From Selaginella moellendorffii (Eukaryota > Plantae > Lycopodiophyta), in the NCBI RefSeq assembly GCF_000143415.4, contig NW_003314277.1, positions 1,687,185 to 1,751,184 of the forward strand: 64,000 nucleotides of DNA. Reading direction: 5' to 3'. The notes under the pieces were generated by a model. The model was not told the origin of the DNA. It saw only the letters and a list, made by a program, of their open reading frames with translations, and made no database searches. The position numbers and the translations under genes are program-made. Numbering within the stretch: the stretch's first letter is position 1; each line of letters begins with the position of its first letter. Shown piece after piece: positions 1 to 64,000 of the stretch.

Positions 1-515
1 CACTGGAGCGAAGGTGTCGTTGTAGTCAAGTCCAGGAACTTGCGAGCATCCTTTCGCCACCAATCGCGCCTTGTAGCGAACCGAGCCATCAGGATTAAGC
101 TTCAGAGCATACACCCACATGCTCTTGATAATCTGGCAATTGGAAGGCACAGTTGGAACAAGAACATGTGTCTTGTTCTTTTGCTGTGAAGCAATCTCGG
201 CTTCCATTGCTACACGCCAGTAAGACGCTTCCTGTGAGGCCATGGCTTCTCCATAGGTCCTCGGAACAGTAGGAGTCCCAGCTGCACGAGAGGAGACCAT
301 TGTCTCGATGAGACGCTCAGTAGGCCGCCTTGTGCGGATCGATCTGCGTAGAGGATCTGGAGGAGGCGGCGGGGTTGGTGGTGTTGGAGTAGAAGCGGGC
401 ATAGATTGTTGCATAGGGACTGTTTGAAGCGGCACAGTGATCGTGCCGACAGTCAACTGATCTTGTTCCGCTTCAACGTCATTTTCTTCGGTCAAGGTAG
501 GTCTGGAAGTAGAAC
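1..515 (-). CDS. Copia reverse transcriptase N-terminus, out of frame with the upstream ORF
   Basis: The minus strand reads PRTYGEAM..WRVAMEAEI..WVYALKLNPDGSVRYKARLVAKGCSQVPGLDYNDTFAPV in a different frame. The frame change is near 510-525. Confidence 0.9.
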
Positions 516-2860
516 CTAGAAGGAAGAAACGAATTCTCGTTGAAAACCACATCTCTGCTCAGGATCTCCTGCTTCGTGATTGGATTCCAGAGACGATAGG
601 CTTTGTGATCGAGGCTGTAGCCCACAAACACAGCCTTCTGGCTCTTGGGGTCCAATTTCTTGCGCATTCCATCAGGGATGTGAGCCCACGCTTCACACCC
701 GAATATTCTCAGATGCGTAACTGTAGGTTTCTTGCCACTCCATGCTTCTTCAGGAGTGATGTCAGCAAGGGCAGAGGTGGGGAGCCGGTTCTGGAGATAG
801 TTCGCCGTCAAGACAGCGTGAAACCAGAAGCTGCGAGGCAAACCACTGGAAAGTAGCATTGCCCGAGCACTCTCCACTAGTGTGCGATTCTTGCGCTCAG
901 CTACGCCATTCTGTTGTGGAGTCTCTCGCGTTGTAAGTTCTCGCACAATCCCTCCTTGCTCACACAGCTCGTTGAAAGCATTGGAAGTGAATTCGCCTCC
1001 ACCATCACTTCTCAATCGCTTGAGCATTTTCCCAGTTTGTGTTTCTCCCATATCCTTGAAAGTCTGGAAGTAGTGTAACGATTGGGATTTGCGAGCCATA
1101 GGGTAGATCATAGTGCGACGACTGTAGTCATCAATGAAACTGATAAAGTATTGGATACCTCCCACTGCTGTGGTGGCCATCGGACCACACACATCAGTGT
1201 GTACAAGTTCCATGAGCTCTGTAGCTCGAGATGCTCCAGTCTTGGGGAAAGGTTGGCGAGTAGATTTTCCTAGCTGACAGCCCTGGCAAAATGGAAGAAC
1301 GGCTCTTGGGTCCAGGTCTAGACCTTCAACCATCTGCTCGCGTGCGAGCTGCTTGATTCTATCAGCACTAGGATGCCCCAGGCGTGCGTGCCAAAGCTCC
1401 AGTGAGTGACTGGTCGTTGTCTTTTGTGCGTGTAGGCCCAGACTCCGTCCAGCAAGATCTGGCAGCATGGTAAGGCGGTAGAGGTCACGCCGTCCAGGCC
1501 GGGACGCTGTGAGGATGGCTCCTGTGGTCGAGATCAGCTGGAATTGGCGAGGTGTAATAGCGAACTGATACCCATCCTCAGCAAATTGTCCCACAGAGAA
1601 CAAATTAGCACATAAACCAGGAATATAAAGAACCTCGTGGATCTTTACGACTATTCTTTGTGGTAAAGTGAACTTGATGGTTCCAATTCCTTTCACAGCA
1701 AGCTGCTGGGCATTGCCAACGATGACATACTCCTCTGTGGCTGTAGGATCATAGGCTTCAAAGTACTTATCACTGTTGAACATATGGTCTGTAGCAGCAG
1801 AATCCAGGTAGATGCACTCTGTAGACAGTGCTGCCACTGCCATAGCTCGTGACAAGATGAAGGCGTGTACCACCTTTTTCTTTGCATTGTTCCTTACAGG
1901 CTTGAGAGATGGATTTTTCACCCAGCATTGAGCTTCGTCATGGCCTTTCTTGTTGCAATGAGAACACTTGGGCTTCTTGGATGAAGAGGCTCCTTGTTTC
2001 CCTTTGTTCACTGTTTCTTTCCTGAGAGAAGAGTAGAATGCAACGGCCTCTGATCCTGTTGTTGCTCTTCGTCTCAGATCATCGTCCTGGAGGCTACTGA
2101 TCACGCCATTCAGGGTTAGAGGAGTTCCAGTGGTAGTGAGGCTACGTATGAGAGGATCAAAGGATGGAGGAAGTGTGACGAGCACCAGCTCTGCTTCTTC
2201 TTCATCCTCTATGTTCGCTCCCACATCCTTAAGATCATCTAAGATTGTTCTCGCTGCAGCAAGATGATCCTTGAGGTCGTCCCCTTCAGCCATCACCAGT
2301 GCATGAAGCTGCTTCCGTAAAAAGATGCGATGGGATGTTGAAGGGATCTGGTAAGTCTGCTTCATGGCCTCCCACGCTTCCTTTGCACTCTTGCACCGTC
2401 CAATGCAATGGAATTCTCGCCCCTCCAGCGCTGCATGGAATTTGCCCAAAGCTCTCCGGTCCTTCTTGCGATACTTCGCAGTTTCATCCACTGTAGCTGT
2501 ATCTGGAAGTGTCTCAGTTCCTGTGGTGATTTCCCAGAGGCCTCGTTCATCCATATAGGATTCGAATTTTGTCTTCCAGAAGCGCCAGTTCCTCCCATCA
2601 AATTTTGGTGGATTTGCGTCCACTGAAACGATATCCGCTGTAGGCACAGTCGGATTTGTGATGGGAGGGGAAATAGGTGGTGGATTTGGAGGCGGATTTG
2701 TGGGAACAGTGGCTGCCATGGGTGCCGACACCCAATCCCACCAGGCCTGGAGCGTTTGGATTAGGGCACGCCTCTGTCTACGTAGACGGAGGCTCCGATT
2801 CACCCTAGCAAGTGTCGCCCTGATCCTACGGTTTCGTATTCTTCTCGCTCTCCCAGGCAT
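479..2860 (-). CDS. Copia gag-pol polyprotein (Gag, CCHC knuckle, protease, GAG-pre-integrase, integrase)
   Basis: Motifs KFDGRNWRFWK, CSHCNKKGHDEAQC, YLDSAATDHM, LWHARLGH..CQGC, VHTDVCGP, LRSDGGGEF, QNGVAERKNR. The first ATG after the PBS is at 2860; the ORF-track start at 2908 lies inside the LTR. Confidence 0.93.
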   Translation of the reverse strand: MPGRARRIRNRRIRATLARVNRSLRLRRQRRALIQTLQAWWDWVSAPMAATVPTNPPPNPPPISPPITNPTVPTADIVSVDANPPKFDGRNWRFWKTKFESYMDERGLWEITTGTETLPDTATVDETAKYRKKDRRALGKFHAALEGREFHCIGRCKSAKEAWEAMKQTYQIPSTSHRIFLRKQLHALVMAEGDDLKDHLAAARTILDDLKDVGANIEDEEEAELVLVTLPPSFDPLIRSLTTTGTPLTLNGVISSLQDDDLRRRATTGSEAVAFYSSLRKETVNKGKQGASSSKKPKCSHCNKKGHDEAQCWVKNPSLKPVRNNAKKKVVHAFILSRAMAVAALSTECIYLDSAATDHMFNSDKYFEAYDPTATEEYVIVGNAQQLAVKGIGTIKFTLPQRIVVKIHEVLYIPGLCANLFSVGQFAEDGYQFAITPRQFQLISTTGAILTASRPGRRDLYRLTMLPDLAGRSLGLHAQKTTTSHSLELWHARLGHPSADRIKQLAREQMVEGLDLDPRAVLPFCQGCQLGKSTRQPFPKTGASRATELMELVHTDVCGPMATTAVGGIQYFISFIDDYSRRTMIYPMARKSQSLHYFQTFKDMGETQTGKMLKRLRSDGGGEFTSNAFNELCEQGGIVRELTTRETPQQNGVAERKNRTLVESARAMLLSSGLPRSFWFHAVLTANYLQNRLPTSALADITPEEAWSGKKPTVTHLRIFGCEAWAHIPDGMRKKLDPKSQKAVFVGYSLDHKAYRLWNPITKQEILSRDVVFNENSFLPSRFYFQTYLDRRK

Positions 2861-2873
2861 GGCTCCGATACCA
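2861..2873 (-). promoter_or_regulatory. Primer-binding site, tRNA-iMet type
   Basis: TGGTATCGGAGCC on the minus strand (canonical TGGTATCAGAGC). Confidence 0.85.
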
Positions 2874-3023
2874 TCTAACGAAAGGTGAAACTGTGTGATG
2901 GTGCTCAAGATCCGTCATAGCATATATGGAATGGAAAATGTACATATGTGTGACATGGTGAACCGGTGAAGACTCGTGTCTCTCCACGTGGACTAACCAC
3001 GTGGCACAGGGCCACTCTCAACA
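2874..3023 (-). repeat. 5' LTR of the copia element (TGTTGAGAGT...TTAGA)
   Basis: Starts TGTTG on the minus strand at 3023 and abuts the PBS at 2873. The second LTR is outside the window, so the outer boundary is inferred. Confidence 0.7.
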
Positions 3024-3680
3024 TCTTGGAGCTTCAACCTATTGTCTGCTCCATCATACCGGTCAATGGGAAACTTCTCGCAATCCTACCAGCGAGATGG
3101 TGCTGGACCTTTGCCTAAGATTCCTTCTCCTGCTAAGACACATATATCGGCTTGCTAGATCTGCTCAATCAGTTCCTCGTACCATTGAGGTTACTTTGAT
3201 GATTGAAAGTACCCTCCTTCACAGATGGAGGTCAAGCGGAGGTCCAGCATCGATGCACTATCGGTTGGACTTTCTTATGATGTAGCATCGACTGGTCTGT
3301 TCTGGAGAAGTTTTTGGCACCGTTGACGGTCTTACAGGCTTTTTGCAGATACAACAAGGTGTTCCAGTATCTACTACGTTTGAAGCGGATTCAGCTTGAG
3401 CTTGAGAAGTCTTGGGCAAAAGCCATGCAACGTGATCAAAGGTGAGGCCCTCAGATGATCCCAAAGTTTCAGGTATGCCATATGTCCTACTTGATAACAA
3501 ATCTACAGTTCTACATGCAGGTAAGAGATTCAACAGAACTCATGATCAATATGCTTTGTTTGCTCAGGTGGATGTTATCGACAATGGAGCATAGAAAGGT
3601 TCTACAGAAATTCTATTTCATTCCATTCCAAGATTCTAAAGTATTTTTAACTTGATCTTTATATAGGTACTTGTCAGTAC
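3024..3680 (+). pseudogene. GCP4: Gamma-tubulin complex component 4 (GCP4) pseudogene fragment
   Basis: Exon 3349-3520 reads YNKVFQYLLRLKRIQLELEKSWAKAM...HMSYLITNLQFYMQ. A GT-AG intron follows, then VDVID. This matches the plant GCP4 C-terminal region as I recall it. There is an in-frame TGA at ~3443 and further stops downstream. Confidence 0.75.
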
Positions 3681-4499
3681 GCTCCAACGGCTATAGAACT
3701 CCGCCTCCACCCAAGCTGACCCACAGCTGGATTTCTGAGAGCAAGCGAGGGAGACTTTCTTGTTCCGGAATGGCCCTTTCCCATCTGCCTGTATGCATCA
3801 GCATGCTCCTGAATCCCCCTCCTTGCACTGCTTGCAGCAGCAGCGGCAGCATTTGAGAACCTGTGACTTTCTCCACCATAGGTTTTGACTGATATTTTGT
3901 AAGATCTGATATATGTGTGTTGAAATAAATCATTCATTTTTGTGGTGGAAAAAAATTGCAACAAGGATGTATCATTCCTTTGTAAGCTGAGTGGTATTTG
4001 TGGCCAAGAGGAGCAGAGGAATCTCATTTCATTCCAAGCATAAGCGGGAGCGATTACCAGTAGCCAAGAGGAGAAGAGGAATCTCAGGAGTTCTATTTCA
4101 AAATGGCAGCAATAAACATCACAGCAATTTACCTTGGCCGTATGGGTTGGTTGGCTTCTCCTGCTTTGGCTGCCCGAAGGTAAAACACCTTGTTCAGGAT
4201 CACACCTTTAGTGCTCCCAGCTAGATGGTGCGGTGCGGCATTTAAACTTCTTAGTGCAAATGCATGCAATGGTCGAAGAAAGCAAGACAACACTGTGAAA
4301 AAAGCAGCAGGTTTTTAGCTTGAGATTCAAGTTTGGGTGTGAAGAAAGTAGGACAACATTGTGAAGAAAGCAGCGGGGACTTGACTATAGAGACTGCACT
4401 CGAAGAAAGCAGCAAAGAAAGTGGTAGTGCAATAAATTTGGTTGCTAGCGATGGGCAACTAGATTCAAGTCTTTGTGGAAGGGTGAAGCGTTCACATCA

Positions 4500-7400
4500 G
4501 TAGGTAGAGGAGGCAATGTCAGACATAAAGTCTTCTTCCATGCATGCAGATATCAAGGCAGTGGCGACCCAGCATGCCTGTGTTTTCACTCGAAAGATTA
4601 GTAATTGTTCTAGTGAAGTTACCGGGATAACACATTGGATTGAGTTAGAACCACACTCCATCGCAGTTAACTCTTCGATAATTCATCTAAGTTGGGAGGA
4701 ATGAGCCATTGTTGATGCCATGTGGAGGAATTACAACAGGAAGGGTTGGTGGAGGAAAGCATTAGTCTGTTCGCATCTCCAATACTTCTTGTTTTTAAGA
4801 AGGATGGTTCATGGAGATTGGTGGTGGATTACAGGGCCCTTAATAGGATAAGCATCAAGAACAGGTTTCCTATTCCCAGGGTAGATGAGCTTCTGGATGA
4901 GCTTGGCAACGGCAAGTTCTTTTCCAAGATTGACCTTCATTCTGGTTACTATCAAATTGCCATGTAGGACGAGGACAAGGCCAAGACAGCATTTAGAACT
5001 CATCGGGGATTGTTTCAATTTAGAGTAATGCCTTTTGGCCTTACTAATGTGCCTGTTACATTCCAAAGTCTCATGAACAAGATCTTGGCTAAGTATTTCT
5101 TCCAGTTCATTATATTTTTTTTTTATGACATACTAATCTATAGTTGGGACTGGACAGAGCACCTACACCACTTGGAAGTGATTTTATCCATTTTGGAGAA
5201 CAATGCATTGGTTGCAAAGTTATCCAAGTGTTCTTTTGGACTGAAGACCATTCAGTACCTTGGATCCTATGTAGGACATGGCAAGTTTTTGCATAAATCC
5301 ATAAAAATTGCAAGTTTTTGCATCCCAAATCTTTGAACACCTTTTATGGCTTTGCAAACAATTTATGTCACTTTATAGAACACTTTGCCTCTATTGCAGC
5401 CCCGCTCAGCACTATTTTGCACTCTTCTACTTTTCAATGTTTAGATGCAGCCCAAGAATCATTTGAGTTGCTGAAGCAACGACTTTTGGGTGCACCATTA
5501 CTTTTGCTTCCTGATTTCTCGCAACCTTTCACTATTGAAACTAATGCATCAGATGCAGGAATTGGAGCGGTTCTCTGCCAAAGAGAGGATTTGGTGGCTT
5601 TCAATAGTCGTCATTTCTCTATTTAGGAGTCCAGGTTACCAGTGTATGAACAGGAAATGCTAGCAGGTGGTCGCTGGTGCCACTATCTGTTGCCTTGACG
5701 GTTTACGCTCCAGACAGACCATCACAGCCTCAAATTTATCTTGGATCAACAACATTTGTCCAAAAAACAACAGTGCTGGGTGGAGCAACTGCAAGCATTG
5801 GATTTCACTATTGAGTTTTGACTAGGGAAAAGCAACATCCTTCCCAATGTGTTATCACGACAATTTGAAGGTACTGAAGCATCAACATTGTCTAGTATTT
5901 CCAGACGGGAACAACATATGTTGATAAGATTCACAAAGGCTGCTTGCTGGATCTGACACTTTCGGGTATCTAGCAACAGTTTCGTGACAATCCCGACTAT
6001 ACACATGACAAGCTGATGTATCATGAGAACTTATTATGGCGAAAGGGTCTATAGTTCTCAGTTCAAGCCACAACTTATGCAAGGAGACCTTCCAAGAGTG
6101 TCATGGAAGCATTTTGGCAAGACATCTTGGTGTTTGGGGGACAACAGTTGCAATCAAATAGTGGTTTTACTGGAAGGGACTCTAGCGGGAAGTTTGCAAA
6201 TGGATATGAGCTTGTCCAACTTGCCAAACACAGAAAGCGGAGTCAATTGCAACACCAGGTCTGTTTGTTCCATTGCTAATTGCTTCTTCATCCTTCAATA
6301 GAATTTCATTGTGGGCTTCCCTTCAGTCTGTGGCTTCAATGCTATTTTTGTCATTGTGAACCGTTTTTCTAATGTGGTGCACTTTATTCCTACATCTTCA
6401 ACTAGCTTGGCACGGCAAATAGCTGAATCCTTTTGGTCCAAGGTAGTTCGGCATCATGGTCTTCTATTAGACGTTGTCTTAAATCACAATACCAAATTTT
6501 TTAGTGCATTTTGGATGGCAACTTTTTGCCATTTGGGAGTGAAGCTGAACTTCTCCACAGCTTATCACCCTTAGTCTAATGGTCAGACCGAACGAACCAA
6601 CTAGACATTGGAAGTTTTTCTCCACAGCTACACTAGGGACAAGCCGCATTCATGGTTGCAATGGTTACCATTTGTAGAGTTTGCTTACAACACTACTTTT
6701 CACTCATCTATCAGTATGGCTCCATTCACAGCTCTTTATGGGAAAGAAATTCGAAAGTTTCCTGTCCCGAGTGAAACTTCAAGTGAATAGGATGTTTTAC
6801 AGTATATTCAAGTGATGGAAGCTCTTCAACTTCTACTCCATAAGCAATTGGATGCAGCCTGTCAATCTATGAAGGTGATAGCCCGTGTTACGAACACGGC
6901 CGGGATCCCGGCCGTGTTCACCGTGTTTCACGAACACGGCCATGGGTCGTGTTCCCACGGCCGTGTCGTGAACAGTGGTCCGTGTTTTTAACACGGACCA
7001 CTGTTCAGAATATTCTCGCGCAGAATATTCTGGTTTTAGGGCACACGGCATCACACGACAATCCAGCCAGGGCGCACCATTTCAGGGCACAACAGCAGCA
7101 ATCCAAGGCAAACAAGCATGGTGCAGCAATCCAGCATACTGCGAAAGCATCCTTCTTCGCGATGGTGGGATGAGGTAAGTGTTCTTGAGAGCAGGGGGCA
7201 TGGCCACAAATTATGGTCATGCAAATACTGCCCAATGGTGAACAAACTGAGTGGTGTTGATCGTGTGCGAGCTCATCTGTTAGGAGAAGGCCCAGGCAGC
7301 AAGGATATTGTGAGTTGTGCAGGATATTTGAGTAGTTTAAAAGTGTGAAGTAGTTTATGTGCAAATAAAAATATTAAGAATAATATAATAAAATATAGCA

Positions 7401-8333
7401 TATTCCTATAATAATATAATAAGAAATAGAATATAATTTTTAAATAACATATTCTTAGAATATTCAGTAGAATATTCGTGAGCCATCGTGGGCCGTGATC
7501 GTGTTCCGTGTTCGGGTTCCTGAAATCTGAGGCTCGTGTTCGTGTTCCGTATTCGTGTTCGTAACTATGGCACTGATACTGATAGCTGATTGTTCAAGGT
7601 CATTCTAGTCATTCCAGGTGGGTCACTTTGTTTATGTCAAATTTCATCCAGAAAGGCATACCTTGGGACATCAAGCTTCAGCTTGTTTGAAGCTGCATCT
7701 AAAGTTCTTCAAACCATTTGAAGTGATGGCTCAATTCAATGAGGTTGCCTACCGGTTGCAATTTCCCAACTCATCACGGCTACATGACATTTTCTATGTC
7801 TCCGAGCTGAAGCTTCACATGGGACCATCACCAACTTCCAGCATTTCTACTACTTTCCCAGAGCCTCAGATGGTATCAGGTGACCATACACTCCTTCAGC
7901 CATAGACAGTGGTAGCAATGGACTTTATTACTCTTTGCAAACATCATATTCCTTTCTTCTGAATTTGCTAGACAGGAACTAATTCATCTTTTGACACCTA
8001 GGTTGATCAGAAATAGTTCCACTAGCTACACTCTCTTTCAGTGGGAACCACTTCTTCTTGTGACTATTGAGGGACCAGTAGGCATTTTTTGGGGAGGAGT
8101 GTGATGTTAGGATCTTGGATGGTTTTGGCCTGGACAGTTTAGACTTGGTGAGCAAGGTATGGCAAGGATTCTTCATAAAAGGAGGGAGAACACAATATGG
8201 AAGGTAGGTTATATTTTGTGGGGTTTTATTTTCTTCTCTCCCCTCTTCTAATTTCTCTCTTTTTCTCCTCTATATTTCTCTTCCATGGAATATATTGGTG
8301 ATTCCTACCAGGAGATCTGGGCAGATCTCAACA
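4500..8333 (+). mobile_element. Degenerate Ty3/gypsy element (RT, RNaseH, integrase, PPT, putative 3' LTR)
   Basis: Motifs SPILLVFKKDGSWRLVVDYRALN, FSKIDLHSGYYQI, VMPFGLTN, PDFSQPFTIETNASDAGIGAVL, FSTAYHP, EFAYN, with many stops and frameshifts. Purine tract GGGGAGGAG at ~8091, then TGTTAG at ~8105 to AACA at 8333. Confidence 0.9.
6883..7569 (+). mobile_element. Non-autonomous hAT-like DNA transposon (deletion derivative)
   Basis: Imperfect terminal inverted repeats CCGTGTTACGAACACG / CGTGTTCGTAACTATG and CGTGTTC subterminal repeats. An internal BED-finger relic reads WSCKYC...GVDRVRAHLLG...DIVSC (7118-7348). The element interrupts the gypsy integrase tail. Confidence 0.8.
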
Positions 8334-8334
8334 G

Positions 8335-11300
8335 TCAGCCTTGAAGTAGTACACCTCCCACTCCTATGTCCAAAGCATCAATTTTCATGATGAACTTCTT
8401 TGAAAAATCTAGAAGAGCAAGCTCATAGCTATACATCACCATAAATAGAGACATGCTAATAGTCAATAAATGAACACTATTGTGAGTAAACTGAAGCAAA
8501 GGCAAGTATTTCTCCCATACTCCCTGTCGAGTCAAGTTTCTTACAAAAGACCTTAATATATCTTCCAACAACTGATTCATATGCTCTATTTGCCTATCTG
8601 ATTGTGGATGCTCACCACTACTTATGCTCAGCTTTCTTTAGCTTCTTAAAGACTGTTTGCCAAAACTTGGATGTGAACTTGGGATCTCAATCATTCATAA
8701 TGTCACCCAAAAAACCATAGAGATTGAATAATCATCTACAAACAATTGAGCAAGTTCAAAGCCTTAATAGTCATCTTTACTGCAAAAAAGTGAGCATCTT
8801 TGTCAAAAGATCTAAAACAACCTAAATAGCATAATTTCCTCGAAAGGTTTTGGGCAAACCAATGATAAAGTAAGTTGAGATGCTATTCCACTTATTTTTG
8901 AGTACACATAGAGGATAATAGAGGCTAGTGAACTTCTGATGATCCTCTAATAGGTCAAATTATAAGCAACTGAATTTTCCATTCTACTTTAGTCACTTAA
9001 CCAAACTTTTGACCACTTGAAAGAATTTCACTCATGACCTCTATAAGTCTTATTCCCGACTTAAGGACATGCTAGTCCTGAGAATGGCATTTATGCCATT
9101 CAGCCTTTGCACTTAATCCATGTGCTTCATATGTTTGATCCTATAACTGACACCTAAAGGTACCATTGACATATTAACCTGTTACACTAAAACCATACCC
9201 ATTCACATTTATCACACTAGTGGTCTAAAACCACTTGCATCATAGTCCTATCTCTCAAACCCTCTATCCATGAGTGGTCATCCCTTGACCACACTTTAGC
9301 ACCTTTAGGATGCCCAAAGACATAAGAAACACCCTTCCCTAATGTCTTTTCTTCAGTCCCCACCAAGTCTTTCTTCAACCATAGCTATGACATTGCCACT
9401 GGGTTAGGGCTCAAGGGCTTGACCACTAAGTCCTATTGATCCCTGGGGCTAATTGCATCCTTGGTCATTACACAAAAGGATTGCTCCTCTTTCTTTCCAC
9501 TGTCCAAGACTTTGGAATAATATTTCAAAACACTGTGGCCTTACACTAGCCTTGTGGGTACTCTCCTCACCTTCCACCTTTGGGTGCCCTAGCCATGAGG
9601 CTAGAGTAAGGTTCCAATAAGCCACCCCAAGTATCCAAGTAGGTAGTGCCACCACCACACTTGGATTGGGAGCATCAACCATTCGATCTCTTAAGGGAGT
9701 TAGAGCTGGCTCTTGAACATTTTACCAAGTTACCCCACTTATCCATATATGTTCACTTTAGCCTTGGACTCCTTAGTGGTTATAGCATCACCCACCACAT
9801 AAGTATAGCCTTCCTTAGTCACACTAGTTTTTTTTTAGCCAAACTGGCTCTACTGGAGTCCTCCCCCTTACTATACTTTTGGAGCTCACCAAACCCCCCA
9901 GGTTTGGGAGATAATCGCTTTGGGCTTCCACCCTTAGACTTAGATTGGGACTAGGACTTGGTCTCAGTTTCGGTCTCGGTCTTGGTCTTGGTCTCTTTCT
10001 CGGCCTTGACTTTGGACTCCATCTTAGGTCCATCTCGGATTTCATCTCGGGTCCATCTCAGATCTATATCAAACTCCATCTCAAGTCTATCTTAAGTTCA
10101 TATTAGACTCCATCTCAGACTTGTTCCTGACACTTCCATGTGTCACAACACTTGCCATATATCAGTCCTTCTTGTGTCCTTTTTTAGAGACTCATTCACC
10201 AATTTCTTTGTGCTCATCCCTTGAGCACTTCGTTCAGAGTTTCACTCTCACTTTCGACTTTCCAAGTCGAAGCCTTTGATCCAAACATGTTATACTTGTT
10301 GGACTTCTGCTTTGACCATTGCCATGTGGCACCCTTTCTGCTCCACTTTGGGGCTTAGGAATTTGTGTTTCACACAAACAGCCATGTATATACTTCTCAA
10401 TATCTAACTTCATCCCAGGCCAAAAGAAATGCTTCTTCACCAATATATACGTTCTTAGTACCCCTGAATGCCCAACACTTAGCACATCATGACACTCAAC
10501 CAAAATCCATTTGATGAGTTTGTCAATACAACGAACTACTATATGTCCCTTCTTCACTAGGATTCCATCTTGTATCTCAGATGACGCAAACTTGCCACCC
10601 TTTAAATCTATAGAGGCGTCCCTTGATAAAACTTTCGCATGAATATCAGTGATAAAGGAATTGAAGTTAGAAAACTCCTTAAGCTCATCCAAGAGATCAA
10701 TGGATAGCTTCACGAATGAGATATAATTTACCATCCTGGATAATGCATCAGCCACCTTATTATCACCTCCATGCTTGTATTTAATTTTAACAGACATTTC
10801 TTGTAGAAACTCTTACCAATGAGCAAGGCAGTCTCAAAGATCCTTTTGTTGACTAAAATGCTAGAGGGACTGATAATTTGAATCTACTTGGAAGTCTGAT
10901 CCATACAAATAATGTTGCCATTCCTTGGCTTATATAAGAGAATGCCCAACTTGAAGCAAGACAACTCTAATAGCAATGTCACTTGCATCTATCTCAACTA
11001 CAAGAAGCTAGATGTGAAAGATCCACCACAATAAATACTTGAGCTGTATCCATAATGGATCCCTTCAACCTCTTCAAACTTCTTGACAAACGAAGTGTGG
11101 AAAACCTTTGTCAAATCACTCCAAGGATTGGGGTTAGATTAGCTTTGATGTATTTTTTCCACCACGAAGAAGCATGGCACGTAATCTTCATCACAAAAAA
11201 ATCAATCTTCACCTTATCTTCACAAGGGTTGTGAGACTAATAACTTTCCCATAATTCCAGCCAAGAATCAACTTCCTAACTATCACAAACATCACAAACA

Positions 11301-11700
11301 TCTAATGATGACTTCCATTCCACAATACTATAATCCTTGGCATGCTTGACATACGAATGGTAATCACAAACCCATTTAACCCTTGAGGGTCCATGTGAAG
11401 CAAGAAATCTTTAATGAGATTGATAAAATCCTTAACCTCCTTAATGTCACTCTAGAAATCTGACGTCTTTATTGCACAACAACATCATCAAGAGTTTCTT
11501 CCTTATCGTCATAGCCATCATCACTAATGCCATACTCATCAAGATCAATATCTTACTCATCCACCATCCCTAAAAGAACATGCTATTCCGATACCAATGA
11601 AACGAACACCTACACCAACCTCCCAACCCTTAAGGTGTACAGCCTTAAATCCCATATCCTATGGAATATTCTCAGAAAATTCCTGTGGTTTGTGTCAAGT
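8335..11700 (-). mobile_element. Degenerate gypsy pol fragments (RNaseH, integrase) split by a solo LTR
   Basis: NKVADALSR and ECHDVLSVGHSGVLRTY..FFWPGM..HGC at 10234-10797; NQLLEDILRSFV..WEKYLPLLQFTHNS at 8335-8580. Confidence 0.8.
8961..10374 (-). repeat. LTR-1 family solo LTR, copy A (older)
   Basis: Aligns end to end with copy B. Flanks CAAAT/CAAAC are a near-TSD. Inserted in the integrase zinc-finger region. Confidence 0.8.
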
Positions 11701-11786
11701 GACACTTACAGGGAAACAACATGATATGTAGAGGAGAGGTGTTGATGAAAGGTCAAGGTGCTAACTAAAAACTGCCATGCCTGGAG

Positions 11787-12885
11787 TGTAAGAGACTAAT
11801 TTTTCCATTTTACTTTAGTCACTTAACTGCACCTCTGACCACTTGGAGGAGTCTCATTCACAACCTCCATAAGTCCCAGTTAGGACTTGGGGCTTGCTAG
11901 CCCCGAGAATGGCATCCATGCCACTCCACCTTTCCACTTGGTCCAAGTGCTCCACGTGTCCGATCCCATGACCGGCACCCCAAGGTACCACCAACATATC
12001 GGCCCGTTACGCTAAGGCCATGCCCATTTACCTTGGTCACACCGGTGGTCTAACGCCACCTGCATCATAGTCCCGTCCCTCAAAGACTTAGCCATCCGTC
12101 TGTGAGTGATCATCCCAAATCTACTCCTTAGCATCCTTAGGATGCCCACAGACATGGGGAATAGCCTTCCCTGACAACTCTTTTATAGTCCCCACCAAGT
12201 CCCTTTTTGTCCATGGCCGTGTTTGCCAACACTGCCACTAGATCAAGGCTTGCAGGCCCGACCTCTAAGTCCCACTAGCTTTTGGGACTTCCTCGCCATG
12301 TGACCGTATCCTTGGTCACTGCACTAGAGGATTGCTCCTCTTCCCTTTCACCATTTGGGACTTTGGGACAACATTTTGGAACACCATGGCCTTACGCAAG
12401 CCTCATGGGTACTCTCCCTGCCTTTCGCCTTTAGGTGCTCTAGCCATGGGCTTAGAGCGAGGTTCTGTTGAGCCACACTAGGTATCCAAGTAGGTAGTGC
12501 CACCCACATTTGGACTGGGAGCATCGGCCAGTCGATCTCCCAGGGGAACTAGAGCCGGCTCTTGAACACTTCACCAAACTACCCCGATTGTCGGTCCGTG
12601 TTCACTCTAGTCATGGACTTCCCAGTGGTTATCCCATCACCCAACACTGGGTACAGCCTTCCTAGGCCAAACTGGCTCCACTGCAGTCCTCCCCCTACTA
12701 TACTTTTGGAGCTCACGGGAGCTCAGGGTCTGGGAGACGAACGCTTTGGGCTTTCACCCTCTTAGACTCAAACTCGGACTCGGACTCGGACTCGGACTCG
12801 GACTCGGACTTGGACTCGGACTCAGACTCGGACTTGGACTCGGACTCGATCTCGGCCTCGGCCTCGGTCTCGGTCTCGGTCCCGA

Positions 12886-12917
<32 letters not shown>

Positions 12918-13445
12918 CCGGTCTCGGTCCCGGTCGCAGTCTCAGTCTCGACTTTGGACTCCATCTCGGGTCCATCTCGGGTCCATCTCGGACTCCATCT
13001 CGGACTTCATCTCGGGTCCATCTCGGACTCCATCTCGGGTCCATCTCGGACTCCATCTCAGACTCCACCTCGGGTCCATCTCGGGTCCACCTCGGACTCC
13101 ATCTCGGACTCCATCTCGGGTCCATCTCGGACTCCATCTCGGGTCCATCTCGGACTCCACCTCGGACTCCGTCTTGGACTCCACTTCGGACCTTAACTCG
13201 GGTCCATCTCGGACACTTCCACGTGTCATGTGTTAGTCCTTTTGGGTCCCTTTTTGGAGCCTTGCTTATTGCTCGCTTCGTGCTCGTTCCTCGAGCACTT
13301 TGTTGGGAGTTCCACTCCCGCTCTTGACCTTTCAAGTTGAAGCTTTTAGTCCAAAAGTGTTATGCTCATTTGGTTTTCACTTCGGCCACCACCACATGGC
13401 ACCATTCCGGCTCTACTTTGGGGCCTAGGGATTTTGTGTCTCACA
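11787..13445 (-). repeat. LTR-1 family solo LTR, copy B
   Basis: TGTAAG...TCACA termini with a perfect 5-bp TSD TGGAG (11782-11786 / 13446-13450). Orientation is taken from the PPT seen next to copies D and E. Confidence 0.92.
12765..13212. repeat. Tandem array inside LTR-1: (GGACTC)n, (GGTCTC)n, then 11-12-mer GG(G/AC)TCCATCTC units
   Basis: Directly visible. Equivalent arrays occur at ~9945-10120, ~15585-16128, ~19660-19882, ~21105-21570 and ~24570-24847. Confidence 0.95.
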
Positions 13446-16130
13446 TGGAGATTGGCCACTTAAGAATGGTTATACAAATCTTCCAGAAGTACCTTTGGGG
13501 ACCGAAAGAGATTTCCAAACATAGACTCCAATTCACCAGAGATCAGTTTCAATAATGTTGACTTCCCAAACAACTGAAATATCAAACATTAAAGCCCAAT
13601 GTTACCAGCAGTATAACATTACTAAGCTAGGCAACTGTTCAAGTTTGAGGCCAAAAGTTTAGGTTTCTAAACAAGACTGAGCGCCTTGGATATCCAAATG
13701 ATGCATCACAAGTCATAGATTATAATATACATACATATATGCTAGAAAAAAATAGAAAATATACCTAAAATCCCTTATGAATTCAAATGCTAAAAGCTGG
13801 AGCACACACAGTTTGGTCAAACTTTTAGTGAAACTTTACATATCCCACTTTTACTATTTTATTTGGACACTTTACGATCAAGGGTTGAGCCCTATTTGAT
13901 AGTGTGAAAATGGAGTGTTGTTGAGTATGCTACCATAAAAAAATAAACACATTATATTGCTACTAGTGTGAGTGTATGGAATATAGAAATGTGCATATCA
14001 ATTACCCCAAAAACCCTAGTTTATATACATGAGTGAATGGTTAAGATTGAAACTAATTTAATAGCTATCAAAATCCCACTATGCTAATATTAATTTACAA
14101 CATTATAGTTGTACATTTGGACCTCACATCATCCCCTCCTCTCGAAATGATGGAAGATAGTCAAAGTGTTGTAGTGGATGCGCCGGGATTTAAAGGAATA
14201 TCAGAAGGAGGTATTGGTGGATTTGTAATTGGTACCAATTATTCTTGATCCCTTTGTATGAAGTGTTTTAGCCACTATATATGCATAATTTTTTATTGGA
14301 TATCATGCTAAATATAGTGCATATGATCATGGGATGAAATTTGGATATACTGTCACCGTGGATCCTTGGAATCTTGGGGGATAAATGATATACTAGGAGG
14401 GCTTAAGAAAGTTTATAAATTATAAATATATTTATAAATTATAAATACAAGATTAATCTAAATAAATAACAACCATTAGATGGTAAAGTATCCTAGAATG
14501 TCTAAACATATTCTTTTTATATCCACTATCTTTCTATAGGTTTGTGTAAGTGATTAAATTTTCCATTCTACTTTAGTTACTTAACTACACTTCCACCCAT
14601 TTGGAAGAGTCTCATTCACAACCTCCATAAGTCCTATTCTAAACTTGGGGTTTGTTAGCCTTGAGAATGGTATCTGTGCCACTCAACTTTTGCACTTGGT
14701 CGAAGTGCTCCACATGTCCGATACCATGATCGACACTCCAAGGTACCACCAACATATCAGCTTGTTACACTAAAGCCATGCCCATTCACCTTGGTCATAC
14801 CAATGGTCCAACACCACTTACATCACAATCCCGTTTCTCAAATATTAGGCCATCCGTCCATGAGTGATCCTCCTAGAGCCACTCCTTAGCATCTTTAGAA
14901 TGCTCACAGATATGGGGAACAACCTTCCCTAATATCCCTTTTTACAATTTCCACCAAGTCCTTTTTCTGTCCATGGCCGTGTTCGCCAACACTGCCACTA
15001 GGACAAGGCCCACAGGCCCACCTACTAAGTCCCAGTGTCCTCAGGGATTTCCTCACTACATGACTGTATCCTTAGTCACTACTCTAGAGGATTACTCCTC
15101 TTCTTTTCCACAGTCTGGGATTTTAAGACAACATTTCAGAACACTGTGGCCTTACACGAGCATCATGGGTACTCTCCCCATCTTCCACCTTTGGATGCCC
15201 TAACTATAGGCTTAGAGCGAGGTTCCATTGAGCCACACTAGGTATCCAAGTAGGTAGTGCCACCCATGCTTCGATTGGGAGTATCGACTATTCGATCTCC
15301 CGGGGGAACTAGAGCTGGCTCTTGGACACTTCATCAAGCTACCCCGCTTGTCTATCCATATTCACTTTAGCTTTGGACTCTTTAGTGGATATATTATCAC
15401 CTAGCACACGGGCATAGCCTTTTTGGGTCACACTAGCTTTTCTGGGTCACACTAGTTTTTCTTGGCCAAACTAGCTCCATTGGGGTCCAACCCCACACTC
15501 ACCCTACTATACTTTTAGAACCCTTTACACTCCCCCGGGGACAATCACTTTTGGCTTTCACCCAACAACCTGTATTAGTATTCGAACTCGGACTCAGACT
15601 CAATCTTTGTTTTGGTCTTGGTCTCAGTCTTGGTCTCGGTCTCAGTCTCGGTTCCATCTCGAACTCCATCTTGAACTCCATCTCGAACTCCATCTCAGGT
15701 CTATCTCAGACTCCATCTTGGACTCCGTCTTGGACTCCATCTCAGACTCATACTTAGATTCGGATTCGGTCTCAGTATCGGTCTCGGTCACGGTCTCGGT
15801 CTCGGTCTCAGTCTCAGTCTCGGTCTCGGTCTCGATCTCGGTCTCCATTCCATCTCGAACTCCATCTCGGACTCCATCTCGGACTCCATCTCGGGTCCAT
15901 CTCAGACTCCATCTTGGACTCCATCTCGGATCTATCTTCGACTCCATCTCGGGTCCATCTCGGACTCCATCTCAGGTCCATCTCAAACTCCATCTTGAAC
16001 TCCATCTCAGACTCCATCTTGGGTCCATCTCGGACTCCATCTCGGGTCCATCTCAAACTCCATCTTGGGTCCATTTTGGATTCCATCTCGGACTCCATCT
16101 CGGGTCCATCTCAGGTCCATCTCGGACTAT

Positions 16131-17281
16131 TGTAAGCCACAATTTTTTCCTTTCCAATTTTCCAGCTTACCTCGTCTATCTGTCTGACACTGCCTTGGCT
16201 TTTGCTAAGTTCCCTCGCCAAGGTTTTCGCCTATGGTACCAACTCTTACTTGGTCCTACTTGGTTTCAGCTACTCACTGCACGAGCAACGGAGCGTTAGC
16301 CATCCATCCACGGATTCCCAATCTCTCCCAATCCCCCTTCCTGGGTTAGACTGGACTTAAGGTTCGGCTACACTCCCTGCAAGCACAAGCAGCCAAGCAC
16401 ACCAAACTTCCAGGTTCCCAACATCCTTTGGTACCACAAGACTTGATCATGGGACCCCCTAAATCCCAAGTCTTGAGTGCAACACTTGCTTCGGGACGCC
16501 GGGGCAAAACACCGTGGCCTAGCGGCCTGGTATGGGTACCTCTACCCCCCCGTTTCCATCCTGAAGGAAGGCCCAAGCCCCTAGGAAGGGCGAGGACCAA
16601 TGAGCCGCATGGTACTCAAGTGGGGCACCATTCCACATGAGTCAGGAGCACCGCAATCAATTTCCCTTTCGGGAGTGGGAGCTGCTCTTGAGCACTTCCT
16701 TGGATGGCCCCTCCAGCACCAACCAAGTCCATACTCACTCCCACCTAAAGCCCCTCGGTCCCAGTCTCAACCTCAAGTCGGTTTGGAAGCCCCACTGAAG
16801 AGTCCCTTCAAAACTGGTTCCTGGACCTCACTATCCCTACTATACTTTTGGAACCCCCTGCAGCCCCCCCCCCCCCCCCCCGGGAGATGCACGCTTTGGG
16901 CTTTCACCCCTTGACCCGTATTAGTATTTGGACTTAGTCTTTGGCTCGATCTTGGACTCGATTTCGGATCCGACTTCGGATTCGGTCTCGGACTCGATCT
17001 CGGACTCGATCTCGAACCCGATCTCGGACCCGACCTCGGACTTGACCTCGGACTCGGTCTCGGACCCGATTTTGGATCTCGGACTCTGTCTCGAACTCGG
17101 TCTCGAACTCGGTCCCCGAGTCAGCCTCGGACTCGATTCCGGACTCTATCTCGAACTCGGTCTCAGAGTCAGTCTTGGACTCGATCTTCGACTTGGTCCC
17201 ATCCGATGAACTCTTTGTCATTTTGGTCATACTTTCGGGGTTCCTTTAGCCTATGACACCTCGGCAAGTTGGTTCCTTACA
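16131..17281 (-). repeat. LTR-2 family solo LTR
   Basis: Reverse complement of 35934-37050, with TG...CA termini and a perfect TSD ACTAT (16126-16130 / 17282-17286). Confidence 0.92.
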
Positions 17282-19439
17282 ACTATCTATGGGTGGTAGA
17301 GTTGTGAGACACAAATCCCAAAGCCCCAAAAGTAGAGTCCGAAATAGAGTCCAAGATGGACCTAAGATGGAGTCTGAGATGGAAAGTTTGATGTCCTCAT
17401 CGAATGATAAACTATTTTATACAGTAACACCAACCTATATTACCCTTTCCATCCTTGGCTCCTAGCCAATATTCATCAATGGTTTGACTGAAGGCTCGCC
17501 ATGCCTTATCCATCCTCTAATGAGCATAGTCTCTTCAACTTAAAGACTCATTAGACCACTTATGGTAGTCCTTCCCCCTTTTGTTTGTTTAATTCATGCT
17601 AAACACATTAGAGACAATATCTCTATTTCAATTTGACTACTCATTCAAGAGTATCCTCGGCCTCTACTAGCATAACCATTGCACTTTGAAACTTTTAATT
17701 TTAACATCTCAAAGTCAATTTCCTAGGTGTCTCTGACACTTGGCATTGCACATGTTGTGCAAACTCCACTTCCCCATTCTAGGAAGTTATTTACTTGAGG
17801 GCAACATCACCTTTTCTATTATTTCGTGCCACTCTAGGCATAAATTTCATTTTTCCATAATTTGTGCTAAGGTTGTTCACAGCCCTATCATTTGGCCATC
17901 TTGCCACTCCCTGCTTTGGAGCTTTCACTTTGCCAAATTAAAGCATTTTAGGAATCCATCCTTGGAAATATATTCCTTTTCCACAATCTGTTAACACCAA
18001 ACATATGAGTGTTCCTCACTTAACTTTTTCATTTGGATTCATGCTAATGATTTTCATGGCCTATTCTTGGCCCTAGTCTTTTGCTCTTATCCTTTGATTG
18101 TTACATTAAGCAACATAGGATCATTACATTTATCCTTGAGGTATCCTTTTGGTTCCATAGCAAAGGCTCTGCTTTGCCAAGTCCAGAAGGTGTTCACCCC
18201 TAGTAAGTCTTTTTAGCATTTTCTGTTATGGGCTTTATGCATGGCCCAACCTAGCGACGTACCCATAAGTCTCTTTCGTAGACTTGCAATACCATTGCAT
18301 TATCGTAGTTCATTTCCCTTATGTGTTTTTCTCACTTGGTCACTTTGACCAAGCCATACTATTATCAATAGTTCAAATCAAGACTTTGAACTAAGAACTT
18401 TATTCTTTAACCTCACAAGGACTTTGTCCTTGTTTTAGCCATAAGACCACTTAGTGATCTAACTTTGACACCTTAACATATTTGCTAATTGGTACTAGGC
18501 TTTCTAAACCTTTAACTTGTTGACCATGACCCCAGGGGCATCCCCCACACTTGGTGGTGCACCCAAGCCAACATTTCTAGCCAAGGGTCCATAGCAATTG
18601 AGACTAGGTGTCCCCATCTCATTCACCACCTTCTTGGTGCCACTTGCACCAAGTGTTTAAGTTAGATATGTTGAGATTTCACACTAAGCAATTTAATCAT
18701 GCATCACGACTTCAAGGCATCCCCTGCTTGACGGTGTGCCTAAGCCAATCTCCTTATTGAGAGTCCATGACCACTGAAAAATGAGTGTTCTCATATTCCA
18801 AACCATCACCACGCTCTAGTGAGTTGGGATTCTAACCCAAACACTAAAGGGTTGAGACTCGAACCTAACCTCTATATATGCATCTACAGATGGCATCATC
18901 CAGGATGCTTAGCATGCCTCCCCAAGCTACTGCACCAACTTATACTTAAAGCATGCTACGAATCACAATTTAGGAATCTAGTTCCTCCAAACTGCCAAGT
19001 CCTCTCACTTGACAAGTTTGTGATCCTGCATAGACTCCTCCATGCTTGGCCCCATAGGTTGCCCCTTTTGAAGTCAACAACTTCAACTGGGGTCTTTGTT
19101 CCCTTAACTTACCAATCTCGCTTAGCATGTCACTTAATTAGTGTAACATGGTTTTCTACATAAGCATGAAAGTCTTTAACCATCGACTTTTGTTAAAAGC
19201 CATCTCTTTGAACACTTGGGAATTACTTCCCCAGCTTTGATAGCCTCGCCTCATGTTAAACTTCAAAACCACACTTCTACGATGCTATTTTGATTTTGTG
19301 CGCTTTATGAACCATTTACACTTATCTTTCTATGTACTAATTTACCTAGAATTGTCTTTGGGAATCTTAAAGGGACTCTGTCCCTTATTTTACTAAGGCA
19401 TTTCCTTTCGCAAGCTTTCAAAGTGCCTTATGGTCTAAC

Positions 19440-22400
19440 TGTGAAACACAAATCCCTAAGCCCCAAAGTGGAGCTGAAAGGGTGTAGTGGCTGAAGTGAA
19501 AGCCAAATGAGTGTAATACGTTTGGACTAAAAACTCCGACTTGAAGAGTCGAGAGCGGGAGTGGAACTCCTATCTGAGTGCTCAAGGAACGAGCATGAAG
19601 CAAGCAATAAGAGAGTCTTTAGAAAAGGGACATAAGAGGACCATTACATGACACGTGGTGGAGTTCAAGATGGAGTCCTAGATGGACCAAGATGGAGTTT
19701 GAGATGGAGTCCGAGATGGACCCGAGATGGAGTCTAAGATGGACCTGAGATGGAGTCCAAGATGGATATGAGATGGAGTCCGAGATGGACCGAGATGGAG
19801 TCCGAGATGGACCGAGATGGAGTCTGAGATAGACCCAAGATGGAGCCGTCCGAGATGGAGCCCGAGATGGAGTCCGAGATGGCCCGAGTGGGAAAAACAC
19901 CTAAGGGAAACGAATTATGTTAATGCGATGGTATAATGAGTCCGAAGAAAGTAGTATCTATAAGAGACCCATGGGAGGGTCATAAAGTTGGGCCGTGGAT
20001 AGAGCCCACAGTAGAAAATGGTTAAGAGACGTATTAAGGATGAACACCCTTTGGACTTGACAAAACAAAGTTTTTGTTATGGAACCAAAAGGATACCTCG
20101 AAAATAGAGGTAGTGATCCTATATTGTTAAGTGCAACAATCAAGGATAGGAGCAAAAGATTAGTGGCTAAGACAAGAGCCATGGGAATTATGGGAAAGAA
20201 TCCAAATGACAAAGTTAAGCAAAAAACACTAATGTATTGGGTGCTAATGGATTATGGGAAAGGCAATGTGTTTCCAAGGATGGATTCCCAATTTCTCCGA
20301 TTTGGCGAAGGTGGAAGCTCTAAGGGAGGGAGCGGTAAAGTAGCCAAATGATAGGGCCATGGACAACCCTAGCACAAATTATAATAACTGGAACTTAGTG
20401 CCAAGGGTGGCACGATATCGAAGAGAGGATGATGGTGCCCTTAAGTAGAGAACTTCTTAGGATGGGGAAGTGGAGTTGCATAATATATGCAATGCAAAGT
20501 GTTAGAGACACTTAGGAAATCGACTATGAGAAGTTCAAATTAAAAGTTCCAAAGTGCAAAGATTATATCAATGGAAACTAAGACTACTCGAGAATGAGTA
20601 GTGGGATTAAGATAGAGAAGGTGTCTCTATCAGGTTTAATGAGAAGTAAACCAATAAAAGGAGAGAACCACCATAAGTGGTCGAATGAGTCTCTAAGTTG
20701 GAGAAACTATGCTTCTTAGAGGATGGGCAAGGCATGGTGAGCCTTCGGTGTCAAACCATTGACAAATATTGGTGAGGTGCCAAGGATGGAAAACGTAATA
20801 TATGTTGGTATTACTTTATAAAATAGTTTATCGTTCGATGAGGACATCGAACTTCGTCTATCAGTGGTGGAGTTGTGAGACACAAATCCCTAAGCCCCAA
20901 AGTGGAGCCAAAAGGGTGCCACGTGGTAGTGGCCAAAGTGAAAGCCAAATGAACATAATATGTTTGGACTAAAAGCTCTGACTTGAAGAGTCAAGAGCAG
21001 GAGTGGAACTCCTATCGAAGTGCTCAAGGAACGAGCATGAAGCAAGCAATAAGAGAGTCTCTAGAAAAGGGACACAAAAGGACCATCACATGATATGTGG
21101 TGGAGTCTGAGATGGAGTCCGAGATGGACCGAGATGGAGTTCGAGATGGAGTTCTAGATGGACTGAGATGGAGTTCGAGATGGACCCAAGATGGAGTCTG
21201 AGATGGAGTTTGAGATGGACCTAAGATGGAGTTCGAGATGGACTTGAGATGGAGTCCGAGATGGACCGAGATGGAGTCCAAGATGGACTTGAGATGGAGC
21301 CCGAGATGGAGTCTGAGATGGACCTGAGATGGAGTCCGAGATGGACCCGAGATGGAGTCCAAGATGGAGTCCGAGATGGACCAAGACGGAGTCCGAGATG
21401 GAGTTTGAGATGGACCAAGAAGGACCCGAGATGGAGTCCAAGGTCGAGACTGAGACCGAGACCGGAACCAAGACTGGAACCGAGATCGAGACTGAGATCA
21501 GGGCCGAGGCCGAGGCTGAGACGAGCTCGAGCTCAAGCCCAAGCCCAAGTCCAAGTCCAAGTCCAAGTCCGAGAGTGAAAGCCCAAAGCATTTGTCTCCC
21601 AGACCTTGGGGGTTTTAGTGAGCTCTAAAAGTATAATAAGGGGAGAACTCCAATAGAGCCAGTTTGGCTAGGAAAGGCCAGTTTGGCCCAGGAAGGCTAT
21701 GCCCAGGTGTTGGGTGATAGGATAACCACTGGGAAGTCCAAGGCTATAGTGAATACGGATTGACAAGTGGGGTAGCTTGGTGAAGTGTTCAAGAGCCAGC
21801 TCTAGTTCCCTTGGGAGATCGAATGGCCGATGCTCCCAGTCCAAATGTGGGTGGCACTACCTACTTGGATACCTGGCGTGGCTCAACGGAACCTCACTCT
21901 AAGCCCATGGCTAGAGCACCAAAAGGCAGAAGGTGGGGAGAGTACCCATGAGGCTCGCATAAGGCTACGGTGTTCTAAAATGTTGTCCCAAAATCCCAAA
22001 TGGTGAAAAGGAAGAGGAGCCATCCTCTAGTGCTGTGACTAAGGATACGGTCACATGGTGAGGAAGTCCTAAAAGACAATGGGACTTAGAGGTTGGGCCT
22101 GCGGGCCTTGTTCCAGTGGTAGTGTTGGCAAACACATCCATGGACAGAACAGGATTTGGTGGGGATTGAAAAAGGGATATGTTGTTCCCCATATTTGCAA
22201 ACATCCTAAGGATGCTAAAGCATGGATCTAGGATGACCACTCATGGAAGTATGGCCTAATCTTTGAGAAATGGGACTACGATGCAGGTGGTGTTAGACCA
22301 CCAGTTTGACCAAGGTGAATGGGCATGGATTTAGCATAACGGGCTGGTATGTCGGTGGTACTTTGGAGTGTCGGTCATGGGATCGGACATGTGAAGTACT

Positions 22401-22558
22401 TGGACCAAGTGCAAGGGTTGAGTGGCATAGATGCTATTCTTAGGGTTAGCATGCCCAAGTCCTGAATTGGACTTATGGAGCTTGTGAATGAGACTCCTCA
22501 AAGTGGTCTGAGGTATGGTTAAGTGACTAAAGTAGAATGGAAAAATTAGTCGTTTACA
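19440..22558 (+). mobile_element. Internally deleted LTR-1 family element D (partial 5' LTR, 3' internal region, PPT, full 3' LTR at 20874-22558)
   Basis: TGTGAAACAC at 19440 and TGTGAGACAC at 20874 after the PPT-like GTGGTGGAG. Ends TTACA at 22558 with a perfect TSD CTAAC. Host sequence resumes collinearly after it. Confidence 0.88.
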
Positions 22559-23867
22559 CTAACATGGACAATTTCATACTTTAGACTCTCAATGGCATCC
22601 TGGTTGCTAATAATAATATTTTTTAACATCCATTCAATTCTCCACTCCCAATTTGCATAATCACCCTTGCTTTCAATTCTTATAGTTCAATTCTATCCCT
22701 TTACTACTTGTTTTTTAGCCTTATGCCTTCCCTTTAGTTATTCTCCTCCTGTCTAGGAGGGTAATCTTGCACTTTCTACCATGATTTAGCAAGTATTTTT
22801 AGGGATGAATTTACTCAATAACTTAAGGAGTGGATTTTTAATTTGGATATGCTTACTATGTAATCCCACACACTAGGATTAATGTCGCTATGCATGGGCC
22901 TTTTTATGCCCATTGCTAGCCATGCCAAAATCCCTTTTGGCTTGGTCCAATTCAGATAGACGAACTTCTCTTGTCTTCACATTGGATAACACCTTCTATC
23001 TATTATTCACTAATAACTTAGTCCTTTATGCCTTATCTAATACCCTCATGATACTAAACACCACTTTTTGGTGTTTTAGAGTGTTGAAGTGTCCCAATGA
23101 TGGCCTTCTTTGATAATGAGTATTTCCTTTTTCAACACTAACTTATTATATTGCAACATAAGCAATTTATCCCCCGGAGGGATATATTTAACTTCTTTAT
23201 CCAAACAAAAGTCTTAGGTAATTAATTTCTACCAGTCCAATCAATTAGGTTGCACCTTTTGCTTAGTTGTCTCATAGTTGTCAAGTCCTATAACTCATTG
23301 CTAGTGCTTCCACATCTCCATCATTATTTGGGTCACCACACTCTTAGCTTAGGCTATGCCATTTCCATTTCCATTAGGATTTCTTTTGGCAAAGGGTTTT
23401 CATGAACCAACTAACTTGACTTCAAGGCATCACACCTTGGCACATTTGGTGTCTTCACACCATCAGCTCTACAAGCTTATCTTTACAACACTTTTCACTT
23501 GTGTTTAGATCTTTGCCAAGACTAAAGTAATCGTTTCTCATGCCAACTATCAGTTAACACTGCACTATAGTGTTCACATACAACTCTGCACCAAAGTTGT
23601 TTTCTTCTAGGAACACCTTTCCCATAACTTTAGTATGGGACATTTTGCCATCAATGAGATACCCACTATTTTCATATTTGGATCTTATGATCTTCTTTGT
23701 CCTTTGTAGAGTATGACACACCTTAGTCCAAATGTTTCCACTACATCTTTAAGACCATTCTTTGACTCCACTTAAGTCATCTAACTTTTTGGACTTTGCT
23801 CATTTGACCACCCTTAAAGTCTTAGCCTCCTGGCTATCTTTGAGATGTCAATTCACTAGAATACATT

Positions 23868-26800
23868 TGTAAGTGGCTAATTTTTCCCTTTTACTTTAGT
23901 CACTTAACCACACCTCTGACCATTTGGAGGAGTCTCACTCACAACCTCTATAAGTCAAATTCAGGACTTGGGGCTTGCTAACCCCGAGAATAGCATCCAT
24001 GCCACTCACCTTTAGCACTTGGTCCAAGTGCTCTACGTGTTAAATCCCATGACCAACACCCAAAGGTACTACCAATATATCAACCCGTTATGCTAAGGCC
24101 ATGCCCATTCACCTTTGTCACATTAATGGTCAAATACCACTTGCATCACAATCTTGTCTCTCAAAGCCATAATTTTTTATTGGATATCATGCTAAATATA
24201 GCATATATGATCATGGGATGAAATTTGGATATACTGTCACCGTGGATCCTTGGAATCTTGAGGGATAAATGATATACTATGAGGTAGGTAATGCCACCCA
24301 CACTTGGACGGGGAGCATCGGCCACGATCTCCTGGGGGAACTAGAGCCGGCTCTTGAACACTTCACCAAGCTACCCTGCTTGTCGGTCTATATTCACTCT
24401 AGTCTTGGACTTCCCAATGGTTATCCCATCACCCAACACTTAGGAACAGCCTTCCTAGGCCAAACTAGCCTTTCCTGGCCAAACTACAGTCCTCCCCCTC
24501 ACTATACTTTTGGAGCTCACCAAACCCCCTTGGGTCTGGGAGACGAACGCTTTGGGCTTTCACCCTCTCAGACTCGAACTCGGACTCGGACTCGGACTTG
24601 GACTCGGACTCGGACTTGGACTTGGGCTCGGGCTCGGTCTCAGCCTCGGCCTTGGTCTCGGTCTCGGTCTTGGTCCCGGTCTTGATCTCAGTCCCGGTCT
24701 CGGTCTCGGTCTCGGTCTTGGTCTCGGACTCCATCTCGGATTCCATCTCGGGTCCATCTCGGACTCCATCTTAGACTCCATCTCGGGTCCATCTCAGACT
24801 TCATCTCGGGTCCATCTCGGACTCCATTTCGGGTCCATCTCGGACTCTTTCACATGTCATATGTCGGTCCTATTGTGTCCCTTTCCTAGAGACTCATTTA
24901 TCTTTCACTTCGTGCTTGTTCCTCGAGCACTTCGTTGGGAGTTCCACTCCCACTCTCGACTTTTTCAAGTCGGAGCTTTTAGTCCAAACGTGTTACGCTC
25001 GTTTGACTTTTGCTTTGGCCACTACCACGTAGCGCCCTTTCGGCTCCACTTTGGGGCCTAGGGATTTTGTGTCTCACAACTCCACCACCCATAGACGAAG
25101 TTCGATGCCCTCATCAAACGATAGACTATTTCATAAAGTAATACCAACATGTATTACCTTTCCATCCTTGGCACCTCGCCAATATTTGTCAATGGTTTGA
25201 CACCAAAGGCTCACCATGCCTTGTTCACCCTCTAAGGAGCATAGTCTCTCCAACTTAGAGACTCATTTGACACTTGTGGTGGTTCTCTCCTTTTACTAGT
25301 TTAGTTCTTGCTAAACTTGTTAGAGACACCTTCTCTAACTCAATCCCACTACTCATTCTCGGGTAGTCTCACTTTCCATTGATATAACCCTTGCACTTTG
25401 GAACTTTTAATTTTGACTTCTCGAAGTCAATTTCTTGGGTGTCTCTGACACCTTACGTTGCACATGGTGCAACTCCACTTCCCGTCCTAGGAAGTTCTTT
25501 ATTTGAGGGCACCATCATCCTCTCTTCGATATCGTGCCACCTTTGGCACTAAGTTCCAGTTATCGTAATTCGTGCTAGGGTTGTCCATGGCCCTATCATT
25601 TGGCTACTTTACCACTCCATCCCTTGGAGCTTTCATCTTCGCGAAATCGGGACAATTGAGAACCTATCCTTGGAAACACCTTGCCTTCCCATAATCCGTT
25701 AGCGTTCAACATATTAGTGTTCTTGGACTAACTTTGCCATTTGGCTTCTATCCCATGATTCCCATGACCCTTTTCTTAGCCACTAGTCTTTTACTCCTAT
25801 CCTTGATTGTTGCACCACGCAACACAAGATCACCACCTCCATTCTCGAGGTATCCTTTCAATTCCATAGCAAAGACTTTGTTTTGCCAAGTCCAGAGGGT
25901 GTTCACCCCTAGTACGTCTCCTTAGCATTTTTTGCTGTGGGCTCTATCACAGCCCAACTTTGAGACCCTTCCATGGATCTCTTATAGAGACTACTTTCCT
26001 CGGACTTATTATGCTATTGCATTGACATAGCTCATTTCCCTTAGGTGTTTTTCCCACTTTGTCACCTTGACCAAGCCACACCATCATCAATAGTTCCAAT
26101 CAACACTTTGAACTGAGAACTTTATACCTTAACCTCACAAGGACTTTGTCCTTGTTTTAGCCATAAGATCATATAGTGATCTAACTTTGGCACCTTAACA
26201 GGTTTGCCAATAGATATTAGGTCTTTTAGACCTTTAAATTGTTCACCATAACCCCGGGGGCATCCCCCACACTTGGCGGCACACCTAAGCCAACCCTTCC
26301 GGCCAAGGGTCCATAGCAACTGAGACTAGGTGTCCCCATCTCATTCACTACGTCTTTAGTGCCCTTCGCACCAAAGTGTTCAAGTTAGATACGTTAAACC
26401 ACCCTGAGCAATCTAAATGTGCATCACGACTCCGAGGCATCCCTCGCTTGGTGGTGTGCCCAAACCAGTCTCCTCACTGAGAGTCCATGACCACCGAAAA
26501 ATGAGTGTCTTCATATTCCAAACCATCACCACACCTTAGTGATTTGGGACTTGAACCCAAGCACTAGAGGGTCGGGACTCGAACCCAACCTCCGTATATG
26601 CATTTACAGACGGCATTACACAGGATGCTTAGCGTGACTCCCCACGCTGGTGCACCAACTTATACTTAAAGCGCACTACAGATCACAGCTTAGGAACCTA
26701 ATTCCTCCGCACTGCCAAGTCCTCTGTAGCGCACCTTATCTCTCTCCCCTTAAGCCAACTGGAAAAGGGGCAATTGCTTGATGAGAGAGCCCTTACATTT

Positions 26801-27577
26801 ATCCCCCAAGGTTCCAAAGATCCACGGTGACAGTATATCCAAATCTCATCCCATGATCACATACGCTACATCCTCTCACTTGACATGTCTGTGATCATGC
26901 ATGGACTCCTCCATGCTCGGCCCCATAGGCCACCCTTTTGAAGTTGGCTCCTTCAACTAAGGTATTCGTTCCCCCGATTTGCCAATCTCATTTAGCAAGT
27001 CATTCGGCCACCGTTACATGGTTCATGCATAAGCGTGAAAGTCCTTAACCATTGACTTTCGTTCAAAGCCCTCTCTTTGAACACTCAAGAACTACTTCCC
27101 CAACCTTGATAGCCTCGCCTCATGGCAAGCTTCAAGACCACGCTTCTGTTGCGCCACTCTGATTTTGCGCGTTCTATAAACCATTTACCCTTGGCTAACT
27201 AGGTACTTATCTACTTAGGGGAACGTTCAAGGAACTCTATTTCTTAGTTTGCTAAGGTTTCTCCTTTCGCAAACTTCCCAATTATCATATAGTTCTACAT
27301 GGACAATCCCATGCTTTAGACTCTCTATGGCATCCCAGTCACTAGTAACAACATGCTTGAACACCCACTTAATTCTCCACTCCCAACTTGCATAACCACC
27401 CTTGATCATGCCTGTCAATTCCTATAGTTCGGTTCTATCCCTTTATTACTTGCCTTTTGGCCTCATACATTTTCTTCCGTTATTCTCCTCCAAACTAGGA
27501 AGATAGCTTTGCACTTTCTACCATGCCTTGACAAGTATTCATAGGGATGAACCTACCTGACAGCCTAGGGAGTAGTG
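23868..27577 (-). mobile_element. LTR-1 family element E: 3' LTR (23868-25078), PPT and truncated internal region
   Basis: LTR termini match copy B. ACTCCACCACCC at 25079 is the reverse complement of the PPT. Confidence 0.85.
26725..26870 (-). repeat. LTR-3 family short solo LTR (146 bp)
   Basis: Inverted termini TGTAGCG...CGCTACA and a perfect TSD TCCTC. Absent from the homologous site in element C (~19003). Confidence 0.9.
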
Positions 27578-30440
27578 TCAACTATCAACTATTAGATGAT
27601 AGAATAAAAAAAAAAAGCAGTGAAGAAAGCAGAGACCTTAGCAAGTTTGTCTAACAGGGAGGTAATCGAGAAAGATGCAGATCAAAAGAAAGCAGTGAAG
27701 AAAGCAGCTAAGAAGAAAGCAAACGATCACCTCTACAATATCTCAGTGGAGGAAGTGGTGATGGCAAAGAGTGTTGTGAAGTAGAAGTGCATTGTGTGCC
27801 ATCCTTGAGGCACACCTTCTTGTGTTTAGGTGCTCACTTTCAGCATTTATCAGTGACCGCACAGGAGTATAGCACCATATTGACTTGGAGCCAAGAGTTT
27901 CTTCTATCACTTGGCCGATTATATGCATGACACGAGACAAACGTGAAATTGTAAACTCCATGGTCGAGGATCTTCTTCAGCAAGGGATGATCTTTGAGAA
28001 CACTAGTGCGTTTGCATCCCCGGTGCTTCTAGTTTTGAAGAAGGATGGCACATGGCAACTGTGCGTGGATTATCGAGTGCTGAATAAGGGACAATGTCAT
28101 GCTAAGTTTTTCAGCAAGATAGATTATCAGATCAGGGTGGCAGCTGCAGGTCAACATAAAACAACATTTTGGACACACAGGGGGCTTTTTGAATTTGTGT
28201 AATGCCTTTTGGCTTGTCTAATGCCCCTGCTACCTTTCAGGCCACATTCCTCTTCAAGTTCGTTGTAGTTTTCTTTGATGATAGACTTATCTGTTCTTGG
28301 CACAGATGTTCTTCAGCTATTCTTGGCATATCTCAACCGTATTACTAATAGCACTTATTTGGATCAGCCATCAACTACCCGTTGGAAACTTTGAAACCCC
28401 AGATGTGTGATCTCAGTTATACCGAAGTTACACTTGGATAATTTTGCCACCATGCCATGCTGTTTGAGTACAAGTGGCTTGAACCTTCATCATTGAAGCA
28501 ACTTCAAGCATTTTTGGGCTTTGCTAACTACCTTCGCAAGTTTGTGCAGCACTTTACATCAATAGTAGCTCCTCTTACAGATATCATTCACTCATCCAAC
28601 TTCTCTTGGTTTGAAGCTGCTCAAAGTTCATTTCAAGCCTTGAAGGAACAAATTCTAGCAGCTCCAGCCTCGCTCTTCTAGATTTTTCAAAGGAGTTCAT
28701 CGTGGAAATTGATGCTTTGGACGTGGGAGTGGGAGGTATACAACTTACAGTTTATTGCCTTTGAGAGTCGCTGATTTTCTCTTGTGGAATCCCGCATGGC
28801 CGTCTATGAACAAGAGATGACAACGGTGCTTCATGTTATTCGAAAGTGGCACCACTATCTTTCTTTGTGTCACTTTTGCCTACGTGTTGATCATCTTAGT
28901 CTATGTTTTCTTTTGGACTAGAATCATCTCCAACAAGAAGCAACGTCATTGGATTGAGGATCTCCAATCACTTGACTTTACCATTGAGTATAAGCCAGGT
29001 AATTTCAACATCATTCCTAACGCATTTTCTTGCATGTTTGCAAAACCAAAAGGATCTGCAATGTATGATGTTTCCCGCCAGCAACCCGAGTTTCTGCAGG
29101 CAATTCGGGATACATATCTTGAGGATCCAACTCTTGCCTCTGCTTGTCAGACGTTATCTGCTGGCAACCCGTATCCAAAGTTCATACTAGATGACGGTCT
29201 CTTATGGCGGAAAAGATGCCCAGTTTTGAGTGGCAGACATGACCTCCAACGTCAAGTTTTTCGTGAATGCCATTCTAGTTTTGTTGCAGGTCATCCAGGC
29301 GGGAATGCAGAAGAGAAGCGGGTTTTCGGTGATCAAAACCAGGTGATCAAAACCCAGGTGATCAAACCCAGGTGATCTCGGTGATCAAAACCATGTTTTA
29401 TTGGAAGGGGATCCAGAAGGAGGTGAAGTGATGGGTTTGTGAATGCTTGGTGTGTCAGCAGACAAAGCATGAGACGGTTCCAAATCCAGGGTTGCTTCAT
29501 CCTCTTCTTCGCTAATGGCCCATTTGACAGCATTAGTATGGATTTCTTCATGGGATTGCCATTGGTTCGGATCGCTTCTCCAAAGTTGGTCGTTTTATTC
29601 CCAACAAAATCAACAGCGTCAGCTAAGGATATTGCAGAGCTTTTCTGCTCTGAAGTTGTTTGTTTCCATGGATTGCCTCGCAAGATTGTTTCAGACAGGG
29701 ATCCAAAGTTTCTCAGTGTCTCTGGCACCAACTCTTCCAGTCTATGGGCGTCAAGCTTTCCTTCAGTTCAGCATCCCACCCTCAGTTAGATGGGCAAACT
29801 GAAAGGACAAATCAAACACATATTTACGCAGCTACACTCTGGACTGTCCATCCTCATGGCTCAGGTGGCTTCCTTTTGCGGAGTTCGCTTAAACACTTCT
29901 TGCCATGCTACTTTGGGAGTTTCACCTTATTCAGTGTTCTATGGACAACAAGTACACAAGTTTCCTTTTCCTTCTGCAGAATGTACAGAACCATCGGTGA
30001 CTGAGTATCTCCAGACACTCTTAACTTGATCCATCAACGTCTCGGGACACTATGAAAGGATATGCTGATCAACACTGCTCTACACGGACTTTTGAGGTGG
30101 GAGACTATGCCTACATTCGTTTTCGGCCACAGCAATACACTCTGGGTCGGAGAGAATCACCACGATTGAAGTTTCATCCACGATCTTTTGGTCCATCGTT
30201 GTTCAAGAAAAGATCAACGAGGTGGCATTCTGTTTGAAGCTTCTGGCCTCTGTGTCCTTCTGCTTCAGTCCACTTCCAGAAGTTTTGTTTGAGGATAAAC
30301 AGTTGTTGGCTCCAGAGCAGATCCTGCAGGTTGATGTACACCAACTTCGGCATCGTGTAGTTCCTTGTTTCCTCGTCCAGTGGCAAGGTACTAGCACTGA
30401 GACAGACTCATGGATCTCTCCAAATCCAGGACCTCTTCCA

Positions 30441-30675
30441 TGTTGAAAAATGGATCTGGACAAGCCGGGGATTGAAACCCAGGACCTCCTACACCAATGT
30501 CAAGTGCTCTACCACTGAGCTACCTGCCCTGGTTGTGTGCATGTTCAGCTTAGTTCTAACACTCCCCCATAATCTGAACATGCCACACATCCTGGTTGTG
30601 CCCCCCTAAGCTGCACACGCCACGCCACACATCCCTACCTGCCCAGTCCATGCCTACCACAGCTTAGTTCTAACA
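30441..30675 (-). mobile_element. Miniature LTR element (TRIM-like) with a tRNA-derived LTR
   Basis: Perfect TSD TTCCA (30436-30440 / 30676-30680). TGTTAGAACTAAGCTG occurs at 30675 and again at 30561. PPT GGGGGAG at 30562-30568. The LTR at 30441-30561 ends TCAACA. Confidence 0.85.
30457..30529 (-). ncRNA. tRNA-like sequence inside the TRIM LTR (not a functional tRNA)
   Basis: GGGCAGG TA GCTCAGTGGTAGAGC A CTTGACATTGGTGTAGGAG GTC CTGGGTTTCAATCCCCGG CTTGTCC A. The acceptor, D and T stems pair, and A-box/B-box-like motifs are present. The anticodon arm is non-canonical. Confidence 0.8.
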
Positions 30676-31164
30676 TTCCAGTGGAACCCGGTGTTTCTGA
30701 GGACAGAGTTCAGTCTCTACATGTGAGGGGGTGATGTTAGGAATTGGTTCACACTAGGACAGTATGGATAAAGCGGGACAAGGCGAGTGTACAGTAGGTT
30801 CTTCTTTCTATGTCTTATTTCTCTTCTTTTCCTTCCTTTTTGATTGGTCAATTGTATCGATATGTTTTGATCATATTCTGCCACGCCCAGAAGGGTATGT
30901 TCGACCGCTTAAGTATGCCATGGATGGTATATGGTCTTCTTCAAGTTTTTGTAAGCAGGTATTCCTGTGCCGCTCACAATGACGTTCTGGCAGCCACGAA
31001 AGCTGGCGATACATAACCTGCCATGGTAATCTGCAAAACGAAACAAAAGTAAAGCGAAACAATCTTCCTCACAACCCACCTTTGGATCCATGTCTGGTGT
31101 AGCTCGAAACCATCCAACTACCGTTACGAGGCGCCGATCCTTCCCAGCATCCGACCAGCATTCC

Positions 31165-31270
31165 CCAGATCGTCGCCTCTGAAGTTAGGCTGGCCAGGAA
31201 GGTGGACTACTTCATCAGCTTCGGGATGCAAAGGAGCGAGGTCCGGCTGATGTTTCGAAAGAATCCATGA
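31165..31270 (+). pseudogene. mTERF gene fragment
   Basis: KVDYFISFGMQRSEVRLMFRKNP* closely matches KVDYFVSLGMQRSKVRLMLRKNP at ~63240-63310. Confidence 0.75.
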
Positions 31271-31373
31271 AGAACGTCGCTGGGACGCATCTGGGCATCC
31301 CTGGCATCGCACCAGCGCGCAAAGATTGGCGAGATTCTGCAGGAACTCGCCGGCGACTTCTACGCTTGTGCTC

Positions 31374-32859
31374 ATGCCGACATTCGAGTTTGCCCACGAA
31401 AGCCCTATACCTAAATTTCCCACGAACCCTATAGGGCGTGCGCATATGTGAGTTTTACATCTGCAATCGTTAGCAATGAATTTTTCTGGTTCTTACAGGG
31501 AGGATTTAAGCGACGAACTCCTACTCTTAATTTTTCTGCATCTGGGGATTGCAGACTTGTTTCGTGCGCAATATGTTTGCAACAAATGGCACACCTTAAT
31601 TCTAGCCAATTTGGAACAATATTTACAAGCTTATGGTCCATGGGTACTCATGGCTAACACTGAAGGTAAGAGAAATGCTTTGTTCATAGCAATTTCTTTT
31701 TTAAAAAAAAAAAAAATCAGGTTCTGAGGCCATTGTTTGGTTCCCTTTATTTGGGAGCCAAGCAAAAGTCTCTAGTAATGATCTCCACTTGAGCAAATTC
31801 TCTAGCATTGTGGCTTCTTACAAGGGCCTAGTGTGCAATCGACTCTACCATGAAGTTGAGACACTTCTAGCTCTCGTGGTTGGGAACCCCATTACAAACG
31901 AATGGAAACAGCTTCCAATTGTGATGGCAAGATCCAATGATCCCAGTTCTGACTGTAAGTTTTCAAGCAACGCATTCGAGGTGGAAATACAGGTGGACAG
32001 TGATGGCCACTACAGGGTTCTAGCCATTCCAGATACCGGCATAGCTGCATTCTGGGATGATGCACTAGAATATGACTCAAGAACGGATTGTTGGGACCGT
32101 TTGTTCCCAAAGGAGGGCCCCCAGGCAGAAAGATGGCAGAGGTTTCTATCACTGGGGCACACATTTCATACAACATGGTATTTATTGCTAGAGGTGATGC
32201 ATGGGTGCCGCTATTGGAGATTTTTGCTGCCACCAGTAGGTGGAGTAGATCCAGACATGCCTTGGGCAACATCAGATCCCCTGTCACCAGTTGAGTTTTA
32301 CTATTGGGCTGGCAAAGTTTTGAAAAACTGCTGTGCTAGCAGTGATATGGATTATGTTCTGTGGGTTGCTACAAAGCGGAAACGGCAGGAACCTAAACTA
32401 GTTATGGGATTTGTCATCTACAAGCTCTACCTTGACAAGCTGGACAATGCAGAGATTGCAAATGCAATGGTCTCTTATAAATCTGAAGAAGCATGGGAGT
32501 TTGTAACTGAAGTGGATGTCAAGCATCTGTATGGAGAAGGCTGGGATAGCCAAGGTGAAATGTCTAGAGATTGCCCTGATCCTGGCTTTCGTTACTACTG
32601 GATTGGGGATTTGGTTTGCATCATAAGGATTTCTAAGAATTGGTTGCCAGTTGCATTTAATTTGGCTACATGGGAATGGATCAAGCCAAATGTGGACATC
32701 TCAGAAAATTTTAAAGGAATGTCTGTGTTTATGCCATCCAGAATATTACAGGTTGGTGAAGCAACATCCTCTCAATCAAGTTATTATATTTATAATGATC
32801 TTGAGGAAGATTATCAACACCAATCTAAACTTCATGCTTCACCAAACTATATAAAATAA
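31374..32859 (+). CDS. F-box protein (exons ~31374-31447, 31499-31665, 31721-32859)
   Basis: F-box motif EDLSDELLLLIFLHLGIADLFRAQYVCNKW followed by VASYKGLVC...VVGNPITNEWKQLP. GT-AG introns keep the frame. The start exon is inferred. Confidence 0.85.
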
Positions 32860-34529
32860 TTCTTTTAATTGTTTTTCTTACTGCATAGAACGTTTTCCAG
32901 AGTCAGTCCTTACTCTCAAATTTCATCACGATCCTTAGAGCATCAGGCATCGATGAACACAACATTCCCCTTTCTGGCCAGGAAAAGTTACGGGGATGCA
33001 AGGTCCAAAAGATGGTCAGCCTCAACATCGACAGAGGATCAACTTGAGCTTGCTACCCGGCATGCCTGATCGCTGGAGACCGTGAGACAACTAAGTTCAT
33101 ATAGATTCTATATTCATGCCATGATTTGGTGCCACTGTTTCTTGCCAATTATCCACTATTTTCAACACTTATGAAAGTAGTTTGTAAATTTAATTGGCCA
33201 AAACAGTGGAAAGGGACATAAATAGAATATGGGGCACCTGATCTAAGCCTTTTATCCACAGCACTTTAACATGAAATAAGGTGCAACTTAGTCTGGTTTT
33301 TGAAGTTTTGATTTTCTTGTTTATTTTTTCAACACCATCTCTAGAGAGAGCCTTACAAGAAAGTAATTTTGTTTTATAAGCAATTGTTTAAGACAATGGG
33401 GGACATTGATATTTTAGATGTCTAAGAAAATGGCACAAACAGAGCTTGCAGTATTGCTAAGGATGTAATACATTAATTGGAAACTTAGAACCTCCATAAG
33501 GTTCAAACATTTAGCTCGGATGAATATTTTAAGCCTTCTTATGTTCCTTCAAGCTTTGTTTAACCAATGGAGCATGAGATGGGGTATATTAGACATTTAT
33601 TTGAATATTCATTGCATGTCATTTGAATTTTTTACACAAAATTGTTTGAGGTTTGAGCAACATGAAAATTAAATACATAGATATACCACTTTTATATATA
33701 CTTTGCCATAGGTAAAAATAAAAAAACCTTCTAACTATCTTGCTTCTCCCAAAATTATGAAAATTTTTAATCGGGCTTTTATAACAATACCTTTTAAACT
33801 TAGATTTATCAATGAATAGCTAAAACTAATGGCATTCCATTTAAAAATTCTATTATTACCACACTATCTATAGTGCCTTCAATGAGAAAACTAGCTCTCA
33901 AGAAATTACAGATGGCAATCCTCCATTTAATTTAGATTGCAAAGTGTTGCTTTTGGTGTTAATGTGAATAGGTTAAAGTTTTTGATAACTTATTTGGCAA
34001 GTAATTATAATTAATGTTAGTTTTAGATTAAGAACACTAAATTTAGTAAAATCTAAATTAATTTTTAAATTTAACTAATTAAAAAGGAGCATAGGTTATA
34101 GAGTTTTATATGTATAGACTAGAAAATATGATGTAAAATTTCTGTTTTTCCTTTCATGAGGTCCTTATAAAGTTGTGAGATGTTTGATCAGTGTTTCATG
34201 ATATATAGTTGGCTATTAATATCAAAATATGAATTAGGAATTTTTAATTTTATGATTTTGATTTATTTTAATTCTCAACTTGGTGTTGGATTTAATCTTG
34301 TTTAGTACAAGTCCTGAAATACAAATAAAGTGGAGATTTTAATAAAATTCTCTTGATATCTCATCAGGTCTTATACCTTTTTCGATTTGGTGGGATATTA
34401 TTGCAATTTTGTCTATAATTTTGCAAGAATTTCTCTTCTATTTATTGAGTTAACGAAGAGTAGTATATTGTTTCATTGGACACCAACTTGTCAATGTGCT
34501 TTTATATAGTTGAAGGAAATCTTGACTAC

Positions 34530-35504
34530 GGTTCATATTCTCGAGATCTTAAATCTTGATAAACCTTTTGAAGTGCATTATGATGTATTTGGCTATGCTA
34601 TATTGTTGTTATAGCAAGATTGTGACAGTGTGGTTGGTGTTCCATTAAAGCGACACAGTTGTCCCATGCGTTCTATTCCAAGAAATTGGATGAAACCTAA
34701 TGAAAATGGTCAACGCACGAAAAAGAGATGTTTGCTATAGTGTTAGCATTGGAACATTGGAGGCACTATTTGGGAACACACTAAGCTATTTTGCTATATA
34801 GCTTAAGTTTATTTTGAAGTAGGCTCATTGGCAAGAGAAGCTTACTAAATTTGATATTGAAATCATCTATAAACCTAGTAAAGACAATATTGTTCCAGAT
34901 GCATTGAGTCGTCAAGCTCAGTTCTGGGCAATATCGGCAATTAGTTCAGATTGGTTGGAGGACATTTGGGTTTCGTATGGAAGTGATCCATTGGCAAATG
35001 TAATTTTGCACTATGTGGTGTTATTGAAGCAGAACTTTGGTAGTGAAGTGGCAAAAGTTGTTAGTCGTGCCAATTCGAAATTTCACTTCTCAATTTGGGA
35101 TGGGTTTACTTTCTGTAAGCAAAAAAGATTATATCTTCCCTCTAAGGATTTGCAATAATTGTTTCTATAGGAACATCATGATGTTTTAGCAGCAAGACAT
35201 GGTGGAAAATGAAAGATTCTTGCTTCATTGAAAAAGGGATTTTTCTAGTCTAGTATGGAAGGTAATGTAGCAAATTATGTCCGTTCCTGCTCTATATACC
35301 TCTAAATAACCTATCTCTTTAAGTAATTAGATAACTTCTTTGTATTACCTATACTATAATGTTAAAGCAGGTTGGAAAGTTGCAATGCACTCTAGCACTA
35401 GCATGGCCATTTCAGAATATAACACTTGATTTCGTCACTTGCTTGTTGAAGTCTAAATGTTATGATATTTTGATGATGGTTGTGGATCGATTGTTGAAGA
35501 TTGT
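34530..35504 (+). mobile_element. Old gypsy relic: RNaseH and integrase N-terminus
   Basis: DKPFEVHYD, HEKEMFAIVLALEHWRHYL, NIVPDALSR, QNITLDFVT..MVVDRLLK, with many stops. Confidence 0.8.
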
Positions 35505-35933
35505 TGTAGTGCACTTTATCTCTCTCCCTTTAAACCAACTGGAAAAAGAGCAATTGCTTAATAAGAGAGCCTTAGTCCTTAGTGGCTATTTTATCCCTAT
35601 TTATCCCCCAAGGTTCTAAGGATTCACAGTGATAATATATCTAAATCTCATCCCATGATCACATGCGCTACACTCACCCCCCCCCCTTCAGAGATGTCAA
35701 TGTCCTTATTGACTATTAATTAACAACCCCTAGGGGAACCCCCTTCAGAGATGTCAATGTCCTCATTGACTATTAATTAACAACCCCTACTGAGCCAAGA
35801 GGAATTAGCACTTCCATTTCCGCACTGAATCTACCAATCCTTCTATTGTGTAGACCAATTATTCCATGTGAGGCAACTAGTCATCCACCTGTACCGTAGT
35901 CCCATAGTGGATACTTTCGTCTGTGGATGCTCC
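35505..35933 (-). mobile_element. LTR-3 family 3' LTR (35505-35672) with PPT and adjacent internal sequence
   Basis: Homologous to 26725-26870. Followed by CTCACCCCCCCCCC, the reverse complement of a PPT. A ~57-bp tandem duplication lies at ~35683-35790. Confidence 0.8.
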
Positions 35934-49555: not shown

Positions 49556-50764
49556 TTACCGCTGGATGCTTTGATCGATAGTCGTGAGCGTGGAACTCGG
49601 CTGATACTTAAACCCAGCGTCTCTCAACCGCCCAAACGCTGCTCGATCATCGCCACGCTTCTTGGACGAACAAGACGCGTGATTCATCGTCGTGAACGCT
49701 GGAGCTAGCACAGCGAGGATCTCGCTTGGAACCGGCGATACACCGCACTGATCCTTGGGGTCCTTGAGGAACTGGATCACTGGAATGAGCTCTTCCTGTG
49801 AGACACCACAGCAGCTACTGGGCTCTTGTTTTAACGATCGAGCCGGAGTGGCGATCTCATCGTCGTTCTCGTCGGCCATCCAGTTCCAGAAATTCTCCTC
49901 GTGCTTTTGGAAGCTGGCGAGCTCGGATCGGAGCTGCCTCTCGGCCTCGAGCACGCGCTGGAGATCGCGAGCGGCTTCTGGATCTTGCAAGAGATGGAGC
50001 TCAAACTGGGTGTAGAGCCTGTGCTGGATCTTCTGGCGGATGGCCTCGAGCTGGAGCTGGTTGAGCTCGTGTATCCGCCGAAATCTCGACGCCTGGAGCG
50101 AGTGGATCGACTTGAGGATCACACCGATCCTCCCGTGGAGCATCAGCAGATGATCCGCGAGAAATCCTTCTCGGGCTTCTCGATCCCTCTGTGCCGCGGA
50201 GTGGAGGACTTTGGACACGAGCTCCTCGACGCCGAGCTCCACCTCGCGAGCCCTGGAGCCGGCGAGCGTCGCGACATCCCGGGGCAATGGCGGGAACGGG
50301 GCGGCGATCGAGGAGGACGCAATGGCGCTCGAAATTTCCCTGGATCGCGCCTCGATCCCACGCAAGAAGACGTCGCAGTGGGAGAGCAGCCATCCCAGAG
50401 CAAGGAGGAGCTCCCTGCTCTCGCGGGTGTCGATCGGGAGGCCGAAGAACCGGGAGCTGGGAAGATACCCCCAGAGCGCGACATAGAACTTGACGAATCC
50501 CACAATGCCGTCGCCGTGATCGTCAGAGAAGACGCCCGAGCTCCTCCAAATCTCCTGGAAACCCTCGAGCTCGCGGTGATCTTCCTGGCAGGGGAAGCAG
50601 CAGAGATGGAGGCAGACGACGTCGTGGAGGGGGCGCCAGAGCTTGATCGCGGCGCACGGCGCGTTGGATTTGGCTTGCCTGAGGAGATCGGGAGTGACGC
50701 CCGCAACGCCCAGCGATTCCAGCAGCGAGCAAAGAAATGCCAAGCTCGCCTTGGTCTCTTTCAT
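49556..50764 (-). CDS. TEDC1: Tubulin epsilon and delta complex protein 1 homolog (C14orf80/DUF4509)
   Basis: 402-aa ORF with PDLLRQAK..LW, GY..F..LP..SRELLLALGWLL, E..LLQDP and FWNWM, collinear with animal TEDC1 as I recall it. Confidence 0.82.
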   Translation of the reverse strand: MKETKASLAFLCSLLESLGVAGVTPDLLRQAKSNAPCAAIKLWRPLHDVVCLHLCCFPCQEDHRELEGFQEIWRSSGVFSDDHGDGIVGFVKFYVALWGYLPSSRFFGLPIDTRESRELLLALGWLLSHCDVFLRGIEARSREISSAIASSSIAAPFPPLPRDVATLAGSRAREVELGVEELVSKVLHSAAQRDREAREGFLADHLLMLHGRIGVILKSIHSLQASRFRRIHELNQLQLEAIRQKIQHRLYTQFELHLLQDPEAARDLQRVLEAERQLRSELASFQKHEENFWNWMADENDDEIATPARSLKQEPSSCCGVSQEELIPVIQFLKDPKDQCGVSPVPSEILAVLAPAFTTMNHASCSSKKRGDDRAAFGRLRDAGFKYQPSSTLTTIDQSIQR

Positions 50765-50895
50765 GTTCTTGACAAACCCTAGTAATCGGCATCTTCTTGG
50801 TATATGCGTTTAGGGCAAAGGCGATCGCCGAAAAGGATGTCGTGCGCGGTAGCACAGCGTACGAAGGAGAAACCCTAAATCCCCCTAATCAAGCC
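50765..50895. promoter_or_regulatory. Putative bidirectional promoter with telo-boxes
   Basis: 131 bp between divergent ATGs, with AAACCCTA at ~50775 and ~50870. Confidence 0.55.
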
Positions 50896-52557
50896 ATGGC
50901 GGACCTGGTCAGCGAATTGATGGGCTGCCGAATGATGCGGCCGTTCGTGCTGGACGAGGAAGTGATCACTCGCCTGAAATCGTGGCCGAGGCCTGTAAGG
51001 AACAATGGTAAGGTCATGTATAGCAGGCAGGAAGTGGGAGACGATGAAATGAAATCGGAAGAGCGCGAACTTCTCAATATGGCCTCCATGCAGGAATCCA
51101 AGAAGCAAAAGGTTGATGAAGGAGAAGGGGAAGAAGGGGGTACGGATGAAGAAGGGATGTATGTGGACGATGAAGGGGAAGAGGATGAAGAGCCCCACAA
51201 GGATTGGAACATTCTTGAGTTTGGGGAGTTCGTGCAGGCATTTTGGGCGTCGTCGTCGCCACGTATTCTAGAAAGGAAATGCTACTCCCTCATCTGGGAA
51301 GCAATCGAGGCTGATTTCCAGAGAGGAAAAACTCGGGCGATCGTGGTTGGAAATCCTGGAATCGGAAAGTCTGGTTTCCTTGTTTATGTCATGTGGAAAC
51401 TTCTCCATCGGGGCTGCAAGATTCTGTTGCAGAACAAGGCCGGAGAACGGACTTTGTTCCAACACGGGCAAGGGGTGAGAATTTCGGAGTTTGACTCTCG
51501 GGCTGTTCTCTCAGACAAAGAGTTGTATTATCTGGTTGATGGCCGGCTCCCTCTTCCTCCATTGTTTCTGGGCAAGCTCATCCTTACGTGCTCTCCTCTG
51601 CTGGAGAATTACAAGGAGGTAAAGAAGGATGGAAGGCGGACGGTGTTCTACATGCCTGTTTGGAAATCAGATGAACTGGCGGCTGCGGACCAGGAGATTT
51701 TCAAGCTCGGCATTTCTTTCTGGTCAGAAAGATTCAAGAGGTGGGGTGGGCTTGCCCGATTTGTGTTAGAACAATGCGATGAAGAGGCTGATAAGAGCTT
51801 GACCGATGCCATTGATGGTTCCCGAAACATCATCAAAGTCGTTGAAGCGCAAGTGAGTGAGAGGGATGAGGCTTCGCACAAGATCCTGCACATGATGGTG
51901 AGGAACGACTTCAGGACGTACAAGTATGTGTTTGCTTCGAAGCATGTGAGCGAGAAGGTGTTTCGGAATCTGTACCAGACTCACAAGTCTGGTCTGACCT
52001 CTTTTCTATTGTTTTCGGGCAATCCGACATTGAATTCTGCTAGGGCCAACTTCCTGGAGTTACTGTGTCGGGAGGTTTTGCCCAAAGGCGGCTTGTTCCA
52101 GACGAAGTGCGTGTATGCGAACGGTCAGGGTGACCCTGTTCAGGCGGAACGATTTGACCGTCTTCAGGCTAAAGAATCTACGCAGTGGCAAAATGCGCCA
52201 TGGGATTTCATGTTTTGGCCTACGAAAACAACACAGCGGTCTTGGGATGCCTTCAGACTTCGGAAGGGAGGGGGTCATGTGTGTTTGGACTTGTACCAAG
52301 TCACTCTGTCATCGGCTAAACATCAGCATGGAATTAAAGCAAAGGGAGTGCTGGATCTTAAGGCGGAAGTTGAGAGTGTCTTGAATCTGAAGATACCTCT
52401 AGAAAACATAACCGTCTATATTGTCACCTTGATTGATCTTTTTGAGAATGGTGGGTATCAGAACTGGCGGGGTGTTCAAAATCATGTGCTGAAGGATGAA
52501 CGGCTTCTGAGAAAACTTAGGTCCATTGTTCAGAAGGTGATGGGAGTCCCAGTTTAA
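50896..52557 (+). CDS. Crinkler/RHS-type (CR) P-loop NTPase plus C-terminal restriction-endonuclease-fold protein, intronless
   Basis: Walker A VGNPGIGKS, Walker B YYLVDG, then TCSP, FYMPVW, RFKRWGGLARFV, SHKILH and FAS. REase-like FLE...WDAF...LYQVT...HGIK follows. The first in-frame ATG is at 50896. Confidence 0.85.
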   Translation: MADLVSELMGCRMMRPFVLDEEVITRLKSWPRPVRNNGKVMYSRQEVGDDEMKSEERELLNMASMQESKKQKVDEGEGEEGGTDEEGMYVDDEGEEDEEPHKDWNILEFGEFVQAFWASSSPRILERKCYSLIWEAIEADFQRGKTRAIVVGNPGIGKSGFLVYVMWKLLHRGCKILLQNKAGERTLFQHGQGVRISEFDSRAVLSDKELYYLVDGRLPLPPLFLGKLILTCSPLLENYKEVKKDGRRTVFYMPVWKSDELAAADQEIFKLGISFWSERFKRWGGLARFVLEQCDEEADKSLTDAIDGSRNIIKVVEAQVSERDEASHKILHMMVRNDFRTYKYVFASKHVSEKVFRNLYQTHKSGLTSFLLFSGNPTLNSARANFLELLCREVLPKGGLFQTKCVYANGQGDPVQAERFDRLQAKESTQWQNAPWDFMFWPTKTTQRSWDAFRLRKGGGHVCLDLYQVTLSSAKHQHGIKAKGVLDLKAEVESVLNLKIPLENITVYIVTLIDLFENGGYQNWRGVQNHVLKDERLLRKLRSIVQKVMGVPV

Positions 52558-55500
52558 TTGTTTCACCCGGTTATGTAACTGCAGAGAATTATCTAATATC
52601 ATTTATTTCTACAATTCAAAATTGGCAGACCGCATCAGGAGCCCTAAATATATCAAAAGGTTTGGAAAGCCATCGTCTTGCTGCAGATTGAGCGAAGGGA
52701 TTGTAGCTGAGGCTGTACCTGTGAAACAACAACCAAATCAGAAGGAAAAGAACGGAAGAAGAAAGATTTTACCAGAGCAAAGCACAAGCTTCGATGAGGA
52801 TGGCCAACAGCGTCAGTGAAGCTGCAAAAGCAAACATAACGAGCAGAGTTTAGTTACGCTTGGATTATGGACATGGATGTTGTTGCTGCTGTTGTTACGT
52901 GAAGAGCATAGAAGAGGGCTGGGAAGATACTGAAGAGGTAGATGATGGTTGACAGGATGCGAACGGGATCAAACATCATGTTGAATTGCTTCTTCGGCCC
53001 GATTAGAAATCCTGTGCTGGAACAATTAACACCAAGCTCAATCGATCGATTGAATGAGGAAGGAGTCGTTACCTTCCCAATGAGACACAGTGTAAGTGAC
53101 TGCGAACTTTGTAGGCCGGAGGGTCACCAGAGAAGACTGAACGTTTTCATGTTTGAAGGATTTGAGGCAGAAGCTTGATCGATCGATTCGCTTACCAGAA
53201 AGGAACAGAACAATCCGAGGCTTAAACAGCCAACAAATCCATAAGCTCGCTGCGATTTCGTGATTCGGATTTCCCCCTTTCATGAGAATGCAAGAAATAT
53301 ATATCAATACATACCTGACGCGCGGTCAAGCTGCAGCCCTGGCCGAACTGAGGAAGCAGTGATTCCTACTCTGGCAGCTCGCCATCGGAGATCCAGCCGA
53401 CGAAATTCCGCAGGCTTCCCACGGCGCTGTTCACCCTGTCCATTTTATTTAAAACTCAAGAGTTCTAAAAATTGTTTTGTTCTTTCTTTCAAGAATGAGA
53501 GCTGGATGGCGCCTTCTGGTGGACAATGGCGCTCTGCAGCCGGACGATCCAGGGCAAGCCGTATCGTTTCTGCGCTCCAGGCCTCAAGGTAGCTCCGCAT
53601 TCTTCCAAAACCACAGTTTGAATCATTTTCTGCAGAGTTTTTGTTTCTTCTGTATGCTTTGAATCAGGTGCATATACGACTACAAGGACTGTAAATGGAG
53701 GTTCCTGTTTGCTGTTATGGGAGCGGCATCTTGCTCGCGTCTGTCAATCGATTCAGCTCCTTTCTACCGACTTAACGTTCAATCTGGATGGTATGAGGAA
53801 GCTCGTGATATCGTCAGTTCATGCCGGATTTGAGGAAGCACTCGATAGGAAATCTGATGGGGAGGAGCTTGTGGTGACTGTTCTTGCTTGCAAAAGCGGT
53901 CAAGTAGGGTTTTGCGTGTATATTTCCCAGTTTATGTTTTATGTTTTTGTTTTTTTAAATATATTTCTTTGCTGGCTTTATCTGTGGCATATTTCTTAGT
54001 TCATGGTTCAATTTTCTAGAATTTTCTAAGGTTTTGTTCATGCAGAAATTGCTGGATGTATATGTTCATATTGCTAGCCTGCTTCTAGCTCCTTTATCAC
54101 CTGCAGACGTTGCAGTTAAGGGTCCTAGTCGCAACGCACCTCTTTCGAAGTCCACGCACCTCTCGCCACCTCATATATAACTAGCCACCTCATACACTCC
54201 CTGTATAAATAGAGCTACACTTCCGCCCTAATCATCAATTCAAGTATGTACAATTATAGTAATGTTTCAATTTTAATTTCATTTCTATTTACAAAAAATC
54301 AGACACTAATTTCATATCTTAGTATGTGTCTTTATATTCTTGTTATAAAATTTAACCTTTTAGACTTTTTTTTATAGTTTTAATATTTTTAGATATTTTA
54401 TTTTTATTACAATATTAACACTTTTCAAATTAGAATAAATTAATTTCAGAATTTATTTCTGCTAAAATTATTAAAAGTTCAAATTTTAATTTACTCAATA
54501 ATTTATTTTTCTATTCAATGTTAATAACTAACAGAAATAACATGAAGGCCCTCGGGATGTAAGTTCTTTTATTTTAATTTTCTTAGTGTTTTTATTCTTA
54601 TGTCTTTTCTTGTTCTCTTTGCCTTTCCATATTCACATTACCATGGATGAATGAATAAAGAAACTTCTAAACTATCACAAAAATATCACCTTTAGCATAT
54701 AGCTTTATTTATTCGACCATGTTTGATATGTTTGTTTTGTTTGTTCATCAGCTGAACTGATTCCGTACTAAATAAATTCGAGACTAAAAACTGGAGGTCA
54801 CACTCAGATAATCAGGTTTGATCCCACAAGTAATGATGTCGACGAGATGGAAAATAAAAAAATTACATGCTATCAGTGAAGGGACCCTATCAGTGATCAG
54901 TGAGTGGATAAGTGAAGTGTGTATAATTTGATAAAAAATTAAGTGCACTTGTAAACACTGTGACAAGATATTCTTTAAGTTGGGAAGATCGCGTCAACAG
55001 GCTCCTCACGCCCTGGATCGTGGCATCCGCCGTGGTACAATAGCTACAGGTCGCATGCGTCTCGAAATGGAGGAGCTTTTCTAGAATGCCGGCGTCGACA
55101 TTGTCTTCAATGGCCATGTAAATCCCTCTCTCTTCTCGATCTCGACAGAAATCCTCGGTGTTCTTCCAGGTCCATGCCTATGAGAGGATGAACAGAGTTA
55201 CACTTACGAGCTGGACCCGCGCTCTACATCGTGGTGGGCGATGGCGGCAATAGAAAGAGGTGCTCAAAACTTCGGCTCTGGGCCAGCGGCGAATCAATTC
55301 TGCTGGGACAGGCAGCCGGAATGGAGCGTGCTGCAAGATGGAAGCTTTGGTCACGGCGTATTGGAGGTAACCCGAGAGTTCAACCTCTTGATCGATCGAA
55401 GTTTGCTCTTTTTCTCTTTAGGTGAAGAACAATACCCATGCCCTGTGGACGTGGTACCGCAACCAAGATGTGTATGGTGATAGTCACCTTGGGGACGTTG

Positions 55501-55880
55501 TGAAATCACCGCGGTGCCGGAACTATCTGCTTTCCAAGCTGACGAAAGATCCGGTGGAAACAGTGGAAGGCCCTCCAGGATCTTGGGAGCTTTAGCCATT
55601 TTGGTGGCATCGCTTCTAGAATTTTGAAAGTGCAGAAGTTAATAAACATTAGCATATGAAAAGAATTATCGCGAGTGAATTCCAGTAAAATTGGAGAGGG
55701 AAAAGCTAACTGGAAGTCTGGTTTCCAGCCATCCAGTCAAAACTGCCGCTTTGCATGTCGACGTGGCGGCTCTTCAGTGGTTGACATTTTCTCGGCAGCA
55801 TATATACGATATCAACACAAACGCTGATCATATCATCGTTCTCTCTTTGATAGATTTCTTTGCAAGAGGAACTCTAGATC

Positions 55881-56311
55881 ATGTCTCGCGCACTAAGTTT
55901 TTTCTTCTTCGTCCTCTTGGTGGCTGCTAGTGTGACCTCTCGGCCAGTGAAGAATGAAACATGTACGCCTGTTCTTCAATCTCGATTGAATATGCCTCGC
56001 TTGGATTTGATGATCTCTGTGTTTCTTTTGAAACATCATGGTCCATGTCTGCACTCGCTTGCATGTGTGTCTGTCCAAGCGTGTAACCTGATTCGTACGT
56101 GATTTAATCTTTTACAGTGATGCTACGATTGCTAATCAGCTGGATTGGTCGCCATTGTCCAATTTCACCCCAAAATTTGCCGAACCAGAGGTAAAATAAT
56201 CCTGTATTTGAAGACAATATTCTTGACATGTATGATGGTGTGTTGTCAATCATCTTTGGTGATCAGGAGCAGCAAGCCCATGTCGACTACATTTATGATT
56301 TTAATCCTTGA
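55881..56311 (+). CDS. Putative small secreted peptide precursor, phytosulfokine-like
   Basis: Signal peptide MSRALSFFFFVLLVAASVTSRP. Terminal exon 56267-56311 reads EQQAHVDYIYDFNP*. The middle splice path is unresolved. Confidence 0.5.
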
Positions 56312-56609
56312 TGAAACGGCACATTGATAAGGAGGGAATTCTCATTTATTAGAAATAATATACCTTTAATATTAATCGATTTGTCTTTGTAGTATTTTCA
56401 TTATACAAATTGAAAAAAAGTTGTACAAGTAATGCTTTCCAGTCTGTCTTAAAAGCCCCACAACTTCCGTGAGTAAGTTTTATTTGATCAAAACAGAGAC
56501 ACATACGTGTCAAACATTTTTTATTAACATCACAAGGAGAGATCATGTGGGAGATCACTCAGTTATTCATCTTTCATCATATGGATATAGTTTGATCATC
56601 CAAAAGGAT

Positions 56610-57038
56610 CTAGCAGCACTGGAGAACTCCCTCGACGTTCTGGATGCAATCGTCGAGATTGCGACTGGAAGAGACGAGAACGCCATCCCCGCGGTTGCAA
56701 CGGGCAGCCACGTTGAGCCCATTGAAGCTGATGTTGATGCATCGTGAGGCAAAGTTGGATGAGCAGTCGAGGACACCATTGCTGCTGCCCACGCAATTGT
56801 TCACATCGATGGAGGCGTTCCTCCTTTCCAAATTGGATGTGCTGCAAATGGCTCTCATCACGGTCGAATTCCTGTCGAAGGTGATATCAGTGCAGGATCG
56901 AGAAAACTGGCAAGCCTGTAAGAGCAAGATATCCAAATTGTGAGCTTCTTGCCGGACAATCGAATGAGAGTTTCTTACCTGGGTGATGGAGAGGGTCGAG
57001 ACCAGCATACACAGGAAGAAAACCTCGCGAAATGCCAT
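56610..57038 (-). CDS. CVNH: Secreted cyanovirin-N homolog (exons 57038-56979, 56915-56610; 121 aa)
   Basis: Signal peptide followed by two repeats, FSRSC..A.C..SIDVNNCVGSSNGVL and FASRC..A.C..SRNLDDCIQNVEGVL. 63-nt GT-AG intron. TATA (TATATAAA) at ~57122-57129 on the minus strand. Confidence 0.9.
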   Translation of the reverse strand: MAFREVFFLCMLVSTLSITQVRNSHSIVRQEAHNLDILLLQACQFSRSCTDITFDRNSTVMRAICSTSNLERRNASIDVNNCVGSSNGVLDCSSNFASRCINISFNGLNVAARCNRGDGVLVSSSRNLDDCIQNVEGVLQCC

Positions 57039-57328
57039 AATGGGATAGAACAAGAAATAACCAAGAAGAAAATGAGTAAACAACTTTAACTAGAGATGAG
57101 TTGAGCTCTGGAAAGGCCTTGTTTATATAGTCCTGGGAGCGACGCTTATCTTGACGACTCAGCTAGTACATGACTCCACATTGCGGCTTGAATGCAAAAT
57201 TTCTACGTCGACTACATTACTATACAAGTAAATATTGAAATCTAGCTCAGTTTATCATTTTTCAACGTCCAGCCAGCTATACACGGTGACATTTTTAGGA
57301 GTTTGCGTGTTTCTTTTAATTTGCTAGA

Positions 57329-58080
57329 TTATAAATGGAATCGAAACTTAGACACTTTTTGGGGCAAGACCGCTGCGAAGAGACTCCAGGAGACATCGAT
57401 TTCTACGTGCCCATAGATAGAATCACGAAGATTATCCAGTGTGTCCACACTGCTGGGCGCGAGGGTGGCACCACCATGAAAGTCTAGACTGATTTGCAAA
57501 AGAATTCGTAAAATCGAAAAGCACATAAATTCCTCCAAAGATAAAGCATACTTTATCTTTGCGAGCCATTTAGAAGATACCAAAACACCGTCCGGAGCCT
57601 CCACGCTTGCTCGGTACGTGGTAGCGTCGTCGTCTACGTTTGTCACTCGCCGGTGGATGATCCTCTTTCTTTGAGCGAAGAGATCGCAATGGAAGGATAG
57701 TTGAGATTGCTGCGTCGTCGTGTAGAATAGATGGTTTCAAGTAGAGACGTTTCGTATTTCCTGCCTCAATCCACACAGAAAGTCCGTGAATTCGGGCGCC
57801 TTGGCATCGTAGACGAGGCCCGGATGAGCAGCCGCGTTTGGATTGATGTGGTTTCCACCGAAGGTGCCGGAGAGCAATCCTGCGTCTTTGATCGGCTCCC
57901 CAGAGTTATCAGTGACAAAACCTGCAAAACAAGAGAAAAGAATCGATTGTTTTCTTCTGGAAAGCACGTAGTGTTACCTGTAGTTACGATTGCCGAATTG
58001 ATAGCGGCTGGACCTTTCGCAAACAATACGCAATATTATGAACTTCCATGTCTTGTCCGCATGTCTCTGACATACCGGAG
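57329..58080 (-). pseudogene. Subtilisin-like protease (subtilase) C-terminal pseudogene fragment
   Basis: PAAINSAIVTT, FGGNHINPNAAAHPGLVYD..FLCGL and VTNV..TYRASVEAPDGV (Fn3-like). Frameshifts and stops are present, and the catalytic SGTSM motif is not intact. Confidence 0.78.
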
Positions 58081-58989
58081 GTCTCCCACCAAGAAAAGGA
58101 AACCATAATGCATATTGTCACTCCCATTCCTTGGTGGGAGATAAGGCTCTTCTTGGTGCGTTTTAGTTTCTTTTGATACACGAACTCTTCAGGTCTCACG
58201 TCAACCAAGTCTTTCTTCTCTCCATGGCAGCCAGAGATTATTCTCAGGAACCAAAGACGAGCTAAGCACCGGCAATGCACATTCTTGTGTAACCTCTTGC
58301 TATCACTATATGCCCGGTTTGGAGTTTCAGCTAAGTTACTTCAGACCTTTACCGTTCTCTGCACCAGAGATACTGCAGCCAAATTAACATTTTCTGCCCA
58401 TCATCATGAATTGGATCGCCTGGGATCTTCGGCGATTTTTGTCCCTTCTTCTGCAGGCGTACCTGAAGTTTGAACTTGCTATTCCGCAACGGCTTCTTCC
58501 TCGCACTCGATTCACGATCCGCAGAAATGAAGGATGTCCCACTCAGTGCACCTCGTGAATTCTGTACCTTGCGCAAGCCACTCCAATGAACATGGCGCCT
58601 TTTCTGATTAGGGTTATAGGTTAAAAGATATACAGATTTTTGTGACAAAAGTCGTTTTTGAGCGGCACTGCTATGAAGTTCCACAAATCTGTGCTATGTG
58701 AAGTGATTTATAATAAGAAGTAACCTTCTGCATTTCACGTTCCAGTTGAACATGGAGCTTGCCTGCTTTGAAGGTTACCAAATTTAAAATTTCTGCTTAG
58801 TCAATCTGGTGCTGCTCTTTACATAGTGGATGCTACTGTTGTGATAACTGCTGTGACTTTGTCCCCAACATGAACAGATCCATTGGTTACTATTTCTTCA
58901 GCTAAAATCATCGCATGGTTGATGCAGGAGCATGTGGTTCACAAAAGAAGCATCTTTCAGTGATTGCTTGCGAGTTCAATTGTGCATAT

Positions 58990-59330
58990 CAGTCTTGTAC
59001 TGATGGTCAAGTCATTGTACTTGAGGGAGTGGTTGGCAAGCGTCCAGTGAGGATTTTACTAGACAATGGGAGAAGTGAGAACTTTGTGTCAGCAAAGTTT
59101 GTTGAGGAGTGCAAGCTACAAAAGACCAACGTTCTAGAGTACGAGATTGAAGGTGCTACTACTGTCACACAGAGCTAGAATGCTTGTGTGAAGGATCTTG
59201 AAGGTGTTAGAACACATCAGTAGAGTGGCCTACTGGTTGCAGTTGCCTCATTCACTGTTGCCTGGATTCGTTCTGTGATTCATGTTAGCCAACTGAAAAA
59301 GGTGCTTCAGAGGAACCAGCCCTTAGTGGA
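58990..59330 (+). mobile_element. Short gypsy relic (aspartic protease and integrase-tail pieces)
   Basis: VRILLDNGRSENFVS and SVIHVSQLKK. Confidence 0.6.
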
Positions 59331-62300
59331 TTCATTGTGGTTATTCACAACTTCCTAAGAAACTTAAAATTTTAGGGTTCGAAATCAAATGGAGTAAGGT
59401 GAGTTCCAATGTTTTAAGTTTTGGATTTTCATTTTTTTTTTAATGATTTAGGTGCTTTGAGTGTGGAAAACAAAATTTTCCTTGGTTTGAGCATGATCTA
59501 TTCTTCTTTCAGATCATTGTTTTTCTCCAAATTATAGCTAAAGTTTAAACACTGTTGAATTAAGGAAAAATAGCATTAAACTATCATTTTGCTAAACTGA
59601 GAGATTTATGTTGTTCCTTGCTTAGGTCAGTAGTGTAAAATTTAACTTGACATCGAAGGTTGTGTTAAGGTATTAGTGGCCCATAACTAGTTGTTATGCC
59701 CATAATTGATATACATACCTTGGCCATGATCCAGATTATAATATTGAAGAAAATAATGTTGTTGGAAGTACTTTTGGATTTAGATTTAGAAAGATTATAA
59801 TGGATTATGTATTGAGATTAGACCAATGAAAAAGCTATATTCTCTTCCTAATCCACATCTCAAATAAGTCAATTTGACAAGTAAATTATTCCCTCACATT
59901 TTGTAGATTAAGCATTCTTATGTTTGTTATGATTCCAAAGTCAAAGTGTTAATCATTATTTATTGCTTTGTCATGGATTGCTCATAAAGATCCTATACAA
60001 ACTTCATTTATACTGTTCTCCATCATCTTTACCATCCCTTCACTGTCTCTTTAGATCAATTTCTAAAGTGCTGTCCCTTACTTTCTTTGAAGCCAATCTT
60101 GGCTCTTGACTTGGATCTAAGTTTCTAAATTATATAGTAAATATAAATGGCATACTTTCAAGTTGCAAAAGCTTAATTGGTTGTGAGGGTTCACTTGATT
60201 GCGATGGCTAAGTCTATAGTGTATCATGCCTATTGGAAGCAACAATTTTTTGTCCTGATGTGTTAGAAACAAGGCTACTTAAATGTGTAATACCACTCTT
60301 TGAAACATGTTAATTTATTTCATTGTAGAGTTTTTTTGGGAAGTTACAATGCAATGCAATACAAGTTGCAATGCGTTAGTTATTTGATATGTATTAATAG
60401 CTTAATTGCCTATTTGGAATATCAAACTCTCATTTCTGAATGTTAAAGTAAACATTCTTTATGTCCTCCCATTTTTTCTTACATTAAAGATGGTCTTAAC
60501 AATATTTATTTTTATAATAATATTGTTGAATCCACTTCTACATATTGTCTTTCCCTTTAGACTTCTCTATAAACCCATCTCTATATTTTGCATCATCTAA
60601 ACATTTAGTGTAATTAAGAGTGTCTTTTCTAGTGTCTGCATCTTTCCTTTTCTAGTTTCGCTCTTTCGTTTATAATCATTTGAATTACTTCTATCAGTCT
60701 GGATTTGAGAGTTTAAAAGTTAAAGTGTCAAGGCAACTTATAGATGTATTCCCTATTATTGAGATATAGTTATGGATGAAGAAAGAACCAAAGTCAATTG
60801 GAATGCAAAAGGAAAAGCAAACTCTAAAAAACTAAAAGTTTAAATTTGAGAAACTCATATTTAATAAATCTCGTGGACTTAAAAGAAGTCTTAGTGGTGA
60901 AAACACCTTGTTGAGCAAATGAATATTGCATAAACTACACTGAACATGTTTCTAGAAACACAATTTAATATATCAAATATTTACCTCTGGAATTTCTATA
61001 AATTCCAAATTCATTTGAGTTTCCTAAAAAAACATTTTTTAGCTTGAATGAAATGAAGATTTTAGCTCACCATGGCATCCCCAAGACTTAGTTTTGTAAA
61101 CAAATGAGAATTTAAAATGGAAAATGATGCTAAAGATATCAAATTTTCCTAGAAATCCACCATAAATACAAATATAAAATTTTCTAACTTTTACTTGATT
61201 TGTAACTTGTGGTTGTACCTTTGATGTTGTTGTAGATGCTCTTGAGCTACTTGATTGTCCTTTAAGGGCTAATGTAATGAATCCATCTCTCATAAATTTC
61301 ATTAGTCACACTGTTGCCTCATTTCATGCCAAACCTAAAAAAACTATTTTATGTTGCCATGTGTATGGCTAGGGCTTCTCCTGGGTCAGCTCAGAGGATC
61401 TTAGGCTTGGAATTGGGGCTTGAGGTGCTCCCGGGTCAACCCACATGGATTCCCCAACTATGTACATTCAACATGAGAGGATCTGGAATTTTCCCCCACT
61501 CTAGACTGGTTGATCAAGTTCCTAATTAAGAAAGCATTTGCTATATATGTCGAGATTCAAATGTTAAAACTAATTTGATACACCATATAAGCAACATAGT
61601 TAACTTAGTGGTAGAGAAAAATATGATAGAGAAAAATGCCCTTTTGCTTTAAAATTTTTTAATACTATGAACATCTTCTCATGTTGAAAGTTCTTAGACT
61701 ATGAATTGCTTTATATTTGTTTTCTGGCTTCTAGTGAAAATAATGGCAACAATCAGTATAATAATATATACTCTCATATGACATTGTAACATCACAGCAA
61801 TGAAAGAGTACTTTTCAAGATGGTAAAAACAGAAATGAAGACAAATAAATATTATGGTCAATATTGCAAAAAGAATACTCTGGCTTATTTTAAAAGAAGT
61901 TTTTATTATCTATATAATTGAATCAAAATGGCGCTTTGGACTGGAAGCTGCCGGATGATCTTGTTACTCGGCTTGTTCCTCCAGGTTGGCGGTGGTGGGT
62001 TCCTCGTCGCCACTCCCAGTGTCTGGAGCTGCTGGATGGATTTCTCCTGCTGGGTGCTGCGCAAAGGCTCTACTAAGACATTTAGTTCATATCTGGACTG
62101 TCCACAAGATCAGTCATGCCTAGCGAATGGAGGGATGCAAACGAGTGAATGATAAACCTGTAGCTTCTGGTGCTTGGCTACATCAAGAGATTTTTTTGTG
62201 CAATCACGTAGAGAATATTGATTTCCTTGGAATCTGAAAAATTAATCAAAATTGCCATGAAATTTGATTTCCTTGGAATCTGAAAAATCAAACTTGCGGA

Positions 62301-62351
62301 GTCGAAACCCTAAATGGTGAATTTAGGGTTTGTGGGACGAAGAAGAATGGA

Positions 62352-63863
62352 ATGGTGATCCGCCGGATCGTCTTGTCTGTGGCCAGGACGAAGAAGCGAT
62401 CCTTGTCGACGGTAGGCCAGCTCGCGAAATGCGCGGAAAAATCATCGTCACTGGGAGCTGCAACAGCAGCAGCAGCGCCATCGCCGGCGCCAGATCCAGA
62501 GCTTTGCAGAGCCTTGGAAGCGCGGGGAATCCCCATCGCAACCGCGGGCAAGCTCTCGGGGCTTAGCGGGGAGCAGGCCGCGCAGCGATTGGACGCGCTG
62601 GAAAGAATCGGCTACCAGGGCGATGATCTCAAGAGCATGCTCTTCTGGGGCCCAATCGCGAATGCCGGCAGTGCTGTGGACGTGGAGCAGCGCCTCCAGG
62701 AGCTCACGGCGGCGCTGGCAGCACTGGGCGTGGACAGGGAGATCTGGGCGACGATTGTGAGCCAGCACAAGCGCTGGATCTTCGCAGTGGATGCCGGCGA
62801 GTTCCAGCAGAATCTCGCCAACCTCTGCTCGCTGGTGCTATCCTTCCAGCGATTCAAGGTGGATCTCAGCAAGTGGATCGTCCAGATGCGTCCCAGCGAC
62901 AAGGAAACTCTCGAGGAGACGACGAACTTCTTGCTCGAGCAGGCCGGCAGCGAGAAGGCCTTCCGCAAGGTCGTCCAGTGCGTTCCCATGGTGCTCCAGT
63001 ACGACGTGGAGAAACACCTCCAGCCCCGGATCACGACGATGGAGAGCCTGGGATTCTCCCGCGAGCAAATCACCAAGATCATCTACCAGTTCCCAAAGAT
63101 CCTCACCGTCACCCCGGAGCGTCTCACCGCAGTGGTGGGCTATCTCACCGAGGAGCTGGGCTTCTCCAGCGATCAGGCGTGCCGGGTGATCACCATCTTC
63201 CCTCGCTTCTCCACCAGCAAGCTCAAGGTGATCTCCGGGAAAGTGGACTACTTCGTGAGCTTGGGCATGCAAAGGAGCAAGGTCCGGCTGATGCTGCGCA
63301 AGAATCCATCCATGGTCGGGCTCAACATCGAGCGAGGAGTGAAACCGAAGCTCGAGTTCCTGGCCAGCCTCGACTTCAAAGGCGACGATCTCGACTACCT
63401 CCTGTCCGCGCACTCGGGAGTGTTGACGAGGAACAGCCAGGCGATGGAAGGCCGGCTCAATCTCCTCCTCCGCCATGGATTGTCGCGCGACGAGTGCTCG
63501 CTGCTGCTGCGCAAGAAGCCCAGCATCTTCAACCTCGGGGACGAGCTCCTGAGTAAGAAGCTGGCGTACTACACCCGGGTGATGAAGCAGCCGCTGAGCA
63601 GCCTTTGCCACTTCTCGTCGTATCTCACGTTCAGCATGGAGGCAAAGGTGGTGCCGCGGACGACGTTCCAGCACTGGCTCTACATGAGCGGCCTGGCCAG
63701 GAAGGAGTTCTCGCAGCCTTACATGATCATGCTCTCGTCGGAAAGGTTCACGAGGAGATTTCTCGGCGGGGACGAAGCTCTCCAAGCCTACGGCAAGTTT
63801 GTGAGATCTCAGCTTGCTACTGCTCGACAAAGCACGAAAGCGGAAGCTCCCGAGCCTTTGTAG
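62352..63863 (+). CDS. mTERF family protein with probable organellar targeting peptide, intronless
   Basis: Repeats of the type LESLGFS..I.K.I..FP.IL, KLEFL.SL, KLAYY and YLTFSMEAKVVPR. R/S/K-rich N-terminus. Telo-boxes at ~62306 and ~62322. Confidence 0.93.
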   Translation: MVIRRIVLSVARTKKRSLSTVGQLAKCAEKSSSLGAATAAAAPSPAPDPELCRALEARGIPIATAGKLSGLSGEQAAQRLDALERIGYQGDDLKSMLFWGPIANAGSAVDVEQRLQELTAALAALGVDREIWATIVSQHKRWIFAVDAGEFQQNLANLCSLVLSFQRFKVDLSKWIVQMRPSDKETLEETTNFLLEQAGSEKAFRKVVQCVPMVLQYDVEKHLQPRITTMESLGFSREQITKIIYQFPKILTVTPERLTAVVGYLTEELGFSSDQACRVITIFPRFSTSKLKVISGKVDYFVSLGMQRSKVRLMLRKNPSMVGLNIERGVKPKLEFLASLDFKGDDLDYLLSAHSGVLTRNSQAMEGRLNLLLRHGLSRDECSLLLRKKPSIFNLGDELLSKKLAYYTRVMKQPLSSLCHFSSYLTFSMEAKVVPRTTFQHWLYMSGLARKEFSQPYMIMLSSERFTRRFLGGDEALQAYGKFVRSQLATARQSTKAEAPEPL

Positions 63864-64000
63864 ACCACTGTGAAGATCATCCATCGTGGAAGGTCGTAGA
63901 CCACAGTGGAGAACTTCGTACACCACTTTGGAGATCATCCCTCTTCTCGAGATTTTGATAAGCTGTGAAGAACACGAAGATACAATGTAAGTTTCTGCGA

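Follow-up and report, generated by a model that had tools for sequence, protein, structure and literature searches.

A very probable defective and rearranged copy of the LTR retrotransposon Helenus-1_SMo in Selaginella moellendorffii

The TRIMs known as Cassandra carry in their LTRs a Pol III promoter derived from 5S rRNA. In the Helenus/TRIMp3 class of TRIMs, the sequence inside the LTRs is instead derived from a tRNA, and Helenus-1_SMo, a Repbase family of Selaginella moellendorffii described by Kojima (2024, Biology 13:119, PMC10886601), is a member of this class. As published, it has an LTR of 120 bp, an internal region of 85 bp and a TSD of 5 bp (PMC10886601). Pol III transcription of Helenus was put forward by Kojima (2024, PMC10886601) as a proposal, which by its own statement was not validated.

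The element considered here is an insert of 235 bp at positions 30441 to 30675, in minus-strand orientation, of the window, by which we mean the whole 64,000-nt stretch of S. moellendorffii DNA that was analysed. On the minus strand, the insert runs from TGTTAG to CAACA; in the element's sense, it starts with TGTTAGAAC and ends with TTTTTCAACA. It is flanked by two identical copies of TTCCA (direct reading), the left one at 30436 to 30440 and the right one at 30676 to 30680. Without mismatch, the 16-mer TGTTAGAACTAAGCTG is found at only two places in the window, 30660 to 30675 and 30546 to 30561. The second occurrence opens a unit of 121 bp that reaches the end of the insert (30441 to 30561, minus strand) and begins and ends with TGTTAG...CAACA. 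Directly 5′ of this unit, abutting TGTTAG, lies the polypurine tract ATGGGGGAG (30562 to 30570, minus strand). Both the consensus match and the contigs of other copies identify the unit as a complete 3′ LTR. Searches of the 64-kb window with the LTR core, the terminus motif and the A-box region, and a self-BLAST with the insert, gave no further copy of the element, and no uninterrupted paralogous target site was found within the window. A metagenome scan with a 31-nt query from the U3/tRNA junction also gave no match, metagenomes being uninformative on a plant genome.

How closely does the insert agree with the published family? The consensus was taken from Data S1 of PMC10886601 and compared with the window segment by segment, as search patterns of 26 to 60 nt; as a control for chance, the window was shuffled 100 times per segment, with 0 matches in each. 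All matches lie on the minus strand. Positions 1 to 60 of the consensus LTR correspond to 30502 to 30561 with 1 mismatch, positions 61 to 86 to 30476 to 30501 with 3 mismatches, and positions 87 to 120 to 30441 to 30474 with 2 mismatches. Within the internal region, consensus positions 27 to 68 are found at 30621 to 30662 with 0 mismatches and positions 56 to 85 at 30562 to 30591 with 3. The remaining segment, internal positions 1 to 26, consists of the PBS TGGTATCGGAGC and the bases following it, and found no match anywhere in the window with 3 mismatches allowed, in keeping with an earlier note on this DNA, made from the letters alone, that no PBS is visible. Overall, six substitutions and one inserted T separate the LTR from the consensus, such that 114 of 120 positions are identical, plus one indel. 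All six substitutions are C:G to T:A transitions, and five of them stand in CG or CHG contexts as read from the consensus; this pattern would be the usual decay of a methylated plant repeat.

Because of this sequence identity, we file the insert under Helenus-1_SMo, and we consider it very probable that it is a defective, rearranged copy of this published non-autonomous LTR retrotransposon. Two features of the family are missing from it. Instead of two LTRs flanking the internal portion, there is a 5′ LTR of which the first 16 nt only are present, and there is no PBS next to it. From the letters, the earlier note had recognised a 235-bp insert with a perfect 5-bp TSD, TG...CA ends, a PPT and a 121-bp LTR, all of which are present, and had read it as a TRIM-type LTR retroelement with a tRNA-derived, Pol III-type module in its LTR, a reading that the consensus match supports. 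It also suspected that the class was the known Helenus, and rightly so, as the retained segments all match the Helenus-1_SMo consensus. The novelty that it implied for the family does not stand, since the Helenus/TRIMp3 class and the family Helenus-1_SMo are both already known, the latter through the 2024 description itself (PMC10886601).

The tRNA-like module of the 3′ LTR comprises 73 nt (30457 to 30529, minus strand) and is recognised by Rfam model RF00005 over the full model, positions 1 to 71, with a score of 39.2 bits, the gathering threshold being 29 (E = 7.3e-07 for a 501-bp region). Its A box, TAGCTCAGTGG, is intact (30512 to 30522, minus strand). The B-box-like sequence GGTTTCAATCC (30469 to 30479, minus strand) is one nucleotide longer than the consensus GGTTCAATCC through an extra T, inserted at about 30475, that changes GGTTC to GGTTTC. 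On the 3′ side of the module is a run of five T (30446 to 30450, minus strand), a T4 in the consensus, which is the sole run of at least four T in the element and a putative Pol III terminator. The module is directly preceded by ACAACCA, and CAA triplets just upstream are typical of the start regions of plant tRNA genes.

ARAGORN does not call the module at 30457 to 30529 as a tRNA, the Rfam alignment shows poor pairing in the anticodon arm, and as free RNA the module folds no more stably than shuffled sequence (MFE z = 0.34); on these grounds, a functional tRNA gene was rejected. The 73-bp tRNA fold proposed before our analysis is upheld as a match to the full Rfam model and weakened by the silence of ARAGORN and by the z-score. 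For annotation, the Rfam tRNA match at 30457 to 30529 should be masked as a transposon-derived pseudo-tRNA. Over the whole window, ARAGORN calls just one gene, a genuine tRNA-Pro(TGG) at 46091 to 46164 (minus strand), which scores 61.1 bits with Rfam and is the only canonical tRNA there.

The 5′ end of the insert is more complicated. Its identity to the 3′ LTR ends after nucleotide 16, so that TGTTAGAACTAAGCTG at 30660 to 30675 (minus strand) is the whole of the 5′ LTR remnant, and the next base is position 30 of the internal region. The trinucleotide CTG at this junction is present in the family both at LTR 14 to 16 and at internal positions 27 to 29. A single 133-bp deletion at this 3-nt microhomology has removed LTR positions 17 to 120 (104 nt) together with internal positions 1 to 29 (29 nt), and the tRNA-iMet-type PBS was lost with the latter. 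The earlier note had seen here a second LTR reduced to about 41 bp and diverged; only the 16 nt are LTR, and the 39 nt that follow belong to the internal region of the family. The misreading is explained by the decamer GGGCAGGTAG, which the published consensus has in its internal portion as well as in its LTR, and which is no LTR remnant at this place.

After such a deletion, an internal part of 56 nt would be expected, versus the 98 nt that remain. The order of the consensus positions is 30 to 68, a tandem duplication of the 5 nt GCGTG, 69 to 83, then CACAACCAG(G), identical to LTR 25 to 33/34, and finally 56/57 to 85 again. The internal region therefore contains a 42-nt partial duplication enclosing an LTR snippet of 9–10 nt. 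The first duplicate copy, with the GCGTG duplication, occupies 30601 to 30659; the snippet, recognised by eye and a putative remnant of a middle LTR, occupies 30592 to 30600; and the second duplicate copy, which forms the 3′ end of the internal region and includes the polypurine tract, occupies 30562 to 30591 (all on the minus strand). When the two overlapping stretches of internal sequence are aligned with each other, 4 of 23 positions are different.

Additional information comes from public sequencing runs. Logan contigs of four runs from the same organism (X1, X2, X4 and X5), whose nature as RNA or DNA is uncertain, were aligned to the window. A contig of X1 covers 30548 to 31000 without any difference, which speaks against an obvious assembly error in the rearranged part and backs the assembly there and across the right junction of the insert. 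X4 and X5 yielded contigs (682 and 449 nt, depth 52–57) that align to exactly 30441 to 30561, with flanks unrelated to the window: ...CAGTATT precedes the LTR and GTATTGTG... follows it, so that GTATT stands on both sides. These contigs represent a second copy, a solo LTR that has the same boundaries and a separate 5-bp TSD. A second TSD at these boundaries gives independent support for an integrase-type insertion and for the limits of the LTR. A contig of X2 shows yet another flank at 30561. The X4/X5 copy is without the T inserted into the B box of the insert, and at 30496, 30497, 30500 and 30503 the other copies have the consensus letter, so the differences of the insert at these four positions are its own mutations.

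The X4 and X5 runs are guessed to be RNA; if they are, the solo LTR forms part of a transcript that is abundant and probably made by Pol II. Words of the LTR (sampled 31-mers) also occur in runs of six studies of the same organism and in runs labelled with two other organisms; relatives may possess the family too, or samples may have been mislabelled or mixed.

What is the origin of the extended internal region? Template switching during reverse transcription may have produced the internal duplication, as one possible route. We also hold it possible, while leaning against it, that the extended region defines a propagating Helenus-1_SMo subfamily, about 370 bp long and not described so far, or that it is what is left of an L3I2 tandem form. 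If so, it would show diversification of TRIMp3 by template switching between LTR and internal sequences. Under the first of these proposals, which we entertain only tentatively, the longer internal region, with its junction GGGGGGCACAACCAGGATG, marks a distinct propagated subfamily of about 370 bp from which the insert differs by the 133-bp 5′ deletion alone. Restoring the deleted 133 bp does give a length of about 368 bp, a canonical copy having 325 bp, and the divergence between the two duplicates exceeds that between the LTR and the consensus, which suggests that the duplication is old. However, the stretch from 30562 to 30660 is covered only by the contig of this locus itself, a weak piece of evidence given that the four runs contain little sequence.

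It is less tempting to propose a decayed tandem array with three LTRs (L3I2), in which three separate deletions took most of the first and middle LTRs and both PBSs. L3I2 is the commonest tandem form of TRIMs in plants (Gao et al. 2016, PMC4717578), and the 9–10-nt stretch identical to LTR 25 to 33/34 does lie between two partial internal regions, as the residue of a middle LTR would. Nevertheless, that match is short, no intact L3I2 copy of Helenus-1_SMo was seen, and three independent deletions are needed versus one event for template switching. We judge this array unlikely.

How would an element of this family be transcribed and moved? In the intact family, according to the model of Kojima (2024, PMC10886601), Pol III would be recruited by the A and B boxes that the 5′ LTR carries in its tRNA-like module. 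By analogy with Cassandra, the transcript would start at this module, continue past the weak T4 that follows it and terminate at the same T run in the 3′ LTR. The tRNA-like segment of about 80 nt would then correspond to R, LTR positions 1 to 32 to U3 and the last few nucleotides to U5, with Gag, RT and integrase supplied in trans by an autonomous element. Since the T4 of the 5′ LTR precedes the PBS, a weak terminator would have to be passed before a productive genomic RNA could be made, and this requirement is a weak point of the published Pol III model. What the analysis shows is an integrase-type insertion, from 5-bp TSDs at two copies of the family, the LTR/PPT architecture and a tRNA-derived module whose A box is intact. 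The insert was integrated antisense into the 3′ end of a decayed Ty3/gypsy pol by an LTR-retrotransposon integrase, with duplication of the 5 bp TTCCA.

Because the 5′ promoter module and the PBS are lost and the remaining B box carries an insertion, the insert is immobile and unable to undergo normal reverse transcription. From its remaining 3′ LTR, a short tRNA-like Pol III transcript could at most arise, from a B box that the insertion would weaken. As a dead derivative of a published family, the insert matters little in itself, and its main value is for annotation.

The host of the insert is a decayed, frame-shifted, chromovirus-like Ty3/gypsy pol at 27873 to 30440 (plus strand), recognised by weak Pfam hits and by translations. 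The hits to RVT_1, RT_RNaseH_2, Integrase_H2C2 and Chromo are collinear, each below its gathering score, and the apparent domain order is that of a Ty3/gypsy chromovirus. The Helenus copy is antisense to this pol and lies just past its chromodomain-like end (...VQWQGTSTETDSW...). Some 55 nt downstream of the insert, at about 30726 to 30744, the host reads GAGGGGGTGA and then TGTTAGGAA, a possible PPT and LTR start; a matching 5′ LTR, that is, the second LTR of the host element, was not found in the window.

Could this host be the autonomous partner of Helenus-1_SMo? For plant Helenus, the literature knows of none, and the host junction GAGGGGGTGA/TGTTAGGAA resembles the Helenus junction AGGGGGGAG/TGTTAGAAC, with TGTTAG after a G-rich tract in both. 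We find the idea very improbable nonetheless: the two PPT/LTR junctions differ at 5 of 17 positions and are not matched by a search with 3 mismatches, the LTR boundaries of the host are putative with no matching 5′ LTR in the window, and the PBS variant is also present at other elements of the window and so does not discriminate. An exact TGGTATCGGAGC is found at 2862 to 2873 (minus strand), where it comes after ...CGTTAGA and continues as CATGCCTGG (in Helenus, TATGGTTGG); this site looks like the point at which the 5′ LTR of another LTR retrotransposon meets the PBS, and the body of that element would extend beyond the start of the window. A partial one, TGGTATCGGA, is found within 14715 to 14726 (minus strand), matching 10 of 12 positions at 14717 to 14726. 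The recurrence of TGGTATCGGAGC at these sites indicates a common iMet-type PBS of the genome, and it is no pointer to a partner.

Long arrays with a period of 12 nt (and of 23 nt), composed of CTCGGTCTCGGA or GGACTCCATCTC and their reverse complements, are located in the window at 15569 to 17206, 19701 to 21527, 24555 to 24870 and 36003 to 36319. They are embedded in two repeat copies that are about 77–84% identical (15293 to 19417 plus 22562 to 22831, versus 24325 to 27573), and they are probably included in the 5′ part of the retroelement family to which the host pol belongs.

Since a T run comes after a tRNA-like module that has A and B boxes, one might think of a common SINE derived from a tRNA, or of a tRNA pseudogene flanked by repeats through chance. 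We give this explanation practically no weight and regard it as refuted by the consensus match and the TSD of the second copy, as the tRNA-like part is at the 3′ end of the insert rather than forming a 5′ head, the insert ends in CAACA with no poly(A) or simple-repeat tail, the TSD is fixed at 5 bp in two independent copies, a PPT and TG...CA LTR ends accompany near-identity to a published TRIM consensus, and ARAGORN makes no tRNA call. The insert can be compared, as a Helenus-1_SMo copy, with the systems to which it has some likeness.

With the tRNA-derived SINEs (SINE2), it shares its short length, its lack of coding sequence and a tRNA-derived module with A and B boxes as the presumed promoter. 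However, SINEs are mobilised by LINEs and have a 5′ tRNA head, an A-rich or simple-repeat tail and TSDs of variable length, whereas the insert has LTRs, a PPT and a fixed 5-bp TSD. From Cassandra, Helenus-1_SMo is separated by the absence of any sequence relationship and by the source of its module, a tRNA rather than 5S, which provides a type 2 promoter with A and B boxes; furthermore, Pol III transcription has been shown for Cassandra, not for Helenus. In agreement with this, a permissive Rfam scan of 30300 to 30800 returns the tRNA family only, with no 5S rRNA-derived sequence. The tandemly arrayed TRIMs (TA-TRIM, L3I2; PMC4717578) resemble the insert in having an LTR fragment between two internal segments, but the insert keeps only 9–10 nt of the putative middle LTR. 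The closest system is Helenus-1_SMo itself. Relative to it, the insert is without 104 nt of the 5′ LTR and without the PBS, and it has gained the 42-nt partial internal duplication and an extra T in the B box, with T5 where the family has T4; in its LTR sequence, LTR termini, tRNA-like module, PPT, internal sequence and 5-bp TSD, it is like the published family.
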